A stretch of 64,000 nt of DNA, from positions 15,734 through 79,733 of IMG/VR virus record IMGVR_UViG_3300032265_003789; one strand, given 5' to 3'. Positions 1-64,000 of this stretch are shown here, in pieces. Source of the DNA: a virus. Within the stretch, counting starts at the first letter, position 1, and the number at the start of each line of letters is the position of its first letter. The notes beneath the pieces were generated by a model. The model was not told the DNA's origin. It worked only from the letters and a program-made list of their open reading frames with translations, and did no database searches. A program made the translations under genes and the position numbers.

Positions 1-1
1 A

Positions 2-220
2 ATCCTATCCAAGGCGATCAAGCAGGTTTGCGATACTGAACTAGTATTGCGCAAGGGCTACGATTGGTATCTAGAAAATGGGCGCTACAGGATAGAGTGG
101 CCCATCTGGGATATACAACAAACTGGATTAATTAACGAAGGAGCACAACCAAATGAGCAGCAATCCAATATTGAACCAGCAGAGCAGCAACGAAGACGAA
201 GGCTTGGACTCGTTTCATAA
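2..220 (+). CDS. 3' end of a gene entering from outside the window, probably the portal protein
   Basis: Open frame from base 2 (ILSKAIKQVCDTELVLRKGYDWYLENGRYRIEWP...LGLVS*), read by hand. It lies directly upstream of the gp7/F-like head morphogenesis gene, which is the usual portal position. Confidence 0.45.
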   Translation: MLSKAIKQVCDTELVLRKGYDWYLENGRYRIEWPIWDIQQTGLINEGAQPNEQQSNIEPAEQQRRRRLGLVS

Positions 221-347
221 TTTGAGCGCCAAATCTAAACTGACTCCAGATGTGATAGCCGAAGCGCTCAAAGCTTGGCAGCAACACGCTCCGGATGAAT
301 TTAAAAACCTTGTAGAAGCTGAGATTGAGGCAGATGGCAAGCCCTAA
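153..347 (+). CDS. Small hypothetical head-module protein (64 aa)
   Basis: ORF with GAAGGAG RBS upstream, between the putative portal and the head morphogenesis gene. Confidence 0.5.
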   Translation: MSSNPILNQQSSNEDEGLDSFHNLSAKSKLTPDVIAEALKAWQQHAPDEFKNLVEAEIEADGKP

Positions 348-1029
348 CTTCTCTTTCAACAAACGCACCCAGCGCTACCACTACACAGATGGCAACAAGA
401 AAGGACAGTTTGTTGCTACCTCGAAAGTGCGAGATGCCACTCAGAATTTTATCGATAGCTACAAGGGTACTTTTGCCCAGATAAACCAAGATTTTAGCTC
501 TGGCAAAATCCCTATTGCAGCCTGGGAAAACAAATTGGCAGATGCGATCAGGGAAGTCACAGTCTGTTCATACAAAGTTGCCAATCCCACCGCTACAGCT
601 TCAGATTGGGCAAACGTAGGGCGCCATTTGCAAAAGCAATATACTTTCTTGCGCAATTTCACTCGAGAGGTACACGCTGGCAAGCTTTCAGACGCTCAAA
701 TTCAGGCTAGGGCTAATCAGTATTTACAAGCTGCCCATACTGTTTTCAATAATGCCACTAGGGACTCTTATGCAGACGCTGGATATAAGTGGGAGCGCAG
801 GTTACTAAGCTCTAAAGAACCATGCTTTGATTGCCCAAAATACGCAGAGGCTGGCTGGCAACCGATGGGCTCCTTGCCAGCAGTTGGCGAGAAATGCGAG
901 TGCCGCTCTCATTGCCGGTGCTACTTTGAATTTAGCCAGAGCTATACTATGCCTAAAGAACGTTTGCTCTATAATAGTTTAGATATACTTATAGAACAAA
1001 TTTATGATAAATCCAGATACTTTAAATAA
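334..1029 (+). CDS. Phage head morphogenesis protein (SPP1 gp7 / Mu F-like)
   Basis: C-terminal CxxC...GWQPMGSLP...CxCxxxCRC motif typical of the F-like family; head module context. Confidence 0.75.
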   Translation: MASPNFSFNKRTQRYHYTDGNKKGQFVATSKVRDATQNFIDSYKGTFAQINQDFSSGKIPIAAWENKLADAIREVTVCSYKVANPTATASDWANVGRHLQKQYTFLRNFTREVHAGKLSDAQIQARANQYLQAAHTVFNNATRDSYADAGYKWERRLLSSKEPCFDCPKYAEAGWQPMGSLPAVGEKCECRSHCRCYFEFSQSYTMPKERLLYNSLDILIEQIYDKSRYFK

Positions 1030-1681
1030 AATTAATAGCTACAGGCCGCATGGCCACCCAGAATATAGCGATTCTGACGTGAGCACTTTTCACATTTTAG
1101 CCAGTAATAACCTCCTGCATTCAGATTTATTTCGCTGGGATTTGCCAAGCCTTAAGCAGATGGCCCGCACTTACCCTGGTAAACCCCTGATGCTGGATCA
1201 TGATTGGGAGGATGTGCTTAAGCAATGCGGTTTTGTGTATGATGCTACCTTGCTGCATTATGCCAATCCATCACCTGAGCTTAAAGAACATATGCTCTCT
1301 CACTCACCTAGACCTGAGATTGACAGCAAGACTCTAGAGCAAGAGGGACTGTATCAGTTAATGTGCCACGTTGCTACAGAAACCTCTCACCCTATTACTA
1401 ACGATCTGCACTACAACAGGAAAGTAAACGCTTCTATTGGTGGCTTTAGCACTGGAGAAACTTACTGCCCAATTTGTGATACAAGCTTTGAGGATGATAA
1501 CTGTCCGCACTACTTGCCAGTAGGCAAGATCCACGGCAATGTAAAAGCTGAAAATATAGCTCCCTATTGGATTCGTGGAGGCTACCTCAATACTGTGGAG
1601 CTCTCTCTGGTAATGGCAGGCAATTGCCCCAGCGCCAGAGTGCTCAATAGCTCTATTGCCCAGAAGATGTGCCTGAGCTAG
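1004..1681 (+). CDS. Putative prohead maturation protease
   Basis: PLMLDHDW, SIGG, CPIC..CPH and ELSLV..G motifs resemble HK97/U35-type prohead proteases with a Zn-finger insert. Confidence 0.6.
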   Translation: MINPDTLNKINSYRPHGHPEYSDSDVSTFHILASNNLLHSDLFRWDLPSLKQMARTYPGKPLMLDHDWEDVLKQCGFVYDATLLHYANPSPELKEHMLSHSPRPEIDSKTLEQEGLYQLMCHVATETSHPITNDLHYNRKVNASIGGFSTGETYCPICDTSFEDDNCPHYLPVGKIHGNVKAENIAPYWIRGGYLNTVELSLVMAGNCPSARVLNSSIAQKMCLS

Positions 1682-1994
1682 CAGCCCATAACTTCGGCTT
1701 GCCTCGCACTTGCTTTTCTTCACACTTGATAGCTACTCCATTGGCTTGGAGTATCCGCAAGTAGATATGAATGTGCGAGATTTGACCTGGCAATGTCGCT
1801 AATCCTCTGGCTTGCTCAGTGCGCTTGGCAATTTCAGCGCTGGTAATAAAGTTTTCATCCAGTACTGACCAATAACATATGGCTTTGTAGGTAGCCTGGT
1901 ATATTGCTTTTTCTGGCACAATAAGCGCAATCCCTTGGTTGATAAGCTCGGCTGCTGCTGCAATTTGCAGCTCTTCTGATTGTGATAATCCCAT
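1653..1994 (-). CDS. Hypothetical protein, possibly winged-helix DNA binding
   Basis: AAGGAG RBS. The ITSAEIA...IHIYLRILQANGV...GKPKLW pattern is wHTH-like. Confidence 0.45.
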   Translation of the reverse strand: MGLSQSEELQIAAAAELINQGIALIVPEKAIYQATYKAICYWSVLDENFITSAEIAKRTEQARGLATLPGQISHIHIYLRILQANGVAIKCEEKQVRGKPKLWAASSGTSSGQ

Positions 1995-2018
1995 GTAATT
2001 TCTCCTTGTAGGTATTAT

Positions 2019-2046
2019 AAAACCCCTCGCTAGTGGAGGGGTTTTT
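2019..2046. terminator. Intrinsic terminator (bidirectional)
   Basis: AAAACCCCTC-gctagtg-GAGGGGTTTTT hairpin after the ParB-like gene. Confidence 0.65.
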
Positions 2047-2051
2047 GGTAT

Positions 2052-2351
2052 TTAGTTGTAGATGGCGATTTGAGCTTTAATCGATTCGATCTCTTCGTCT
2101 TTTACGACAAAAGCGTCAATCATTTCCGCTTTCCTAGGATCCAATTGTCTAGCGCGGGCTGCTGCATGGTAGCTGAGGTGCCCTGCGACAACCTCGAGCG
2201 ATTCGATGTGAATCTGCTTGAGGATGATGGGTCGAACTAGCCCTCCATGCTGCAAAATACTTTTGGCTAATTCCTCAATATCGGTTTTAGAAAACTCGGT
2301 AGCAGGAACAACGGAAAAAATGTCTTTGATATCGACAAGAGCGTAACGCAT
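2052..2351 (-). CDS. ParB/Srx N-terminal domain protein
   Basis: IEELAKSILQHGGLVRPII...VVAGHLSYHAA ParB-N signature; AGGAG RBS. Confidence 0.75.
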   Translation of the reverse strand: MRYALVDIKDIFSVVPATEFSKTDIEELAKSILQHGGLVRPIILKQIHIESLEVVAGHLSYHAAARARQLDPRKAEMIDAFVVKDEEIESIKAQIAIYN

Positions 2352-2369
2352 GATGTGGTCTCCTAATTG

Positions 2370-2402
2370 TTAAGGTACGGGCGCGGGTGGGGCGTGAGGC
2401 AT
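2370..2402 (-). CDS. Putative 10-aa Pro-rich leader peptide (MPHAPPAPVP)
   Basis: Manual translation; GAGGA RBS just downstream of the leftward promoter and upstream of the ParB-like gene. Confidence 0.35.
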   Translation of the reverse strand: MPHAPPAPVP

Positions 2403-2424
2403 TTCCTCTTTCACCTGTATATAC

Positions 2425-2473
2425 ATTATCGGATATATTTCCTAGAAGATCAATAGGTATTTATACCTAATTT
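2425..2473 (-). promoter_or_regulatory. Leftward early promoter with TAGGTAT-N2-ATACCTA operator
   Basis: Minus strand reads AAATTAGGTATAAATACCTA-TTGATC-N17-GATAAT. Confidence 0.7.
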
Positions 2474-2559
2474 TGAATATTTTTTTATAGGATATCTTAT
2501 GTATTTTCAAATATTTTAAGATTTTGCTTATATATTGTAATGACTGTATTGGTACATAG

Positions 2560-2790
2560 CAACAGATATACAAAATCCTGATGAGTTTTAGCAAAATCGA
2601 CAGAATATCTTATGTATTTTTCGGGTATCCGTACGTTTATCAATACAATTATCGCTATACATAAGTAAAATCGCAAAATATTCAAAAACATATAAGAAAG
2701 TTTATAGGAAAATACCCAAAATTAAGTATAAATACCTATTGATCTTTTAGGGAATATATCCGATAATATATATATTAGCCCGATAAGGAG
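2560..2790 (+). repeat. ~230-bp element, inverted copy at ~36131-36360
   Basis: Reverse complement aligns by eye with 36131-36360 at high but not perfect identity, through the promoter and RBS (GCCCGATAAGGAG). Confidence 0.85.
2719..2767 (+). promoter_or_regulatory. Rightward early promoter with operator
   Basis: AAATTAAGTATAAATACCTA-TTGATC-N17-GATAAT. Confidence 0.7.
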
Positions 2791-2798
2791 ATTGTCCC

Positions 2799-2960
2799 AT
2801 GTTTACCGCACCTGAAGAAATCCTAGACCTCGCTCAGCAAGAACAAGTAGCCCGCACTGCCCGTCGTCTCAAAGGCGAGCCCGAGCCACAAGCTCCTGAC
2901 TTGGGTAGCGCCCAAGCTTCCATCAGGGAGCTCAAAGCCAGAGGGTGGTGGCCCCGCTAA
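2799..2960 (+). CDS. 53-aa early micro-protein (MFTAPEEILDLAQQ...ARGWWPR), not in ORF track
   Basis: TAAGGAG RBS, own promoter and own terminator. Confidence 0.7.
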   Translation: MFTAPEEILDLAQQEQVARTARRLKGEPEPQAPDLGSAQASIRELKARGWWPR

Positions 2961-2968
2961 CCACCTCC

Positions 2969-2993
2969 TCCCCCGAAAGGGGGATTTTTTTTT
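2969..2993 (+). terminator. Intrinsic terminator
   Basis: TCCCCC-GAAA-GGGGGA followed by a T run; the same hairpin occurs inverted at 35958-35981. Confidence 0.85.
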
Positions 2994-2995
2994 GT

Positions 2996-3457
2996 CTATT
3001 TGGAAAAATACGGAGAAGATTCAATGTACCCCCAGACGTATGGGTAATGCTCTGCTATCTCCTGCTGTAGCAACTCTAGGAGCTCTCTGTTAAATTGTGC
3101 CAGCGCCGCGTCAATTTGCCTGCGGTATTCCCGCTTTAAATCTTGATGGAATCCGTTGCCGGCGAAGCGCTTATCCCAACTGCCTGTATCTATCGAGTAC
3201 ATTCTCTGGCAACCGCGCTGACTATGATCGCTCTTGACGTATACCAGAGCGCCATGAGCTCTAACTAGTGCTGATTGCAACTTGTTAATTGAGCTAAGGC
3301 TTTGCTCAAATCTGCTTTCCGGCACTCTAGTATCAGCCTGCCACAAAATCCTAGTAAGTAGCTGCTCTCTACGATTGAGCGCTCTAGATGGATGGGTTAC
3401 TAGGGGAGCTATTAATATCAAATCGTCAAGGTCAGCCTTAAATAGTTCAATCGACAT
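2996..3457 (-). CDS. Hypothetical protein (153 aa)
   Basis: ORF track; no recognisable motif. Confidence 0.55.
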   Translation of the reverse strand: MSIELFKADLDDLILIAPLVTHPSRALNRREQLLTRILWQADTRVPESRFEQSLSSINKLQSALVRAHGALVYVKSDHSQRGCQRMYSIDTGSWDKRFAGNGFHQDLKREYRRQIDAALAQFNRELLELLQQEIAEHYPYVWGYIESSPYFSK

Positions 3458-3612
3458 GGTTTAGTTGTTCTCGTTGCAGTATTTCTAATTTAATAATAAT
3501 TCTACCCCTAAAGTGCGCTCTAGGGGTTTTTCTGTTGCCGGCAAAACAACTGGCTTTTGTAAAAGATTGCTAGGCAATAGCTCTAGTTGCTATTAGTAAC
3601 TATATGCTTAGG

Positions 3613-3638
3613 TACGTATTAAATACAATTAATACGTA
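3613..3638. promoter_or_regulatory. Perfect 10-bp inverted repeat upstream of the major capsid gene
   Basis: TACGTATTAA-atacaa-TTAATACGTA. Confidence 0.45.
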
Positions 3639-3688
3639 TTTATGGTATAAATGTAGTTAGTAATAATATATCAACTGGAGTATATATA

Positions 3689-5530
3689 ATGCCTAGACGT
3701 TCCGTGCGCACGGAAGTTAGGGAAGAACTAAATTTCCCTAATGACCAGGTAAAAATTGTTAATACAAACGATTTAGCCGATTCAATTAACAGCGTAAAAG
3801 CAGTTAAGCAGCAACAAGAAGAAGTCATCCCATCTGCACCTGCAATTAGCAACGCTGACCTTATCAAGCAGGCTATTGATGCTGCTACAGCAATTCAAGG
3901 AGAAAAGCTAGCAGTTGAGCTCAAAGCCAAAGAACTAGAAATTGAAAAAACCCTACAAGAGCGCGACTTGGCTCATCAGCAAGAGCTCGAAAGCTACAAG
4001 GCGACCCTTGAAGCTTTGACTGCTAAAACCAGCGAACAAATCGAAAGTATTCAATCAGAACTTAAACAAACCAATACAAAGCTTGAAGATGCCAAAGTTG
4101 CTGAAAAGCGCATGGCTGAAGTATTCAAACTACATGGTAAAGCAAACCCAGTGGTACAAACTAAGACTCCCGCTTTGAACGTTCTGACCTCCACTACTTC
4201 TGATCGCATGGTTGGCGCCTTTGCTGAATTCCAGGCGATTAAACAGAAATCCCAGCAAGTCCTTAAGCAGTCCTCCAAAGGTACTGCTTACGTGATGGGT
4301 GACTTTAGAGAAGCTGATCGCTTTGTTACTGAAAACCGCAAAGCGGTAATCAAAGACCTTGAAGCTTTTGCTAAGAAAAACGGCATGCTCCAAGGGCTCA
4401 ACCCAACTCCAGAAGCTATCAAGCAGGCAAGCACTCAGATTACTGATGTGCCCGGTGGCTTCCTTGATACTCTAAGCTCTATTGTTCGTACCACTCACAG
4501 ACCCGGCTTTGTCTTCTGGCAATTTGCCCAGACTGAGTTCAACTACCTCAAAGGTGAAGGCTCCAACGTATTAGTTCAGCGCGCTGCTTACGCTGCTGCT
4601 TCTAACAACCCAGCCGATTGGGAATTAAGTGGCGGTGGTAGCTTTGTTGCAATTGACAATACCCTACAGCAGATCACTACTGGTACTGTTCCTATCACCC
4701 TAAAAGAATACGGACTAGGTAAATCTGGCACAACCAATCAGCCAATCTCCCTACCTAGCTTTGTCATGGCGTACTCCATGATTGATCTAGTATCTGTTCT
4801 AGAGCGCAACTTAGGACAAAACTACGCTTACTTTGAAGACCTCAAAATCAGATCTCTCTATGCTGGTACTAGCGTTAGGCTCTATAACAATAACAGCTCT
4901 GTTGTCTCAGCAGGCTCTGGCGTATCCGCAGGTACAGCAACTAATCCTTCTGGAGTAATCACCAAAGAATTCTTGATTAACCTTTACGCCTATATGTTAG
5001 GTCGTCAGGTTGAGCGCTTTGCTGATGGCTGTTACGCGCTGGTACTGCATCCTACTGCTGCTAGCCAATTCTTAAATTCCTTGGCCGCGCTTTACAGGTT
5101 TGTTACCAAAGACGATATTGAAGCGCTAACCACAATTCTCAACCCCGGTGTAATTCAACCAGAAAACGGTTCTAGAGTTTCTGGCTATATCGGTACTTAC
5201 TACAACTTCCATATCTTCCAATCCAACTCTTTTAGTGTTGGCGCGGCCGCAACTGAAGGAGTACAAACTGAAACCATTGGATCTACCTCTGGCGTTCTCA
5301 CTCGCACTAGCTACGCATTTGGTAATGCGGCGGTTGGTCGCGGTGTTGGTACTCCAATGGAAATCAGACAGAACGAAATCACTAACTATCAACGTTTGAA
5401 CTCCTATATCTGGAGATCTGAAGAAGGCTTTGCCCCTCTTGACGTTGATCCTACTGGTTACTCTGATGCTTCTGCTGTTCCTCAACAGCTTCGAGTATTC
5501 CAAATTCGCTCTACTGATATCGCGGTATAA
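3689..5530 (+). CDS. Major capsid protein with N-terminal coiled-coil scaffold domain
   Basis: 613 aa; ~150-aa E/K-rich coiled coil followed by an N4-gp56/HK97-like capsid region (TITLKEYG-like, YALVLHP, GYIGTYYNFHIFQSN, FGNAAVGRG); codon usage suggests high expression. Confidence 0.8.
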   Translation: MPRRSVRTEVREELNFPNDQVKIVNTNDLADSINSVKAVKQQQEEVIPSAPAISNADLIKQAIDAATAIQGEKLAVELKAKELEIEKTLQERDLAHQQELESYKATLEALTAKTSEQIESIQSELKQTNTKLEDAKVAEKRMAEVFKLHGKANPVVQTKTPALNVLTSTTSDRMVGAFAEFQAIKQKSQQVLKQSSKGTAYVMGDFREADRFVTENRKAVIKDLEAFAKKNGMLQGLNPTPEAIKQASTQITDVPGGFLDTLSSIVRTTHRPGFVFWQFAQTEFNYLKGEGSNVLVQRAAYAAASNNPADWELSGGGSFVAIDNTLQQITTGTVPITLKEYGLGKSGTTNQPISLPSFVMAYSMIDLVSVLERNLGQNYAYFEDLKIRSLYAGTSVRLYNNNSSVVSAGSGVSAGTATNPSGVITKEFLINLYAYMLGRQVERFADGCYALVLHPTAASQFLNSLAALYRFVTKDDIEALTTILNPGVIQPENGSRVSGYIGTYYNFHIFQSNSFSVGAAATEGVQTETIGSTSGVLTRTSYAFGNAAVGRGVGTPMEIRQNEITNYQRLNSYIWRSEEGFAPLDVDPTGYSDASAVPQQLRVFQIRSTDIAV

Positions 5531-5534
5531 ACCA

Positions 5535-5819
5535 ATGGCAGCAGTACCAAATCAAAACGGTACTACTAAAGTAGCTGAGGGGCTCAAGCAGCCCTCTGCT
5601 GCTCAAATAGTAACCGAGCAGATTAATTCTCCAGGCAAAACCAGTAAAGCCAAAAACTTACCAGAGTTTGTTGATTTTCGCAGTTCAGCAGATTATCAAC
5701 TCTGGGTTGGCAACGGGCTCAAAGTCTGTGCCAAGTGTGGCTCTAAAAAAAGCAGTGATGGCTACGGCAACCTAGTTTGCCCTAACGAGCTGCCAGATTG
5801 CACATTTATCAAGGAGTAA
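5535..5819 (+). CDS. Small Zn-finger protein downstream of the capsid gene
   Basis: ATG at 5535; CAKC...CPNELPDC. Confidence 0.6.
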   Translation: MAAVPNQNGTTKVAEGLKQPSAAQIVTEQINSPGKTSKAKNLPEFVDFRSSADYQLWVGNGLKVCAKCGSKKSSDGYGNLVCPNELPDCTFIKE

Positions 5820-5823
5820 ATTT

Positions 5824-6537
5824 GTGGGGCTACTGACCGTAAACGATGCCCTAACTTTTGTACCTAGCTGGAGCTCTCTTGACGGGGCTCAGCTAGGCTC
5901 TTTAGTGAATCTGATTAACTATACTATTGAATCTCCATCAGGTGCCAATAGAGCTTTGGGTATCACTCAATATACCGAACTTAAACGTTTGACCCTCAAA
6001 CTTCAAAATACCTTTCTAAGCTTTAGACCCCTAGTATTTAATCCCACAGTAGATCCCACCTCTCAAATCAGCTTTACAGGCAACGATCTATATAAAGCTC
6101 ATTTCCAAATCAGGATAGCCGACGCGCTCAACTACTATGGTCGGGCTGTACCTGTGCAACCTTGGCTTACAATTGACAACAAAAACATGGTGCAAGTTGA
6201 TATCCATGGACAGTTATCTTTATTTTTAACTCAAGCTTATTTTTACAATTTCCCAGAATTTAGCCAGAGTATCCGGACTATCGCCACAGAAATCAGATGC
6301 CAATATTGGGCAGGACTAGACTTTACCAAAACCACTCCTGAGTTGACCAATCTTAAGATAGCCGCTTGTGAAATTGGCAAGTATCTCCAGAGCAAGCAAT
6401 ATTCTGGAGTATCAAGTATTCAAGGGCCTTTTGATGATCTTACAGTTGGCTTTAATAGCTCTGGAGCTTCTGCCTATAAAGTGCCAGATTATCTGCTTTT
6501 ACCCTTTAGGAGATATAGAGCCAAAACGGTTTTTTAA
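5824..6537 (+). CDS. Putative head-tail connector/adaptor
   Basis: LLTVNDA start, ..LKIAACEI.. and C-terminal LLPFRRYR typical of gp6/gp15-like adaptors; position after the capsid gene. Confidence 0.6.
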   Translation: MGLLTVNDALTFVPSWSSLDGAQLGSLVNLINYTIESPSGANRALGITQYTELKRLTLKLQNTFLSFRPLVFNPTVDPTSQISFTGNDLYKAHFQIRIADALNYYGRAVPVQPWLTIDNKNMVQVDIHGQLSLFLTQAYFYNFPEFSQSIRTIATEIRCQYWAGLDFTKTTPELTNLKIAACEIGKYLQSKQYSGVSSIQGPFDDLTVGFNSSGASAYKVPDYLLLPFRRYRAKTVF

Positions 6538-6580
6538 TTGTTGCTAAAATCAGACAAGTAACAATCAATACAAACCAAGT

Positions 6581-8059
6581 ATGACTCAATATATTTTAAA
6601 TAATAATGTTCCGCTGGTTGACAAATCTCAAGAATTCAAAGAGCAGGTAATCAATAACGCCCTACTAGCTACTAGCTGTTTGACCCGTAGCGTGCTCACT
6701 AGGACTCTTGCCACCCCACCGGGCTCTCCAGCAGACGAATCTCTATATATAATTCCTGCCACGGGATCCACTGGGGATTGGGCAAATAAAGCCAATCAAT
6801 TAGTTTTGTATTATAATTCTCTGCCCTTGTACTTTCAGCCCTACGAGGGGCTAGTAGTTTTTGTAATTGATGAGCAAGTATGGTACAACTACCATGGCAG
6901 CGCTTGGGAGCCAATCAATACGGGAGCTAGCGGTGGTAGCACCAATCCCTTAACTGCCCTTGGGGATATTTATGTGGGCAGAGCTAGTGGCGCTGCTTCA
7001 AGATTGCCAGTAGGAACTAATGGCTCTTTTCTCCAATCCGATAGCACTCAAACCCTAGGGTTGAAATGGCAATCTATACCAACACTGCCGACAACTAGCC
7101 AAGCTCAAGCAGGGTTTTCTCCAGTAATCAACAGCGCAGGTACAGCTTACACCTTACAGCCGGGCTTACCCTTGCCAGCTTTAGCCTCAGCCGGGTTTAT
7201 CCCTGTGGTAAATGCCCAAGGCACAGCTTATACCTTACAGCAAGTTGGCTCAGGCAGTGGTAGCGGTGGCTCTACTACTACTTTTAGCAATACTCCCCCC
7301 AATAGTCCAACTCAAGGTACAAGCTGGTTTAGCCAGAGCACGAACAAACTTTATCTCTATCAAACTGATTCACGCAGTTTATCAGCTTGGGTACCAGTTG
7401 GCACAGGAAACGGGCTATTTGCAGCCTATCCTCTAGAGCTCAATTTCAACGCGCTACCTCTAGCCAATAGCGCCTTGGATCACTGGACGCTTGGGGATTC
7501 GCTTATCGATAATGTCGGAGTCACCCTTGGTACTACCGTCCATGTTGGCACAAGCTCTGGCGCATTCAATGGCAGGAGCTATATAGGTATCACTAGCGCA
7601 ATAGGCGATGTGTTTGATTTTGGCTCTGGAGATTATACGGTCACCCTTTGGTTTAATCTGAGCGATTTTGATGCTAGTGGAAATGCAATCTTGTTCAGCA
7701 AGTGGCAAAACCCCGGGTATAGCTATATAGCGGGGGTTACAGCAAGTAGTGTAAACTTTAGTTCACAATCAGCAACAGGCGCTTTAGATAGCGGTGTATC
7801 GGGCTCAGTGTCAATTAATACAGGCACTTGGTATCACTACGCTATATCCCGTCTGGCAGGTCAAAGGCGATTGTTCCTAAATGGCACTCTGCTGCAAACC
7901 ACTACAGATTTTACGCAATATACCAGCAACGCGTCGCCTTTTGTCATTGGCGCCAATGGGGATGCTGGTATTGTCTGGAATATTTATGGATTTGTGGAGC
8001 AATTTAGGGTTTATCGCAAGGGGATCTATACTGCTAATTTCACGCCTCCCACTAGCTAG
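6581..8059 (+). CDS. Tail fibre/virion protein, DUF2793 N-terminus plus LamG/concanavalin-like C-terminus
   Basis: INNALL..TPPGSPADESLYIIP..GDWA..PYEG (DUF2793-like); FDFGSGDYTVTLW..WYHYAISR..LFLNG..FRVYRKG (LamG-like). Confidence 0.75.
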   Translation: MTQYILNNNVPLVDKSQEFKEQVINNALLATSCLTRSVLTRTLATPPGSPADESLYIIPATGSTGDWANKANQLVLYYNSLPLYFQPYEGLVVFVIDEQVWYNYHGSAWEPINTGASGGSTNPLTALGDIYVGRASGAASRLPVGTNGSFLQSDSTQTLGLKWQSIPTLPTTSQAQAGFSPVINSAGTAYTLQPGLPLPALASAGFIPVVNAQGTAYTLQQVGSGSGSGGSTTTFSNTPPNSPTQGTSWFSQSTNKLYLYQTDSRSLSAWVPVGTGNGLFAAYPLELNFNALPLANSALDHWTLGDSLIDNVGVTLGTTVHVGTSSGAFNGRSYIGITSAIGDVFDFGSGDYTVTLWFNLSDFDASGNAILFSKWQNPGYSYIAGVTASSVNFSSQSATGALDSGVSGSVSINTGTWYHYAISRLAGQRRLFLNGTLLQTTTDFTQYTSNASPFVIGANGDAGIVWNIYGFVEQFRVYRKGIYTANFTPPTS

Positions 8060-8421
8060 CTATAGTAAAGCGATAAGGAATCGGTAGGCTCTAAGTCAAA
8101 AGCTCCAGTCCAAATCAGTTGTGTTCCATTAATATAATATTGAGCGCCAAAGCCCTGTTGTTGCCCATTTAAAAATAGCAGGGTCTCGGTGGGACGCACT
8201 GGAGGATGCCTCAGCGTAAATTGAGTCTGCCCCAGACTAGGATTAAAAATATCTAGATACTGGGATATAACTTGGACTTGGTTTATCGTAAATCCGCTGG
8301 GGTTTACTAGGGCTGTAACCACCTGCTGAGCTTGAGGGGTGACTGTAACCACCTGCTGAGCTTGGGGAACAACAGTAACAACAGTGGGTGATCCAACTTG
8401 AATAGTATAATTGTCGCTCAT
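8056..8421 (-). CDS. Virion structural protein (hypothetical)
   Basis: GQTQFTL..LFLNGQQQ..YYING beta motif typical of tail-associated proteins; tandem PQAQQVVT repeat. Confidence 0.55.
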   Translation of the reverse strand: MSDNYTIQVGSPTVVTVVPQAQQVVTVTPQAQQVVTALVNPSGFTINQVQVISQYLDIFNPSLGQTQFTLRHPPVRPTETLLFLNGQQQGFGAQYYINGTQLIWTGAFDLEPTDSLSLYYS

Positions 8422-8422
8422 T

Positions 8423-9358
8423 TTAACCGTTCCATCCAATTGTCCTATTTGGCTCAGTTACTCTTGGGCTCACCTCGACATAGCCTGAAGCAATCTTTGT
8501 ATTTTTAAATAAAATGTGAGCATTATAAGAAATCAATGTTGATGAGTTTGCAGTCCTAGAGGTTTCTAATGCTGTTCCTGGTAACACCCTGATTGTGCCA
8601 TCTTGATAATCAATATAACCAATGCCATAATTAACAAGTTGAGCAAAAGTCAAAGGATTTTGTTCAAGGTCTGCTGAATTTATTCCAGATAAAGAGCCAG
8701 CTATAACAGGAAGATTATCTTGATTAGTAACAATATTTCCTTGCTCATCGTAATTGAAATACCAAAGTGAGTTAATTTCAAGCAACGTTGGGGTGATTTT
8801 TTGCCCATCAAAGCGTTTCTGAATATTGGTATTAAGATCTACAATTGTTCCCTCTGGTGGGATTGTATTTAGCTCCACGTAAGGTAAAAAATCACCCCAG
8901 CGAGTTGGGGTAGTAGGACGCGCTGTCAAGCTAACCCAAATATCGTACACGTAAATATTATTACCAGGAATAGGCGTTTCCTTGCTTGATTTCCTATTGT
9001 TAGTATGCGGCAAACTAGCGCTCTGGGTAGCGCTCAACGTGGGAATAATTGTAGTCAAATCACTGGTTGGATCATAAACAAAAGTTTCAAAATACCAATT
9101 AACCAAAGGGGGCTCATTTGGCTCTGAATCTGCATAGTTTTTTCTGATAGAGCCGTTGACTGTATAAGCATAAGTTTTAGCATTGCTACCAGCATTTAAA
9201 GGATTAAAGTTAGGATCAACTGTTGTCAAATCTTCGGGCTCTTGAATTACAATTTTGTTGTAATCTGCGCCTTGCTCTATTGATAAATCCACTGGGTTGC
9301 CATTGGCATCTAGCAGGTTTAAATTATCGGTTTTTGTCAGATGAAGTACTATACTCAT
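8423..9358 (-). CDS. Virion structural protein (BppU-like N-terminus, tentative)
   Basis: DLSIEQGADY..TLSATQSASL..YVYDIW..GYVEVSPRVT pattern; ATG at 9358 overlaps the upstream stop (ATGA). Confidence 0.5.
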   Translation of the reverse strand: MSIVLHLTKTDNLNLLDANGNPVDLSIEQGADYNKIVIQEPEDLTTVDPNFNPLNAGSNAKTYAYTVNGSIRKNYADSEPNEPPLVNWYFETFVYDPTSDLTTIIPTLSATQSASLPHTNNRKSSKETPIPGNNIYVYDIWVSLTARPTTPTRWGDFLPYVELNTIPPEGTIVDLNTNIQKRFDGQKITPTLLEINSLWYFNYDEQGNIVTNQDNLPVIAGSLSGINSADLEQNPLTFAQLVNYGIGYIDYQDGTIRVLPGTALETSRTANSSTLISYNAHILFKNTKIASGYVEVSPRVTEPNRTIGWNG

Positions 9359-9501
9359 TGGCTTACTCCTGTGGGCCAAAGTTGCCCAGTGGTGATTTGT
9401 GGACGAGCATTTAATTCATTCGTACTAGCAGTAATAGTATTTGCAGAAATTGAATAATTTTTTATTAATACATTATTTAACCCAACGGTAAAATTTGCCA
9501 T
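9355..9501 (-). CDS. 48-aa small structural protein, not in ORF track
   Basis: MANFTVGLNN...RPQITTGQLWPTGVSQ; fills the gap and is translationally coupled on both sides. Confidence 0.6.
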   Translation of the reverse strand: MANFTVGLNNVLIKNYSISANTITASTNELNARPQITTGQLWPTGVSQ

Positions 9502-9502
9502 A

Positions 9503-10279
9503 TTAAGTGATCCTCACATAGAATCCTTGAGTTGCCGCAGTAGGCGAAATATATTTCCACACCTGCGATCCACTAGTATAGGTATCGTTAAAACTTGCAC
9601 TAGCAACCCTAAATCCAATATCGGTAGAGCTTAATCCCAATCCCTGAATTGAAAGTGGATAAGCAATTACTGGAGTAGTATTATATACGGGCAACGATGC
9701 ACTACCTAAAGAATAAGTGTATTGAGCATTGCCAGTTGCCCCTTGGCTGTTTCTAGTAGTTGGCGTAATCGTGCCATTATTGAGAATTGCTTGAATTGAG
9801 GGCATTGTATTTTCAGATTGAAAAGCGTTGTTGCTGGTAGTGGCAATATAACCCAAAGCCAATACACTTGTAAAAGCAGGATTGTATAAAGTAATTATTC
9901 CGTAACTTGTATTGTCAGTATAAGTACTATAGGATATTGTTGATCCCGGGACCCAATTTAAGTTTGAGGCAATTGTTCCAGAATTAGTCCCTGAACTAGT
10001 GCCTGTATTCCAAGTTTCGGAAATTGAAATATTGGCAAACCGTTGATAACCATCAATTTGAGTTGTATTGATAGACAAATAAACTGTATTATACGATCCA
10101 CTCCCAATTGGATTTGTAATAGCGTACACAAGTAAATTTGGACTGCTGCTTTGATAAAGCGTAATATTTGTATTGGTGGCAGTGATTGCAGCAAAAGCCG
10201 CGGCAATTGCATTAAACGTATTTAGGGATGTAGTTCCAGTTGTGTAGTAGCTGTTTACTGTTGATGTAACTGCTGGCAT
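9503..10279 (-). CDS. Thr/Ser/Asn-rich virion structural protein
   Basis: Beta-rich composition; coupled operon. Confidence 0.55.
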   Translation of the reverse strand: MPAVTSTVNSYYTTGTTSLNTFNAIAAAFAAITATNTNITLYQSSSPNLLVYAITNPIGSGSYNTVYLSINTTQIDGYQRFANISISETWNTGTSSGTNSGTIASNLNWVPGSTISYSTYTDNTSYGIITLYNPAFTSVLALGYIATTSNNAFQSENTMPSIQAILNNGTITPTTRNSQGATGNAQYTYSLGSASLPVYNTTPVIAYPLSIQGLGLSSTDIGFRVASASFNDTYTSGSQVWKYISPTAATQGFYVRIT

Positions 10280-10677
10280 TAGTTCTCCAATGAGTCAATA
10301 TATGTGATCGTGATAGTTATTGTACCAGTGGCGCCATTATTGGTGATTGTGATTGGATAGCTAGTGGAAGCTGGGGTTTCTGCGTTTATCGGAAAAGGCA
10401 CAGGATTAAAAATTACAAAAGTTTTGTTTATCTCAAAAATTACTCCAGTTCCGCTAGTAGCAAGAGTGCCAAGCGCTCTAGTACTATCGGCGCTTTGAGA
10501 TGCTGTATTGTTGTAGAGCCTGACTCGGCATGTCGTAGAACAGCTAATTGAAAATAATGCGCAGGATTTGGGTAGGGTGATTGTGCCAGAGAATGTGGAC
10601 CCTGCCGTGATTGACTGGCTAATGGAGCTAGTTTTTTTGACAATTTCAATTTGTTTGGCTTGAATTAGTTTGACCAT
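10279..10677 (-). CDS. Virion structural protein
   Basis: RVRLY..AD..R..GT..GTGVIFE motif seen in tail-fibre C-terminal domains. Confidence 0.5.
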   Translation of the reverse strand: MVKLIQAKQIEIVKKTSSISQSITAGSTFSGTITLPKSCALFSISCSTTCRVRLYNNTASQSADSTRALGTLATSGTGVIFEINKTFVIFNPVPFPINAETPASTSYPITITNNGATGTITITITYIDSLEN

Positions 10678-10679
10678 TA

Positions 10680-11387
10680 TTAAGGATTGTATTCATAATT
10701 TGCGGTCACTGTATCGGTTGTTGTGATATTAAACCCGTTATTGGGGTTGATTGTGACTGCTTTATTGGTCACAGAAAATAGTGGAGCTGTATCAGTAGTT
10801 TGATAGGGAACTGTATTAACCCTAAATGTTACGCCATACAAGGGAGTATAGGTTAATTGCTGTGAGATTGTATTAGTAGAAGCCACTGTGAGTACTTCTC
10901 TAATTGTGCGCACTTCCTTGACTACAGAGCTATCTAGTTCAACTACACCAACTCTGGTGAGCGCATCTGGAGGAAAAGTTGCTAGGCTAAAAACATAAAT
11001 TATGTTTGTACCAATAGAAGTAGCAGAAGCAAAAGAATAAGCGGTTTCAGTACCAGAAACCAAGCTGTAAAAACTTAAAGTCCAAACGGGGCTAGAATAA
11101 GTTAATTTTCCGTAGACAAAATTACCAACTGAGTCTTTAAATTCGGATTTATCAGTCGCATCATAAATCTGTAATCTGGTAGATCCAGTTTGAATTCCCT
11201 GCCCTTCATCGTAGGTTGTAAATTCCCGATAAGTGACGCTAGTGCCTCCTTTCCCTGCGGTATTACAAGCAGTAGAAAGAGCGCTAGTGATATTAGCTGA
11301 ACTACCAGAAACACTTATCCCACTTAGGACAATATAAGCGTGAATAAAACCATCGAGTTGCTTGAGCGAAATTAAATTATTGGCCAT
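10680..11387 (-). CDS. Virion structural protein
   Basis: T/S-rich; N-terminal LISLKQL resembles LIQAKQI of the neighbouring gene. Confidence 0.5.
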   Translation of the reverse strand: MANNLISLKQLDGFIHAYIVLSGISVSGSSANITSALSTACNTAGKGGTSVTYREFTTYDEGQGIQTGSTRLQIYDATDKSEFKDSVGNFVYGKLTYSSPVWTLSFYSLVSGTETAYSFASATSIGTNIIYVFSLATFPPDALTRVGVVELDSSVVKEVRTIREVLTVASTNTISQQLTYTPLYGVTFRVNTVPYQTTDTAPLFSVTNKAVTINPNNGFNITTTDTVTANYEYNP

Positions 11388-11411
11388 AATATTTTACGTA
11401 TTTACTTAATT

Positions 11412-14120
11412 CTATACTACATTTAATTTTGGGCTATTGCCATCAGATACTCCCCAGCTATTAGGATTATCTATAGCCTGATAGATAAAGGGATAGCTGC
11501 CACCGGAGGTAAAGAATTGATCGTAAGTCGCTTGACAGAAAGCTGTATTACGAGAATCTAAGTTGGCATAATACCCTACGTTTGGCACATTGGAGCTGTA
11601 GCCAGATCCTCCCATATTGATTGTGTACGCATTTGCGCTGTTATTGGTAATATTCTGGTTAAAATCCCACCCTCCCTCGTAGCCTACTAAATCTCCTAAA
11701 TTGTATTTATTAATCAAGGTTTTATCTGCTGGCACAGTACCAATCCCAGTGGCTGCATTGAAAGCAGCAATTAATTGAGGATTGCCAGCCTCAGCAAACA
11801 TCGCGTTGACTGTTTGTATTCCTAAGCCAGTAAAATAAACAGCTTGAACCGAGGTATTAGTAAAGGTGACATTGTATTGATAATTGCTATTACCTGTATT
11901 AAAAGCTATAGTCCGGCAAAATTGCCAATCAGTGCGTTGTGGTGCGGTAGTACCGTTCCCTCCTTCAGAGAAAACTAACGGCTGACCATTATTAATAGCC
12001 GGCCCTCCATTTACTGGAGTAAGTGATACTGTTAAGCCAGCACCATAATCGCTTTGTGCTATTGCGGCAAGAAAAGTAATATCTGCCCAGCCACCGGTAA
12101 AAGTAATTGTCTGGGATACTTCCCCTCCTTGGTTTAATCGCAGGCAGTAATCCCCAGCGCTTGCACCTTGAATTTGCCCATCGCCTGATGCGGCTAGTCC
12201 AGTGATCGCCAAATCATAGGAAATGGTATTGCTAGTAACAGCAGTGATCGTCACAGCTCTAGGAGTTTTATTCCAAGTGTTAACAGGATCTAAATTACTA
12301 TATCCCTCTAGAGCCACATATTGCACTATGACCTGATCTCCTACTACAAAAGAGTGCGGTTTTACCGTGGCCAGAGTAACTGTATTACCAGATTGACTAG
12401 CGCCATTTAGTGCAATAAAAGCCACCTCTCCTGGAATATCAGGTTTAGCGGATTTTGATACAAGGCTAGTGCTACCGCTAGTCGTCCATCCAGTTGTGTT
12501 GCCGTTGAAATTATTATTAATGAATTCCACTTGGCTGTAGCCTCCAACTAGTACGTCAACATACCAACCACCGCCTCCGCCTGCAAAATAGTAGCGCACT
12601 GGATGAGCAGTGAAAGTGTCTTGTATGAACTTCAAACCTCGATCTGCTGTGGTACCACTATCGCCGTACTGCCATTCTAATATTGGCTTAATTTGGGCAG
12701 TAGGATTAGAAGCCTCTATCGCGGTTTCACCAAAAGTTGATTTAAAAATATCTGATATTTGCTTGAGCCTGAGCGCTACCCAGACCGGCCCAATTGACCA
12801 ACCAAAGCTCCCACCATCAACTTTACTAAACCAGCTTGGAGCAAACTTGGGATATAGTGGCGTGGTATTAGAAGTAAACGTACTTTGAGCAAAATTGTCC
12901 GCTAGATGATTAGCGGCGATAAAAGCGCTCATCGCCTGCCCATCTAAATAGCCTTGATTGCCACCGCCTGGGTAAATTGAATCGCTTTGTATATTGTGGA
13001 GAAAATCATAATAAGCTCTTTGAGAAAGCTGGTTAGCCCAGCCAATATCTTGGTTGAAACTACTGCAAAAAGCGCTGTTCCAAAGCTCATTCCCATACTC
13101 AATATAGAGCTTACTAGTGTTATTAAGTGGAGCCCACAGCGGGTTAGTTTGAGTTGAATTATATGGGTCAGTTCCATCGCTACCGTACTTGAAGAGATTA
13201 GCTAGTTTCTGGAGATAATCAAGGCTAATCAGTATAGGAATATTTATATATAAATCAGTGTGGGATTGATTGGCTAGCGCTATCAATACTTCCCAAGGAA
13301 TTTCAGTTTGTAAGCCAACAGTGTCGTTTTGAGTATAGATTGTTGTCGGGCCTTTACCTACTATTTGATTTAGCGTAGAGTTGTTGCCCCAGCTCCAGCA
13401 ATTTGGAGTAGTGCGATCACTCCAATCCGTGGTCAAATTGATATTAGTTGCCGCGCTATCCATGTGGCGAATTCCTGTTACCTTAGCGGCAATCCCTAGA
13501 GCTTTTTCGCTGAAGATTTGTCCTACAGGATGCGGACTGCCATCAGCTTTAGGCTGCATCAAATAGATATTTTGCACACCGCCAGTGGTTTGCAAAAAGG
13601 CTATATAAAAAGGGCCACCCGGATTATTAAAAGTGAACCTCGCGGTGGTTTTGTTAGTAGCAGGATCGTAACCTTGACCTATCAATAAAGTGTTAGCTGG
13701 ATTGCCAGAGAGATCAACCCCGGGCATTGACCAAGTGACGTTTTGATATCCAATAAATACTTGAGCTCTGCCAGTAAATTGCACTAAATAGGTGCCAGCT
13801 TTGCTGCTAGCAAAATAGATACTGGCATCAACTGTCGGATTGCCATTTACTATTTGATTGGCGCTTAGGGCTTGATTGTTGTTAGCCCCAGCGCCCCAAG
13901 GGTATGGCGTGATATTGATTAAATTGGCGTAAAGCTCAGGGCTTTTGGAAAAGTTGATGCCAAGCTTTCTTCTGTTGCTTGGTGGAGGTGTGGGGTTGTT
14001 ATTTTGCAGATTGGTTAGGGTAAAGATTCCCGTGACGTTTGTTTTTATTTTGATTAGGTCTTTGGGGTCTATCGAAAATTGATATTTTCCGGGAGTTGGT
14101 TGAGTGATTTTTACAGCCAT
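11412..14120 (-). CDS. Large carbohydrate-active/binding virion-associated protein (glycoside-hydrolase-like)
   Basis: RHMD..TN, IPWEVLIALAN..DLYINIP, LYIEYGNELWN and VGYEGG motifs of clan GH-A-like proteins; probable start MAVKIT at 14120. Confidence 0.6.
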   Translation of the reverse strand: MAVKITQPTPGKYQFSIDPKDLIKIKTNVTGIFTLTNLQNNNPTPPPSNRRKLGINFSKSPELYANLINITPYPWGAGANNNQALSANQIVNGNPTVDASIYFASSKAGTYLVQFTGRAQVFIGYQNVTWSMPGVDLSGNPANTLLIGQGYDPATNKTTARFTFNNPGGPFYIAFLQTTGGVQNIYLMQPKADGSPHPVGQIFSEKALGIAAKVTGIRHMDSAATNINLTTDWSDRTTPNCWSWGNNSTLNQIVGKGPTTIYTQNDTVGLQTEIPWEVLIALANQSHTDLYINIPILISLDYLQKLANLFKYGSDGTDPYNSTQTNPLWAPLNNTSKLYIEYGNELWNSAFCSSFNQDIGWANQLSQRAYYDFLHNIQSDSIYPGGGNQGYLDGQAMSAFIAANHLADNFAQSTFTSNTTPLYPKFAPSWFSKVDGGSFGWSIGPVWVALRLKQISDIFKSTFGETAIEASNPTAQIKPILEWQYGDSGTTADRGLKFIQDTFTAHPVRYYFAGGGGGWYVDVLVGGYSQVEFINNNFNGNTTGWTTSGSTSLVSKSAKPDIPGEVAFIALNGASQSGNTVTLATVKPHSFVVGDQVIVQYVALEGYSNLDPVNTWNKTPRAVTITAVTSNTISYDLAITGLAASGDGQIQGASAGDYCLRLNQGGEVSQTITFTGGWADITFLAAIAQSDYGAGLTVSLTPVNGGPAINNGQPLVFSEGGNGTTAPQRTDWQFCRTIAFNTGNSNYQYNVTFTNTSVQAVYFTGLGIQTVNAMFAEAGNPQLIAAFNAATGIGTVPADKTLINKYNLGDLVGYEGGWDFNQNITNNSANAYTINMGGSGYSSNVPNVGYYANLDSRNTAFCQATYDQFFTSGGSYPFIYQAIDNPNSWGVSDGNSPKLNVV

Positions 14121-14212
14121 AATAGTTACAATACATTTTGATATTTCTAGAATACCATTAGAGAAAAATGGCAATTTGATACTATTAGTAAGACACAATT
14201 AAAACAAACAAT

Positions 14213-17089
14213 ATGACTCAAAGTTTACTTTGGCGTTTTTCCTACGGGCAAGGCAGTAGCTCTAGCGATCCATATCCTCCACTAATTGGCGGTCAAGTTA
14301 CTTTTACGACTAACAATATACTAATTAGTTCGGCAGTTGATCAGCTTGTTTTATCCGTAGTGCAAGGCTCTGCTAACTTGGGCCCGCATCCAGAGCATCG
14401 CTCAATTACCTACAACGATTTAAGCCAAGTTGTTAGTATTACCGTTCCCTACATAACCTCCGGTAATTATCAATACAACTTTAACTACAACGCTGATAAC
14501 CGGATTGAATCAATCCATTATCAAGACCCCACAATCTCTTCTGCTATTGCGCTTTGGTCTTTTACTTACAGCTCAACAGGTAGAGTTCTCTCAATTCTCA
14601 ATGAGGGTTCAAGCTACTATAGCTATACCCCTGGTACTTTTTACGATACTGACTCAAGCTACGTTCCTTCTTACCAGATACTTGCAGCCACAGGTACAGT
14701 TGAGGGGTATAGCGTAAATCTGCCTGCGACTTTCTGGGAAACGCTTGAAAATGGGCAGTCACAAATCCTAGGTAATATTCCCCAATCTGGCTTACCAAAC
14801 TTTCCCTATTGGCAGGGCAACTCTTTTGAAAACTCCAACTTAAATCGGCTTTACCCTAATACGCCTCCAGTTTATTTCGCTGGCGGTACTACAGTAGCAG
14901 GGACAGTAATCCTATTAGATAAAGGAGACGGCAAACCGCATCCTGTGGGTTTGGGTTATCAAACAGGATATCTGCCTACTGGAGAGCCAACTAAATATCT
15001 ATATTTGCTATTTGGAGATTATGCCAACAACTACTCCTACAACGGGCAAAGTTGGGATGGCGTTGTTGTAAATAGAATCAACTTTACTGACAATTTCAAT
15101 CTCACTTTACAGACCAATCAATATTTTAATCCTAGGATTTTCCCCCTGATAGAATCCACTGGCATTAATACTACTATCAGCTTTTCTAATACTATTTTGA
15201 TTAACAGCTCTGGCGCTGAACAAAGGCTGATCAAATGGCAAGATCCGCTAAGGTCTTTCAACCTCACTAGAAAGATATTAAGCTTAGCTGAACTGCTTAC
15301 AATACTGGAATTTTTCAAGACTAAATTAGGCTCTGACCTTGAATTTCTCTATCAAGATAGGAGCGATTATATAGCCAGTAATGGACAAGGCATATTGTAT
15401 CCTTTGCCCGACGGCAACAGGACTGAATTTCAATTGTGCAAGCTGTATGTCGCTGGAGATTGCGCTCATTTTAGGGCGATCTCCAGACCTGAGACGGTGG
15501 TTTCTGTGCCAGGCTACAACGTAGCTGATTGTGTGATTGATTACAATACCGGAAAGATTGTCCTGCCTAGCGCTCCTGCCGCCTCAACTAACTATTTCGC
15601 GGTGGATTTCCGCTTCTATGTTCCAGTGATTTTTGATGGGGATGAACTGGACTATACGATTGCCGGCCCAGAGGTTTATCAAATCAATAAGCTAATACTA
15701 AAAGAGATTAAGGTAATTCCTTTTATTTACCCCAGAGATAGCTTGGTAGATAGCTCAAATTCTGGGCAAAATAAAGTAGTATTTCCCAATAATTTAAACT
15801 TCATTGCTAATAATCAAATTGCCACAAATTACGATACAGAAATTGTCACTCTCAGCAGCGGTTACAATAAGCGCACTCCCAGAATCAGCCAGAGCTGGAC
15901 AAAAACCACACTAGCTCAAAGGAGCACTTTTAGCCAATTACAATTAGAAACCCTGCTAGGATTCTGGCTTGCACATAAAGGCAATGGCGCGTACTTTTAC
16001 TACAACAATTTTGGTGATTCCAATAATCAATATTTGGCTAGATTTTGGTCACAAGATTTGAATTATGTCCTGCAATCTACCAATAATATCTATCAAGTTG
16101 CTCCAGTGGAATTGCGCGTTTTCACCTTTGGAAATCCGATTAAAGATGCGCCAATTCAACAGCCAACAGATATTCTCAGCACTCCACTGTTGACCCTAGC
16201 AAGGGTCTGTAATATCACTGTTCCCTTAATCGGAACAACTGAAGTACATGGCTTTACTACTTCAGATCGTGATATCACAATTGATGGCGTGGTATACAAG
16301 GCCTCTACTGCTTTTGACCCCAGCGCTGTACAAAAGACTGTGGATATTTCGGTAGACAATCAAGAGATTAAAACCATTATTCACAGCGAGATAACAGAAG
16401 CAGAGCTTGCCTCTGGCAAGTTTGATGAGGCGACTATCACTGTGGCAGTTGTGGACTACACTAACCCACCGGTTCACTTGAGTGATTGCGTGATTGAACA
16501 AGAAGGATTTGTAGGAGAGATCACCTCCACAGATACCTATTTCAAGATGGAAAATTTAACCAAAGCTGCCAGCTTGCTTAGAAAAAACGTCTCAGTCAAA
16601 ACGCAATTCTCATGCAGATATAATTTTTGTGATGTGCCGGCAAGACCCGATAGCCATTGCACTTTGAATATTAATAATTTTCAATGGGACGCGCAAGTAA
16701 TCCAAGGGGTAAGCGGTTTTAATAACAGGCGCCAATTTTTTATTCATTGCGATACAGCAATTACTACTCACGTCCTATCCTATGGCTCAATTTACTTTTA
16801 TAGCGGGGCAAATATTGGGTTAGAATATGGTATTTTTGATAACTATTATGATGTTGGTTTTATTGGTTCACAAACTCAGAGTGGGTTGTTAATTCTAGTA
16901 GTAAATAACGCGCTATTTTATGACCCGGCTGTAGGTGATACGATAAGGCTTAGAGGCGGTTGTAATAAGCGATTTGAAACTTGTAAAAACCTATACAATA
17001 ACTATATTAATTTTGGCGGTGAACCTGCCCAAGGGCGCTTTATGCCCACCAATGATTTTTATAATTCATCTACTGCTTCAATGGGGTAA
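14213..17089 (+). CDS. Fused baseplate protein: DUF2460 (Dit)-like x2 plus DUF2163/BR0599 hub
   Basis: SGAEQR..W, FQLCKLY, FYVPVIFD; second SGYNKR repeat; GFTTSDRDITIDG and GCNKRFETC..NFGGEP. Confidence 0.8.
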   Translation: MTQSLLWRFSYGQGSSSSDPYPPLIGGQVTFTTNNILISSAVDQLVLSVVQGSANLGPHPEHRSITYNDLSQVVSITVPYITSGNYQYNFNYNADNRIESIHYQDPTISSAIALWSFTYSSTGRVLSILNEGSSYYSYTPGTFYDTDSSYVPSYQILAATGTVEGYSVNLPATFWETLENGQSQILGNIPQSGLPNFPYWQGNSFENSNLNRLYPNTPPVYFAGGTTVAGTVILLDKGDGKPHPVGLGYQTGYLPTGEPTKYLYLLFGDYANNYSYNGQSWDGVVVNRINFTDNFNLTLQTNQYFNPRIFPLIESTGINTTISFSNTILINSSGAEQRLIKWQDPLRSFNLTRKILSLAELLTILEFFKTKLGSDLEFLYQDRSDYIASNGQGILYPLPDGNRTEFQLCKLYVAGDCAHFRAISRPETVVSVPGYNVADCVIDYNTGKIVLPSAPAASTNYFAVDFRFYVPVIFDGDELDYTIAGPEVYQINKLILKEIKVIPFIYPRDSLVDSSNSGQNKVVFPNNLNFIANNQIATNYDTEIVTLSSGYNKRTPRISQSWTKTTLAQRSTFSQLQLETLLGFWLAHKGNGAYFYYNNFGDSNNQYLARFWSQDLNYVLQSTNNIYQVAPVELRVFTFGNPIKDAPIQQPTDILSTPLLTLARVCNITVPLIGTTEVHGFTTSDRDITIDGVVYKASTAFDPSAVQKTVDISVDNQEIKTIIHSEITEAELASGKFDEATITVAVVDYTNPPVHLSDCVIEQEGFVGEITSTDTYFKMENLTKAASLLRKNVSVKTQFSCRYNFCDVPARPDSHCTLNINNFQWDAQVIQGVSGFNNRRQFFIHCDTAITTHVLSYGSIYFYSGANIGLEYGIFDNYYDVGFIGSQTQSGLLILVVNNALFYDPAVGDTIRLRGGCNKRFETCKNLYNNYINFGGEPAQGRFMPTNDFYNSSTASMG

Positions 17090-17091
17090 CT

Positions 17092-17502
17092 ATGGCTTTA
17101 TCTATTAGTGAAATAGCCAAACAGTGGCAAGGTACACCATGGAGACATAATCAATCCGTCAAGGGCGTTGGTTGCGATTGTGTGGGCTTTTTATTGGGAG
17201 TAGGCAAAGAATACGGAGTGGTTTCTCAAGATTATCAATTAGGTAATTATCACAGAATTCCTAGGTTTAATCAGATTGCTCAAACGCTTGATTCTTTGGC
17301 TCAATTTGTGCCAGTAGAGCAATACCAACCCGAAGATATTTTGCTATTTAAAATGGGTAATATTGCCGGGCACGTAGGCTTAGCGCTTGAGAATGAAATG
17401 CTTATCCATGCGGATTTAGAATGCGGTGTCCAGATAATACCAAATACTTTTTGGGTTCCTAAAATATACAAAATTTATAGAATATGTCAACAGCAATTGT
17501 AA
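17092..17502 (+). CDS. NlpC/P60 tail-associated peptidase
   Basis: WQGTPWRH..GVGCDCVG..HVG..LIHA. Confidence 0.9.
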   Translation: MALSISEIAKQWQGTPWRHNQSVKGVGCDCVGFLLGVGKEYGVVSQDYQLGNYHRIPRFNQIAQTLDSLAQFVPVEQYQPEDILLFKMGNIAGHVGLALENEMLIHADLECGVQIIPNTFWVPKIYKIYRICQQQL

Positions 17503-20300
17503 TCCCAGTTGTTACTTCTTTGGTAGGTAATTTAATAGCTAATTTACTAACTCCAATTCAAAATAAAAACAAGCTCGACCCATTGGCTTTGAGGGCTACC
17601 GCTGAATATGGGGCGCCAATTTCCCAAGCATATGGACACGTCCGAATTGACGGACTTTCTATGTTTTGGGGGCAAAATTTAATCCAAACAATAAATGGCG
17701 GTGGCAAGGGCTTTGGCGCTAGGACAAGGGATTACAAATACTATATGACCTGCGCTTATATGATCGGTGGAGAAATTAGCGATCTCAGGTGCGTTTGGTG
17801 TAATGGCGTACAAATCTACAGCAAAGAGACTGTTCAGAAAAAATCAGCTAATTTTGTCCGACATAGTGAGGTTTTTCTAGGGACTCTAAATCAGCCCATT
17901 TCCTCTGTAATTTCCTCTGTTGAGGGTAACGCGATCCCAGCTTTTAGAGGTAGATCCTACATTACTTTTAACCGTTATCCGCTTTCGGATTTTAATGGTT
18001 CTGGCTTTCCCAAGGTGGATGTACTTGTCTACGGCAAGGGAGGAGTCAATCCCACAATTAGGTCAATAATCCAAGATATCTTTACTAGTGCGGGATTTGA
18101 TACAAACAAGCTAGATTTATCAGATGTGCCAGCGGGTCAGCAGATTGAGGGATTGCTTTTTCAGCGCACAGGCGAAACCTACGCTGATTATTTAAACGAG
18201 ATTTGTAGATTATTTTTCTTGACTCACAGGGAGGAAAATGGCGTTTTAAAACTGCTCCAGAAAAACAGACCATCTGTATCGCTCAACCTAGCTTTAAATA
18301 ATCTGGGCGCTCGCAATACCCCCGGCAAATCTCCAGACCTGTTCCAAGAGAAAATTCAACACAAGCGCGAGATGCCCTCCGAGGTGCAAATCAGCTTTAG
18401 AAACCTTGGGGATAACTATAGCCAGTGGGTTGTCACAGCAAGCGATCCTCTGGCTAAATCTAAAAATCCACTCTCGATACAGACTAGGGCTTGGGCAAAT
18501 CCCACCTTTATGGAGGGACTGGCAAATCGGATTATTGGCGAGGTAGCCTCACAGCGCAATACTTTTAGCGGGATAAGCCTGCTGCCCTGCTGGTATACCA
18601 AATTGCATTTAGGCGATGTCATCGAGCTCAACATAGGGCAAAGATCAGTGCAATTACAGCTTACTAAAAAGCTACTGAGCGCTGATTATCTTTGCCAGAT
18701 TGAAGGCAATCAATATCTAAGTCCTATTGAGTGTGTTACTAAAAAAATCCATGTGTGGATCGCGGTTAGAAATATTAGTTGGATTTTTGCACAATCGGGA
18801 TCAAATGGCGTGGCGTTTCCTCCAGGCGGTTTGGTTTTTTACACGCGAACAGTTGAGCCATTTGTGGGGTATGTTGATAATTTGCGAATAATTAATCAAG
18901 CAGTTCAACGAGGCGACGGGGTTGCTCGTCTTGTAATTGCTCCCGGTGGGGTTGGGTTTTCAGAAAATCCGTTGGCTTTCCCTGGAGTACCAGATATACC
19001 AGAATTTCAAAATTCTGGCCCTGTGCCTATATATGGTCTTGACGGGTTTATAGGCGATCCCACAATCTATATTGATTATCCAGATGCTGCGATGCCAACT
19101 TCTTTAGGCGGTAGCTGGGGCTACAGTTCTCCAGCTTTTGATTGGGATCGTGGGGTGATTGTTGCCACATCACAAATAAGCGATACCGTTGCATCGGGAA
19201 GTAATGCTTCTGACACAACGGTTTATGATTTCGGAAACGACAATAACTTTTACGCCATCTCACAAGTCGTTTCCAACTACACTCCCCAAGTTGCCAAGCC
19301 ATATTCTAGAGTCAGCTCTTACACTGAGGGCATTTTGCATGTATTGGATATCCCTGTATTGAAAAATTCAGATAATCCTCTAGGGATATATTTTGCGGTT
19401 GAGAGCGTTTCCAATTTCTCCACAGGCACAGTATTTGTCTCTACCGACAATGGGCTAACCTTCAATGGTTCAAGCACGGTCAAGGGCGCAAGCGCAGTCG
19501 GTATAGTCTACAGCTCCCCAATGCAAGCTGGCCCCACTGGAATAATTGACACTAATACAAAAATTGATATTTACGCTCAAAATTCTATATTTGAATCAGT
19601 CACAGATGCTGCGTTTCTAGCAGGGGAAAATTTAATTTTAATTGGGCAAGAGATTATAGCCTTTAGAGATGTGCTGGTTAAACCAAATAATGTTTATCAA
19701 ATCTCCCATTTAATCAGAGGGGCAAAAGGCACAGAAAGATTAACAGGAACTCACGTTTCAGGAGAGAGCGCCATACTTTTAAATAACGTTACGCAATTGG
19801 CAACCAAACAGGGAGATATTGGTAAAAACGTAGAGTTTAAAATTGTGCCTTATGACCAGACTGAACCAGATATTACAGATATTGTGACAGTCAACTACAA
19901 GGCTCAATCTGCCACGCCATACAACGTTACAGGCGTCAAGCAATCCCTAGCAGACAATGGCGATGTGAGTCTGTCTTGGTATAGGAGAACATATCAAAAT
20001 GGAGAGCTATTGGATTATGTTGATATTGGGTTTGCTTCTGGGGAAATCAATACTTTCAAGATTGAAATTTGGCAAGCTTTTAACAATAATCCAGTTTTAG
20101 TTAACACTCATTTTGCCAGTGGCAGTATTTTTTTATACACACAAGATCTGCAAAATATTGACGATAATCTGGCTAATAATCTCTATGGTGGCAATGGCGG
20201 TAGTAAGTGGTTTAGGATATCGCAGCAAAGCTCAATAGTAGGCTACGGCCCATATACGCAAGTGCCAATTATGAATATTTATTCAGGAACAATTTACTAA
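17484..20300 (+). CDS. Tail tip/host-specificity protein (GTA gp15 megatron / Phage-tail_3-like)
   Basis: YGAPI..YGHVR, PAFRGRSYI, LIGQEIIAFR..LIRGAKGTE, LSWYRR. Confidence 0.8.
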   Translation: MSTAIVIPVVTSLVGNLIANLLTPIQNKNKLDPLALRATAEYGAPISQAYGHVRIDGLSMFWGQNLIQTINGGGKGFGARTRDYKYYMTCAYMIGGEISDLRCVWCNGVQIYSKETVQKKSANFVRHSEVFLGTLNQPISSVISSVEGNAIPAFRGRSYITFNRYPLSDFNGSGFPKVDVLVYGKGGVNPTIRSIIQDIFTSAGFDTNKLDLSDVPAGQQIEGLLFQRTGETYADYLNEICRLFFLTHREENGVLKLLQKNRPSVSLNLALNNLGARNTPGKSPDLFQEKIQHKREMPSEVQISFRNLGDNYSQWVVTASDPLAKSKNPLSIQTRAWANPTFMEGLANRIIGEVASQRNTFSGISLLPCWYTKLHLGDVIELNIGQRSVQLQLTKKLLSADYLCQIEGNQYLSPIECVTKKIHVWIAVRNISWIFAQSGSNGVAFPPGGLVFYTRTVEPFVGYVDNLRIINQAVQRGDGVARLVIAPGGVGFSENPLAFPGVPDIPEFQNSGPVPIYGLDGFIGDPTIYIDYPDAAMPTSLGGSWGYSSPAFDWDRGVIVATSQISDTVASGSNASDTTVYDFGNDNNFYAISQVVSNYTPQVAKPYSRVSSYTEGILHVLDIPVLKNSDNPLGIYFAVESVSNFSTGTVFVSTDNGLTFNGSSTVKGASAVGIVYSSPMQAGPTGIIDTNTKIDIYAQNSIFESVTDAAFLAGENLILIGQEIIAFRDVLVKPNNVYQISHLIRGAKGTERLTGTHVSGESAILLNNVTQLATKQGDIGKNVEFKIVPYDQTEPDITDIVTVNYKAQSATPYNVTGVKQSLADNGDVSLSWYRRTYQNGELLDYVDIGFASGEINTFKIEIWQAFNNNPVLVNTHFASGSIFLYTQDLQNIDDNLANNLYGGNGGSKWFRISQQSSIVGYGPYTQVPIMNIYSGTIY

Positions 20301-20623
20301 TGCCCAGCTCCCACTTAGAGGATTATTTTGAGCGCAGTTGGCAAGAGCTCTATCCAGAGATTGCCCTAGAGCGCGAGGTCAAGTCAATCCCCGGCAGAAG
20401 ATTTAGACTTGATTTTGCCCACACCGCATCCAAAGTAGGGATAGAGATTGAAGGGCAAATCTGGCACAAATCGAGGCACACTAGCGGCTCTGGCTTGCTC
20501 AAATCCTACGAGAAACACAACCTCAATTTAGTTCACGGCTGGAGAGTTTTTCAATTGGCAGAGGATATGATCTGCCCAGATTGGCTCAATTTGATTGCTG
20601 ATACAATTAAAGGCGCAGATTGA
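20300..20623 (+). CDS. Vsr/DUF559-like PD-(D/E)XK endonuclease
   Basis: RRFRLDFAH..GIEIEG..RH..EKHN..GWRVF. Confidence 0.8.
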   Translation: MPSSHLEDYFERSWQELYPEIALEREVKSIPGRRFRLDFAHTASKVGIEIEGQIWHKSRHTSGSGLLKSYEKHNLNLVHGWRVFQLAEDMICPDWLNLIADTIKGAD

Positions 20624-20638
20624 AACCCTTACCTAGTA

Positions 20639-20818
20639 ATGCTTACAAATTTAGTTCCCGAAAAAGATAAACAATCCAATTCTGTGCTAAGCCATTATCA
20701 ATCAGATTTAGCAAAGGCTCTGGTTGAATTGCGACAAAAAGCAATCAAGCAAGATCTGCAGCTGTGGACAATTGAGCAGATTAACCAAGAGCTGAGCTTA
20801 CGCCGTGGCACAAAATAA
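20639..20818 (+). CDS. 59-aa protein resembling small cyanobacterial antitoxin-like proteins, not in ORF track
   Basis: LAKALVELRQKAI..WTIEQINQELSLRRG. Confidence 0.5.
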   Translation: MLTNLVPEKDKQSNSVLSHYQSDLAKALVELRQKAIKQDLQLWTIEQINQELSLRRGTK

Positions 20819-20939
20819 GCAAAAAATACTGCTTAAAAACAAAGCAGGCGAGTTAATCGAAATCGACATCCAACTGGCTAAATTGGCAATGGCTCAAGCC
20901 CTAAAAACACTGAACGAATCAACCAAAACCCTTGCCTAG
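20805..20939 (+). CDS. 44-aa hypothetical protein, not in ORF track
   Basis: GTG start, MAQNKQKILLKNKAGELIEID...; fills the gap before cas6. Confidence 0.4.
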   Translation: MAQNKQKILLKNKAGELIEIDIQLAKLAMAQALKTLNESTKTLA

Positions 20940-20941
20940 TA

Positions 20942-21640
20942 ATGCTTACAAATTTAGTTACCGAAAGAAATAAACAATCCGATTCTGTGCTAGAGCAATT
21001 TCTAGAATTAGAATTTAAAGTATCAGGCTCATCCTTGCCAGCAGACAACGGATTTTCTCTATATAGTGCAATCAAGGCAATTGCTGGCGATTTACCAGAG
21101 GATATGCTGCTTTGCTCAATTCCCGGCAAATCAGATCCTCCGGGACTAATTAAGATTAACGATGGCTCAAGGCTCAGGCTAAGGGCTAAAGGGAGCGACA
21201 CTGCCTATTACCAACAGGCTTTAGCAGGTAAAATTCTAAATATCAGAAATCACCAAATCAAATTAATTAATATCAGCTTGAAGGAGATAGAGCCAAAAAG
21301 CAAGTTGCAAGCTCGAATTGTGACTTTTAAATTGCTAGGGATCTGGGACTACGGCAATCCTCCGGTTGATAGATTTTGGCACATCTGCAATAAGGCGCTA
21401 GCGACAATTGGCGTTACCGCAAGATTGGATTTTACTAGGGTTAGTTCGCTCAAGATTCACGATAGGTCCGTCTTGGAATTTGGCGTGATTGCCTCTCGAT
21501 TATCCGAGCAAGACTCAATAACCTTGCAGCAAAAGGGTTTAGGGGGAAGAAAACACTTTGGATCGGGATGGTTTTTTAAATTTTCTCAAATTAGGTATAA
21601 ATACCTATTGACCCCCAACGAAAAATCGCATAAGCTATAG
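20942..21640 (+). CDS. cas6: CRISPR-associated endoribonuclease Cas6 (Cmx6/I-MYXAN-like)
   Basis: LEFKVSGSSLPADNGFSLYSAI, LRLR, LQARIVTFK and the C-terminal G-loop LQQKGLGGRKHFGSGWF. Confidence 0.85.
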   Translation: MLTNLVTERNKQSDSVLEQFLELEFKVSGSSLPADNGFSLYSAIKAIAGDLPEDMLLCSIPGKSDPPGLIKINDGSRLRLRAKGSDTAYYQQALAGKILNIRNHQIKLINISLKEIEPKSKLQARIVTFKLLGIWDYGNPPVDRFWHICNKALATIGVTARLDFTRVSSLKIHDRSVLEFGVIASRLSEQDSITLQQKGLGGRKHFGSGWFFKFSQIRYKYLLTPNEKSHKL

Positions 21641-21670
21641 AAAGTTAAGAAATTAATCAATTAGGAGATA
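21588..21670 (+). promoter_or_regulatory. Early promoter with operator, embedded in the cas6 3' end
   Basis: AAATTAGGTATAAATACCTA-TTGACC-N17-TAAGCT ... TTAGGAGATA. Confidence 0.7.
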
Positions 21671-21674
21671 CAAA

Positions 21675-22082
21675 ATGACACTTGCTACTACTTGCCTCAA
21701 CGATCCCATCGAGACCAAATCTTTTGAAGGAGTTCAATTGAGAGGATCCTCTCAATTGCATCGCTTAGCCCAAGAAATTTGCAGCTTGTTTCAAGAAGAG
21801 GAAATGCAGGAAGAAGGATTAGATCCTTCGCACAAATCTCTGTACTATATCAAATCCGTTCCTCATGGAGAATCAACTACAATCATGTTTTGCGACGTTC
21901 GCACGAAAGCTGGTGTCACAGTGCGGTTAAAGGATCTGGCTACAGAAACAATACAGCACTTTGCATTTAGCGGAGGCAAAATATGCCTAGAAGTTGACAC
22001 ATTGCAAGCTCATGGTTTTGGAATTGTTGAAGCTAGTCTTGTCGGTCGGGAAAAAATGTCGCTTGCTGCTCTGACTTGCTAA
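21675..22082 (+). CDS. Hypothetical early protein (135 aa)
   Basis: Strong RBS, own promoter and terminator. Confidence 0.7.
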   Translation: MTLATTCLNDPIETKSFEGVQLRGSSQLHRLAQEICSLFQEEEMQEEGLDPSHKSLYYIKSVPHGESTTIMFCDVRTKAGVTVRLKDLATETIQHFAFSGGKICLEVDTLQAHGFGIVEASLVGREKMSLAALTC

Positions 22083-22087
22083 AAATA

Positions 22088-22119
22088 TTAGGGGCTTGCA
22101 ATAGCCCCAACAAAAAAAA
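22088..22119. terminator. Terminator between convergent genes
   Basis: GGGGCT-tgcaat-AGCCCC followed by an A run (U tract on the minus strand). Confidence 0.6.
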
Positions 22120-22120
22120 G

Positions 22121-22771
22121 TTAGTCCATCTCTGCTTGCTTATTACAAGCGACGTGTGAAATCAATTCAAAAACTCTAGTCCCTCTAATTGGTGCTAGGA
22201 CTTGTTCTGCTTTCCAGAATTCAGGATTGCTGTGAAGCTTGAGCAGATTTTGTGATTTGTAGTTTCCGCTGAGTATTTCTGTCTTCGTAAGCTCCAAGCC
22301 CATTAATAATTCAAATTGCTCTAGATTTTCTGTAAATTTAGCTCGATCAATTTCCAGTAAATCCAATTCGAAAAGCACAGGGAATCTATCTTTTTCTTGA
22401 GCTTCTTGAGCTAGAAATAGGATATGCTTTTGCCCACTTTCAGCTATAGCAATTGTAAAAGGTGGCTCAGGTGGATTTATAAGCCACTGCCTGATTAGCG
22501 ATCTATTGGGCAAAGTATGCACGCGATCACCTTCAAAAATTGGATAGGATTGCTGGTTGGAAAGCAGCCAGCTAAATGTGCGAGAAAATAAAAGCCCTTC
22601 CTTTTTTGTATTGGGATTGTAATACTTGACGCGCATGGGAATCACCCAAGCGCACCTATCGCACCAAAGCTTAGATTCTGGTACTTTGGCTCTAGAGTGA
22701 GCTGTAAAGGTATCTTTTAAACTTAGTGATTTAGTGGCTCCTTGAGCTCCACACAAATAACAGAAATTCAT
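22121..22771 (-). CDS. csf1: Type IV CRISPR large subunit Csf1 (Cas8-like)
   Basis: CYLCG...FTAH...WCDRC Zn finger and LINPPEPPF..ESGQKH motif; adjacent to csf2/csf3; probable start MNFCYLCG. Confidence 0.75.
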   Translation of the reverse strand: MNFCYLCGAQGATKSLSLKDTFTAHSRAKVPESKLWCDRCAWVIPMRVKYYNPNTKKEGLLFSRTFSWLLSNQQSYPIFEGDRVHTLPNRSLIRQWLINPPEPPFTIAIAESGQKHILFLAQEAQEKDRFPVLFELDLLEIDRAKFTENLEQFELLMGLELTKTEILSGNYKSQNLLKLHSNPEFWKAEQVLAPIRGTRVFELISHVACNKQAEMD

Positions 22772-22822
22772 ATTTTTAGTAATTGGTATATTGATATAAA
22801 TCAATCAAACCATACTAGTAAT

Positions 22823-23338
22823 ATGCTTGGATTTGCTACAGACGATAGGATTACTTCACTAGCTGCTGCTTTAAGCTATTGGGTTTTTAGGTGCCGAGAT
22901 ACCAGTTCAGCAGCAAACGGGCTAAAAACCTGGGAGTACATGCAGTCTTCTATACAAAACGCTGCCACACCTTCAAGAAGCCTTAGTGACTATTTAGTGA
23001 ATCTTTCGCTCAAGCTTTCAGTCCCTACGCTCAAGCCCAATATCTGGCGCCAGATAGTTCAACCTAATCAGGTTGTCCTAAGAGCTGCTATTTCAGAAGA
23101 TGGCAGCTTGGGTGATTTGCAACAATTCAACAAAGATCAAGCTTTAGCCTATCAAGATTGGGAGCAATTGATTCACCAATGGCGCATTGAGTACGGAATT
23201 ACTGAAAGGCACGTTCTGAGGGTTTGCTTAAATAGACCTCAACTAGTAACTCTATACGTGAGGCTCAAGCACGAAGAAGAAAAGCTTAATTGGCAAAACA
23301 ATACACAAGAAAATAAAGGAGACACTATCGATGTTTAG
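22823..23338 (+). CDS. Putative type IV-B small subunit (Cas11-like)
   Basis: Alpha-helical protein (KTWEYMQSSIQNAA..SLSDYL..L..KL) directly upstream of csf2, the Cas11 position. Confidence 0.55.
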   Translation: MLGFATDDRITSLAAALSYWVFRCRDTSSAANGLKTWEYMQSSIQNAATPSRSLSDYLVNLSLKLSVPTLKPNIWRQIVQPNQVVLRAAISEDGSLGDLQQFNKDQALAYQDWEQLIHQWRIEYGITERHVLRVCLNRPQLVTLYVRLKHEEEKLNWQNNTQENKGDTIDV

Positions 23339-24488
23339 TACTTACAATCCAGACAAACGCCATCGCATTACTTTTCACCTTGTATTAGAAACTCTAGCTC
23401 CTTTGAGCCATATTGGGGAGACCGTGGGCAATCAAGCCAATTTGCGGACAGTAACCCTGACTGATATTGAAGGTGAACCTACTCCTATATTCTGCCTATC
23501 CGGGAATTCATTGAGAAATAGAATATTGCGCAGAGTAGGGATTGACGATATGCTCTCTCGCCTAAAAATCACAGTAAATCCACTTTTGCATCATGCACTT
23601 TTTTGTGGGGGCGCTCTTGATGGAGGCACTTCTAATAATCTTGAATTAGATAAAAAAATTAGGCAATTCTTACCACCAATTTCTTTATTGGGCACAGCTA
23701 AACCTAAAGGGGTTTTTGGTGCTACTGATGCCCAAATGATTGGCGGTAGGCTCAATGTGGGTGATGCCGCGCTGGTCTGCTACGAAAGCGCATTAGCAAT
23801 TTTTAATACTTTTAAGCCGGCTTTACCAGTTGAAGTAATTGAAGCTTTAACTCAAATTGAAAACGCCAAAAGGACTTTAGAAGCAGAACGAGTGCAGGCT
23901 TTTTTATCTGGCAAAGAATCTACTAATACAGGTTTAGATTACAAGGAAACCTTGAAGTATTGGCTGCCTTTTTTAGAGCAAAAGCTCAGACCCTACCCAC
24001 ACTGGCTTACCTATATACAAAAAACCAGACGCGATTCTCACCATGATCCCAATTTGGTAAAGCACCTTTTACCAGCAGCCGGCAAAGTTCAACAAACGCT
24101 TTTTGATTCTGGAGAAACTAAAAAGGAAAAACCCAAGAGTAATCAGATGATCATGGGTTCATGGTTAATACAACAAGGCGCAACCTTGTATTCTCGGTGG
24201 GACGGATATATCACAGATGTCGAGGAAGGTTTTATTGCTCGGGCTATATTGGCTTGGGCAGATTCTCCTTACGTCGGTGGGCAAGCTAATACAGGCTGTG
24301 GTAAGGTTGCAGCTAAAATCTATTATTCCAGTGAGGGGGAAATAGGGGACTGGATGCTGGTACAAGAAGGCAAACATACCTTGACTGAGCGCTCAGCCAA
24401 ACAACAGGCAAGATACGATCAATACCTTCACGAATACGAACAATATTTAGAACAAAATTCAAACGAAATTGCAGGTATACTAGGATGA
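23331..24488 (+). CDS. csf2: Type IV CRISPR backbone Csf2 (Cas7 RAMP)
   Basis: LETLAPLSHIG, LSGNSLRNRILRR, LFCGGAL, PPISLLG, MIGGRLNVG and the C-terminal VGGQANTGCG G-loop. Confidence 0.85.
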   Translation: MFSTYNPDKRHRITFHLVLETLAPLSHIGETVGNQANLRTVTLTDIEGEPTPIFCLSGNSLRNRILRRVGIDDMLSRLKITVNPLLHHALFCGGALDGGTSNNLELDKKIRQFLPPISLLGTAKPKGVFGATDAQMIGGRLNVGDAALVCYESALAIFNTFKPALPVEVIEALTQIENAKRTLEAERVQAFLSGKESTNTGLDYKETLKYWLPFLEQKLRPYPHWLTYIQKTRRDSHHDPNLVKHLLPAAGKVQQTLFDSGETKKEKPKSNQMIMGSWLIQQGATLYSRWDGYITDVEEGFIARAILAWADSPYVGGQANTGCGKVAAKIYYSSEGEIGDWMLVQEGKHTLTERSAKQQARYDQYLHEYEQYLEQNSNEIAGILG

Positions 24489-25165
24489 CTCCTTTACAAA
24501 TTACAGCGCACCTTTCACGACCTTTAGCCACTACTGATAGCCTTTCTCCAGCGATTGAAGGATTGATTGAATATAAGCTCAGAGAAGAACTAGGGCTACT
24601 AGATCCCAATCCACAAAAGCTTGAAGAAATAACACAGATAGATTTACCCCTACTAAAAAACAAATTGGGATTTTATCACTGTAGCTCTCCACACTATCTT
24701 TACAGCAAAGAAGAGCAAGTCAATTTTCGTAAGCGCTGGGATTATCAGGATAGGCACTTAGACTGGGGCAAAAAGAAAGCCAAGGTTGATACAAGTCAAG
24801 GGCAGTTCAAGTCTTACGATATGCCACTTTTTTTGCGTACGATTAGTAGAATTGACTGGTTCGTGGTAGGAGAGCAAGAGACAATTTTAAGATTACTCAA
24901 AAACGTAACTCACCTAGGCAAAAAACGCAGTCAAGGATATGGGTTGGTTACTAGCTGGACTGCTCAAGAAATTCCAGGGGATTGGTCAATAATTGGCCCA
25001 GACAACAGGCTTAGACGACCGGTTCCAGTAGAGCTATTTACTCCTAAGTTGCCTGAGCACAAACAACTAGCAGCCTGGAAATTACCAAGCTGGCACCACG
25101 AATCTACTAGCCTTTGCTGGGTACCAAGCGTGAATATTAAGCAGGAGAATTGTCTTGCCTCTTAG
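24485..25165 (+). CDS. csf3: Type IV CRISPR Csf3 (Cas5 RAMP)
   Basis: MTPLQITAHL, GQFKSYDMPL, WFVVG..LL..VTHLGKKRSQGYGLV..W, LRRPVP. Confidence 0.85.
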   Translation: MTPLQITAHLSRPLATTDSLSPAIEGLIEYKLREELGLLDPNPQKLEEITQIDLPLLKNKLGFYHCSSPHYLYSKEEQVNFRKRWDYQDRHLDWGKKKAKVDTSQGQFKSYDMPLFLRTISRIDWFVVGEQETILRLLKNVTHLGKKRSQGYGLVTSWTAQEIPGDWSIIGPDNRLRRPVPVELFTPKLPEHKQLAAWKLPSWHHESTSLCWVPSVNIKQENCLAS

Positions 25166-25892
25166 CAAAGGCTCTGGCTTACAAATTCCTTGGCTCAAGC
25201 CCAAAATCAACAAGGCTCTAGATTTAATTAAGCAGTGGCTAGAGCTTTGTGATCATCAGGTTTATTGCGCGGTTTCGGGCGGTAAGGACAGCTTGGTTTT
25301 AAGCCATTTAGTGCAACAAGTATATCCAGATTGCCCAAACCTTTGGATTAATCAAGGCCCTTTGGCTGAATGGGATGATTGTATTGAATTGTTGTCAACT
25401 TTCAATAATTTGATTGAATTGTGTCCGAGAAGGTCTTTATTAAAGTTGTATTGTGATTACGGGCTTAATTTTGATGGCACAATGCACACAAAATTAGACA
25501 AAATCATAAATCAAATTTTAATTTATGATCCACTTGATGAGTACATTGAGCAACATCAAATAAAAGGTTCTGCCGTAGGGATTAGATCTCAAGAATCAAA
25601 AGCAAGACTTTTAAATCTTGCCAGAAGAGGACTATTGTATCAAATGAAAGACAAATCTTGGAAGTGCTGCGCAATCGGAAAATGGACAACTCAAGATATT
25701 TGGAACTATATTGATCACCATAAATTGATCTATCCTGCAATTTATGATTTAGACAGGTATACAGTTAGAAACGGGCCGCCTAACGGAACTACCGGCGCCA
25801 ATAGGGGGCGAATAACTTTTCTTAAACGACACTACCCTGAGCTCTATCATCAATTTATTCAAGCTTTTCCCGAAGTAAAAGACCACTGCTAA
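25155..25892 (+). CDS. cysH: CysH/PAPS-reductase-family (PP-loop) protein, type IV-B accessory
   Basis: VSGGKDS PP-loop, GIRSQESKAR, W..QDIWNYI; coupled to csf3. Confidence 0.8.
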   Translation: MPLSKGSGLQIPWLKPKINKALDLIKQWLELCDHQVYCAVSGGKDSLVLSHLVQQVYPDCPNLWINQGPLAEWDDCIELLSTFNNLIELCPRRSLLKLYCDYGLNFDGTMHTKLDKIINQILIYDPLDEYIEQHQIKGSAVGIRSQESKARLLNLARRGLLYQMKDKSWKCCAIGKWTTQDIWNYIDHHKLIYPAIYDLDRYTVRNGPPNGTTGANRGRITFLKRHYPELYHQFIQAFPEVKDHC

Positions 25893-25903
25893 AATATTTT
25901 CCC

Positions 25904-25982
25904 AAATTAAGTATAAATACTTATTGACCCCTAATAGGAAATGGATTAAGCTATAAAAGTTAAGAAATTAATTAGGAGATAC
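25904..25982 (+). promoter_or_regulatory. Early promoter with operator
   Basis: AAATTAAGTATAAATACTTA-TTGACC-N17-TAAGCT ... TTAGGAGATA. Confidence 0.7.
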
Positions 25983-25985
25983 GAG

Positions 25986-26213
25986 ATGTCAATGGAATTA
26001 TTTTTACGTGACGGCAAGTTGTATTACAGAACCGCTAAAGGGGACGTATTTGTCCTCAACGGACTACGTAGCGAGATCATCAGAAACCCTTTCAATTATT
26101 TGGTTCACAGCGCAGTCTGTGACGCCACGGATACTTTCAACCTTATTGCCTCAAAAGAGGTAATCGCTGATCTAGTAGAATCTCTAGAAGCAGCCAGTGA
26201 AGTCGGATTTTAG
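25986..26213 (+). CDS. Hypothetical early protein (75 aa)
   Basis: AGGAG RBS after the promoter. Confidence 0.65.
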   Translation: MSMELFLRDGKLYYRTAKGDVFVLNGLRSEIIRNPFNYLVHSAVCDATDTFNLIASKEVIADLVESLEAASEVGF

Positions 26214-26231
26214 CAGATTTAGGAGAAAATC

Positions 26232-26717
26232 ATGAAACCAATCAATACTACCGCCAGATTGTACTTTCAAATTGAAAACCTTGAATTGTCCGAGGTTGTG
26301 AGAATTTGCCAGCTAACTAAATGCTTAGAGGACAATCCCCTCCTAGGCTACCTTGCCAGAATTGGCAGTTTTGCCCCCACGTCTGTAGAAGACTGGTTGT
26401 CAATTGTCAACCTGTGTCAGAAAGAAATCCAAAGGGTTGGCTATGTTTTTAGCTCACTAGATACAACAGTGGAGCTAAAAGATTTTGTAGATATAGCCAG
26501 CGATGGACACGCGGTTACAGGTCTAAGTTACGACCGTGGCAATTATCAAATTGTCATTACACACAAATGGGATTCAACATCCCTGCGCTCTTGGGCAGTA
26601 GAATTTCATTGCAATGAGGTCACTTCGCAATTTGAGAATTTTAGATTTGAGGTGGCAGACGCCATCGCATCTCAAAGAGCAATCACTAGGAAGATCTCGC
26701 ATCTGCTAGCTGCCTAG
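26232..26717 (+). CDS. Hypothetical early protein (161 aa)
   Basis: AGGAG RBS; co-transcribed with the preceding gene. Confidence 0.65.
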   Translation: MKPINTTARLYFQIENLELSEVVRICQLTKCLEDNPLLGYLARIGSFAPTSVEDWLSIVNLCQKEIQRVGYVFSSLDTTVELKDFVDIASDGHAVTGLSYDRGNYQIVITHKWDSTSLRSWAVEFHCNEVTSQFENFRFEVADAIASQRAITRKISHLLAA

Positions 26718-26819
26718 TATAATAGAAGTTGACTTTAAGATTTGTACGATGTAGCCTTGGCAATTGCCAGGGCTATTGTTATTGATAAGATAAGTGTATT
26801 ATTTATATTTTTAATACAT

Positions 26820-27596
26820 ATGGCTTTACGAGTTACCTTGAGCGAATCAGGTGATTATGCTCTCACAATAGATGCTGCTGATTTGGAGCAAATAACATCT
26901 CAGGTCACTGGGATTTTTGATTTAAAATCTTTAAATGTTCCAGCCGCTAATCTAGCGGGAGATGCTCTCCCTCAATCGATTAATCAGCCTCTTAATGATT
27001 TTCAATATCGCTATACTCTTACGGTAGATACTTCAAATTTGCAGCAAATCCCACCTCAAGTTACTGCAATTCTAAATTTACAATCAAATAGTTCAACAGC
27101 TCCAGTTTTGCCAAAGCCAGTTCCTCTAGTTCTGCCTCGACTGCCTAGTCAGGCTCAAATCGATGCGCGTTTCAAGTACCTCAACAATACAATCAAACAA
27201 CTTTTAAAATCCGAGTTAGGGCAGTACGAATTAGTCAAAGCAAGCAAGGTGATCAAGACATTGCCAGCGGTTTGGACTGAGCCACCTGTATTGCCAACAG
27301 AATACAGGATGAAAGAAAAATCTGGTATCGAGGTGATAATCTCCAGAGAAAGCGATCTTTCACAGCAATCAGCCTTCAACAACGTATTGGAGCTCTACGA
27401 AAAATACACGCTGACACTGAGGCAATATGACACAGCAAAAACAACTCAACTTGCAGTGACTAAATTGCTCAACTCCAATCTTTTTGTGATTATTGATCAA
27501 CCTAGGACTGTACCCTATACCCAGCTCAGCAGCGGTCTAGTCTACGAAACCACAACCGTCAAGATCACCTCAGCTAGTTGGTATTTAAGGAGTTAA
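26820..27596 (+). CDS. Putative tail terminator/completion protein with N-terminal extension
   Basis: Directly upstream of the tail tube gene; probable start MALRVT at 26820. Confidence 0.45.
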   Translation: MALRVTLSESGDYALTIDAADLEQITSQVTGIFDLKSLNVPAANLAGDALPQSINQPLNDFQYRYTLTVDTSNLQQIPPQVTAILNLQSNSSTAPVLPKPVPLVLPRLPSQAQIDARFKYLNNTIKQLLKSELGQYELVKASKVIKTLPAVWTEPPVLPTEYRMKEKSGIEVIISRESDLSQQSAFNNVLELYEKYTLTLRQYDTAKTTQLAVTKLLNSNLFVIIDQPRTVPYTQLSSGLVYETTTVKITSASWYLRS

Positions 27597-27610
27597 TACA
27601 GCTATGTTAA

Positions 27611-27647
27611 AATACAAATAAACTTAATCGATTAAGGTATTTGTATT
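27611..27647. promoter_or_regulatory. Long palindrome immediately before the tail tube start codon
   Basis: AATACAAATA-aa-CTTAATCGATTAAG-g-TATTTGTATT. Confidence 0.45.
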
Positions 27648-27651
27648 AAAT

Positions 27652-28599
27652 ATGGCAGTTTTAAATTATTCACGTGTTGTCAACGACAAGACCTCATACA
27701 CTCCAGGTCAAGACACTAAAATTTTAATTTCTCCCGCGTACGCGCGCGGTAGCGCTGTGCCCTTTGTCACAGTTTATTTAGCTGGTAACGCGACCCCTCA
27801 AGGTGCAAGTGCAACTGTTGAAGTAGTTGTTGCCAATGGTGTAATTGTTGACTTGACAATTACTAATGGTGGAGAGGGTTACAACGATGGCGCGGTCATT
27901 TCTTTCTCTGGCTCAGGCAGTGGCGCTAGCGCTACTTTGATTGTTGAAGGCGGTGTGGTTACTGGCTATAGTGACCTAATTGGTGGTATTGGCTATGGCG
28001 CAACTGGCACTACTGCTACAATTGTTGGTTTTACAAACGCTAGTGGGGCGATTACAGTTGGTACTCAAGAGCTGATTCTAGATGCTCCCTTGCCAGATCT
28101 CTATGAAGGTACTAGATTACCTTTTCTAGATAATGGCGTACTCAAACCAGTGTACGTCTCACAATTTACCCCAGCAGGTAGCCAAGCTGTGCCAATTCTG
28201 CCTAGCAGATATAATATTGCTGTTAGCGCTCAAGCAAAGGTAAAAGCTTTTATCCCTCTGTTTAGTGCAAACCAAGTTAACCTTGATCAAAAAGCAGACG
28301 TGATTAAAGAGCTTAACTTCAGCGCTGGCTTGTTCTACCAAAAAGCGGTCACTGGAATTGACGGTACAGCTTCAGCTCAAGGTACCCAGGTCTACGGAGA
28401 CCCTGGGTTAAACGTACTTGAAAGAGCAAACCTTAACGCTCAGTTAGTATACGTGACCGTGCTCAAAGGCTCCCAGCGTGGCGGCGCATCTTTTGAAGCG
28501 ATTGTTGCTGGCTTGCCTGAATCTGTACAAAGAAACGGGTTCTTCCAGCAAACAATCAATTTTGAGCCTAGTGGCGCTGTTGATAAATTTGATTATTAA
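27652..28599 (+). CDS. Major tail (tube) protein with inserted Gly-rich domain
   Basis: GTQVYGDPG..FQQTINFEPSG tube-like C-terminus; ITNGGEGY insert; followed by chaperone genes. Confidence 0.65.
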   Translation: MAVLNYSRVVNDKTSYTPGQDTKILISPAYARGSAVPFVTVYLAGNATPQGASATVEVVVANGVIVDLTITNGGEGYNDGAVISFSGSGSGASATLIVEGGVVTGYSDLIGGIGYGATGTTATIVGFTNASGAITVGTQELILDAPLPDLYEGTRLPFLDNGVLKPVYVSQFTPAGSQAVPILPSRYNIAVSAQAKVKAFIPLFSANQVNLDQKADVIKELNFSAGLFYQKAVTGIDGTASAQGTQVYGDPGLNVLERANLNAQLVYVTVLKGSQRGGASFEAIVAGLPESVQRNGFFQQTINFEPSGAVDKFDY

Positions 28600-28851
28600 G
28601 CAGCAAAATCAATTTGAGATATTACGCTCTCACTGGAGTGAGGGCGATCTCATTTGGATAGCAAACGCTAGGAGATATAGGCAAAAACTCCTAGCTAATT
28701 TTTGCTATTTTGCCCCGACAATCAGGCAAAATATTTTGATTTTATATCCAGATGAGGCGAAATCCCAAAGTATTAAAATAGTAATACCGCGCGAGCTTTT
28801 GCATCAAAGTTCAGCGCGTTTACTCACCAATTTTGAACTATCAATCCAAAC

Positions 28852-29496
28852 ATGACCTCATTACTTAGTAAATTCAAGCCCAGTATTTATTTTTTAGAAA
28901 TCAAACCAGAGTGGATCGAATTTAGCTACAACTCTCCAGAATTCGACCTGCTCGATAAGATAGCCAGCCAAAATAAAGAAGGAACTATCGGGCTTAGCCT
29001 GCTCAAGCGCCATGGCATTCATCCCAGCGAGGATGAGGCAATTAAAGAAATTCACGAAGCTTATCTAGATTGTGCCAAGCAATATTTCAATACAATCAAG
29101 CTAATCTCTGAGAGCACAAGCTTAACCCCTAGCGAGGTCACATCTCGCACTTCACCTCAGCTTTTAGAGGAAATTGACGCGCTCTCTCTAGAGTCAGATA
29201 AAGCCAAACTTGCCCAGGCTAAAAGGGATTTAAAGCAAGAAAATGCGGCTATTGCCGAGCGACTAGCTCCCTATAATGAGCAATACAACCAAGTGCAAGC
29301 TGACTACAATACCAGCTTTGATAACTATTACGTGGCGCTCATATCCCTGTTTCTCTCTGGCAAAAGACTAGAATCCAGTGTTGCTTTTACCAGCGAGAAT
29401 GTGCGCAATCTCCACAGTGGCTTGCGCTCTGCCCTAGCAAATTTTGTGACTAACGAGATCAACGGCTGGAGCTCTAGTGAGGGGAAGCAGAACTGA
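28852..29496 (+). CDS. Tail assembly chaperone (gpG-like)
   Basis: Follows the tail tube gene; ends ..EGKQN with GGGGAAG before the stop. Confidence 0.6.
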   Translation: MTSLLSKFKPSIYFLEIKPEWIEFSYNSPEFDLLDKIASQNKEGTIGLSLLKRHGIHPSEDEAIKEIHEAYLDCAKQYFNTIKLISESTSLTPSEVTSRTSPQLLEEIDALSLESDKAKLAQAKRDLKQENAAIAERLAPYNEQYNQVQADYNTSFDNYYVALISLFLSGKRLESSVAFTSENVRNLHSGLRSALANFVTNEINGWSSSEGKQN

Positions 29497-29948
29497 GCGA
29501 CAATCTAATCGAGGCTCAGATTGAATATTACAATCTGCCTCAGCCGGATTGGGAAGAGGTTTTTTACCAGTGGATTGCCTATGGTTTGCCTCTAGATGAT
29601 TTTTACAATATGCCCAAAAACCAGATTCTCAAGATTTGGCAAGGAGTAAAGAAAGTCAAAGCTGAGGAGATAAACGCTCAATCCCTAAGCGCGGCAAATT
29701 TGGCTTATATGGCGTACGAGTATATCAGGGATCACGAGAAATCTGCAGGCAAAGACCTACAAGATTTTCTACCTTTTGACCTGCGCTCAATAGAGCAGGC
29801 TGAATTAATAGATCCCAAGACGGCGCAAATAATCATCAAAGCTAGAGATAGCGGACTATTGCCACCAAGAATTTTTAAAGAGATTACTGGAGTAACAGAG
29901 CTACATGCGCAAATCGTTAAATTGGGAACCAAGTCAGAGCCTGATTGA
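29481..29948 (+). CDS. -1 frameshift extension of the tail chaperone (gpGT-like)
   Basis: The -1 frame opens exactly at 29481 (after TGA at 29478) and stays open to 29948. Confidence 0.6.
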   Translation, partial: GEAELSDNLIEAQIEYYNLPQPDWEEVFYQWIAYGLPLDDFYNMPKNQILKIWQGVKKVKAEEINAQSLSAANLAYMAYEYIRDHEKSAGKDLQDFLPFDLRSIEQAELIDPKTAQIIIKARDSGLLPPRIFKEITGVTELHAQIVKLGTKSEPD

Positions 29949-30189
29949 AGTTGATATCCACCAGGCTGCTAGAAGGCTAAACAAGATAATTTCAGACTGC
30001 ATAGAGAACAACTGGGATTCCACCAAGCAAATTTATATAGACCGCCACAATATAATCAGATGGCTTTCAATCCCTGGCGAAGATTGTATCTGCCTAGGCT
30101 CAATCAAGGAGCTGCACAATAAAGCTCCCAAAGAGGATCCCTTTTGGTACTATGCCAATTTAATCAAATCAAAGAAGCGATTGAGCTAG
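29905..30189 (+). CDS. Hypothetical protein
   Basis: ORF track. Confidence 0.45.
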   Translation: MRKSLNWEPSQSLIEVDIHQAARRLNKIISDCIENNWDSTKQIYIDRHNIIRWLSIPGEDCICLGSIKELHNKAPKEDPFWYYANLIKSKKRLS

Positions 30190-30486
30190 TAGTTCTCTAG
30201 CTTTATTGAGAAATATTTGAGCAATTATTGCTTGATTTTTGCCAGTGATTTCGGCATTTACAACTATGCCTAGCAATAGATCAACTAGCTTATCTTGACC
30301 CTTGAGCTGTGGAGAATATGGGGTCAGATTATCGTCAATTCTATGATCTTCAAATTGCCCAATTAACTGGTTGAACTGGGCAATATAACTAGCGTCAAAC
30401 CTGTAATATTTGTCAATATAAACGCAATCAGCAATCCAACTGGAGAGAGCCGATTTTATTGTCGCCAGTGTTGTTAATGTCTGCAT
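30169..30486 (-). CDS. Small hypothetical protein, WxxDC family
   Basis: SALSSWIADC motif shared with neighbours. Confidence 0.6.
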   Translation of the reverse strand: MQTLTTLATIKSALSSWIADCVYIDKYYRFDASYIAQFNQLIGQFEDHRIDDNLTPYSPQLKGQDKLVDLLLGIVVNAEITGKNQAIIAQIFLNKARELLAQSLL

Positions 30487-30832
30487 GTATTGATTTTACA
30501 ATACTGGAGATTTTGTCGTAATATTCTGCTTCAATGTAGTATTTGGAGGGATTAAAACTATTTGGATCGCACGAGCTAGCATCATATAAAGCCTGCTCAA
30601 GCAGGATCAATAATTGGTCTGTCAAACTGCCTGACCAAAGCTCAACTTCTTTCCAGCGATCCAGTTCTTCAGTTAGATCAAACAAATAAACTGCGTGAAA
30701 AACATAGATTTTACTGACAATGAATTCGTCATCCTCCTCGTTTTCAAAGTACTCTATGTCTTGAAAATCTTCTTGGCAATTCTTAAGCCAATCTTGGACA
30801 AGGTCTAATAATTGTTTTAGTGATTCTGTCAT
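30428..30832 (-). CDS. Acidic small protein, WxxDC family
   Basis: LLDLVQDWLKNCQ; strongly D/E-rich. Confidence 0.6.
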   Translation of the reverse strand: MTESLKQLLDLVQDWLKNCQEDFQDIEYFENEEDDEFIVSKIYVFHAVYLFDLTEELDRWKEVELWSGSLTDQLLILLEQALYDASSCDPNSFNPSKYYIEAEYYDKISSIVKSIHADINNTGDNKIGSLQLDC

Positions 30833-31140
30833 ATCCTTTTTTGTATTGGTTTCGTAAATTTGACAATGTCTTGGTAAATTTTGGGCTCTGTACAAACATG
30901 CAAAGGACTAGAATCTTCATACCAAGAAACGTCCAGCATTTGCTCTAAAGCTTTTAACAAAAAAAACAAATGCCATTTGATATGATAGTCATCCCACAGT
31001 TTTAATTGATCGAATATTTGATCAGAATACTCCACTGGATAGATATAGTAGGGCAATTCTTGTTCATTTTGAGGCTCTATAAGTTGACAATCTGCTAACC
31101 AGTTGTCGACTAGGGCTAATAATTCTTCTTCTGACGGCAT
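30829..31140 (-). CDS. Acidic small protein, WxxDC family
   Basis: LLALVDNWLADCQ. Confidence 0.6.
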   Translation of the reverse strand: MPSEEELLALVDNWLADCQLIEPQNEQELPYYIYPVEYSDQIFDQLKLWDDYHIKWHLFFLLKALEQMLDVSWYEDSSPLHVCTEPKIYQDIVKFTKPIQKRI

Positions 31141-31187
31141 AATTGTTTCTTATGTAGATAGCTGGGTGATTAGCCCAGTTTGTAAGG

Positions 31188-31595
31188 TTAATCAAAAGAC
31201 CACAATGCAGTGGAGTCACCAAGTTGCTTAGGCCACCTATACCTTTCCTCAAGACTTAAAAGTTTTCCATCAACTAAAACCTTGGCTTTAAGTGCAGACA
31301 ATACCATTTCATGGTATTGCACAGGAATAATACAAATCGAATCAGGATTGTACGCATCAAGTGCATTTTTAGCGTAGACAAATTTATCTACTAACCACAA
31401 AGCCTCTATTAATTCCTCATAATGCGGCAAATCATCATCAGAAAGCCCACAATGTTCCAAGAGAATTTGTTGAAATTTTTTCAACCAACTATAGGTAAAT
31501 TTGCAAAAATCTCCTTCTATTTTGCGACTATTAGCCCATATAGAAGCTTCTAAAATCACTAAATTTTGCTTTGGTGATATGACATTTGATAACAT
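31188..31595 (-). CDS. Hypothetical protein
   Basis: AGGAG RBS; ORF track. Confidence 0.55.
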   Translation of the reverse strand: MLSNVISPKQNLVILEASIWANSRKIEGDFCKFTYSWLKKFQQILLEHCGLSDDDLPHYEELIEALWLVDKFVYAKNALDAYNPDSICIIPVQYHEMVLSALKAKVLVDGKLLSLEERYRWPKQLGDSTALWSFD

Positions 31596-31654
31596 AAGCG
31601 ATTCTCCTAAGATTGATAATTTTAGCTGGGTGATTAGCCCAGCTAATAAGGTTA

Positions 31655-32596
31655 TTAGAACGGCATCAAATCGGCATTTTTAGCATCAACAGTTTCTATT
31701 TCATCATCAACTGTATCAATAATAGCTTGAGCCTTTTTGCCACCGGGCAAGGCAAATTCCAAGTTGTCTTGGTGTAAATCCCTGAGTTGCTGTCCAAACT
31801 TTGTAGAAGCGCTAACCAACATAGACTCAATGCTCACCCCAAAATGCTTGACAGTTTTACCCTTGCTGTCAACCTCTTGAAATTTGCCCAGAGCAACGCT
31901 AGGAGTAGATAGTGTCTCAACAACAATCTGAGGACTGTTGGCGCCGGGCTTTTCCAAACCCAGTTTTAGGTCAATTACAATGCGAGCTCTGCCAGCCGGT
32001 GAGATTATAGAAGGCGGTTTTTTGATGCTCGCAAAATAGGACTTTTCAAAATTGACATAAGTATCTACAATAGCTTGTCCAATTGCGTATCCTCCAGCGC
32101 CCTTTAATTTGAGTTGTAATGGTTTGCTGTGAAGAGTCTGATTTTTTTCATCAACAAACATCAAAAGGTAGCGCGTGATTGACCGCCAGCTTTTTTGATC
32201 ATCGGAGCTGAGACCTTTAATTAATTCGTGGTAATTGGTTGATGCTGAATTGGCAGAATCTCCAAAATACAGCCCTTCGTATCGCCAATTTTCATAAGAA
32301 TTTTTTTTGTATGCTTCGGGACGTGAACGCTGAATTACAACAAACCTTGGCGATTTGGTTAGATACCCATGTGTTGGTTCATCGTCAACAAATTCTATAT
32401 CAATATCATCCCAATTGTTATCAGGCTCAAATCCCACCTCAGTGGCTTGCTCTTGCGCTAGGAAAAACCCCCAAGGTTTGTTGTCTTTTGCAATGTTTTT
32501 TAGTGAATCGTTTTTGACGTTCACTACCTGAACCCAAGGTCTTACCAATGGTTGCGCGATCTCGTTTTCGAATTCGTTGCTAAATGTGTTGCTCAT
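31655..32596 (-). CDS. DUF5895-like cyanobacterial protein (putative ssDNA-binding)
   Basis: PWVQVVN..GFFL..GFEP..W, TRYLLMFVDEKNQTLH.PLQLKLKG; acidic tail ending MPF as in SSBs. Confidence 0.6.
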   Translation of the reverse strand: MSNTFSNEFENEIAQPLVRPWVQVVNVKNDSLKNIAKDNKPWGFFLAQEQATEVGFEPDNNWDDIDIEFVDDEPTHGYLTKSPRFVVIQRSRPEAYKKNSYENWRYEGLYFGDSANSASTNYHELIKGLSSDDQKSWRSITRYLLMFVDEKNQTLHSKPLQLKLKGAGGYAIGQAIVDTYVNFEKSYFASIKKPPSIISPAGRARIVIDLKLGLEKPGANSPQIVVETLSTPSVALGKFQEVDSKGKTVKHFGVSIESMLVSASTKFGQQLRDLHQDNLEFALPGGKKAQAIIDTVDDEIETVDAKNADLMPF

Positions 32597-32746
32597 GATT
32601 GTTACTCGTAATGTTAGTTTTACTCTGTTGAGTAATTTTGATTCTAAAGGGTTGCTATCTTCCTTGTCAATAGGTATATCGATCACTTGGCTAATCGCTG
32701 GCTTATTGTACAATCAAGGTAAATCAATCAACACAAATAATGTCTT

Positions 32747-33862
32747 ATGGAATTTATAACCACTAAAGCACTACTGTATCAGGCATTGAGCAAAGCTGCT
32801 GCCTTTGTTCCAGCCAATGCCAATCACCCAATTCTCAAAACAGTCCTAGTTGAAGCGAAGGACAAACAAGTCAGCTTTACAGGGTTTGACCTGCAATCGG
32901 GATGCGTGGCACAATCTCAAGCCACTGTGGTTAAACCGGGCTCTGTAGCGATAAATAAGCAAATATTGAGCGATTTGATTAGCAGGCTATCTGGGGATAT
33001 CAAATTCCATGTGGATGAGAATTTTCTAACGACAATCACAGCTTCTACCGGCAGCTATCAAATTGCTTCCGGCAATTACAAAGATTATATAAGCCTGCCT
33101 GTTATCACGCCAGAAATCAAATTTGATATAGATCCCAAGTTGCTCAAGCAATTTATAAAATTTACTGGTTCTTTCTATACTAATGAGTCAAGTAAGCAGA
33201 TTCTCACTGGTGTTGATTTTAAATATTTACCTGAGCAGCAAAGCCTTGTAGCAGCCGCTACTGATAGTCACAAGTTGGCGGTGCAAGCAAGCAGTTGTGA
33301 TTCTGGGGAAAAAGCTTTTGAGGTAGTGATACCAGGAGCTAGCTTGCAAAAAATCAACCGATTACTAGAAGGTTCGGTGGTTTCTCTGGAGATAGATTCG
33401 GCATGGCTGCGCCTAACCCTATCTTCTGGAGATATTGTGATTACTAGAAAACTTGAGGGAACATATCCTAAATATGAGTCCCTAGTGCCTAAAAAATTTG
33501 AATTAGAATTTACAATCAATCGCAAGGAGCTATTGAGCTCACTAGAGCGCGTGGCATTATTTTCTAATAAAGATATAGTTCAATTTAGTATTAGCCACAA
33601 GGAATTAGAGCTCAGCGCAAAAAATGAAGTTAACTCCAGTCAAGAATTGATGTCAATTGAACCAGCTAGGGGTAATGGGCTTACTTCTTTGATTATTGCC
33701 TTCAATATTAAATATTTGATTGAGGCTATCCAATCTGTCAGCTCTGATTCAATACGGATTAAGTTGAATCAGCCTACCAATCCAGTGATTATCACTCCAG
33801 AGCAAGAGGAAGAAAATACCAATTCCTTAATCCTAATCATGCCAGTACAAATTGTAAAATAA
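32747..33862 (+). CDS. dnaN: DNA polymerase III beta sliding clamp
   Basis: HPILKTVL, GFDL, ILTGV, AATDSHKLA, EGTYPKYE, FNIKYL, LIMPVQ. Confidence 0.92.
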   Translation: MEFITTKALLYQALSKAAAFVPANANHPILKTVLVEAKDKQVSFTGFDLQSGCVAQSQATVVKPGSVAINKQILSDLISRLSGDIKFHVDENFLTTITASTGSYQIASGNYKDYISLPVITPEIKFDIDPKLLKQFIKFTGSFYTNESSKQILTGVDFKYLPEQQSLVAAATDSHKLAVQASSCDSGEKAFEVVIPGASLQKINRLLEGSVVSLEIDSAWLRLTLSSGDIVITRKLEGTYPKYESLVPKKFELEFTINRKELLSSLERVALFSNKDIVQFSISHKELELSAKNEVNSSQELMSIEPARGNGLTSLIIAFNIKYLIEAIQSVSSDSIRIKLNQPTNPVIITPEQEEENTNSLILIMPVQIVK

Positions 33863-34542
33863 TGAGCAGATTACCTAAACCAGTAAAACGCAAGATTACC
33901 CCACCAGAGGATCATTTCTATCAGGCAATTGGCTTGATTCAAGGAGCAATTTCCTACAAAATAGAACAAAAAGACGGCAAGGATGTCTGTTTGTTTTACC
34001 TGCTTCTTGATAAAAAATACAAATTGTTTCTTAAGAACAATTGCCAGTATATGCAATCAAAGCTGTTGGATTTCATGGCAAGCCAGCAAGATCCATACTA
34101 TCTAAAGCAAACCCTACCAGTATGGCTCAAGGTCTATCCCCAATATCATCCAGTGCGCAAGGAATATTATTTTAGATTGCTTTACTGGTATCCTACTCAG
34201 CCTCAAGAGCCAGATGGGTTTTTGCTTAAAGGAGTCTGGCAAAATGTGCCGATCCTCAAAGGAAATTATTTTACAATTTACCGCAACGCTCAAGCTGAAG
34301 TTAAGCAGTTTTTTAAAAATAGTTACCTGCCAATTAGCTGGGATGAGCCAGCGTTTAGACCTAGCAAAAAGACCAAAATTAAAGCTAGCTTTACAGTAAT
34401 CAAAGCTGATTTTGAGGATGGACAGTTGGTTCACAAAGCAACGGTTTCAACTCATGAGCAGTTGCCAGCAAGGAAAGTAAAAGCCAAGCGGCAAGCGGTC
34501 TCTAATAGTATGTCAAGCAAACCTAAGCTAGTTAGTGTATAA
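33862..34542 (+). CDS. Hypothetical protein
   Basis: YQAIGLIQG..WLKVYP..FLLKGVWQ; coupled to dnaN. Confidence 0.6.
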   Translation: MSRLPKPVKRKITPPEDHFYQAIGLIQGAISYKIEQKDGKDVCLFYLLLDKKYKLFLKNNCQYMQSKLLDFMASQQDPYYLKQTLPVWLKVYPQYHPVRKEYYFRLLYWYPTQPQEPDGFLLKGVWQNVPILKGNYFTIYRNAQAEVKQFFKNSYLPISWDEPAFRPSKKTKIKASFTVIKADFEDGQLVHKATVSTHEQLPARKVKAKRQAVSNSMSSKPKLVSV

Positions 34543-34724
34543 TTAATTTGGTGTTTGATTGGTATAATCGAGCGATCTCCTATTATTTCAAGAACCCTCC
34601 AAAAACTACAAATTGGGGGGTTTTGTTTTTGCGATAAAATAAAACTTGGTATATACCTCCTGGGGTATATCATCTTTTAAATAATGTTTTGAACCCTTTT
34701 GCCCAAGAGGGTTTTGTTTTAAAT

Positions 34725-35258
34725 ATGCTGCAAGTAATGGTTCTGGGCATTGGCACATCTGGCATTAATTTAAATTCTCAATCTTTAGCCTGCGCTCAGG
34801 TAGATTTTGCTGGCGAGGATAAGGTATTTGAGGTAAAGAAATTTAAACGGTTGGCTAATCTCACTGAGCTAAATAAAGTTTTTATTGAGCCTATAGATAT
34901 TGGTCTGTATCGTAAAATTAATATAGTATTTAAAAGCAAAAAAATAGCCAGCTTTTTTAAAGCAAATTACCGGCAAGGTTTACCAGCAAATTGCCAAATT
35001 TTAAATCTAGAAGACAACAAAAATTACACTTTTGATCCTGCGGCTGCCTATGCTGTCTTAATTGAATCGCTATCTTGCCAGTACCTCAAACTAGACAAGC
35101 TATCCAAGACCGACAAGGAAATTTTAGAACGAGCCATAGTCAACCAGTCTGACGCAATCACGCAATCTTTGATAGTTGCCACTGCTAGACCTCCACGAAT
35201 ATATGATTCGGCTGTAGAAAAACCTGTAAATACTCCTAAAATCAATGAGTATATCTAG
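34725..35258 (+). CDS. Hypothetical protein
   Basis: ORF track; probable ATG at 34725. Confidence 0.5.
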   Translation: MLQVMVLGIGTSGINLNSQSLACAQVDFAGEDKVFEVKKFKRLANLTELNKVFIEPIDIGLYRKINIVFKSKKIASFFKANYRQGLPANCQILNLEDNKNYTFDPAAAYAVLIESLSCQYLKLDKLSKTDKEILERAIVNQSDAITQSLIVATARPPRIYDSAVEKPVNTPKINEYI

Positions 35259-35511
35259 AGCGCAATGGCTGGCAACAGAGACGATTGAAGCGATAGCTCA
35301 AGATCTGCGCATTTGTATCAATCCTGATTTGTTTGAGCCTGTTGAGCCTCCAGAAGGGGCTATCTACAGAGACAAAATCTATCAAAAATTCAACAGCCAA
35401 AAACAGCTAAATATTTTTAGGCAGGTCTACCCCAAAGACGCATTGCAGATGGCAGCCAAGCTTTTAACAGATGATGAGAAAATCAAACTTAAGGAGCTAC
35501 TGACAACGTGA
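35245..35511 (+). CDS. Hypothetical protein
   Basis: ORF track; coupled to neighbours. Confidence 0.55.
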   Translation: MSISRAQWLATETIEAIAQDLRICINPDLFEPVEPPEGAIYRDKIYQKFNSQKQLNIFRQVYPKDALQMAAKLLTDDEKIKLKELLTT

Positions 35512-35858
35512 TTAACTGGGAATTTGCAGAGAGCGTAATAGAGCAAAATTTTCAAGCTGTGGTGGAATTGTTCGAGCAAGAGCAATTATCACAAATTGAC
35601 CAGCAGAAGTGGGGATGGCCCAACGATACCCACAGGCGCAACAGCTCTATAGTAGGTTCACCCAGGGATATAGTCGATACTGGAGAGCTGCGCGATAGCC
35701 TGAGCATCAATAGGGTATCTCCTACCGAGGTAGTCTATAGCTATCAGTGCGATCATGCGATCATAGTGCATGAGGGCGCGACACTGGCAAGCGGTACGGT
35801 AATTCCAGCGAGACCTTGGGTTGATGCTGCCGCTGCTGAGTTGCACAAAGTGCTTTAA
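35508..35858 (+). CDS. HK97 gp10-like neck/tail completion protein
   Basis: VDTGELRDS..VHEG..PARPW. Confidence 0.75.
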   Translation: MINWEFAESVIEQNFQAVVELFEQEQLSQIDQQKWGWPNDTHRRNSSIVGSPRDIVDTGELRDSLSINRVSPTEVVYSYQCDHAIIVHEGATLASGTVIPARPWVDAAAAELHKVL

Positions 35859-35957
35859 TGACTTGTCGGTAAATCGCAAAAGGTATTGGTGCGCAACTAT
35901 TAGCAGCACATATACTATTGCCCATAAAAAATCCAGTGGGTAGGAATGCTTATGGGC

Positions 35958-35981
35958 AAAAAAAATCCCCCTTTCGGGGGA
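35958..35981 (-). terminator. Intrinsic terminator
   Basis: Minus strand TCCCCC-GAAA-GGGGGA plus T run, same as 2969-2993. Confidence 0.85.
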
Positions 35982-35988
35982 GGGGTTA

Positions 35989-36123
35989 CTAAACTCCTCG
36001 AGCTGCGCGGATAGCCGCGCTACGAGCCAAAACAACATCAACATCATTGGGCTCATCGTTGTCAACGGTCATGACAATAGGAGCAACAACGGACTTAACA
36101 ACGGACTTGGTGGACTGGGACAT
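35989..36123 (-). CDS. 44-aa early micro-protein (MSQSTKSVVKSVVAPIV...AARGV), not in ORF track
   Basis: TAAGGAGG RBS, own promoter and terminator. Confidence 0.7.
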   Translation of the reverse strand: MSQSTKSVVKSVVAPIVMTVDNDEPNDVDVVLARSAAIRAARGV

Positions 36124-36130
36124 AACGAAC

Positions 36131-36360
36131 CTCCTTATCGGGCTAATATATATATTATCGGATATATCCCTTAAGAGATCAATAGGTATTTATACCTAAT
36201 TTTGGGTATTTTTTTATAAACTTTCTTATATATTTCTAGATATTTTGAGATTTTACTTATATGTGTCGGTAATCGTATTGATAAACGTACGGATACCCGA
36301 AAAATATATAAGATATTTTGTTGATTTTGCCAGAAATTATCAGGAATTTGTATATATACT
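36131..36360 (-). repeat. Inverted copy of the 2560-2790 element including promoter/operator
   Basis: Minus strand AAATTAGGTATAAATACCTA-TTGATC-N17-GATAAT-ATATATATTAGCCCGATAAGGAG. Confidence 0.85.
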
Positions 36361-36570
36361 GTACGGGTATTTGTACGGGTTATCGTACCGGTAATCGTAC
36401 CGACAAGGGAATATATAAGATATTCTGTCGATAGCAGCCGGATTTATCAGGTTTCCGTATGGATATTGTATTGATAATCGTATCGAGTGTCGTACCGGGT
36501 ATCGTATTGAAATAGGATATATAAGATATTCTGTCGCCAGCAGCCGAATTCATCAGGTTTTTGTATATTT
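36300..36570. repeat. Three ~50-bp motifs at 107-108-bp period with ATCGTAC/ATCGTAT-rich linkers
   Basis: ATATATAAGATATT(C/T)TGT(C/T)G...ATCAGG...GTAT near 36304, 36411 and 36518. Confidence 0.75.
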
Positions 36571-36728
36571 CGCTTTATAGGCAAATATACTTAGTGTATT
36601 GATATCTGTACAATCTACTGTATGGATAATTGATCTGTAGTGCGCTTGTGTATAAGCACAAAAGAACCCACCGTTTGCAGGTACCTATTGCGGCATAGCT
36701 GGGTGAGTTGTGTTGTGTATAGTATAGC

Positions 36729-37439
36729 TTAGTTCAGTTGAGCAAAAACACTGTGTATTGCATTTTCTAGTTCGTGACTGTCCTCGTAGCAGTTGATCGG
36801 TCGCATTTGCCCGTTGCAATATCTTTCCTCTCTGGTATATGGAAGTCCAGTGTCTTTTACTAATTTGCCAATCCGAACTCTTTGACTGTGATCCAATTTG
36901 TAGCCTAGCTCTTCTGCTTTTTGCACTACTCCTACTAATCTAGGTGCGGTGGCTATTTGCCCAAGGATTTTAGTAGTAATCATTTCATCCCCAAGGCGAT
37001 CTAGGAAAGCCTGCTTGAGGGCTGCTGGCATGGCAGTAGTGGTTATTACAGCCAGCGATTTGGCATAATCCACTACGTCTCTTACCGGTGGCAGCTGCCT
37101 AGCGGGTTGACGCTCAACTTGATAGCCTCCAGTTTGACGGATTGAGGGGAGCACTACTGCGGTAATCCATTTCTTAAAGACTTTGGCTTCGGGTTTGCGA
37201 GATTTAAGGACAAGGCTGTACATGCCGGATTCGGAAATTATAGATATTTCTTGTGAGCCGCCAAGGGTGTCGGCATTAACGACCCCCTTTTCATCCTCAT
37301 CTAATTTGTTGATTGCATCTCTAGGATTAGCTATTTCTAAAGCATTGCATACATCCTTGGCAACAAACCAAGGTTGTCCTTCAATAGACACTGTGCGAAC
37401 TTGATTGGAGTTAAAATCAAAAGCTGTAAGATTGCTCAT
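36729..37439 (-). CDS. BRO-N domain antirepressor-like protein
   Basis: FDFNSNQVR..PWFVAKDVC..ISESGMYSLVLKSRKPEAKVFKKWI..VLPSIRQTG. Confidence 0.92.
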   Translation of the reverse strand: MSNLTAFDFNSNQVRTVSIEGQPWFVAKDVCNALEIANPRDAINKLDEDEKGVVNADTLGGSQEISIISESGMYSLVLKSRKPEAKVFKKWITAVVLPSIRQTGGYQVERQPARQLPPVRDVVDYAKSLAVITTTAMPAALKQAFLDRLGDEMITTKILGQIATAPRLVGVVQKAEELGYKLDHSQRVRIGKLVKDTGLPYTREERYCNGQMRPINCYEDSHELENAIHSVFAQLN

Positions 37440-37511
37440 ATATGGTTGTCGATATGATTGATAACCTCAATAATATCAAGACCTAAAAACCCCAATTTTT
37501 ACCAGAAATTA
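37414..37511 (+). repeat. 98-bp direct repeat, copy 1
   Basis: 97/98 identical to 38887-38984. Confidence 0.92.
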
Positions 37512-38791
37512 TGAAGATCACCAAAATAAATTTATCAAATTTTCGAGGAGTTGAATCTCTATCTTTAAAGCTTCATGAAAGATTAAATGTATTATTTGGG
37601 ATGAATGGTACCGGAAAATCAACAATTTTCTATGCTGTTGCAATAATGCTTTCATGGACTATCCAAAGAATAAAATCTATCCAATCTAATGGAAAGGATA
37701 TTCCACAACTTGATATTAAAAATGGATCTCATAGATCATCAATAGAGATATTTTGTAGTGATAACAATAGGGAAATTTTTTGGAGGCGCACTAACCATTT
37801 AGAAGGATATGGTTTGTCAGAAGAGCGCAGTGATTTTACCCATTTAAACGAATATGTAAAACAAATTCAAGATGAAATAGCTGCACAAAAAGAAAAAATT
37901 AATTTACCTTTATTTGTTTATTATCCAGTTAATCGAGCAGTTTTAGATATTCCTTTACGAATTAAGTCTAAACATCAATTTGATTTACTTGCTGCTTATG
38001 AAGATGCATTAACAAGTGGAGCTAATTTTCGTACTTTTTTTGAATGGTTTAGAGACAGAGAGGATCGTGAAAATCAAAACAGAAAATATATAGATGCTTT
38101 AATAAAGCCAGAGGATTATGTTTTTCCCGATCCTCAGCTTGAAGCAGTACGTCAAGCATTGCAAGAATTTTTACCTGAATTTAAAAATATAAATGTAATA
38201 AGAAATAATCCTCCTAGAATGGAAGTAACAAAAAATGGGGAAATATTGCGAATCGATCAACTTTCTGATGGAGAAAAATGCTTGATTGCTATGATAAGTG
38301 ATTTAGCTCGTAGATTAGCTATTGCCAATCCAAAACGAGACAATCCATTAGAAGGCGAAGGAATCGTATTAATTGATGAAATAGAGCTACATCTTCATCC
38401 AAAATGGCAAAGAATGATCGTTCCTAAATTATTAGAAGTATTTCCTAATTGTCAATTTATTATTTCAACTCATTCTCCAAACGTTATCACACATGTTAAA
38501 CCTGAAAGTCTTTATTTACTTGAACAATCTCAAGGAAAGATAAACGTTAGTAAACCCCAAGAATCTTATGGAAAGACTGTAGAAAGAATTCTTGAAGATC
38601 TTATGGGATTAACCACAACAAGACCTGATGAAGTAAATGTTAAACTTCGTGAAATATATGACAAAATTCAACAAGGCAATCTTGATGAAGCTAAGCAAAT
38701 GATAGACTCTATGAGAAAAATAATTGCCGAAGACCCTGAATTAGTTAAAGCAGAAGTTTTGATTAAGCGTAAAAAAATAATTGGCAAATGA
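37511..38791 (+). CDS. ABC/AAA_21 ATPase, Septu/retron-effector PtuA-like
   Basis: Walker A GMNGTGKST, LSDGEK signature, VLIDEIELHLHP, STHSP; overlaps an HNH start (ATGA); more AT-rich than flanks. Confidence 0.85.
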   Translation: MKITKINLSNFRGVESLSLKLHERLNVLFGMNGTGKSTIFYAVAIMLSWTIQRIKSIQSNGKDIPQLDIKNGSHRSSIEIFCSDNNREIFWRRTNHLEGYGLSEERSDFTHLNEYVKQIQDEIAAQKEKINLPLFVYYPVNRAVLDIPLRIKSKHQFDLLAAYEDALTSGANFRTFFEWFRDREDRENQNRKYIDALIKPEDYVFPDPQLEAVRQALQEFLPEFKNINVIRNNPPRMEVTKNGEILRIDQLSDGEKCLIAMISDLARRLAIANPKRDNPLEGEGIVLIDEIELHLHPKWQRMIVPKLLEVFPNCQFIISTHSPNVITHVKPESLYLLEQSQGKINVSKPQESYGKTVERILEDLMGLTTTRPDEVNVKLREIYDKIQQGNLDEAKQMIDSMRKIIAEDPELVKAEVLIKRKKIIGK

Positions 38792-38895
38792 AGCATATTA
38801 GAAAAAACAAGAACCGGCATCTTTTTCAAACTGGAAATCTCAAGCTAACGATGATTGGAGACCAGCCTATGAAAATTTTCAAGGTGAAATCAAAA
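38788..38895 (+). pseudogene. Frameshifted and truncated PtuB/TIGR02646-like HNH nuclease
   Basis: MKHIRK-(frameshift in A run 38802-38807)-QEPASFSNWKSQANDDWRPAYENFQGEIK, then cut by the repeat. Confidence 0.7.
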
Positions 38896-38984
38896 GCTGT
38901 AAGATTGCTCATATATGGTTGTCGGTATGATTGATAACCTCAATAATATCAAGACCTAAAAACCCCAATTTTTACCAGAAATTA
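38887..38984 (+). repeat. 98-bp direct repeat, copy 2
   Basis: Matches 37414-37511; ends in the terminase stop codon. Confidence 0.92.
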
Positions 38985-40421
38985 CACAACAACTTGAGTT
39001 ATTGACAGGGCAAAAGCTAAGCTCATAATGATATCATCGTGCCTGCCAGCGATGGCTTGAAGCTTCCCATCGGTATTTCTAAAGCTTAGGAATTCTTCTA
39101 TCACAACCCGGTCATTGGGGATTATAAGTTGCGTTTTCTCCAGTATTAGCAGTAGCCTGTTGATAAACACTGGCTTGGATACAGCAGTGGTTTTTACTGG
39201 TTCAATATTGGTATTAATATTAGATTTTGTAAGCTGTTCAAAGTAGATTTGACCGCCACTATTGACCTCAATCCCCACTGCTACGGGGTTATATTTTTGT
39301 ATTAATTCTGTTAGCTGATAAATATGATAATCGTTAGTTTGCTTGCGTTTGCGATACATATCCACCAGATACAATTTATCCCCAGTGGATTTTAGGACAG
39401 TTGCCACGCAATAATCTAAGCCCAACAAACTAGTATCAATTCCGATATAGTAGGACGCGTCGGGGTCTACTTCTTTTTCCCAGTTACCTGTATTGACAGT
39501 GCGTATTAAGTCGTTACTAAATATGATAGATTCTGCGCTGGTAAACGACAAATTATATTCCTGCTCGATTACTTCCATCGGAGCGCCATACTGCTTTTGT
39601 AAATCCTCCAGATAAGTAGCTTTTTTGAGCTTAAATTTAGGATGATCTAACCAGTGAAGGACAAATTTGCACCAATTGTTTTTATCAGTCCAGTATTGGC
39701 AGGGTACCACTTCCTCAGCTTTGATTTTCTCGCAAAGCTCCAATATGTCCACGTTATCGTTATTGTTAGCCAGTTTATCCCAATACCATCCCGACTGGCC
39801 GTTAGGGGTAGAGAGGATGATGATTTTAGCCCTATCGCCCATCATCGTGGTACAGGGGATGGACGCTTTGTAGATTTCCTCTATTTCCTCCACAAATGCC
39901 GATTCATCAAATAAAATGTCGGATACAGATTCTAGTCCCCTGGCGCCATTGGGAGTAGAGTTTCTAAAAAGGATTCTGCCACCGTTTTTAAATTCAATAT
40001 CGGTCAGTGAATCGGTTTTAGTTTCGCAGTACTGATACAAAAACTCAATAGTCCGCCTAAGTCTTTTAGCGATATTACTGGTATCAGATTGGGATTTGGA
40101 AAATACTACTGCTAAATATCCAGGGTTACTTAAAGCCTTGAATAAAAAGTAATTGATAATCGTTTCAGTGATTCCTAGCTGCCGAGTTTTGGTAATTACT
40201 GTAGTAGGATGAGTCTCAATTTGCTGTATTAACCTGACTTGATACTCATAGGGATTAAAAAATATAATCCCATCGCCAGAACGAATCTTGCAAATCTTGG
40301 CAAACTCTAGCCAAGTTGTGGGAATAGGTAGCAGGTGAGATTTGTTGGCTTGCGAGGGACTATTACGGTAAGTCCGCTCTAGATAGACCCGTTGTCCCCA
40401 GCTCTTAAGTGTTAGTTTCAC
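38982..40421 (-). CDS. terL: Terminase large subunit
   Basis: KTRQLGITE Walker A variant, ILFDESAF Walker B, LSTPNG, IGID, HDDIIMSLA nuclease motif. Confidence 0.9.
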   Translation of the reverse strand: MKLTLKSWGQRVYLERTYRNSPSQANKSHLLPIPTTWLEFAKICKIRSGDGIIFFNPYEYQVRLIQQIETHPTTVITKTRQLGITETIINYFLFKALSNPGYLAVVFSKSQSDTSNIAKRLRRTIEFLYQYCETKTDSLTDIEFKNGGRILFRNSTPNGARGLESVSDILFDESAFVEEIEEIYKASIPCTTMMGDRAKIIILSTPNGQSGWYWDKLANNNDNVDILELCEKIKAEEVVPCQYWTDKNNWCKFVLHWLDHPKFKLKKATYLEDLQKQYGAPMEVIEQEYNLSFTSAESIIFSNDLIRTVNTGNWEKEVDPDASYYIGIDTSLLGLDYCVATVLKSTGDKLYLVDMYRKRKQTNDYHIYQLTELIQKYNPVAVGIEVNSGGQIYFEQLTKSNINTNIEPVKTTAVSKPVFINRLLLILEKTQLIIPNDRVVIEEFLSFRNTDGKLQAIAGRHDDIIMSLAFALSITQVVV

Positions 40422-40971
40422 CGGCAGCCTTGAGTTGTTTTTCTTTTTCTGCTAACAGCTCTTTAATACCAGTGAGCTCAGCTAGCAGGTTGATAGCCAA
40501 TTGGTTGTTTTCGGTCAGCGCTTGGGCTGCTTTGATACAATTTAGAGTGTCAATTGGACGCTTAAAGCCTAGAGGTGTGCCTCGATAAGCATTGTCAAAT
40601 TGCTCGGCAAGATAGCCAACGCGCTCTGTATCAAGTTGGACTAGTTCTATTCGTTTTTTGATAATATCGAAAATTAATGCTGATTCGCGCTCGACTATTT
40701 CAGCAGCCTGAGCCCGTTTGAAGTCAATAGCTCGTTGTCTCCACTGGTAATCAGTGCAAACTTTTATCCATTCTCTAGGAATCTTTAGAGCGCTGAGAGA
40801 ACTCGGCTTTTTGCCGGTAGATAGCAAATAATTATAGTAAGCGCTTTGGAGAGAGTCGCTCTCATCTATTACCCCAGGCAGGTAATAGGCAATAAATTTT
40901 AAATACCAATCAAGTGGCTCCGTATCAAGCTGAGCCCAAGATTTAGTTTCTTCTGGTAGCTTAGAGACCAT
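40405..40971 (-). CDS. Putative terminase small subunit
   Basis: Directly upstream of and overlapping terL; W..RA..F helical motif. Confidence 0.55.
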   Translation of the reverse strand: MVSKLPEETKSWAQLDTEPLDWYLKFIAYYLPGVIDESDSLQSAYYNYLLSTGKKPSSLSALKIPREWIKVCTDYQWRQRAIDFKRAQAAEIVERESALIFDIIKKRIELVQLDTERVGYLAEQFDNAYRGTPLGFKRPIDTLNCIKAAQALTENNQLAINLLAELTGIKELLAEKEKQLKAAGETNT

Positions 40972-41026
40972 CTTTGTAAAATAGTATTAAATATTATTAG
41001 TATACCTTGATTGAAAAATCTTTAAA

Positions 41027-41088
41027 ATAGGTATTGACTTTCTGAAAAATATCGCATAAGCTAAGGAAAGTTAGAAACTAGGAGATTA
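41027..41088 (+). promoter_or_regulatory. Early promoter (TAAGCT class)
   Basis: TTGACT-N17-TAAGCT-AAGGAAAGTTAGAAACTAGGAGAT, similar to 21588 and 25904. Confidence 0.65.
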
Positions 41089-41091
41089 GAA

Positions 41092-41988
41092 ATGAACATC
41101 AACGACTGTCACAAGATTGACCGTTACGGATACACTAGCTATTGGTATATCAAGCCCAATGCTCCAGAGAGGGTATTCTTAAAAGAAAAAATTGACGACA
41201 GAGAGGACTTCCACATTGTTGGAGAAATTGACGGATATTATGAATATCAAATTACCAATGATTTCATAAACGCCGTTGGCGCATCTGGTGAGTACCTGAT
41301 GACTGCTAATGGGGCTTTAGGATTTAATAGCATCTGGGATTACGATAACAGCAAAGAATTGTATTGGTGTGTTGACCTTTGTGAAAGTCCATATATTGTG
41401 ATAAACAAAGTAGAACTAAAGCCCGAGCCATGGTGGGACGCTCAAGGCTACTACCAAGGACAGTGGATTGCGGCATTTTGCCGTGAGTGGGATTTAGAGG
41501 ATGATGAAGAGGAAGATGATATAAAACTAGGAGAAGATATTGTGGAAATGGAAATTGTAAAAACCGAGGAAATGCGTGGCGGCGACAGCTTGTTTTGGAA
41601 TTGGGAGATTGGTAAAAAACCACGGTTGTTTTCGCTAACTCAACTCACCTATCCTTCTGAAATTGATTGGGAATTTTCCACAATCCGCGAAGGAAGAGGT
41701 CAAGAACAAAAAATTTATAAAGCATTTGAATATGCTGTAACTTCAGAAATGTTAACTGCCTACGCAAGGGTAGATAAAAAGGTCACTACTCCTGCGGGTG
41801 ACTTAACCTTTTATGTTGTTCGAGACAACGGGTCTAGATCTTTAGAAGATACCAACTTCTTCTACTGGGCAGTTGACCCAGATGGAAATGTATTGGGAAC
41901 TTATTCCCGTTGGATAGGCGATAATGAAGACTTAAATTGGCGCGCCAGAATCACAAAACAATTCTGCTCAGAACCGGTTAATGTATAA
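41092..41988 (+). CDS. Acidic Trp-rich early protein with two related domains
   Basis: EY.(I/V)T..T..G.L.F..YW.VD occurs twice. Confidence 0.7.
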   Translation: MNINDCHKIDRYGYTSYWYIKPNAPERVFLKEKIDDREDFHIVGEIDGYYEYQITNDFINAVGASGEYLMTANGALGFNSIWDYDNSKELYWCVDLCESPYIVINKVELKPEPWWDAQGYYQGQWIAAFCREWDLEDDEEEDDIKLGEDIVEMEIVKTEEMRGGDSLFWNWEIGKKPRLFSLTQLTYPSEIDWEFSTIREGRGQEQKIYKAFEYAVTSEMLTAYARVDKKVTTPAGDLTFYVVRDNGSRSLEDTNFFYWAVDPDGNVLGTYSRWIGDNEDLNWRARITKQFCSEPVNV

Positions 41989-42027
41989 TTAATCTGTTTT
42001 CAAAATATGTTTATGCCTCAATTTTTT

Positions 42028-42649
42028 TGGGGTTTTTTGCTGTTTAAGCGTATTGATAAAATTAAACAGAATCAATCAAATTTGTGTAAATAAAATTCAT
42101 AAAATGCAAGTCACCGTCTCCATGAAAACAAATGAATGGATTAAAATGCAAAAATCCGATAGGATTTGGTCTTGGGTAATTGGTAGCCAACCACGTTTGT
42201 ACACATTAAATAAAATTAATTACCCAAGACAAGAATTAGAGCCGATAGGGTTTGGCGTAATACAAATTGGAGATTTGCTTTATACGGCATTCAAATATGA
42301 AGTTACTCCAGAAATATTAAATCTTTATGCAATTCTAAAAAGCGTTGTCAACACACTAAAAGGAGATGTCAAATTCTATACCACGTTACCAGAAGACCAC
42401 AAAACATCCTTGGTGGGAAACAGAACATTTTATTGGTGGGCAGTCAATCCAATGGGTGAGGTTTTAGATGTGTGTTTAGTTTGTGTTTACGATACTGAAG
42501 ATAGAATCCGCTGGTGCAATCAAGTAATTCAAAACTTTGTGCATAATTAAAATTTATTGCTAACAAAATATACTTACAACCCCAGTTTTCTGGGGTTTTT
42601 TGCTGTTTAAGCGTATTGATAAAATTAAACAGAATCAATCAAATTTGTG
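42028..42649 (+). repeat. 59-bp perfect direct repeat (42028-42086 and 42591-42649)
   Basis: TGGGGTTTTTTGCTGTTTAAGCGTATTGATAAAATTAAACAGAATCAATCAAATTTGTG; internal CTGTTTAA/TTAAACAG inverted repeat. Confidence 0.9.
42104..42550 (+). CDS. Paralogue of the C-terminal domain of 41092-41988
   Basis: WSWVIGSQPRLYTL vs WNWEIGKKPRLFSL; WAVNPMGEVL vs WAVDPDGNVL. Confidence 0.7.
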   Translation: MQVTVSMKTNEWIKMQKSDRIWSWVIGSQPRLYTLNKINYPRQELEPIGFGVIQIGDLLYTAFKYEVTPEILNLYAILKSVVNTLKGDVKFYTTLPEDHKTSLVGNRTFYWWAVNPMGEVLDVCLVCVYDTEDRIRWCNQVIQNFVHN

Positions 42650-42656
42650 GAGCGCT

Positions 42657-43154
42657 ATGGCACTTTCAATAGATTATTTGCGCTTGCCGCATTGCCCAGA
42701 AAATCAACTAATCAAGCACAATCCTACTGATGTCGGTTTTGATATTTACCTAACTCATGACACTTGGGTCTATCCATACAGCCAAATACCCTACGACAAT
42801 GAGCGGGACGAGTATCGCGTATCATTGCAGCCTACTGGAGTGATATTAGCACCTTTAACTACTGATTACTGGTTTGGGCTTTACCCTAGGAGCTCCACAA
42901 TAAAAAAGGGAGTTGCGCTAGCTAATACAATAGGCATTATTGATCCCACTTATACTGGAGAGTTACTGCTGGCTTTATATAGTTTGCACAAGCCAATTCT
43001 GCTCAAAGCTGAAAAAGCTATAGCTCAACTAGTAATACATCACAACATCACTACAGAATTTAACCTAATTGAAAATGACCCCAGATTTAACAAACGTGGC
43101 GGATTTGGATCAACAGATAGTAAATCAAACTTACCGACCGCTATACCAGGCTAA
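42657..43154 (+). CDS. dut: dUTPase (trimeric)
   Basis: GFDI, PRSS, GIIDPTYTGEL, IAQLV, RGGFGSTD. Confidence 0.92.
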   Translation: MALSIDYLRLPHCPENQLIKHNPTDVGFDIYLTHDTWVYPYSQIPYDNERDEYRVSLQPTGVILAPLTTDYWFGLYPRSSTIKKGVALANTIGIIDPTYTGELLLALYSLHKPILLKAEKAIAQLVIHHNITTEFNLIENDPRFNKRGGFGSTDSKSNLPTAIPG

Positions 43155-44574
43155 TCAGGTAATTTGCGGACATGGCTCTATTGTGATAGTAACTGGATGG
43201 ACGCCAGCGGCAATAATAGCCAAGCAACTTGACCCGGACTATTACGCTGCTATTGGTAATTTGTATAGCCCTACTCGCGGTCTATCTCCACTATTGCGCA
43301 ATATCTTAGCCAATCCGTATATCAACTGCATCACAGGCTTGAAATGCACCAAAGAAGACGATAATGCTGGCGGTGTTCAAGCTTTGAATGATTTTTTTGT
43401 TAAGGGTTTTGAGGAAGGATTTAGCGATCTTGGCAAGCCAGTATGGGTAGTAAATTCACAAATTCGGGCTTATATTGATATTGAAATCCCCGGAGAAGCT
43501 TTAGAAGATATCAGGCGAAATGTCCGTTGGGTACTTAATTACACTGTGGCAGATTGTGTTAGATTTGTATTTCTTAAAATATTTCAGGCTAAATCTCACT
43601 GGGCTTATCCTAGAGCGTATCCCGAGCCTGAGTTTGTTCCTAGTAAAGCTTTGCCAGCTTCTCCCTTTGCTCACAGGGTTGAGGCAAAAACCATAGCCAA
43701 AGCTTGGGTGAAAATTCTACACAGAATAACAACCTCTGGCATAATCAGGCAGAGTAGTTATGGGCTCTGGCAAGAGCTAATAGATTTGGTTGTAGTGATT
43801 ACAGATGAGCCAGATGTTTTGGAGTTTACTAATTACTTGCCAATCACTCGAATGTTTTTCAAAAACTACTTAGCTGAATTTTCAGACCCTGCCAATCTTG
43901 GGGATGTTAGCTATACCTACGGGCAAAGGATCCGCTCACATTTTGGCGTGGATCAGGTTGAGCAGGTGATTGAAAAATTAAACGCTGACGCCAAAAGTGG
44001 AGGAGATTTCAATTGCTCTAATGCTGTGATTTCCCTGTGGGATCCAAGCGTAGATGGCAAGCAAACCAAGAATACGCCTTGCTTAAATCACCTTTGGTTT
44101 AGAGTTGTCCAAGGCAGGTTAACTCTTATTGCCACATTTAGGAGCAATGATATGTACAGCGCTTGGGTAGCCAATACAATGGCGCTTAGATGCCTTCAGA
44201 TTGAGGTAGCTAAAAGGCTTGATATATTGGCAGGTGAGCTAATCACAATTAGCCAGAGCGCACATATTTATCAAGATGATTGGCACGATGCCCAAGCGAT
44301 TGTAAAGCGGCAATACAGGAAATTATGCAAACCCAATTTTGCAGATCCCGTAGGCAGTTTTATTATTGAGCCTAATGTGCGGGAAATTGTTGTCCATCAA
44401 ACCACTGCCGGCAATGGCGAACTTGTCAATACCTACCGAGGTAAATCACCACTGACGCTTGTTCGGGAGATAGCAGCAGATAACCCCACAATTGCTCCAG
44501 AACACTTAGGGTATCTAGGCATCGAGCTAGAAAAAGCTTATAGATTAGGCTACAAGTACAAACAGGATAAATAA
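43069..44574 (+). CDS. thyA: Thymidylate synthase with N-terminal MtrA-like and C-terminal DUF4346-like domains
   Basis: YTYGQR, PCL, FRSND..AN, SAHIY; N-terminal AAIGNLYS..ILANP; C-terminal DPVGSF..EHLGYLGIELEKA. Confidence 0.8.
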   Translation: MKMTPDLTNVADLDQQIVNQTYRPLYQANQVICGHGSIVIVTGWTPAAIIAKQLDPDYYAAIGNLYSPTRGLSPLLRNILANPYINCITGLKCTKEDDNAGGVQALNDFFVKGFEEGFSDLGKPVWVVNSQIRAYIDIEIPGEALEDIRRNVRWVLNYTVADCVRFVFLKIFQAKSHWAYPRAYPEPEFVPSKALPASPFAHRVEAKTIAKAWVKILHRITTSGIIRQSSYGLWQELIDLVVVITDEPDVLEFTNYLPITRMFFKNYLAEFSDPANLGDVSYTYGQRIRSHFGVDQVEQVIEKLNADAKSGGDFNCSNAVISLWDPSVDGKQTKNTPCLNHLWFRVVQGRLTLIATFRSNDMYSAWVANTMALRCLQIEVAKRLDILAGELITISQSAHIYQDDWHDAQAIVKRQYRKLCKPNFADPVGSFIIEPNVREIVVHQTTAGNGELVNTYRGKSPLTLVREIAADNPTIAPEHLGYLGIELEKAYRLGYKYKQDK

Positions 44575-44582
44575 AGGAACAT

Positions 44583-44972
44583 ATGTTAAACGAAAAATAT
44601 ATAACAATAATTATTAAAACTAATTTAAATTATGAAGATATTGAATTAAAACAAAGTCAATTTATAAAAAATTTAAGTTATATTATTGGCAGCGTTGATA
44701 TTAATAAGCTTACCGCTTGTAATCATAAAAACTGCATATCTTGGGTATTTACTATACCTTTAACTGCTGCAATGAGACTTTTTCAATCTGAACATCTTAA
44801 AAACTTTGGGAAAAAACCAGAGTCTAGGACAGTTCATGTTATGAATTTTTTTATAGATAATTTTAAAATAAATTTTATTAATTGTGCTAGGCATCCTAAA
44901 GAAGTTTTCTTAACAACTGAAAGTGTAATTGAATATTTTACAAAATTAAAAATTAAATTATCTGACATCTAG
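44583..44972 (+). CDS. Very AT-rich hypothetical protein
   Basis: AAGGA RBS; ORF track. Confidence 0.5.
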   Translation: MLNEKYITIIIKTNLNYEDIELKQSQFIKNLSYIIGSVDINKLTACNHKNCISWVFTIPLTAAMRLFQSEHLKNFGKKPESRTVHVMNFFIDNFKINFINCARHPKEVFLTTESVIEYFTKLKIKLSDI

Positions 44973-45146
44973 TCCACGCTTAAATCGCAATCTGCGAAGT
45001 AAATCGCCTTTAAAAGCTTGAGGCTCAGATTCTACTAAGCGATAAAACATAATCTTGTTATCATCTGGTTCAAATTGTAAAATTAAATTAATAACTTCTA
45101 ATACTTCCGTCCAGATAACAATTTTTATATCCTTTAGGCTATTCAA
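44958..45146 (-). CDS. Small hypothetical protein
   Basis: Coupled to the Cas4-like gene. Confidence 0.4.
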   Translation of the reverse strand: MNSLKDIKIVIWTEVLEVINLILQFEPDDNKIMFYRLVESEPQAFKGDLLRRLRFKRGLDVR

Positions 45147-45783
45147 AGCTTACCTGAGCCTCGGGTATTAGCTTGCTTTTCTTATCACAAAACGAAGCCA
45201 CTGCGCAATATTTGCACTCTTGGCAAGAAGGGCTAGCTGGAGGCAATTCGGACTGCGTCGCAGTTTTTAGCAGCCTAGTAACAAAACCTTTCCAGTCGGT
45301 AGAAATAGAATCTGGATAGACCTCAAAACTATGGTCAGGATAGACTACTAGTCCGCTTGGTATAGTTTTAATTCCGTGAAGCGCCACAGTAGGAATTGTG
45401 CACATATACAATTGCACTTGTGCTATATCCTTGGCTCTGGGTTTACCAGTTTTTATATCTAGCACCAAATATTTGTCAAACATTTTGGCTACAATATCTG
45501 GTTTGCAGGCAAGAATGACCCCAGCTTCAGTGTTGACTCTGTACTCGTTTTCATGCTCCCTAAAAACGTCGTAGCCTTGCTCTGTAAGTTCACGCGCGCT
45601 CTGGTCAAGCAGAGTATTATGTTTGATTTTGTAAGCTTCCAAATTAAAATCTGATTGACGCTTGGGGAGGAAATAGTTTGATTTTAGGTGCATTGCCAAC
45701 TGGCATTGATTATCTCCAGCTAGATATCCGCTAATCCAACTGGGGTGAATAAAAGGATATTGACGTTTAGGTATATTTTGCAT
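45139..45783 (-). CDS. Cas4/RecB-like PD-(D/E)XK exonuclease with Fe-S cysteines
   Basis: N-terminal Cys, KPDIV, LDIKTG, QVQLY, C-terminal CKYCAVASFC. Confidence 0.75.
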   Translation of the reverse strand: MQNIPKRQYPFIHPSWISGYLAGDNQCQLAMHLKSNYFLPKRQSDFNLEAYKIKHNTLLDQSARELTEQGYDVFREHENEYRVNTEAGVILACKPDIVAKMFDKYLVLDIKTGKPRAKDIAQVQLYMCTIPTVALHGIKTIPSGLVVYPDHSFEVYPDSISTDWKGFVTRLLKTATQSELPPASPSCQECKYCAVASFCDKKSKLIPEAQVSFE

Positions 45784-45999
45784 CTACAGCTTATCTAAAG
45801 CCTCCAGCCATTTTTCTATATTTATCTGAAGCTTTTTATCACTGATTTGTCGCCAATGCTCACCGCGCTTGAAGGGGCTTTGTCCTGGAAAGTTTTTGGC
45901 TTTACGAATTTGCAAGTAGAATAGATGCTGCTTGATCCCTGATAATTGCGCAGCAGTCGCCACGTCGACCCACTGTACTTGTATTGTAAAACTTTTCAT
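45784..45999 (-). CDS. Excisionase-like HTH protein
   Basis: WVDVATAAQLSGI..FKRGEHWR; divergent from the integrase. Confidence 0.65.
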   Translation of the reverse strand: MKSFTIQVQWVDVATAAQLSGIKQHLFYLQIRKAKNFPGQSPFKRGEHWRQISDKKLQINIEKWLEALDKL

Positions 46000-46056
46000 T
46001 TATTGGTGTATTTAATTGATATCCTAAAAAATATCACAATCAAAAAACCGCAAAAA

Positions 46057-47166
46057 ATGGACAAAAAGCTGACAGAGGAATTGACAAAAATTAACCTGCG
46101 ATTAAGCAAAATCAAATTAAGAATTAAAAATAATCGAGTATATCTGAGGGGCACTTTACCGCCTAAACCCAATGAGGGAGTATTACCTCGACAATATGAG
46201 CTAAGCACTGGTTTAGCTGCCAACCCACAGGGATTAAAAATAGCTCTAGCTAGAGCTCAAGAGATTGAATCAAGATTAGTGCTCAATCAATTTAGCTGGG
46301 GTGATTACCTGCAAAACGGCATCCTAGGCACTAAGCCGGCGTCACAGTGGATTGCAGAATTTGAAGAGCATTACTGGCTTACTCACCAGAAAACCACCAA
46401 AAGAAAATATGTTTTTGATGTGCATTGGGGCAACGCATTTAGTCGACTTGCTCCAGATGAGCCACTAAGCGAAAAAGCCATAATTCCAATTATTAGCGCG
46501 TATTCGGTAGATAGTCCCCGTCGCGATATGCTGCTAAATTACTATATTCAATTGTTCAAATTTGCTGGCATAGCAAACACTTTACACCAATTAAAAGTAA
46601 GTTGGAAAGTGAAAATCAAACGAGAACTTCCCAGTGATTTAGAACTAATTGATTTTGTCGATTCAGTCAATCCGGATTACAGGTGGATTTTTGGCACACT
46701 TGCAGCCTATGGTTTACGCAGTCATGAGTTAATAGAATTAGATCTTTCCAGAGCGCATATAGAGCCTTATGTTGTGAAGGTAAGCGACAATACAAAAACT
46801 GGCGCTCGGTTAGTTTATCCTGTACCTGGGGATTGGGTAAATCGCTGGAAATTATACGAAAAGCATGACCCGATATACAAAACACGATTTATTAACTACG
46901 ATTACGGCACTAGAATATACAAACTCTTTCTAAGAGAAACAAAACGACTTAAAATAAGGACAATGAGTCCATATCATTTTAGAGACGCGTATGCAGTGCG
47001 TTGCTCTTTATTGGGAGTAGATGCCGCTATTGCCTCAAAGTGGATGGGGCACAGCTTAAAAATTCACTGGGAATCCTATTTAAAATTCTTTGATGAAAAT
47101 CATCATAATCAAGCTTGGATGGAGATGAACAAAAATATTAAATCAAAATCTAAAAAGGGGCTTTAA
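46057..47166 (+). CDS. int: Tyrosine integrase, cyanobacterial XisA/XisC-like
   Basis: YLRGTLPPKP..FSW N-terminus; YGLRSHE, TKTGAR, YHFRDAYAVR, MGHS..H..Y catalytic residues. Confidence 0.88.
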   Translation: MDKKLTEELTKINLRLSKIKLRIKNNRVYLRGTLPPKPNEGVLPRQYELSTGLAANPQGLKIALARAQEIESRLVLNQFSWGDYLQNGILGTKPASQWIAEFEEHYWLTHQKTTKRKYVFDVHWGNAFSRLAPDEPLSEKAIIPIISAYSVDSPRRDMLLNYYIQLFKFAGIANTLHQLKVSWKVKIKRELPSDLELIDFVDSVNPDYRWIFGTLAAYGLRSHELIELDLSRAHIEPYVVKVSDNTKTGARLVYPVPGDWVNRWKLYEKHDPIYKTRFINYDYGTRIYKLFLRETKRLKIRTMSPYHFRDAYAVRCSLLGVDAAIASKWMGHSLKIHWESYLKFFDENHHNQAWMEMNKNIKSKSKKGL

Positions 47167-47279
47167 TACCAGCCCCAACATCAATCAAAACAACCAAACA
47201 AATTTACTATAACACGAGTAAACTTATTGATTTTTTGATTGATTCCACAGCAAGTTGATTGATTTTGAAAAAAATAGAG

Positions 47280-47493
47280 TTAGGGGAGGTTTAGGGAAGA
47301 TAATTTTAAAAGCGTTGATTTGTAAGGGTTTGATGTGGTTGTCTTAATTTACTCACAATTCATCAACAAAACATCTTCAACCTTCCCTAATCCGTTGAAA
47401 CCTAGCTGGAAAGCTTATTTTGGTATTGACACAATTTTGTCTAATGCTCAAAATATCAATCCATTTAATTTAGTTTAGGGAAGTTTTAGGGAA
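47280..47493. other. Candidate attP with arm-type TTAGGGAAG repeats
   Basis: TTAGGG(A/G)A(G/A) near 47280, 47291, 47475 and 47486, inverted CTTCCCTAA near 47382; immediately downstream of the integrase. Confidence 0.55.
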
Positions 47494-47796
47494 ATGTTTG
47501 CAATCAAATTAGAACACGTGATCACAGGTGCAACTATCTGGGTTGAAGTAACTCAAGAGGAAGAAATGCTCATAGCAATAGAGCGACCTAAACAAGAATA
47601 TCAAATCATAGAGCATACGTTCCCAGTGATAATTGATGCTCACGAAGATTTTGCAACTTTAGTAGCAATTGATAGGGAAGTCGATATTTGGGGTGGCGAC
47701 GCGTTTCGATCTGCTGCTCTCCTGTGCAATAGGAATCTGGAGGCAACACTAGAGCTATTGGAGTTCAGGCAAGCTTTGCTAAATAAAGCTTGTTAA
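47494..47796 (+). CDS. Hypothetical protein
   Basis: ORF track. Confidence 0.5.
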   Translation: MFAIKLEHVITGATIWVEVTQEEEMLIAIERPKQEYQIIEHTFPVIIDAHEDFATLVAIDREVDIWGGDAFRSAALLCNRNLEATLELLEFRQALLNKAC

Positions 47797-48161
47797 CCGC
47801 CAATTTCTGGTGGTTGCGAACCTAAAAAGGACTCTAGTAAGCTAGGGTCTTTTTTTATTACTTGATCGAATTTGTCCAGTTGGGATAACCACTCTCCAAA
47901 AAAAGCGATCCTCATCTCCCAAGGAAGCGCAGTTAGGATTTTATCCAATTGGGTAGTCTTAATCTCGGTAAGCTTGGCTTTCTTGAGCATCGAGATTAGA
48001 TTGGCGCTTTGTCTGCTGGCATCTGCTATCTGCTTGCCAGAAAAGTAAGTGCAGTGATTCAGCTGACTGCCCAAAATAACTGCTGAATTAGGATGCCCAC
48101 CGTTGTCTTGGAAAAACCCCACTTGCTGACTAAAGTTTTTGACTTCAATTTGATTGAGCAT
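47793..48161 (-). CDS. Hypothetical protein
   Basis: AGGAG RBS before ATG at 48161. Confidence 0.55.
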   Translation of the reverse strand: MLNQIEVKNFSQQVGFFQDNGGHPNSAVILGSQLNHCTYFSGKQIADASRQSANLISMLKKAKLTEIKTTQLDKILTALPWEMRIAFFGEWLSQLDKFDQVIKKDPSLLESFLGSQPPEIGG

Positions 48162-48312
48162 GATTATTCTCCTATTTGTTGCCGTAATTACAATTTTAAT
48201 TACTTTTGTTTGGCTGTGAAACAAATTGTCTCACAGTCCAATTTTGTTTTAGACTAATCTATACATATTAGCGAACGTATGGATCAACTAGTTTGTGTAT
48301 TAGCTGGGGTTA

Positions 48313-48624
48313 TCTTCACAACGTCTTCACAGTCTTCACGCGTCTTCACATCGTTCTGTGAAGAGCTGCAATCCATGTAGGGTAAGCTTTTTAGGACTTT
48401 TTAAAGTCATCTTCACGCTCTTCACAGAAAAATAAAAATACTCTTACACGTAGGTGGCTTTATATATTTTTCTGACTTCCTTTTTTATTCTTATATATAT
48501 ATATTTTCTTGTGAAGATAGTGAAGAGTAAAGTAAAAGAGAATTAAAAGCCTTGCCTAGAGCGAGTTTTCCATCTTCACAAATCGATGTGAAGACGCGTG
48601 AAGACTGTGAAGATGCTGTGAAGA
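48313..48624. repeat. Putative replication origin: symmetric TCTTCAC iteron array
   Basis: 14 TCTTCAC/GTGAAGA copies; 52-bp arms 48313-48364 and 48573-48624 are near-perfect inverted repeats around an AT-rich core; near the primase-helicase gene. Confidence 0.75.
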
Positions 48625-48690
48625 CCAATTGGATAGACACAAAAAAAACCGAGGTAGTGCCCCGGGATTAATATTGTGATTGGAGTATAA

Positions 48691-48894
48691 TTACTTTAGT
48701 TCAAGAATATCTGTTATGTCACATTCTAGGTAAGCGCAAAGTTTTTCTAGGACTTCAAAAGTCACTCCTTTAATTTTGTTTTGAGAGAGACGGTTAATAG
48801 TTCCATATGCCACGCCAGAGTTTTTAGCTAATTCCTCTTGGGTAAGATCTCGTTGCGCTAGCAATACCCTAATTTTGGTATGTATCCTTTTCAT
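48691..48894 (-). CDS. XRE/Cro-C1 HTH transcriptional regulator
   Basis: LTQEELAKNSGVAYGTINRL..VLEKLCAYLECDITDIL. Confidence 0.9.
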   Translation of the reverse strand: MKRIHTKIRVLLAQRDLTQEELAKNSGVAYGTINRLSQNKIKGVTFEVLEKLCAYLECDITDILELK

Positions 48895-48983
48895 TAACTT
48901 TTGTAACAATATTTGTTTAAACTATTGCATTTATTGTGCAAGCTCTTGTATATTTATTACAGTAACCTACATTCAATACTACC

Positions 48984-49316
48984 ATGCCTACTTTACTAAA
49001 AGTCAAGCCCGCGTCCAATACAGTTGTTCATGTTAAAGCTTTTACCCCTAGTTTTATTTGTGGAGTCAGATTAAATTCCACTACTGAAGTGCACCTCGGG
49101 ATATTTGAAAAGCAGTATTGCCTCTTTTTCAACAATGATGAGCCCATGCTCATCAAAAGGTATGTATTCCCTCGTGGCTTTGGATTTGCCAAGGCTCAAG
49201 AAATCTTTGTTGAGTTTGCTCAAACCCTTCAAGCCAAACCGTATTTGCTTGAGTATGCGCTTAGAGGCATGTCTCTAGAAAAAGCTCAGGCTCAATATGA
49301 TGCAGAGCGGGTTTAA
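48984..49316 (+). CDS. Hypothetical protein
   Basis: ORF track; divergent from the HTH regulator. Confidence 0.55.
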   Translation: MPTLLKVKPASNTVVHVKAFTPSFICGVRLNSTTEVHLGIFEKQYCLFFNNDEPMLIKRYVFPRGFGFAKAQEIFVEFAQTLQAKPYLLEYALRGMSLEKAQAQYDAERV

Positions 49317-49420
49317 TGTTTTTTGCCCATCTCCCAAGGTGGGCCTTTTTTTTTGCTCTGTAATAGAGTAAGATTTTTACTACAGTGAATTATTTCTGTA
49401 AAGCCTAATTATTTTTAAAA

Positions 49421-52400
49421 ATGTTTTTAGAGGGATCGCAGCTCGAATTACTCAACCTTGGCTCAAGGTTTATCCCGATACAGGGCAATAAAACACCTTG
49501 TGAAGGAGGATGGCAGAATTCCGGCTATACGCTAGAGAGATTTATTGAGCTTTATCAGAGCAACGGATTTAAAACTTACAGAAAAGTTGAGGCAATTGGA
49601 GTAGTTTTAGGAACTGGTCTGATTGCTATTGATTTGGACGGTGAAAGCGCTTTTGCTAAAGCTTGCGAGATATCCGGTCTAAATGAGCCATTACCTCATA
49701 CAGTCTCTTTTAGTAGTGGTAAGCCTCATCGCAGGCAACTGCTTTATAAATACCCCGAAGAAATAAAAATATCTTCTAAACAAATTTCTTGCGCACCAGA
49801 AGAATTATTAGAATTTCGTTTAAAGGGAATGCAATCAGTTATCGCTGGCAAGCATCCCCACACAGGTAGATACCGATGGGTTGAGGGATGCTCACCTAGT
49901 GAAGCATCTATTGCTGATTGCCCCCAGTGGATAATAGATTTTTTATTAAGTTTTAACAGCGCTCCAACTGTTCCAGTGAGCAAACCCAGCCTAGCTTCTC
50001 AAGTTTACGCAGCAGGGGCAATTCCTCTATCTAAGCTGATTTCCAAAAAGCACCAAGAAATTATCAATAGTGGAGTTGGGCAAGGCGGTCGCAACAATGG
50101 CTTAGCTGCTCTTGCCAGAGATTTGATTGGAGCAGAGAACCGAGCTCAAAGCCAAGGTGTCGATTATACCGAGAGCGCTAGAAAATTATTCGATATTGCC
50201 AGTTCAAGGTGTAGCCCTCCATTACCTCAAAGGGAGCTCGAAACTATATGGCGCTCTGCCGAAAAAGGAGATCCTAATTCTTGCTTAGACAGTGAAGCTT
50301 GGGACAATGTGCTCAGCGCGTGGACTCGCAAGCAGATGGCTCCAGCTCACAAGGTAGCCACTGTGCAAGTAGCCACAGTCTCAGGAGAAATCAGAGAGGA
50401 AACCTTTCCAATTGAGCCTCACGGTTTTGTAGTAGTTGACGGACGAATTGGCAGAATTGAAGATAAATTAGAGCCTAAATACACCCTCGAATCAGACGGA
50501 TCGAGAACTCCAGAGTTTGACGCTAAAGGCAAAATCAAGAAGATTTTAGTCCAGAAGTTCAAGCCTTATACTAATTTTACTTTTGATGTAGTCGATATTT
50601 TGGATGACGAATACTCCCAAAACCCCGGACTACTGGTAGAAATCCAAGAGGTGGAAAATCCCAAAAAAGCAAGGGTGCTAATTAGAGATACCTCAATGCA
50701 CCGATTGGCTGATTTGACTAGGGCTTTTTCTTCAGGCTACGGTTCAACCCTGATGAATAACCTCAAGCTGGATCAGCTGAGTGAATTGATTGCAGCCAAG
50801 AAGGAGGACTATATAAAAAATGGAGGTAAGCGCCATATCCTTTCAGCTTGTCGGGGTCAGCAGCCCAGAAGCTCAAATGGCAAAGAGGGCTATTGGGTGT
50901 TTGAAGATATTCAATTTACTCCAGAAGGTGAAGTCTGCTCTTCAGAAAAATCAGGCGTAATTTTTAACAAAACCTACGGAGAAGGAGATGAAATCCCTAA
51001 CCCTAAAATCCTGCCACCAAACCCGGATATTTTGGGCAAGGTGCTTAGGGCAATGCGTAGAGCACTAAGGGAGCAGAACGTTTACCCAGCTCTGTTTCTA
51101 GTAGCTTCTCAGGTGATGGGTTTGCATTACCAGAAAATTCATCGCGCGCGCGGGCATGTGCCCATGACTAACGCAATTGGCGATAGCGGTGGCGGTAAAT
51201 CCACAGCTTCCAAAGTTGCCAGAGCTTTACTCGGATTGCACAAAACCGGGTCTGCTGGGGATTGCAGCGATAGCGCCCTGTTTGAAAACCTGAAATACTT
51301 AGGCGGTCTCTCCTACACAATTGAAGATCCCAAAAAAGATCCAGCTTTTGATGAAACTACTAAAAAAATCTACGACGGGGAGGCGAGGGTCAAAAGAGGC
51401 AACTATCAAAAACCTCTAAGCTCGATCATTGTTACCAGTAACCACGCCATTGGACGTGATGGTGCGGCGATAATGACGCGCTTCAACAGGATTCCTTTTT
51501 TTAGAGATGCCGAGATTGGTAAAGATCAAAGTGATTTTGACGATCTCACCATGGATCTGCTAGACCAAGCCAGTGGCGCGTTTCAACTGCTGCTTAAATT
51601 TGGTTATGACAATACTCAGGTCGAAATCATACGCCAAAGAATTGACAAGTTTCTACCACAGGCTCACAGAAGGATCAGCCCAAACCTTTCTATCCTGACT
51701 TTTTACGCTCTCAAACTAGCTCCTTATGCTGGGCTATCTGAAGAGCAAATCATGAATTACGTCAGTACTGTATTGTGTCGCGTGGCAAACGACCAAGATA
51801 GCGGCAAATCTTCACTGCAAGATTTTGTGGAAAAGCTGAGGGACTTGGAATCTCGTTCATTAATTGGCCCATGGAATTACCGTGAGATTCAAAAACAAAA
51901 TGGGCAGAGGATAGCAGCAATCAAGCTCCAATCAGTCTGGCCCATTTTTGAGCGTATTTATCAGGTGCAATACGACGTTCAGCAAATCAAGGCAGACAAC
52001 GAGCAGAATAACGGTCGCAACGATGGCTGGCAACTGCTAGCCACTAGCCAAAGGGAGTTTCAGGCTTGGGAGGTAAACAACCTTAACCCTGATAGTAATC
52101 AGAAGCTCTATCAATCCAAAAATACTAGATGTATTGAAATCAGGCTAGATAAATTTGATATTTCTCCAGAACCCTTTGAGCAGGATGAGCCTACCGAAAA
52201 TCTGGAGATACCTTTTAGCACTCGTTATGAACAAATTATCAACGCTGAGCCAAAAATGCCTAAACCCGTAGAACCAATAGATAGCCTGCCAGAGATAGTC
52301 AATCCTGATCCGGCTATTACTTTGCCAGAAATACCCAAACCTGAGCCTTCAAATGCTCAAGCCATTGAGCATGAAATTGATGACGATTTGGTAGGAGAAA

Positions 52401-52798
52401 TTATTGATGAGCTCGAGGCTATCCGATCTAGCGGTCGTTATGGTGAATCACTAACTAAGTACAAAGACAATAAAGCTGAGTTTAACCTAGCGTGGCATCA
52501 CAGCGCTAAAGAAGTGCAAGATCGAATACTAGCACTAGACCTAGGGGAGATATCCGCAATTAAAGAATTTAGACCGATTATCCCAAGACCCCCCTGGCTT
52601 GATTGGGAGTCGGGGCAATTGGTGATTTATCGCGGTCGTACCTACTGGTTAGTTGGAGTTGCCGGTGCTGATTGCGAAATTCCCAGTCTCAGGGGGAAAA
52701 ACGCAGTCGAGATCTTGCCAGTAAATGGCAAAGCTATTAGTCAATTTGTAGAAATATTGGAGGTGCGGTCATGGTTACCAAACAGCGCAGCAGCTTAA
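49421..52798 (+). CDS. Bifunctional primase-polymerase / PriCT / helicase replication protein
   Basis: IAIDLDG, SVIAGKHPHTGRYRW (prim-pol); GGRNNGL..CSPPLPQRE (PriCT-1); GDSGGGKST Walker A, IIVTSNH. Confidence 0.85.
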   Translation: MFLEGSQLELLNLGSRFIPIQGNKTPCEGGWQNSGYTLERFIELYQSNGFKTYRKVEAIGVVLGTGLIAIDLDGESAFAKACEISGLNEPLPHTVSFSSGKPHRRQLLYKYPEEIKISSKQISCAPEELLEFRLKGMQSVIAGKHPHTGRYRWVEGCSPSEASIADCPQWIIDFLLSFNSAPTVPVSKPSLASQVYAAGAIPLSKLISKKHQEIINSGVGQGGRNNGLAALARDLIGAENRAQSQGVDYTESARKLFDIASSRCSPPLPQRELETIWRSAEKGDPNSCLDSEAWDNVLSAWTRKQMAPAHKVATVQVATVSGEIREETFPIEPHGFVVVDGRIGRIEDKLEPKYTLESDGSRTPEFDAKGKIKKILVQKFKPYTNFTFDVVDILDDEYSQNPGLLVEIQEVENPKKARVLIRDTSMHRLADLTRAFSSGYGSTLMNNLKLDQLSELIAAKKEDYIKNGGKRHILSACRGQQPRSSNGKEGYWVFEDIQFTPEGEVCSSEKSGVIFNKTYGEGDEIPNPKILPPNPDILGKVLRAMRRALREQNVYPALFLVASQVMGLHYQKIHRARGHVPMTNAIGDSGGGKSTASKVARALLGLHKTGSAGDCSDSALFENLKYLGGLSYTIEDPKKDPAFDETTKKIYDGEARVKRGNYQKPLSSIIVTSNHAIGRDGAAIMTRFNRIPFFRDAEIGKDQSDFDDLTMDLLDQASGAFQLLLKFGYDNTQVEIIRQRIDKFLPQAHRRISPNLSILTFYALKLAPYAGLSEEQIMNYVSTVLCRVANDQDSGKSSLQDFVEKLRDLESRSLIGPWNYREIQKQNGQRIAAIKLQSVWPIFERIYQVQYDVQQIKADNEQNNGRNDGWQLLATSQREFQAWEVNNLNPDSNQKLYQSKNTRCIEIRLDKFDISPEPFEQDEPTENLEIPFSTRYEQIINAEPKMPKPVEPIDSLPEIVNPDPAITLPEIPKPEPSNAQAIEHEIDDDLVGEIIDELEAIRSSGRYGESLTKYKDNKAEFNLAWHHSAKEVQDRILALDLGEISAIKEFRPIIPRPPWLDWESGQLVIYRGRTYWLVGVAGADCEIPSLRGKNAVEILPVNGKAISQFVEILEVRSWLPNSAAA

Positions 52799-53745
52799 AA
52801 ACACATTTATTACTAGAGCCAACCATAGCTCAAATGGTGGCTTATCTTGAGAAAACTTACGGGCATGAAGCGCCAGGCATTGGAGAGAGATATCTGCAAG
52901 TGATGTCTACCCCTCCAGCAAAACTTAGCAATCTTGGTTTGCCTACTTTTACCCCTGGCGAACCATGCCCAGATTGCCAAAGTACCCACACACGTAAGCA
53001 TACTGAGACAACCGCGGGAAACTCTAGTCTGTACTGTCATGATTGCAAAAAATATATTACTTCTAAAGCAGATGAACCAAAGTTTGTAATTCAACCTAAA
53101 AAATGCAAACAAACCTCAAAATCAAGGGCACCTAAAACCTCATGGGCTCAACAAGAATGTCCACATTGTTGGAGCTCTGCTGTTATTTTGCACTCTAGCG
53201 ATTATATCTATTGCAAGGATTGCGCCAAATATAGTCGAAGAGATCCAAGCTCAATTAAACCTAAAATACAATGCCCAAAATGCTCCAGCCACAATACCCG
53301 ATTACACGGACAAGCTCAAATGTACTGCAAAGATTGCACTAGGCATAGTCAAAGGAACCCCAGCCGGATTAAACCTAAAATACAATGTCCAAAATGCACT
53401 AGTCACAATACCAGACTTATAAATAAAGATCAAATCCATTGCAAGGATTGCAATAAGTATAGCCACAAGGATCCCAGCAAAATTAAATCTTCAACTGCCC
53501 TACAATGCTCAAAATGTTTTAGCCACAATACCAAATCACACGGCAAAGATTACATGTACTGCAAAAATTGCAATATGTATAGCCACAAGGATCCCAGCAA
53601 ACTCAAATTTAATATTAAAGCGCAATGTCCAAAATGCTCAGGATTCGAAACTGCATCTCGCGGCAAATTAAACATTTTTTGCTTTAATTGCGAGCAATAT
53701 GTGCGAAGAAATTACACAAAAAAATTACCATTGAAACTAGATTAA
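52771..53745 (+). CDS. Protein with six C4 zinc ribbons, five in tandem
   Basis: CxxC-(S.NT)-x~10-CxxC units of 38-40 aa; ~114-bp DNA repeat. Confidence 0.75.
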   Translation: MVTKQRSSLKTHLLLEPTIAQMVAYLEKTYGHEAPGIGERYLQVMSTPPAKLSNLGLPTFTPGEPCPDCQSTHTRKHTETTAGNSSLYCHDCKKYITSKADEPKFVIQPKKCKQTSKSRAPKTSWAQQECPHCWSSAVILHSSDYIYCKDCAKYSRRDPSSIKPKIQCPKCSSHNTRLHGQAQMYCKDCTRHSQRNPSRIKPKIQCPKCTSHNTRLINKDQIHCKDCNKYSHKDPSKIKSSTALQCSKCFSHNTKSHGKDYMYCKNCNMYSHKDPSKLKFNIKAQCPKCSGFETASRGKLNIFCFNCEQYVRRNYTKKLPLKLD

Positions 53746-53747
53746 AT

Positions 53748-54551
53748 ATGTTTGCAGTACAACAGAGTTTGATATTTGAATCAGTTGCTCCTAAAAAAAC
53801 CAAAAAAACTAGAGCTTCAAAAAGTCAAATTAACTATGAATTGCTGCTCAAAAAAGCAGCTCCTAGCCAAATCGAAGAAGCTCAAAGGCTTTACAGGTTA
53901 TATGGCGCTCAAGACCCCAAAATTGCCCAGAAATATCTCTATATAGTTATTACCAGAAAAGCTCTGCCCTTTAAAGAGAAACCCATGGATAACAATCCTT
54001 GGGATTGCAACGAATTGCTGGAGGATTTGCCCAAAAATTGGCAACAAATGATCTGTGATTTTGTGCAAAACAAATCATATACCACTGCCCAGAAAATACT
54101 AAATCATCTTGTTCCACACAATAATGAATTTTACGAAACACTAGAAAAAGAAGAAGAGCCTGTACCCTTGGTAGACCCATGGGATAAGCAAAGAGTGCTA
54201 GAAATGATTGACCAATATCTCAAGCAAATCAACTGGCACAACGAGCAAATATTTAAGGAATTAAAATCCACCGGGTTTTATCGTAAATATTTGAAATATA
54301 CAGGCGAAAAGCTAAATGAGCAGGCAAGATACAATAGCCTGTTATCATCTAAAAATATTGTTGATCATGCCCAGCAATTTGAAGCAATTGATGCTACTGC
54401 AATTATTAGCTTTTATCAGCTTGATATTGAGCCTCAAGCAATTGATTATGTAATCAGAATACTAAGGTTTTCTGATTTTCTGGTACATACCAAATATGCC
54501 GATTCAAGGCTTGATAAATATACTTATCTTTTTAGACAACAATATGACTAA
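53748..54551 (+). CDS. Hypothetical protein
   Basis: ORF track; ATG at 53748. Confidence 0.6.
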   Translation: MFAVQQSLIFESVAPKKTKKTRASKSQINYELLLKKAAPSQIEEAQRLYRLYGAQDPKIAQKYLYIVITRKALPFKEKPMDNNPWDCNELLEDLPKNWQQMICDFVQNKSYTTAQKILNHLVPHNNEFYETLEKEEEPVPLVDPWDKQRVLEMIDQYLKQINWHNEQIFKELKSTGFYRKYLKYTGEKLNEQARYNSLLSSKNIVDHAQQFEAIDATAIISFYQLDIEPQAIDYVIRILRFSDFLVHTKYADSRLDKYTYLFRQQYD

Positions 54552-56736
54552 AACAGTACTCCATCGTAACGGAACAATCACGCAATTCGACATCACCAAA
54601 ATCAGACAAGTAGTGGAGTGGGCTTGCGATGGTTTGACCAATCCACTAGAGCTTGAATCTCTTTTTAGTGCTAAACAAGAAAATCAAATCACTACTATTA
54701 AAATCCAGGGGGATTTAATAGCACACGCGCTAGAGCTAACCACTCCACAAGAGGCTAAATGGCGCTATGTTGCCGGCAGATTACTAATTTGGGACTTATG
54801 GAAAACCATCAGAGCCAACAGGTTTTATGACCAAGGCGACGTATACAATACCAGCGCTAAAGCCATACGCTCCAAGCTTGCCAAAGGTATTTACAATCAA
54901 GAGCTTTTGCAAGTTTACACCTTAGAAGAAATTGAACTTGCCACCAATTGGATTGCCCCGGATTTGGACAAAGATTACGATTATGCCGGTGCAAAACTGC
55001 TAACTACTCGCTACTTAATAAAAGACGAATTACCCCAAGAATGTTTTTTGGTTAGCTCTCTTTTACTAGCAGCTAAACATGAAGGGGATAAGTTAGCTTT
55101 TGCTAAGGAAGTTTACCAGCTAATTGCTCTAAGAAAAATCTCTTTAGCTACACCAATGTTGGCTAATTTGAGACTGCCAAACCCATCAGTAACTAGCTGC
55201 TTTATTTTGGATACTGAGGATAATTTAGAGCATATTAGCCAAACTTGGGCGCAGGCTGCATCCATATCCAAGCGTGGCGGTGGGATAGGAATCAGATTAA
55301 GCAAAATCAGAGCTTCAGGCGCTACAGTTGCTGGCAGAGCTAACAGCTCTGGTGGGGTTGTACCTTGGGTAAAAATTCTTAACGATATTGCCCAGGCAGT
55401 CAACCAAGGTGGCAAAAGAGCAGGCGCGGTTACGGTAGCTTTAGATATTTGGCACCTAGATGTGCCAGCTTTTCTGGAGATGCAATCCGAGCACGGAGAC
55501 CAAAGGCTCAAGGCTTTTGATATCTTCCCTCAGCTAGTAATCCCCGATGCGTTCATGAACCGGGTGCGCTCTAATTCAAATTGGTACTTAGTAGATCCTT
55601 TTGAGGTCAAGCAAAAGCTTAATCTAGATTTGCCACAGATTTGGGGTGATGATTTCACCTCAGCTTACACCTTGGTAGAAAAAGCAATTGCAGATGGAGA
55701 AATCACACTTTACAAGGAGGTAAATGCCAAGGATTTGTTCAAACAGATCATGCGCACTCAGATAGAAACTGGACTGCCCTATTTGGCTTTTAAAGACACA
55801 ATAAACCGCGCCAATCCCAATCAACACGCTGGGCTAATTCCCTGTGTCAATCTTTGCACAGAAAGCTTTAGCAACGTCTCTGCAACCGAGGCTCATTGTT
55901 GCGATTTAATCAGCCTCAATCTTGCCAATATAGCTGATAGTGAACTGGAAAGAATTACTGGCATTTGCGTAGAGCTTCTAGACAATAGCTTAGAGCTTGG
56001 CAATCCCCCAATAGATATAGCCCAGTATCATCACAGCAAATACAGAGTATTGGGTTTAGGTGCTATGGGACTGGCTGATTGGCTAGCAATACGTCGTTAT
56101 TCTTACAAGGATAATCAACAGGAAATACAAGATTTGTTCAGGTCAATTTTGTATAGTGCCACTAAAGCTTCTGTTAAATTAGCCAAGCTCAGAGGTGCAT
56201 ATCCTGCTTACAAAGGCTCACTCTGGAGCAAAGGACTTGTTAATGGCAAATCAGTTAATTGGTATAAAAATAAAGCTAAATCCCTAGAGGAAAAAGCTAA
56301 GTGGGAAAGACTATTTGAAGAGCTTGAATTGGTTGGCATCAGAAACAGCCAGCTTTTGGCAATAGCTCCCAATACTAGTAGTAGTTTAATTCAAGGATGC
56401 ACAGCTTCAATTTTGCCAGTGTATAGCAAGTTTTTCTACGATAAAGCCAAAGGTTCAGCGCCAATTGCACCTCCATTTTATGACCAAGCGCTTTGGTATT
56501 ATGAAGAAAATTCACAATTAGACCAAAAGGTAATAGTAAAAACCGTGGCAAATATTCAGCAATATATCGATACTGGAATCTCTATGGAGTTGCTTTTCAA
56601 CCTCAATAAAGTTGATGCCAAGCACATTTTTGAGACGCTATTTCTTGCTTGGGAATTTGGAATAAAAGCCGTATATTATGTGCGGACAATTCAAAAAGAT
56701 GACTTTACCCCAGATTGTAGTTTTTGTGCAAATTAA
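54544..56736 (+). CDS. nrdA: Ribonucleotide reductase class Ia alpha subunit with ATP cone
   Basis: ATPMLAN, SCF, GGGIG, NLCTE, GLGAMG, AIAPNTSSS, KAVYY, C-terminal CSFC. Confidence 0.93.
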   Translation: MTKTVLHRNGTITQFDITKIRQVVEWACDGLTNPLELESLFSAKQENQITTIKIQGDLIAHALELTTPQEAKWRYVAGRLLIWDLWKTIRANRFYDQGDVYNTSAKAIRSKLAKGIYNQELLQVYTLEEIELATNWIAPDLDKDYDYAGAKLLTTRYLIKDELPQECFLVSSLLLAAKHEGDKLAFAKEVYQLIALRKISLATPMLANLRLPNPSVTSCFILDTEDNLEHISQTWAQAASISKRGGGIGIRLSKIRASGATVAGRANSSGGVVPWVKILNDIAQAVNQGGKRAGAVTVALDIWHLDVPAFLEMQSEHGDQRLKAFDIFPQLVIPDAFMNRVRSNSNWYLVDPFEVKQKLNLDLPQIWGDDFTSAYTLVEKAIADGEITLYKEVNAKDLFKQIMRTQIETGLPYLAFKDTINRANPNQHAGLIPCVNLCTESFSNVSATEAHCCDLISLNLANIADSELERITGICVELLDNSLELGNPPIDIAQYHHSKYRVLGLGAMGLADWLAIRRYSYKDNQQEIQDLFRSILYSATKASVKLAKLRGAYPAYKGSLWSKGLVNGKSVNWYKNKAKSLEEKAKWERLFEELELVGIRNSQLLAIAPNTSSSLIQGCTASILPVYSKFFYDKAKGSAPIAPPFYDQALWYYEENSQLDQKVIVKTVANIQQYIDTGISMELLFNLNKVDAKHIFETLFLAWEFGIKAVYYVRTIQKDDFTPDCSFCAN

Positions 56737-56747
56737 GGAGAATTAAA

Positions 56748-56924
56748 ATGGGCTGGTGGTTTTTGTTTGGAATTGGTTTGGGATGGGTAATTGGTTTTCT
56801 ATTTGGAGTTTGTTACTTAAGCTTTCGAATAGCAGGTATTAAAGACAAAACACTAAGATTGGAAATTATCTCTAATTTTGGTTCTATTGTTACAAAAGTA
56901 AATGATTATTACGAACGCAAATGA
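56748..56924 (+). CDS. Small membrane protein
   Basis: AGGAG RBS; hydrophobic N-terminal helix. Confidence 0.55.
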   Translation: MGWWFLFGIGLGWVIGFLFGVCYLSFRIAGIKDKTLRLEIISNFGSIVTKVNDYYERK

Positions 56925-57244
56925 CTTTTTTGATTTTTAGCCTAAGTGCTATTTTGTGGTTTGCTATAGGGTTTTTGTTTAAATATTACCTAGACCGCCA
57001 GCAAATACAGATATTCAACGCCTTAAAAAAAATTGACAACAGCAACGACGATGATGACCCGGAAAATGGGCAAGAATTGCTAACAATTATGCAAGACATT
57101 GTCAATAACTGCGCTGATTTACTGGAAAATGTCGAATCACTGGAGCAAAATGGCGATATCTATAATTACAAAATCCCCAGCAAATACATTACCAAGCTGG
57201 ATGAGTTGTATGCCAATTTAGATATGCTTGCAGAAGAAGATTAG
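56921..57244 (+). CDS. Acidic paralogue 1 (with N-terminal TM helix)
   Basis: NCADLLEN..YKIPSKYI. Confidence 0.65.
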   Translation: MTFLIFSLSAILWFAIGFLFKYYLDRQQIQIFNALKKIDNSNDDDDPENGQELLTIMQDIVNNCADLLENVESLEQNGDIYNYKIPSKYITKLDELYANLDMLAEED

Positions 57245-57256
57245 AGGAATAAACTT

Positions 57257-57481
57257 ATGAGTACTTTTGACAATCAATCCAAAATAAAATTAGATTCGGC
57301 TGAAGAAATTTGTGACCTTTTAGTTAATGTTTTTAACGCTTGCGGTGAATTACTGGAAAATACTGAAGTACTGGACGACGATGGATTTCCTGATGGCTAT
57401 AAAGTGCCTTCTGACTACATTGAAAACCTATTGGATTTATTTGAAGAAATGAAGAAACTACAACAAAAACATGACGTTTAA
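57257..57481 (+). CDS. Acidic paralogue 2
   Basis: ACGELLEN..YKVPSDYI. Confidence 0.65.
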   Translation: MSTFDNQSKIKLDSAEEICDLLVNVFNACGELLENTEVLDDDGFPDGYKVPSDYIENLLDLFEEMKKLQQKHDV

Positions 57482-57517
57482 TTCTATTAACCAAAAAAAT
57501 AATTAGGAGATACAACA

Positions 57518-57745
57518 ATGTTTCATTTTATCCGTACCAATCACGATGATCAATCTCAAAGAAAATTAGAATCCGATCCAAGAGTAATCTGTGAACTTTT
57601 AGGTGAAATTACTAATGCCTCTGGTAATCTCTTACGCAAAACAGGGCTATTAAAGAAAAAAGAAAATTATTCTTATTGCAAAATCCCCAGTGAATGTATT
57701 GAAGAACTATTAAATTTATTTCAACAACTGGAGGAATTAGAGTAA
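57518..57745 (+). CDS. Paralogue 3
   Basis: ASGNLLRK..CKIPSECI. Confidence 0.6.
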   Translation: MFHFIRTNHDDQSQRKLESDPRVICELLGEITNASGNLLRKTGLLKKKENYSYCKIPSECIEELLNLFQQLEELE

Positions 57746-58116
57746 TGATACTTACTGACACCATTTCTCCGGCAACTATTGCCCAGCACGATACGGAAAT
57801 TATCAATTTTTTACATTGGTTTTTGTTCAATATTGACCCGGACGATACCTATCCCAGTAAAAAATATGTACTTGTTAAGTTTGATATAATCGCTGGGCTA
57901 GAAACTCTTTTGAAAACAAGATACTGCCCAAGCCCAGAAGGACAATTGACCTTAGACGCGCTTAAATTGTATCAAGCTAATTTAATGGATTTACCTGATG
58001 ACGCTGCTTATAGTGAGCCCGGGGATAAATTACTAGAAATGGTTTATTACAAGCAAGCTAAGTCTATATGCGCAGATTTAATTAACAATCATCCCAAAAG
58101 GAGGCTGTATGTTTAA
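57745..58116 (+). CDS. Hypothetical protein
   Basis: ORF track; coupled to neighbours. Confidence 0.55.
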   Translation: MILTDTISPATIAQHDTEIINFLHWFLFNIDPDDTYPSKKYVLVKFDIIAGLETLLKTRYCPSPEGQLTLDALKLYQANLMDLPDDAAYSEPGDKLLEMVYYKQAKSICADLINNHPKRRLYV

Positions 58117-58447
58117 AAACATTCCCTTGCCAAAGCTCCCCACCATAGATCAAATCTTGCAAATTGAGATATTTTGCCAAGAAATGAAAACATATCCTAC
58201 TAGTAAAATCATTGAAACCATCCTTGAAAATCATAAATTGTATCACCAAAACTTGATGCAAATTGAGGATAAACACGCGGTATCTTATGAAAGGCAATTT
58301 AGCTTAATTGCACTAGAAAAGATTTTGCCTAGTTGCTCACAAGAATCGTTAATTGCAATGGCTAAAGACGCATTGTGGTATCAAACCACTAGCGCAAATA
58401 TGCTCAAAACTCAACAGGAAACATATGAAAAAAACGCTACTATTTAA
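58109..58447 (+). CDS. Hypothetical protein
   Basis: GGAGG RBS; ORF track. Confidence 0.55.
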   Translation: MFKNIPLPKLPTIDQILQIEIFCQEMKTYPTSKIIETILENHKLYHQNLMQIEDKHAVSYERQFSLIALEKILPSCSQESLIAMAKDALWYQTTSANMLKTQQETYEKNATI

Positions 58448-59447
58448 CCCTCAAGGCTCTAATAAAAGCCAAGTATTTGAAGGCAATACCACCGGACTTT
58501 GTCAACTTAATAATCTAAATTTCCCTTGGGCTTCTAGGCTATGGGAGCAAATGCGCTCTAATTTCTGGCAACATCAAAAGATTGACCTGAGTCAAGATAA
58601 GGTGGATTATGCCAATCTGAGCGAGGCAGAGCGTACGGCATATAACCGCACATTAGGCTTTTTAGTATTTTTAGATTCAATACAAATTAACAATATTCCC
58701 TATATAAAAACAATTATTACTGCTCCAGAAATCAGCCTATGTTTGGCAGAGCAAGCAGCACAAGAAGCTCTCCACAGCGCAAGTTATCAATATATTATTG
58801 AGTCGGTTTTACCAGCAAATGAGCGTGATTCTATCTATGAGCTCTGGAGAGATGACCCCATACTAGAGCAGCGATGCCAGTTTATTGCAGGTGCTTATCA
58901 AGACTTTATAAATACTCCCAATATTGACAATTACCTCAAAGCTTTAGTAAGCGATTACATATTAGAGGGATTGTATTTTTATTGTGGGTTTATGTTCTTT
59001 TACAGCCTTGCTAGCCGCTCTTTAATGTCTGGCACGGCAGATATTATCAAGCTGATTCACAGGGATGAACTGAGCCATATTAGGCTATACCAAGAATTAG
59101 TAAAATCCGCCATGAACGAATACCCAGAAAATGATATTTGGGATGGACAAATAGAAGCACTATTTGCAATTGCTGGCAAGAATGAAATTGACTGGAATAA
59201 TTCAATTTGTGGAGATAATATCCTAGGAATTACCAAAACCAGCACTAAGCAATATGTCGATTATTTGACCGAAATCAGGCTAAAAGCCATTGGCTATAGA
59301 ATATCGCAATACCCCAGTCACAACCCCTATCAGCACCTAGAAAGGTTTAGCGATTTGAGCAAAGAAGCTGGCACCAAAACCAATTTTTTTGAGGCAACAG
59401 TAACCAGTTATCAAACTAGCTCCACTGTATCTAATTGGGATTTTTGA
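58425..59447 (+). CDS. nrdB: Ribonucleotide reductase class Ia beta subunit
   Basis: FLVFLDSIQ, QEALHSASY, LEGLYFYCGF, IHRDELSH, NFFEATVTSY. Confidence 0.93.
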   Translation: MKKTLLFNPQGSNKSQVFEGNTTGLCQLNNLNFPWASRLWEQMRSNFWQHQKIDLSQDKVDYANLSEAERTAYNRTLGFLVFLDSIQINNIPYIKTIITAPEISLCLAEQAAQEALHSASYQYIIESVLPANERDSIYELWRDDPILEQRCQFIAGAYQDFINTPNIDNYLKALVSDYILEGLYFYCGFMFFYSLASRSLMSGTADIIKLIHRDELSHIRLYQELVKSAMNEYPENDIWDGQIEALFAIAGKNEIDWNNSICGDNILGITKTSTKQYVDYLTEIRLKAIGYRISQYPSHNPYQHLERFSDLSKEAGTKTNFFEATVTSYQTSSTVSNWDF

Positions 59448-59448
59448 T

Positions 59449-59679
59449 ATGAAAGATTTGACCTGCCGCGTTTGTAGTATTAAGCAAATTGATGGAGTAT
59501 TTATTATCTCAATAGGCAAGCCACTTACTCCAGAGCAATTAAAATACAAGGTTTGTCAATATGCCAAAAAATCAGGCTGCATCAATCCATATACTAGGGC
59601 AGTTCCTAAATTCCAAGAACAAGAACTCTCTAGAGAAATAATTGATTTGTATTCAAAAAACAATAACGAGGCAATATGA
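59449..59679 (+). CDS. Small Cys-containing hypothetical protein
   Basis: CRVC..KVCQYAKKSGCINP. Confidence 0.55.
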   Translation: MKDLTCRVCSIKQIDGVFIISIGKPLTPEQLKYKVCQYAKKSGCINPYTRAVPKFQEQELSREIIDLYSKNNNEAI

Positions 59680-59907
59680 ATAAAGATGAGCTTACTAGTT
59701 TTGTAATATTGTCAGCAATGACATTTCTAGGAGTGATTATGGGCATTTACCTACTGGATTCTCTGTTTAATTTTTGCCCAAGACAACCGTCAAATCAGCA
59801 AGTATACCAGCAACAATACTAAAGCAGTTGATTATAAAAAACACAAAACCGCCACTTAGTGCGGTTTGGGTCGGCAGTCTACGACTACCCCTAGGCCAGG
59901 CCCATTT

Positions 59908-60210
59908 TCAATATATCACTAAATCGCTGCTGCGACAGGTAAGGTCATTGCTTAATTTAACAGCGCCATAGTCTTTTAATTGGATAATAGTCAAACCGTA
60001 TTTATCCAGTATTCCCAGCTTTTGCCCATGGATAGATTCAACTATAGACCTATATAACTTAGGTAGTTCCTTGGTAGGGTTAAGCTGCTGCAATTTCTCC
60101 CCTAACCATGCAATGTGCTTAGGGTCTTTGTCTTTAAGTAACTGAGGAAGAACCTCATCAACATTAGAAATATTTAAAGTTTTTACCAGTGCATCTAGCT
60201 CAATTTTCAT
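59908..60210 (-). CDS. Hypothetical protein
   Basis: ORF track. Confidence 0.5.
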   Translation of the reverse strand: MKIELDALVKTLNISNVDEVLPQLLKDKDPKHIAWLGEKLQQLNPTKELPKLYRSIVESIHGQKLGILDKYGLTIIQLKDYGAVKLSNDLTCRSSDLVIY

Positions 60211-60227
60211 ATTTTAATGCAGCAATA

Positions 60228-60950
60228 CTAAAGCAATTCAAGCAATTTAGTGTAGACTTCAATTTGATTTGCCAACTCTTGCAATACAGCAGAATATTGT
60301 TTGGTTTGAATTGCATTTAAGATTTTTTCACTGCTAACTCTGTGGTGCAATTCAATCAAAGTATGATTTAATGAATTGTCGGTAGGCTGAATTGTTTTTT
60401 CTTGATCCCCCATTGGCTTATCATTGGTAGGTTTAATTGGTTTGCTTGAAAATGCTGCGTTTCGCACAGGAATCGTTGATTTCTTTTTGCTTTTGGTGGT
60501 ATAAGTATATTTAGAAGGTCTAGTTTGCCACGTGCCATCTGTAGGGCGCCATGAAGATTTAAGATTACGTTTGCATTCTTTATTATTACAAGGGTTAACT
60601 TCAAAGCTCTGGTATGTGGTTTGAAATGTTTTATCAACATATTGTTTAACGTGAGACACGTAAAGTTTTGCTTGATTTTTGTGTCCGCAATAACAGCATT
60701 CAACCTCGGTCGTAAAATATATTTTGTCTTTTATAAACCAATAATAGTCTTGAACACATTTATGTATTAAATTACAAGCCCTAGATATTCTTTGCCAATC
60801 AACAGCATCTTTGCCAGTTCTACGTTCTAACAAATATTTAATTCTTTCTATTGTATTGCTTATATTTGTTTTCTCTATAGTAACCTGACTAATATCAGTA
60901 ATAGCCTTACTATGACCGTTTTGAGTGCTGTTCAGTTGTGCTGTTGTCAT
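60228..60950 (-). CDS. Hypothetical Zn-binding protein
   Basis: CCYC...CNNKEC. Confidence 0.55.
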   Translation of the reverse strand: MTTAQLNSTQNGHSKAITDISQVTIEKTNISNTIERIKYLLERRTGKDAVDWQRISRACNLIHKCVQDYYWFIKDKIYFTTEVECCYCGHKNQAKLYVSHVKQYVDKTFQTTYQSFEVNPCNNKECKRNLKSSWRPTDGTWQTRPSKYTYTTKSKKKSTIPVRNAAFSSKPIKPTNDKPMGDQEKTIQPTDNSLNHTLIELHHRVSSEKILNAIQTKQYSAVLQELANQIEVYTKLLELL

Positions 60951-61003
60951 ATCAGTTTTTTGGTTGTTTTGATTAATAGTGTTAATTTTAACGCAAGCAC
61001 AAA

Positions 61004-61660
61004 TTACGCTTTTTTGGCGTATTTTTCAGCGCTGTTGAGGTCTCTTTGATGTGCCAAAACATCCCCGGCTAACAGGTGAACTTTGGCTCTGCATTGATAA
61101 AGCAAAGAGCTAGGAGCTGGCACATTTTGCAGACCATAAGTTAGCACTTGAATTGCCCTTTCGTATGCTTTCTGCCTAATAAACAAAATACCCAAAGCAT
61201 GGTAGCTTTCGTAGCGAGTAGCATCTATCCTATAGGCGTTAATAAAGCAACTTTCGGCAACCGAGTATTGTGATAATTCTTGCCAACATTGCCCCTCATT
61301 TACCCAAGAGGCAAAATGGTTCAGCTCCAGAGTCCGCACCTTTGCAAAATACTCAATAGCTAATTCGTATTGCTTAGTATCTTTATAGGAATTTGCCAGA
61401 CAAAAATAAATCTTTCCTTCTTTGGGCTCTATGTCAATAGCTGCTTGAAATAGCTTTATTGCCTCAAAGTGTTTTTCTAAAGCCGCGTAGCATAAAGCCA
61501 TATTGTAATAAATCTTCCAATCTCGCAAGTTCTTGGCAGCCGCGCATTCAAAATAGATTATGGCTTCTTGGTGATTGCCAGCAATTGCGCAAACCACGCC
61601 TGTATCAAACAGGTATTGAACGCTACGACTTCTGATTGATTGTCTAAGATCACTATCCAT
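61004..61660 (-). CDS. Tetratricopeptide-repeat protein
   Basis: About five 34-aa TPR units (IYYNMALCYAALEKHFEAIKLFQAAIDIEP). Confidence 0.85.
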   Translation of the reverse strand: MDSDLRQSIRSRSVQYLFDTGVVCAIAGNHQEAIIYFECAAAKNLRDWKIYYNMALCYAALEKHFEAIKLFQAAIDIEPKEGKIYFCLANSYKDTKQYELAIEYFAKVRTLELNHFASWVNEGQCWQELSQYSVAESCFINAYRIDATRYESYHALGILFIRQKAYERAIQVLTYGLQNVPAPSSLLYQCRAKVHLLAGDVLAHQRDLNSAEKYAKKA

Positions 61661-61741
61661 CTTTTACCTCGGTTGGGTTGATTGCTCAAAAAATAAGCTT
61701 AATACACTTATATTAAAATATAAGAAAATTTGGTTAAATAT

Positions 61742-62491
61742 ATGGTTTTGCGCAAGGGCTCAAGTGCTGGTGAAAAAAAGACAAGGCGCTCTAAAAAAGA
61801 AACTGCAATTATCACCAATTCTCTCCAGCAATCTGAAGCTTTTCCTCAAAGCAATGAATATAAGATTCTGCATCCCAAAAACGACAATCAACGCAAGTAT
61901 TTACAATCACTAATTGACAACACTATTACTATTGCCAGTGGGCCTCCAGGTACAGCTAAAACCCTATTGGCTCTCTACTACGCATTTCATCAAAGAAAAT
62001 CTGGAGCTATCGATAAAATCTATTATATAAAACCCTTTGTTGGCTCCAAATGGGAACGCGATATAGGAGCTGTTCCTGGGGAAGCTGAGGACAAATTAGC
62101 CTTTGCCATGCTAGACCCGGTCAAGCTCAATTTAACTGTGTTTATGAGCGAAGGTGAATGTCGCTACCATATCGAAAAAAAGAATATTGAACCAGTGCTT
62201 TTTGCTAATATTCGAGGGGCAAGTTATCGCAATGCAATTATCCTTTTAGATGAGGCTCAAAATGTGCCTCCAGAAGCAATCAAGACCGCGCTTACCCGAT
62301 TAGGTACAGGCAGCAAAATAGTGATTATGGGTGACCCCAAACAATCGGATATTGATATCCCTGTAAACGGTCTAAGTGATGCGGTTAAGCGTTTAGCTGG
62401 TATACCCGAAATCGGCATAGTCAACTTTACTAAAGATGACATTGTCAGGCACGGTTTGATCAAAACCATCTTGCAGCGTTATGGGGAGTAA
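61742..62491 (+). CDS. phoH: PhoH-family ATPase
   Basis: GPPGTAKT, RGASY, LDEAQN, LTRLG, GDPKQSD, DIVRH. Confidence 0.92.
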   Translation: MVLRKGSSAGEKKTRRSKKETAIITNSLQQSEAFPQSNEYKILHPKNDNQRKYLQSLIDNTITIASGPPGTAKTLLALYYAFHQRKSGAIDKIYYIKPFVGSKWERDIGAVPGEAEDKLAFAMLDPVKLNLTVFMSEGECRYHIEKKNIEPVLFANIRGASYRNAIILLDEAQNVPPEAIKTALTRLGTGSKIVIMGDPKQSDIDIPVNGLSDAVKRLAGIPEIGIVNFTKDDIVRHGLIKTILQRYGE

Positions 62492-62615
62492 ATAGCGGTT
62501 TTTGCAATTTGATATATTGATTTGGTGGATGCAAGTCCAGAGTTCCCTACCTTTTTGTCTTATTGTGAGCCTGTGGTCTGGCAACTCCCACAGGCTTTGT
62601 CTTATCAATCAAAAT

Positions 62616-62954
62616 ATGCACACCATACCTCCTACAATCGAGCTACTTAATATTGCAATCAAGAACCAAATTCAAAGGCTCAGGCAAGAATTTAAACGTG
62701 ACCCAGACAATGGCTATTTTGAGCGTCTGAGCGAAATTAACGAACGGGAATTTCCAGACCCCTACAATTCAAAAGTGAAGCTCAGCTTGGCTGAATATAT
62801 TTGCAGCTATGCTGATGTTTTCATGTTTGGATCAGAGGATCCAAAGGGGAAATATATCCCAAAAGATATGTTTATTGTTTTGACTGATGTATTGGCTTTA
62901 ATGTCTTTTGCCCCCGGTGGCGTCAAGATTTTTGGTTATCACTGGGAGAGTTGA
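62616..62954 (+). CDS. Hypothetical protein
   Basis: C-terminal LALMSFAPGGVKIFGYHW; probable start at 62616. Confidence 0.6.
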   Translation: MHTIPPTIELLNIAIKNQIQRLRQEFKRDPDNGYFERLSEINEREFPDPYNSKVKLSLAEYICSYADVFMFGSEDPKGKYIPKDMFIVLTDVLALMSFAPGGVKIFGYHWES

Positions 62955-62959
62955 GGGAA

Positions 62960-63319
62960 ATGGAAAACTCAAAACTGTTTCAACAGCAAGCATTGATTAG
63001 AGATCAAGTAATATTAATTATTAACCTTCTTGATAAATGGATAGATCATGCTTCAACCGTACGCCATTTTGGTGATGAAATTCGTGTTAATTTTTATCAC
63101 AAAAAATGTGAAATGATAAATTTTCAAGAAAATATTATTGATGAATTTAAAGATTCTAGATGGGATAATATTGAATATGTTAAAAGAACATTAAAAGATC
63201 TTGAAGAAACGAAGCGAGATTATAAACTTTACCACAGAGACATAGTGAGGTATGAGGATTACCGCAAACAAATGGAGAAAAATTACCTTAAACGAAAAAG
63301 ATGTGAGTATCGCGATTAA
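62960..63319 (+). CDS. Hypothetical protein
   Basis: ORF track; AT-rich. Confidence 0.5.
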   Translation: MENSKLFQQQALIRDQVILIINLLDKWIDHASTVRHFGDEIRVNFYHKKCEMINFQENIIDEFKDSRWDNIEYVKRTLKDLEETKRDYKLYHRDIVRYEDYRKQMEKNYLKRKRCEYRD

Positions 63320-63337
63320 CTAGGAGAATTGAGGAAA

Positions 63338-63634
63338 ATGAACAATCAAAAACTATTACGACAACAAGCATTGATTAGGGATCAGCAAGAATAGCTCTTT
63401 ACATTGTTAATAAATGTATAAATTATGCTGCAAAAAATAAATTACCAAATATGGACTTGTATTCTTATAAACTGTGGATAAAATATGTTCAAAAGGATCT
63501 TAATGGTAAAGTCAAATATTCCTTCTTGAATGATATTGAAAGAAACCAGCAAATATTAAAAAAAACTTGAACAAATCACGCAAGAATACAAAAATTACAT
63601 TGAACAAATAACAGGACGTGAGTATCGCAATTAA
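63338..63634 (+). pseudogene. Degenerate tandem paralogue of 62960-63319
   Basis: Same start (QQALIRDQ) and same 3' end (GTGAGTATCGC.ATTAACT) but with internal stops and frameshifts. Confidence 0.6.
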
Positions 63635-63637
63635 CTG

Positions 63638-63721
63638 GCAAATGTTCGGAGCTAATTGGGTAAATGTTCGGAGCTAATTGAGCAAATGTTCGGAGCTAAT
63701 TGGGCGAATATTTGAAGCTAA
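63638..63721 (+). repeat. 22-bp tandem repeat, ~3.8 copies
   Basis: AAATGTTCGGAGCTAATTG at 63640, 63662 and 63684, degenerate at 63706. Confidence 0.85.
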
Positions 63722-64000
63722 GCTACAATACAAAAGACAGAACCCGACAAGGCTATGCACTGCATCCTCAAACTGGCGGGTTACTCTTTTTTAAAATCAA
63801 CTAATTATGCTGAACGACATTATTATCGGCTGTCCTATCCAGCTAGAACCAGAAAGCATTCAAAACGATTAGCCCAATACTACAAATTTGCCTATAACAA
63901 TAAAATTATTTATAATATAACTAAAGGATGTCAAAACATAAAAGTTAAGTTTTGCAAAGGGTATAGGTTTGTCCTAACTTTAGCCTTGCTATAATACAAA

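Follow-up and report, generated by a model that had tools for sequence, protein, structure and literature searches.

To our knowledge, the RNA partner and the function of type IV-B CRISPR systems have been obscure since the subtype was defined. The sole solved complex, encoded on a plasmid of the actinobacterium Mycobacterium sp. JS623 (PDB 7JHY), formed on random RNA (PMC7937560). Sponge and hijack roles are already published hypotheses for the subtype (PMC7038947, PMC7937560, PMC8175902). Among related systems, array-less type IV-C complexes take crRNA from co-resident systems, and Cas6 is present at some IV-C loci but is not a stable subunit of the complex (PMC13676074). Type IV-A3 obtains spacers in trans (10.1101/2023.06.23.546257). 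An atypical IV-B system of Fuxivirus, a Bathyarchaeia virus, contains a CysH-like protein and was proposed to act in counter-defence (PMC10848311).

Here we describe a module in a lytic-type tailed virus of cyanobacteria that encodes its own DnaN (IMG/VR record IMGVR_UViG_3300032265_003789). The window, the whole stretch of DNA analysed, comprises 64,000 nucleotides, and the locus occupies its positions 20942-25892. The module shares the five-gene set with the JS623 plasmid system. As in type IV-B, it combines a PP-loop CysH devoid of the catalytic Cys (SGGxDS feature, PMC8175902) with the absence of helicase, nuclease, adaptation genes and array. It differs in residing in a cyanophage rather than an actinobacterial plasmid, in the inverted csf1, in the added Cas6 and in its very divergent sequences. 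The presence of Cas6 and its conservation together with the module make the locus an atypical type IV-B variant. Pinilla-Redondo et al. list 12 rare IV-B loci with Cas6 (PMC7038947), so the combination is rare but not unprecedented.

The dependence on guides of other systems that we propose for the module resembles type IV-C, which is however chromosomal and carries a Cas10-HD nuclease, while the module is neither chromosomal nor equipped with this nuclease. Type IV-A encodes DinG together with an array of its own, both missing here. Unlike in IV-C and IV-A, the proposed guide donor would be a host under phage attack. The Fuxivirus system, also viral, lacks Cas6 but possesses a mini-array of two repeats, whereas our phage has Cas6 and no repeat.

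Gene content of the cyanophage locus

Each of the six proteins of the locus, a Cas6 of the Cmx6/I-MYXAN type, Csf1, Cas11, Csf2, Csf3 and a CysH-like PP-loop enzyme, is supported by profile or fold searches, and all six had been placed correctly in the original prediction. In correction, csf1 lies on the minus strand, opposite to the others, and an orphan 135-aa gene separates cas6 from csf1. All ORFs of the locus are intact. The features are:

20926..20992, plus strand: duplicated translation-start region, RBS and first 17 codons (93% direct repeat)
20942..21640, plus strand: cas6, Cmx6/I-MYXAN (I-B) type (profiles; core end ~21577)
21580..21680, plus strand: promoter/operator cassette, palindrome TAGGTATAAATACCTA and TTGAC, then AGGAG RBS, driving the 135-aa ORF (sequence)
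21675..22082, plus strand: orphan 135-aa ORF, no family match
22091..22108, minus strand: GC-rich hairpin followed by a T-run, likely csf1 terminator (sequence)
22121..22771, minus strand: csf1, type IV large subunit (TIGR03114, PADLOC, fold)
22823..23338, plus strand: cas11, type IV small subunit, 171 aa (PADLOC, fold)
23331..24488, plus strand: csf2, Cas7 backbone (PADLOC Csf2_0_IV, 2.3e-38)
24485..25165, plus strand: csf3, Cas5 (PADLOC Csf3_0_IV, 2.8e-45)
25155..25892, plus strand: CasCysH-like PP-loop ATP pyrophosphatase (PF01507, SGGKDS)
25896..25991, plus strand: second promoter/operator and RBS cassette (direct repeat with the 21580..21680 copy)

The upstream neighbours of the locus encode an RcGTA-like tail tip. 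No tail-tube match was found among the downstream neighbour genes, so the predicted position between tail-tip and tail-tube genes is supported on the upstream side only.

Csf1 matches TIGR03114 (2.7e-11) and, over its full length, PADLOC Csf1_0_IV (6.2e-28); its zinc ribbon (CxxC...CxxC) is invariant. A profile search of Csf1 against solved structures returned nothing. The best match of its AF2 model (pLDDT 89) is chain A of 7xfz, a type IV-A Csf complex (Z 10.5, rmsd 3.6, 179 aa). The cas11 gene adjoins csf2 and has its true start at ~22823, with homologues of ~171 aa. Its assignment, originally only "cas11-like", is backed by PADLOC Cas11_2_IV (1e-13) and by the AF2 model, for which VIA-align ranks 7jhy_h of the JS623 type IV-B complex at the top (Z 9.1, rmsd 2.7, 114 aa; next match Z 4.5); single-sequence, profile and Foldseek-on-model searches of Cas11 against solved structures all gave nothing. 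The Csf2 profile matches the solved type IV Cas7 chains of IV-C (11fs, 1.7e-7), JS623 IV-B (7jhy_e, 5e-5) and IV-A (1.7e-4), the E-value being slightly nearer the IV-C chain than JS623 Csf2. A single-sequence PDB search with Csf2 found nothing. Checking the Csf proteins against TIGR03114/03115/03116 and structures, as had been suggested, confirms their identity through the PADLOC type IV profiles; the TIGR csf scores are far below the cut-offs.

The CysH-like protein scores above the PF01507 cut-off (53.7 bits), and its profile matches PAPS reductases in the PDB. Residues S41, G43, K44, D45 and S46 of the SGGKDS PP-loop are invariant among 21 homologues, while no C-terminal catalytic Cys is conserved among them. 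Neither a DinG/RecD helicase nor Cas10-HD nor adaptation genes occur in the ORF content of 20.6-26.3 kb, and no Cas1 or TnpB/Cas12 domain was detected in the whole 79,733-bp record, in agreement with the predicted lack of cas1, DinG and nuclease. The module is a complete gene set for a guide-less type IV-B protein complex in a cyanophage.

The promoter/operator cassette occurs 5 times in the window, where 0 copies would be expected, and two of these, the second at 25896-25991, bound a 4.3-kb segment comprising p135-csf1-cas11-csf2-csf3-cysH. The 135-aa ORF has no family in profile searches including PADLOC, and its Atlas model (pLDDT 0.46) provides no lead. It is missing from all related loci, with other ORFs in its place in one relative (L012), and is a variable passenger gene outside the conserved module.

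A host-type Cas6 in a family of cyanophage modules

The phage Cas6 exceeds the cut-off of TIGR02807 cas6_cmx6 (106.2 bits vs 98.85) and also matches PF09559 (1e-39) and PADLOC Cas6 (3.7e-42), so the profile check belonging to the original prediction places it in the Cmx6/I-MYXAN family. Homologues occur in 78 of 301 cyanobacterial genomes sampled. A near homologue belongs to a complete I-MYXAN locus (cas6-cas3-cas8a1-cas7-cas5-cas4/1-cas2-array), whose hairpin repeat measures 36 nt; the same kind of Cas6 thus stands beside cyanobacterial I-MYXAN arrays, as expected of the cyanobacterial class 1 type that had been claimed. The phage protein, in contrast, is not accompanied by cas3, cas8, cas7, cas5 or an array, and carries a borrowed 17-aa N-terminus: host Cas6 proteins start where its residue 18 stands. 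The start region is a copy of the stretch 20623-20689, which holds the start of an upstream 59-aa ORF, and cas6 is probably expressed from this copy. The last 20 codons are read-through, owing to a T-run that has 1 nt fewer than its counterpart in the relatives L011 and L012.

Host homologues share an invariant G-rich loop (G199-G209, GLGGRKHFGSG) as well as H104 and H205 with the phage protein. The same loop and two His are common to the I-MYXAN (I-B variant) Cas6/Cmx6 of cyanobacteria and to Cas6 of the I-B CAST Cascade (PDB 8fcj). At the His of the ADHGY motif of host homologues the phage protein has Asn, as does the solved I-B Cas6. Cas6 may be a repeat-hairpin endoribonuclease: it keeps H104 and H205, but has Asn in place of this His. 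It shares 38-45% identity with chromosomal cyanobacterial Cas6.

We found at least 262 Csf2 homologues and 54 related loci in IMG/VR; the Csf2 family has many invariant residues. Among isolated phages, blastn and tblastn searches of GenBank revealed no sequence related to the locus or to Csf2. The module is probably part of a large and so far unpublished type IV-B branch of cyanophages. Of 58 loci, the window counted, 22 encode Cas6, often inside the csf operon. The co-occurrence asked about in the original prediction is seen in all five nearest relatives. Since the remaining 36 loci lack Cas6, the module can work without it. Among the nearest relatives the position of cas6 is shuffled, being between csf2 and csf3 (L004/L013) or after cysH (L005, L006), and in more distant loci (L038-L043) the gene occupies the gap between csf3 and cysH. 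An ORF of L015 (14298-14972) was considered as a divergent csf1 and rejected.

In the Cas6 tree, phage sequences are polyphyletic and nested among chromosomal cyanobacterial Cas6, with at least 4 label changes: host-type Cas6 has been captured repeatedly. The Csf2 clade of the window is entirely Cas6-positive, and its Cas6 proteins come from three host-type lineages at different positions. This mixture in the trees fits replacement that matches Cas6 to host repeat families. The locus is conserved under purifying selection, with dN/dS of 0.03-0.11 in 4 of the 5 genes measured against L012 (cas6 0.11, csf1 0.10, csf2 0.03, csf3 0.04); the value for cas11 (0.41) rests on only 5 nucleotide differences.

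Guide sources and possible mechanism

The whole 79,733-bp (79.7-kb) record, itself cut at the 5' end, yielded neither an array nor a mini-array or solitary repeat, which extends the predicted lack of an array beyond the window. Rfam searches of the window gave nothing at gathering thresholds. When host I-MYXAN repeats and array repeats of relatives were searched in the phage, the best match had 6 mismatches in 22 and lay inside a gene. A spacer search in 401 cyanobacterial genomes, for which 20 kb of the window served as query, returned chance or coding matches only. Two sets of 106/107-nt periodic repeats (36304-36566 and genome 6177-6430) were rejected as odd arrays; they are AT-rich, contain CGTAC boxes and adjoin promoter/operator cassettes. 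A pair of 38-nt repeats close to csf1 of L006/L014, adjoined by a TnpB fragment, was likewise not read as a CRISPR array.

The data support the predicted module: type IV-B-like, carried by a phage, devoid of an array and equipped with a Cmx6-type Cas6 of its own. We tentatively read the locus as a working effector module (Csf1, Cas11, Csf2, Csf3, CasCysH) with a recruited host-type Cas6. It is also quite conceivable, if short of probable, that this Cas6 captures pre-crRNA of host I-MYXAN systems for loading into the nuclease-less Csf complex, which would serve as a sponge, a shield or a means of redirected targeting; the RNA substrate, the loading and the outcome are steps that we infer. During infection, phage Cas6 would recognise the repeat hairpin of host I-MYXAN/I-B-type pre-crRNA and cut or hold the RNA. 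Csf3 (at the 5' handle), Csf2/Cas11 (as backbone) and Csf1 would then assemble on host crRNAs. Lacking both nuclease and helicase, the complex would leave host guides in particles unable to recruit Cas3. Host interference could be blunted through guide sequestration or occupied protospacers; optionally, the phage could turn the host's spacer memory on rival elements, with CasCysH supplying ATP-dependent adenylylation at the bound target. In a broader and more speculative form, cyanophage IV-B would be a trans-acting guide thief that repeatedly captures and swaps host Cas6 to fit the repeat family of the current host, disarming its immunity or redirecting it against rivals. The IV-C complexes described above provide a precedent. 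Several points count against host crRNA as cargo: the JS623 complex showed no enrichment of crRNAs from a co-expressed I-E Cas6 (PMC7937560), a negative correlation links IV-B loci to other CRISPR systems (PMC7038947), the phage Cas6 has a long branch and Asn at the His of ADHGY, most relatives lack Cas6, the spacer search gave no host match, and the record is cut at its 5' end.

Cas6 and the Csf proteins might instead cooperate on a non-CRISPR RNA, such as a hairpin transcript of phage or host, and regulate expression or replication while leaving host immunity untouched. This is unlikely, although the JS623 complex does assemble on heterogeneous non-CRISPR RNA (PMC7937560), the phage Cas6 is highly diverged (branch length 2.13 in the Cas6 tree) and the phage has its own DnaN. 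A replication-linked family role is also suggested by the clamp-binding-like QLSLF tail that ends Csf1 in Cas6-negative relatives and is missing from Csf1 of the window. However, neither the locus nor the genome yielded a conserved hairpin or repeat-like element, and a fixed phage RNA is hard to square with repeated swaps of host-type Cas6 lineages. We consider it somewhat more doubtful that Cas6 is a stand-alone counter-defence protein, one that acts by binding or destroying host pre-crRNA or by poisoning the assembly of host Cascade, and that merely shares an accessory hot spot with Csf. The borrowed start region, as well as the promoter cassette, orphan gene and terminator that separate cas6 from the csf genes in the window, would agree with this, as would the mosaic character of the whole region, in which cysH is only 51% identical between relatives otherwise 97-99% identical. 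Against it, cas6 of other loci lies within the operon, in the csf2/csf3 or csf3/cysH gap, and close copies (92% identity) occur only in two csf-bearing relatives, in a scan that finds close relatives only.

That the locus belongs to an ordinary CRISPR system, with its array in the missing genome part or supplied by another phage-borne system, appears improbable. The record is rated 96% complete; it starts inside a 1777-aa ORF and is therefore not complete, and more distant relatives have arrays of 11 to 28 repeats 3-7 kb from csf1 (L045, L046, L050, L055) or of 7 repeats 850 nt after it (L056). Yet the arrays of L045, L050 and L055 lie directly downstream of a gene for a TnpB/Cas12-like protein of 622-627 aa, at loci without Cas6, and our record encodes no such protein and no Cas1. 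Arrays are also absent from the fetched flanks of all Cas6-positive loci (336 kb), as are I-MYXAN-like solitary repeats (22-nt 3' half, <=5 mismatches). A functionless, decaying remnant is very improbable: the inverted csf1, the cas6 read-through tail and the inserted orphan ORF might suggest one, but the intact ORFs, the purifying selection and the large family with its invariant residues do not.

Returning to host crRNA as the cargo, the Cas6 family has a known substrate class, I-MYXAN/I-B repeat hairpins, and the enzyme is therefore a pointer to the RNA of the system. The relatives offer ready-made natural comparisons, with Cas6 of three lineages, Cas6 absent, a clamp-binding tail on Csf1 or a neighbouring Cas12 array. 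The module sits in the attacker, not the defender. If host crRNAs are its cargo, it would be a novel type of counter-defence or immunity hijack carried out by several proteins together, and if cyanophages do steal guides in this way, this would reveal with which RNA type IV-B works in nature and what its biological role is.

The csf/cas6 locus and its phage

Profile and structure searches confirmed all six genes that the original prediction placed at 20942-25892: cas6, csf1, a cas11-like gene, csf2, csf3 and a cysH-like gene. Cas6 scores above the curated TIGR02807 cut-off (Cmx6, I-MYXAN) and matches the solved type I-B Cas6 8fcj (5.5e-11). The PADLOC type IV models give full-length matches to Csf1 (6.2e-28), Cas11 (1e-13), Csf2 (2.3e-38) and Csf3 (2.8e-45). 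The Cas11-like protein, modelled with AlphaFold (pLDDT 79), has a sole strong match, the type IV-B complex chain 7jhy_h (Z 9.1; next 4.5), and the Csf1 model (pLDDT 89) resembles chain A of the type IV-A complex 7xfz (Z 10.5). The CysH-like protein passes Pfam PF01507; its PP-loop, SGGKDS, is invariant and the conserved C-terminal cysteine is missing, the combination that defines CasCysH (PMC8175902).

The anatomy of the locus needs correction in that csf1 lies on the minus strand:

22121-22771, minus strand: csf1, divergent from cas11 with 51 nt between them, ending at a hairpin and T-run
from about 22823: cas11, 171 aa, as in its homologues

Between cas6 and csf1 lies an orphan 135-aa ORF (p135), which has its own promoter cassette and is missing from every relative. 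This promoter/operator cassette occurs in five copies in the window against none expected, and two of them bracket the segment p135-csf1-cas11-csf2-csf3-cysH. The ribosome-binding site and first 17 codons of cas6 duplicate the start of a 59-aa ORF upstream, and because a T-run is 1 nt shorter, cas6 reads 20 codons beyond the stop used in relatives.

The virus record (79,733 bp, rated 96% complete in IMG/VR, the window being its bases 15734-79733) is a genuine tailed phage. Directly upstream of the locus is an RcGTA-like tail-tip block comprising DUF2460, a gp84-type hub, NlpC/P60 and an Rcc01698-type host-specificity protein; PHROGs and Pfam give no support for the proposed tail-tube neighbour. 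The record also encodes a prim-pol, ribonucleotide reductase, thymidylate synthase, DnaN and a large terminase nearest to those of Nodularia and Cylindrospermopsis siphophages (34-42% identity). The DnaN (DNA polymerase III beta clamp; 32747-33862) has all three domains and is noteworthy in view of the clamp-binding-like C-terminal tail, QLSLF, on Csf1 of Cas6-negative relatives; this tail is seen in 15 of 41 csf1 genes, in no Cas6-positive locus and not in the window.

The gap 5' of the prim-pol gene holds four 10-nt iterons (TCTTCACACG-like; 48313-48350) and, 240 nt apart, four copies of the reverse complement (48587-48625), perhaps marking a replication origin. Close to the record end, at 63637-63721, a 22-nt unit is repeated in tandem (3.9 copies), and the ORF at 52771-53745 consists of four tandem zinc-ribbon modules of 114-120 nt.

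The type IV-B family and the origin of its Cas6

More than 262 homologues of Csf2 were found, all of them unnamed and most on contigs of 40-125 kb, and the family comprises 54 IMG/VR loci. Only two short cyanobacterial MAG contigs emerged from 185,579 species genomes, no Csf2 homologue was found in isolated phages, and the literature searched yielded no report of a cyanophage type IV-B system. The commonest gene order is cas11-csf2-csf3-cysH-csf1.

Gene occurrence in the HMM census of 58 loci, window included
csf2: 58/58
cas11: 56/58
csf3: 55/58
cysH-like: 52/58
csf1: 40/58
cas6: 22/58

Published descriptions place type IV-B mainly on plasmids of actinobacteria and give it neither arrays nor, save for 12 rare exceptions, a Cas6 (PMC7038947, PMC8175902, PMC12669027). 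The association of cas6 with the locus extends to all five nearest relatives, at varying positions; in L038-L043, further loci of the family, cas6 lies between csf3 and cysH.

Position of cas6 in the nearest related IMG/VR loci
L002 and L003: Csf2 99% identical to the window; gene order as in the window
L004: Csf2 71% identical; csf2-cas6-csf3
L005: Csf2 70% identical; cas6 3' of cysH
L006: Csf2 65% identical; cas6 3' of cysH

Cas6 homologues of 38-45% identity are present in 78 of the 301 cyanobacterial genomes sampled, and in one case a near homologue opens a complete I-MYXAN locus, after which comes an array whose 36-nt repeat has a hairpin. The maximum-likelihood tree, built from 20 phage and 25 host sequences, needs five changes of phage label, at least four of them forced by well-supported branches, and nests the window's lineage, on a long branch, inside one host clade. 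In the Csf2 tree, the clade of the window (WIN/L011, L013, L005 and L014) is Cas6-positive throughout, and its Cas6 genes fall in three different lineages. Judged from these sequences, the cas6 of csf modules is linked to the module, host-derived and swapped.

An alignment of the CysH-like proteins of 21 loci separates two subfamilies, SGGKDS with an insert of about 25 aa and SWGKDS without it, which are swapped between otherwise close modules: the Csf proteins of the window and its relative L012 are 97-99% identical, the CysH proteins only 51-54%. In some relatives, though not in the window, an accessory gene of 196-230 aa that carries an HDxHH motif and matches Coq4 weakly is inserted 3' of cysH (L015:12919-13509; L045:12515-13207; L056:14223-14915); it is homologous across Cas6-positive and Cas6-negative loci (BLASTP 3e-21). 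L015 also has a GIY-YIG ORF between csf2 and csf3. Next to csf1 in L006:12980-14450 (the same in L014), an insertion element has left its trace, a C-terminal piece of TnpB together with a second copy of the 5' end of csf1.

Arrays and the RNA partner

In three relatives, an array of 11-28 repeats lies directly 3' of a TnpB-like Cas12 (622-627 aa), which may belong to the published Cas12p family (10.1101/2025.01.20.633832):

L050:14188-19136: Cas12-like gene and array
L045:16339-19324: Cas12-like gene and array
L055:17722-21105: Cas12-like gene and array

L050 has two adjoining arrays with differing 37-nt repeats, then a second TnpB-like gene, and shares an array repeat with L046. An array of seven repeats is found 850 nt 3' of csf1 in L056 (16612-17087), with no Cas12-like gene within the fetched flank. 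In the Cas6-positive L039 (5790-6040; L040 is the same), about seven non-coding tandem units of ~37 nt lie 3 kb upstream of cas11; each is a hairpin of the form CCCCAC-NNNN-GTGGGG, and the linkers are short and vary.

Three-copy periodic repeats of 106/107 nt occur in the phage at window 36304-36566, window ~2492-2606 and genome 6177-6430 (outside the window, reverse orientation). Each set has a conserved unit of about 50 nt and a variable CGTAC-rich part, and adjoins one of the operator/promoter cassettes TAGGTATAAATACCTATTGA. Their appearance is regulatory or origin-like rather than that of CRISPR.

The array-less state and lack of cas1 proposed for the window hold over the full 79.7-kb record. 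Examined with k-mer chain scans, TRF, Rfam and a two-copy scan tolerating 3 mismatches in 24, and queried directly with I-MYXAN repeats from hosts and with the array repeats of relatives, its 79,733 bp yielded neither an array nor a mini-array nor a solitary repeat. The record contains no Cas1 and no TnpB/Cas12 domain, the TnpB-like Cas12 of the relatives included. It opens inside a 1777-aa ORF and therefore a small part of the genome is absent; that an array is located distally in the genome is improbable. Decay of the locus is hardly credible: dN/dS against L012 is 0.11 for cas6, 0.10 for csf1, 0.03 for csf2 and 0.04 for csf3 (0.41 for cas11, from only 5 nucleotide differences). In Cas6 the glycine-rich loop is kept, as are two invariant histidines; Asn stands in place of the host His in ADHGY, as in the solved I-B Cas6.

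The linkage, host origin and swapping of cas6 fit a module that needs Cas6 and repeatedly replaces it with host CRISPR versions. Such replacement is expected with pre-crRNA of the host itself as the substrate, and we tentatively favour a reading in which host crRNAs would be trans-loaded into the nuclease-less Csf complex. Type IV-C is a precedent for crRNA borrowing (PMC13676074). However, the IV-B complex of Mycobacterium sp. JS623 did not take up crRNAs of a co-expressed I-E Cas6 (PMC7937560), and Cas6 is missing in most relatives. A non-CRISPR RNA as the substrate of Cas6 and Csf is a less probable alternative, and Cas6 as a stand-alone counter-defence, apart from the module it accompanies, is rather unlikely. 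Trans-loading could sequester guides, shield protospacers, or bring about redirected silencing or modification by CasCysH. With the corrections above, the array-less IV-B module with linked Cas6 of the original prediction is confirmed, and the interpretation attached to it is supported in part.

The family is a cyanophage branch of type IV-B, rich in viruses and marked by recurrent capture of Cas6, and is a variant of a known subtype. Its real interest lies in making the type IV-B RNA partner testable.

Follow-up and report, generated by a model that had tools for sequence, protein, structure and literature searches.

A ptuA gene of cyanobacterial type between 98-bp direct repeats in a cyanophage genome, probably acquired by illegitimate recombination

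Between its terL and bro genes, a phage carries a foreign insert that is flanked by two copies of a 98-bp phage segment and corresponds to part of a cyanobacterial Septu operon. The insert lies in the window, the 64,000-nucleotide stretch of IMG/VR record IMGVR_UViG_3300032265_003789 analysed here, and contains an intact ptuA gene followed by a short remnant of ptuB. Our preferred reading, to which we assign a probability of about 0.6, is that the insert stems from illegitimate capture by a probably temperate cyanophage, and that ptuA, recently acquired as a moron, is a tolerated passenger rather than part of a working device.

Layout of the insert and the empty site in a related phage

The two direct repeats, at 37414-37511 and 38887-38984, are identical at 97 of 98 positions, and their sole mismatch is 37452 A in the left copy versus 38925 G in the right copy. 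The repeat search returned 103 nt at 97%, from which the strict repeat boundaries delimit 98 bp. The left copy is composed of the bro start and the bro-terL intergenic segment, and includes the ATG and the first 8-9 codons of the Bro-N/anti-repressor (Ant) gene (36729..37439, minus strand; Pfam Bro-N, E 1.1e-26; PHROG Ant, E 3e-53). The last three bases of the right copy form the stop codon of terL, encoding the terminase large subunit (38982..40421, minus strand; Pfam Terminase_6C and Terminase_6N). Between the copies, the purely donor-derived DNA (37512..38886, plus strand) spans 1375 bp, with a GC content of 0.315 as compared to 0.403 for the window. The initial annotation had described an AT-rich insert between 98-bp repeats, and the same coordinates and 97/98 count were recovered together with this difference in composition.

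An empty-site allele, which the initial annotation had proposed to seek in relatives, is present in another IMG/VR phage (IMGVR_UViG_3300010334_006366, hereafter L004), whose TerL is 99% identical to that of the window phage. In L004, terL, one repeat copy (R) and bro are contiguous. Over the wider region the two phages are collinear, with 87-95% identity, and the gap between them consists of the insert and one R. The right repeat copy is identical to the single copy of L004, whereas the left copy differs from both by the A at 37452. As in a moron, the foreign DNA thus deviates in GC content and lies between genes that adjoin each other in L004.

Judged by TerL, the phage is a cyanophage: the protein is 42% identical to those of Nodularia phages and 34% to those of Cylindrospermopsis phages, and relatives that are 41-48% identical occur in 3 of 401 cyanobacterial genomes. 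The phage is probably temperate, or may be, as it has the Ant gene and an integrase-like ORF (45946-47166; phrog_1, E 1e-11) whose match is below the Pfam cut-off.

A transposon or insertion-sequence origin of the insert was considered and rejected. There is no transposase within the insert and there are no inverted repeats at its ends. The 98-bp length of the duplication, together with the microhomology joints to a chromosomal operon described below, likewise speaks against a transposable element with target-site duplication.

Donor-type loci, junctions and the route of capture

Two metagenome contigs, L007 and L008, carry intact ptuA-ptuB loci with DNA 97-98% identical to the insert; over ptuA, the identity to the window is 98.0% for L007 and 96.7% for L008. 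In both contigs, ptuA and ptuB overlap in a canonical pair, and the PtuB proteins match the PADLOC PtuB model with E 1e-80 to 1e-84. L008 is a 170-kb cyanobacterial chromosome piece (contig Ga0194055_10000003), in which a urtA-type gene (Pfam Peripla_BP_5 binding protein) is 73-79% identical to cyanobacterial genomes, and which also carries molybdopterin oxidoreductase, hicAB and Uma2 genes. The donor species is not among the GTDB representative genomes, where the best identity was 66% or less. The initial annotation had suggested a search for the donor operon in cyanobacteria, and these loci show that the donor type is indeed cyanobacterial. Combined with the empty site, they support its proposal that the phage recently acquired one half of a Septu (PtuA-PtuB) operon from a cell.

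Septu type I was reportedly described by Doron and colleagues in 2018 as a stand-alone pair of a PtuA ATPase and a PtuB HNH nuclease. The full-length, motif-complete PtuA of the phage and the overlapping genes of L007 and L008 conform to this type. In contrast, the nuclease in the phage amounts to 33-36 frameshifted codons, and the phage locus is therefore no Septu system. The same effector family occurs in retron type I-A (Retron-Eco7/Ec78, Eco4), which consists of a reverse transcriptase, an ncRNA, PtuA and PtuB. The weaker PADLOC matches include retron I-A ATPase and HNH models, while the best are Septu PtuA and PtuB. However, judged by the neighbouring genes, no reverse transcriptase lies beside ptuA in either the donor-type locus or the phage: the gene is preceded by a molybdopterin oxidoreductase gene and a 27-codon HicB-like stub in L008, and by repeat DNA in the phage. 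The locus also differs in this respect from the Vibrio filamentous phage PQ189325, which carries a whole retron I-A system. A retron origin was rejected on these grounds, and the label "retron Ec78-type" of the initial annotation gives way to stand-alone Septu.

The ptuB remnant (38788..38895, plus strand), delimited by tblastn and by alignment with L007, comprises the first 33-36 of 214 codons, with its 3' limit at ~38886-38895. It is 96.8% identical to residues 6-36 of L007 PtuB (tblastn), and has A6 at 38802-38807 where L007 has A7, a 1-nt deletion at codon 6-7. No intact PtuB HNH gene adjoins ptuA in the phage, and no other ptuB was found in the 79.7-kb phage record; among cellular loci, ptuB follows ptuA in 139 of 140. 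The HNH partner is thus broken, as first noted, by both a frameshift and the end of the match after codon 33-36. Retention of the ATPase alone, as the initial annotation proposed, finds no support: the capture ended at codon 33-36, where the right junction falls, and never included ptuB whole.

Comparison of phage and donor reveals microhomology at both junctions. At the left junction, AAATTA (6 nt, 37506..37511) is common to the end of phage terL, stop codon included, and to the donor bases up to the A of the ptuA ATG. At the right junction, AAATCAAAA (9 nt, 38887..38895) is common to donor ptuB codons 34-36 and, on the other strand, to phage bro codons 7-9. From these joints we infer that the host genes were captured by illegitimate, microhomology-mediated recombination, which duplicated 98 bp of the target. 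In such an event, a cyanophage would have taken 1.38 kb from a stand-alone Septu operon of a cyanobacterium. The first joint, at AAATTA, would connect the terL end with the base that precedes the ptuA ATG, and the second, at AAATCAAAA, would return from codon 34-36 of ptuB to codons 7-9 of bro. Since re-entry into the phage genome would take place 98 bp upstream of the exit joint, the segment between the two joints would be duplicated. The route may have been a template switch during replication, or a host fragment may have become joined to two sister phage genomes. The recombinant would have been viable because the duplication left terL and bro, with its upstream region, whole. The outcome would be an intact ptuA that lacks its nuclease partner and sits in antisense orientation between two phage genes.

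Morons, a concept of Hendrix and Juhala, the lambda transducing phages that form at short homologies and microhomology-mediated template switching offer the closest comparisons. The insert resembles such captures in being a single foreign gene of deviating composition, placed between genes adjacent in a relative and bounded by microhomology joints. It differs in the 98-bp target duplication, in the truncated neighbour gene and in the near-identical donor-type loci available in public data. Another comparison is with the PeSL regulatory cassettes of T4-type phages, which border gene insertions (PMC2839356); there, too, an inserted gene lies between direct repeats of intergenic phage sequence. 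However, the PeSL repeat is a pre-existing, dispersed cassette for homologous exchange (PMC2839356), whereas R is single-copy in L004, absent from the donor and apparently duplicated by the capture event itself.

The joints also bear on whether the insert and duplication arose from chimeric molecules, for example by template switching in whole-genome amplification, or from mis-assembly. The arrangement is known from a single assembled metagenomic record, and amplification chimeras likewise arise at short microhomologies. Nevertheless, we consider an artefact very unlikely. With only 6 and 9 nt of shared sequence, the joints should not have misled a k-mer assembler, and random chimeras, being individually rare, would hardly dominate an assembly consensus. 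An artefact would further need two same-orientation joints that leave the phage genome collinear and both neighbour genes intact, while the one-base difference between the repeats and the 1-nt deletion private to the ptuB remnant look like evolution after the event.

The captured ATPase gene and its surroundings

The ptuA gene (37511..38791, plus strand), identified by PADLOC, Pfam and allele alignment, encodes an intact 426-aa ABC/SMC-type ATPase of Septu. The protein matches PADLOC PDLC00271 over its full length (E 1.6e-156), with residues 1-424 on positions 1-417 of the 421-position model, and has Pfam matches to AAA_15, AAA_21, AAA_23 and SMC_N. The Walker A (GMNGTGKST), signature (LSDGEK), Walker B (VLIDEIE) and H-loop (STHSP) motifs are all present, and their columns are invariant in an alignment of nine alleles. 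An insert that starts exactly at the ATG of an intact PtuA-type ATPase gene, as the initial annotation had it, is thereby confirmed. This ATG starts on the final base (37511) of the left repeat. A left joint so exact at the start codon, without 5' excess, is improbable for a random break; it may point to selection for a gene that can be expressed.

The phage PtuA and the cellular alleles share 94-97% protein identity, and the alignment reveals no residue private to the phage protein relative to these alleles. The window branch of ptuA has seven synonymous and five non-synonymous changes, each of which is also present in cellular copies; a dN/dS case for selection within the phage was therefore rejected. 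Judged from their distribution among the alleles, the window-branch changes predate capture or reflect allele mosaicism.

The promoter that the initial annotation had placed in the left repeat exists as a sequence, TTGTCG-N17-AATAAT at 37446..37474 on the plus strand upstream of ptuA, but its match to 9 of 12 consensus positions is at chance level: the region has 12 promoter-like sites, versus 9.3 +/- 3.5 in shuffles. No credible promoter or ribosome-binding site for ptuA was seen in the upstream sequence, and no plus-strand terminator was found downstream of the gene. Classical morons come with their own promoter and terminator, and the insert may differ from them in both respects. Moreover, ptuA is antisense to the terL-bro transcription unit.

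The arrangement was found once. The insert junctions are absent from every other IMG/VR record searched, the protein search of IMG/VR yielded no viral relative of the phage PtuA, and the region had no megablast match among 50,697 phage records. PtuA-like genes, all of them distant, occur in nine of these 50,697 records, and the sole locus inspected among the nine is a complete retron I-A system. Thus, in the records searched, the gene does not show the recurrence in phages that would mark an anti-defence protein.

Passenger or function

Both Septu proteins are required for defence and toxicity (PMC12640716, PMC13096335). PtuAB is toxic while PtuA or PtuB singly is not, and neither catalytic activity is dispensable (PMC12640716; PMC12673091; PMC13096335); in vitro, PtuA by itself lacks ATPase activity (PMC12673091). 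Given that PtuA needs PtuB for any known activity, we infer that the captured gene is a passenger. Capture of the whole ptuAB pair would probably harm the phage, which would explain the truncated capture observed. On the other hand, the frameshift in the ptuB remnant and the substitution in one repeat copy accrued while the insert persisted. As the initial annotation pointed out, the 98-bp copies could, in principle, recombine and remove the insert, and its persistence with those changes, despite repeats able to delete it, counts against the passenger reading.

The phage PtuA could instead act against Septu, by co-assembling with host PtuA and PtuB, upsetting the stoichiometry of the complex and blunting abortive infection. 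PtuB would then be diluted over many PtuA oligomers, or held in the ATP-bound, inhibited state. PtuB is bound by the C-terminal domain of PtuA, and ATP-bound PtuA inhibits the nuclease (PMC12640716, PMC12673091). The complexes reported have PtuA:PtuB ratios of 6:2 (E. coli Septu), 4:2 and 2:1 (PMC12640716, PMC12673091; for the Septu structure, Li et al. 2024, as cited in PMC12640716). This binding, the varied ratios and the inhibition of the nuclease would suit such a device, as would the complete ORF with every catalytic motif kept and a degree of identity to cellular alleles that makes co-assembly plausible. Lone PtuA is also harmless to the cell, such that the phage can afford its carriage (PMC12640716). 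However, the protein is wild type, and a surplus would provide more functional PtuA, with no poison subunit. The lack of a credible promoter or ribosome-binding site, the antisense position, the junctions confined to one of the IMG/VR records searched and the rarity of PtuA-like genes among phage records likewise speak against a device. Furthermore, the anti-Septu and anti-retron-Eco7 measures described in the publications consulted are tRNA-Tyr, Rad and gene amplification, and the phage record has no tRNA-Tyr, nor any other tRNA, so this known anti-Septu route is absent. We therefore regard an anti-Septu device as unlikely, and its specific form, in which a flood of unmodified host PtuA strands limiting PtuB in incomplete or ATP-inhibited complexes as a stoichiometric factor, as doubtful. 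The dominant-negative decoy of the initial annotation is disfavoured by the absence of private PtuA residues, the chance-level promoter and the junctions seen in no other IMG/VR record searched.

Lysogenic conversion would use the gene in the opposite sense: a prophage ptuA would supply or boost the ATPase in a ptuAB or ptuB-only lysogen, and strengthen Septu against superinfecting phages. The integrase-like ORF and the anti-repressor suggest that the phage may be temperate, and an orientation opposite to the late genes with a GC content below that of the phage is often seen in morons. Yet an extra ptuA would be redundant, since hosts with ptuB have ptuA (139 of 140 loci). The integrase match is under the Pfam cut-off, evidence for a promoter or a terminator is lacking, and the junctions do not recur in other IMG/VR records searched. 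Superinfection exclusion, also raised by the initial annotation, fares poorly given the chance-level promoter and this lack of recurrence, and we consider lysogenic conversion highly improbable.

As a rule, phage capture of host genes has to be inferred from ancient events whose traces have eroded. In the present case, the filled recipient, an empty-site relative and donor-type loci with DNA 97-98% identical to the insert are all public, and each joint is resolved to single bases. The locus therefore offers a clean natural example of the birth of a moron, in which two joints lie at microhomologies and 98 bp of the target were duplicated. A filter on what phages take up from defence islands is suggested as well, one that would admit the inert half of a toxic pair and not the pair. 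Should surplus PtuA have no effect, the locus would be a record of neutral gene flow out of defence islands into phage genomes. If surplus wild-type PtuA weakens Septu, overdose of one subunit would be a new anti-defence principle, and, were the stoichiometric anti-Septu reading true, this would be a two-component defence disarmed by its own wild-type part, caught at acquisition.

The ptuA insert and the empty site

The window covers positions 15734-79733 of a 79.7-kb IMG/VR virus record, which is estimated to be 96% complete. The terminase large-subunit gene, terL (38982-40421, minus strand; Pfam Terminase_6N and 6C), and the Bro-N/anti-repressor gene, bro (36729-37439, minus strand), have between them two copies of a 98-bp direct repeat (37414-37511 and 38887-38984), which are identical at 97 of 98 positions, the sole mismatch being A at 37452 and G at 38925. 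The left copy holds the ATG and first 8–9 codons of bro, while the terL stop codon forms the end of the right copy. The inter-repeat DNA is 1375 bp long and has a GC content of 0.315, as compared to 0.403 for the window. The insert carries ptuA (37511-38791, plus strand), whose 426-aa product aligns over its whole length with the PADLOC model for PtuA, PDLC00271 (E 1.6e-156). The opening ATG of a ptuB remnant, at 38788, overlaps the final four bases of ptuA, and its frame breaks after six codons in an A-run (38802-38807); beyond the run, the other frame is 96.8% identical to residues 6–36 of intact PtuB. Every element described in the initial annotation (the repeats, the insert, the ATPase ORF and the broken HNH gene) is real and correctly placed.

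An empty-site allele, which the initial annotation proposed to look for in relatives, is present in the 45.8-kb record IMGVR_UViG_3300010334_006366 (L004, also handled as G404), whose TerL is 99% identical to that of the window phage. In L004, terL, a single repeat and bro are contiguous; this repeat occurs once in the record and is identical to the right copy of the window. When a 50-nt core of the repeat was searched in IMG/VR, L004 was the only other record containing it. The two phages are collinear over 20 kb at 87–95% identity, with the insert and one repeat copy forming a clean gap.

Other features were noted. Just downstream of bro, an AT-rich, non-coding stretch (36262-36566; repeat families D2 and D3) holds an array of three units, each about 107 bp long, in tandem; L004 has the array too, and it may function as an iteron-like origin, in partition or in regulation. 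About 1.02 kb (41103-42122) is absent from L004. The 298-aa ORF there (41092-41988), without a match in Pfam or PHROG, looks like the tandem paralogue of the gene that follows it (start about 42123); L004 has the two gene starts fused at a short common ATGAA..TG motif, indicating gain or loss of a paralogue between close phages. Within the Bro-N domain, about 110 nt (about 37230-37330; alignment columns 1785-1900) are strongly diverged from L004, whereas bro is elsewhere 95–99% identical; this stretch forms a small patch of recombinational mosaicism within the anti-repressor.

Donor-type loci

In a collection of 5.8 billion proteins, the closest PtuA proteins are 94–97% identical and lie on short contigs, followed by more distant relatives at 83%, 77% and then about 60–66% in many phyla. 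The cyanobacterial donor operon sought in the initial annotation has counterparts in two loci from a metagenome scan, L007 (a 5-kb contig) and L008 (within a 170-kb contig), whose PtuA shows 95% identity by tblastn. In each of them ptuA and ptuB are intact and overlap, with PtuB of 214 and 216 aa (PADLOC PtuB E 1e-80 to 1e-84), and their ptuA DNA is 98.0% (L007) and 96.7% (L008) identical to the window. No reverse transcriptase adjoins ptuA in the donor-type locus, which indicates a stand-alone Septu and rules out an origin from retron I-A; of the earlier 'Septu/retron' label, only the first half stands.

L008 is chromosomal and cyanobacterial. Upstream lie a molybdopterin oxidoreductase gene and a urtA-type gene (Pfam Peripla_BP_5 periplasmic binding protein) that is 73–79% identical to sequences in 131 of 401 sampled cyanobacterial genomes, and downstream lie a complete hicA-hicB pair and a Uma2 nuclease gene (8367-9862). 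A 27-codon stub before ptuA (L008 4880-5000; cf. L007 1-100) resembles the N-terminus of HicB antitoxin, its stop codon lying four bases ahead of the ptuA ATG. With these genes, the donor-type locus makes up a small toxin-antitoxin and defence islet beside nitrogen-assimilation genes. A 21-nt in-frame tandem duplication in L007 ptuA (about 690-710), adding KPEDYLT after residue 198, recurs in the close proteins P0004 and P0007; it is polymorphic among otherwise near-identical alleles, and the phage copy lacks it.

Judged by its TerL, which is 42% identical to those of Nodularia phages and 34% to those of Cylindrospermopsis phages, the window phage is a cyanophage. TerL homologs of 41–48% identity occur in three of the 401 cyanobacterial genomes, two of which are shared with the best urtA-type matches. 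The donor may have been the phage's own host.

Joints and mode of capture

The joints were placed by three-way alignment and a base-by-base check. At the left joint, the phage reads CCAGAAATTA and then CACAAC, the donor reads ATATAAATTA and then TGAAAATC, and AAATTA (37506-37511) is common to both. At the right joint, the donor reads CAAGGTGAAATCAAAA and then AAGATG, the phage reads GGAGTTAAAATCAAAA and then GCTGTAAG, and AAATCAAAA (38887-38895) is common. Donor DNA begins precisely at the start codon of ptuA and exits at ptuB codons 34–36. Re-entry into the phage sequence lies 98 bp leftward of the exit point, which explains the repeat duplication.

A pair of microhomology joints, with the recipient duplicated from the exit point to the re-entry point, is what either replication template switching or the linking of a single host fragment to two phage genomes, sister or concatemeric, produces. 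From general knowledge of illegitimate recombination, the capture would have arisen by one of these routes. Transposition was ruled out, as neither a transposase nor inverted repeats were found at the insert and a duplication of 98 bp greatly exceeds any target duplication of fixed length. The duplication leaves bro whole, together with its upstream region, and terL complete to the stop codon, which explains why this recombinant was viable.

An artefact generating both insert and duplication is very unlikely: overlaps of 6 and 9 nt are too short to fool k-mer assembly; the two joints share one orientation and together leave a collinear genome in which both neighboring genes are intact; the repeat copies differ by one base; and the ptuB remnant bears a deletion of its own. 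These features speak for a real molecule and for its replication after the event. The proposed capture is strongly supported, and sharpened to a stand-alone Septu of cyanobacterial donor type, joined by microhomology at a site that is empty in a relative.

Fate of the captured genes

As compared to L007, the ptuB remnant has A6 in place of A7 and one other substitution. Because the right joint itself truncates ptuB, the gene was never present whole in the phage. The phage PtuA is unchanged at every column that is invariant among nine alleles, the Walker A, signature, Walker B and H-loop motifs among them, and its N-terminal variants K20, E23, R24, F40 and Q156 are those of P0004. Every residue also occurs in some cellular allele, with zero private residues, so the window branch, with its 7 synonymous and 5 non-synonymous differences, is uninformative on selection in the phage.

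PtuAB is toxic, whereas PtuA or PtuB alone is not (PMC12640716), and defence requires both catalytic activities (PMC13096335; PMC12673091). PtuA alone did not hydrolyze ATP in vitro (PMC12673091). By itself, an orphan PtuA should therefore be inert. Capture may accordingly have been filtered: the whole operon would bring an abortive-infection toxin aboard, whereas ptuA by itself would be a harmless load. We consider the captured ptuA to be a tolerated passenger, with a probability of about 0.6.

A function in the phage would fit the capture of the ORF exactly from its first codon, and the protein, being near-identical to the presumed host PtuA, could co-assemble with host PtuA and PtuB. PtuA:PtuB complexes of 6:2, 4:2 and 2:1 have been reported, in which PtuB attaches to the C-terminal domain of PtuA; with ATP bound, PtuA inhibits the nuclease (PMC12640716; PMC12673091). 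Lysogenic conversion is also conceivable, as an ORF with a weak tyrosine-integrase signal (45946-47166, 406 aa; PHROG phrog_1 integrase, E 1e-11; Pfam PF00589, 19 bits, below the cut-off) and the Ant gene suggest that the phage may be temperate. None of these points is evidence of activity. The promoter judged plausible in the initial annotation matches the consensus at 9 of 12 positions, but the region holds 12 such sites as compared to 9.3 ± 3.5 in shuffles; the native upstream region was left behind, and ptuA lies antisense between two co-oriented phage genes. In IMG/VR, the junction sequences were absent from every other record searched, and a search with the protein yielded no viral relatives. 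PtuA-like genes are scarce in phages (9 of 50,697 records, at ≤36% identity), and the one inspected, in a filamentous Vibrio phage, belongs to a complete retron I-A including PtuB. In cells, ptuB directly follows ptuA in 139 of the 140 loci with enough sequence; the exception, L111 (JAJXWR010000032.1, a Proteobacteria MAG), may be a natural orphan or have a diverged partner. An anti-Septu role is improbable and a defence-boosting role somewhat more so, with any other reading taking the remainder. The suggested decoy or superinfection-exclusion function finds no support, given a promoter at chance level, a wild-type PtuA, unique junctions and the inertness of PtuA alone.

As a kind of event, this is the already known acquisition of a moron, a gene added to a phage genome, by illegitimate recombination, of which the present case is unusually complete.
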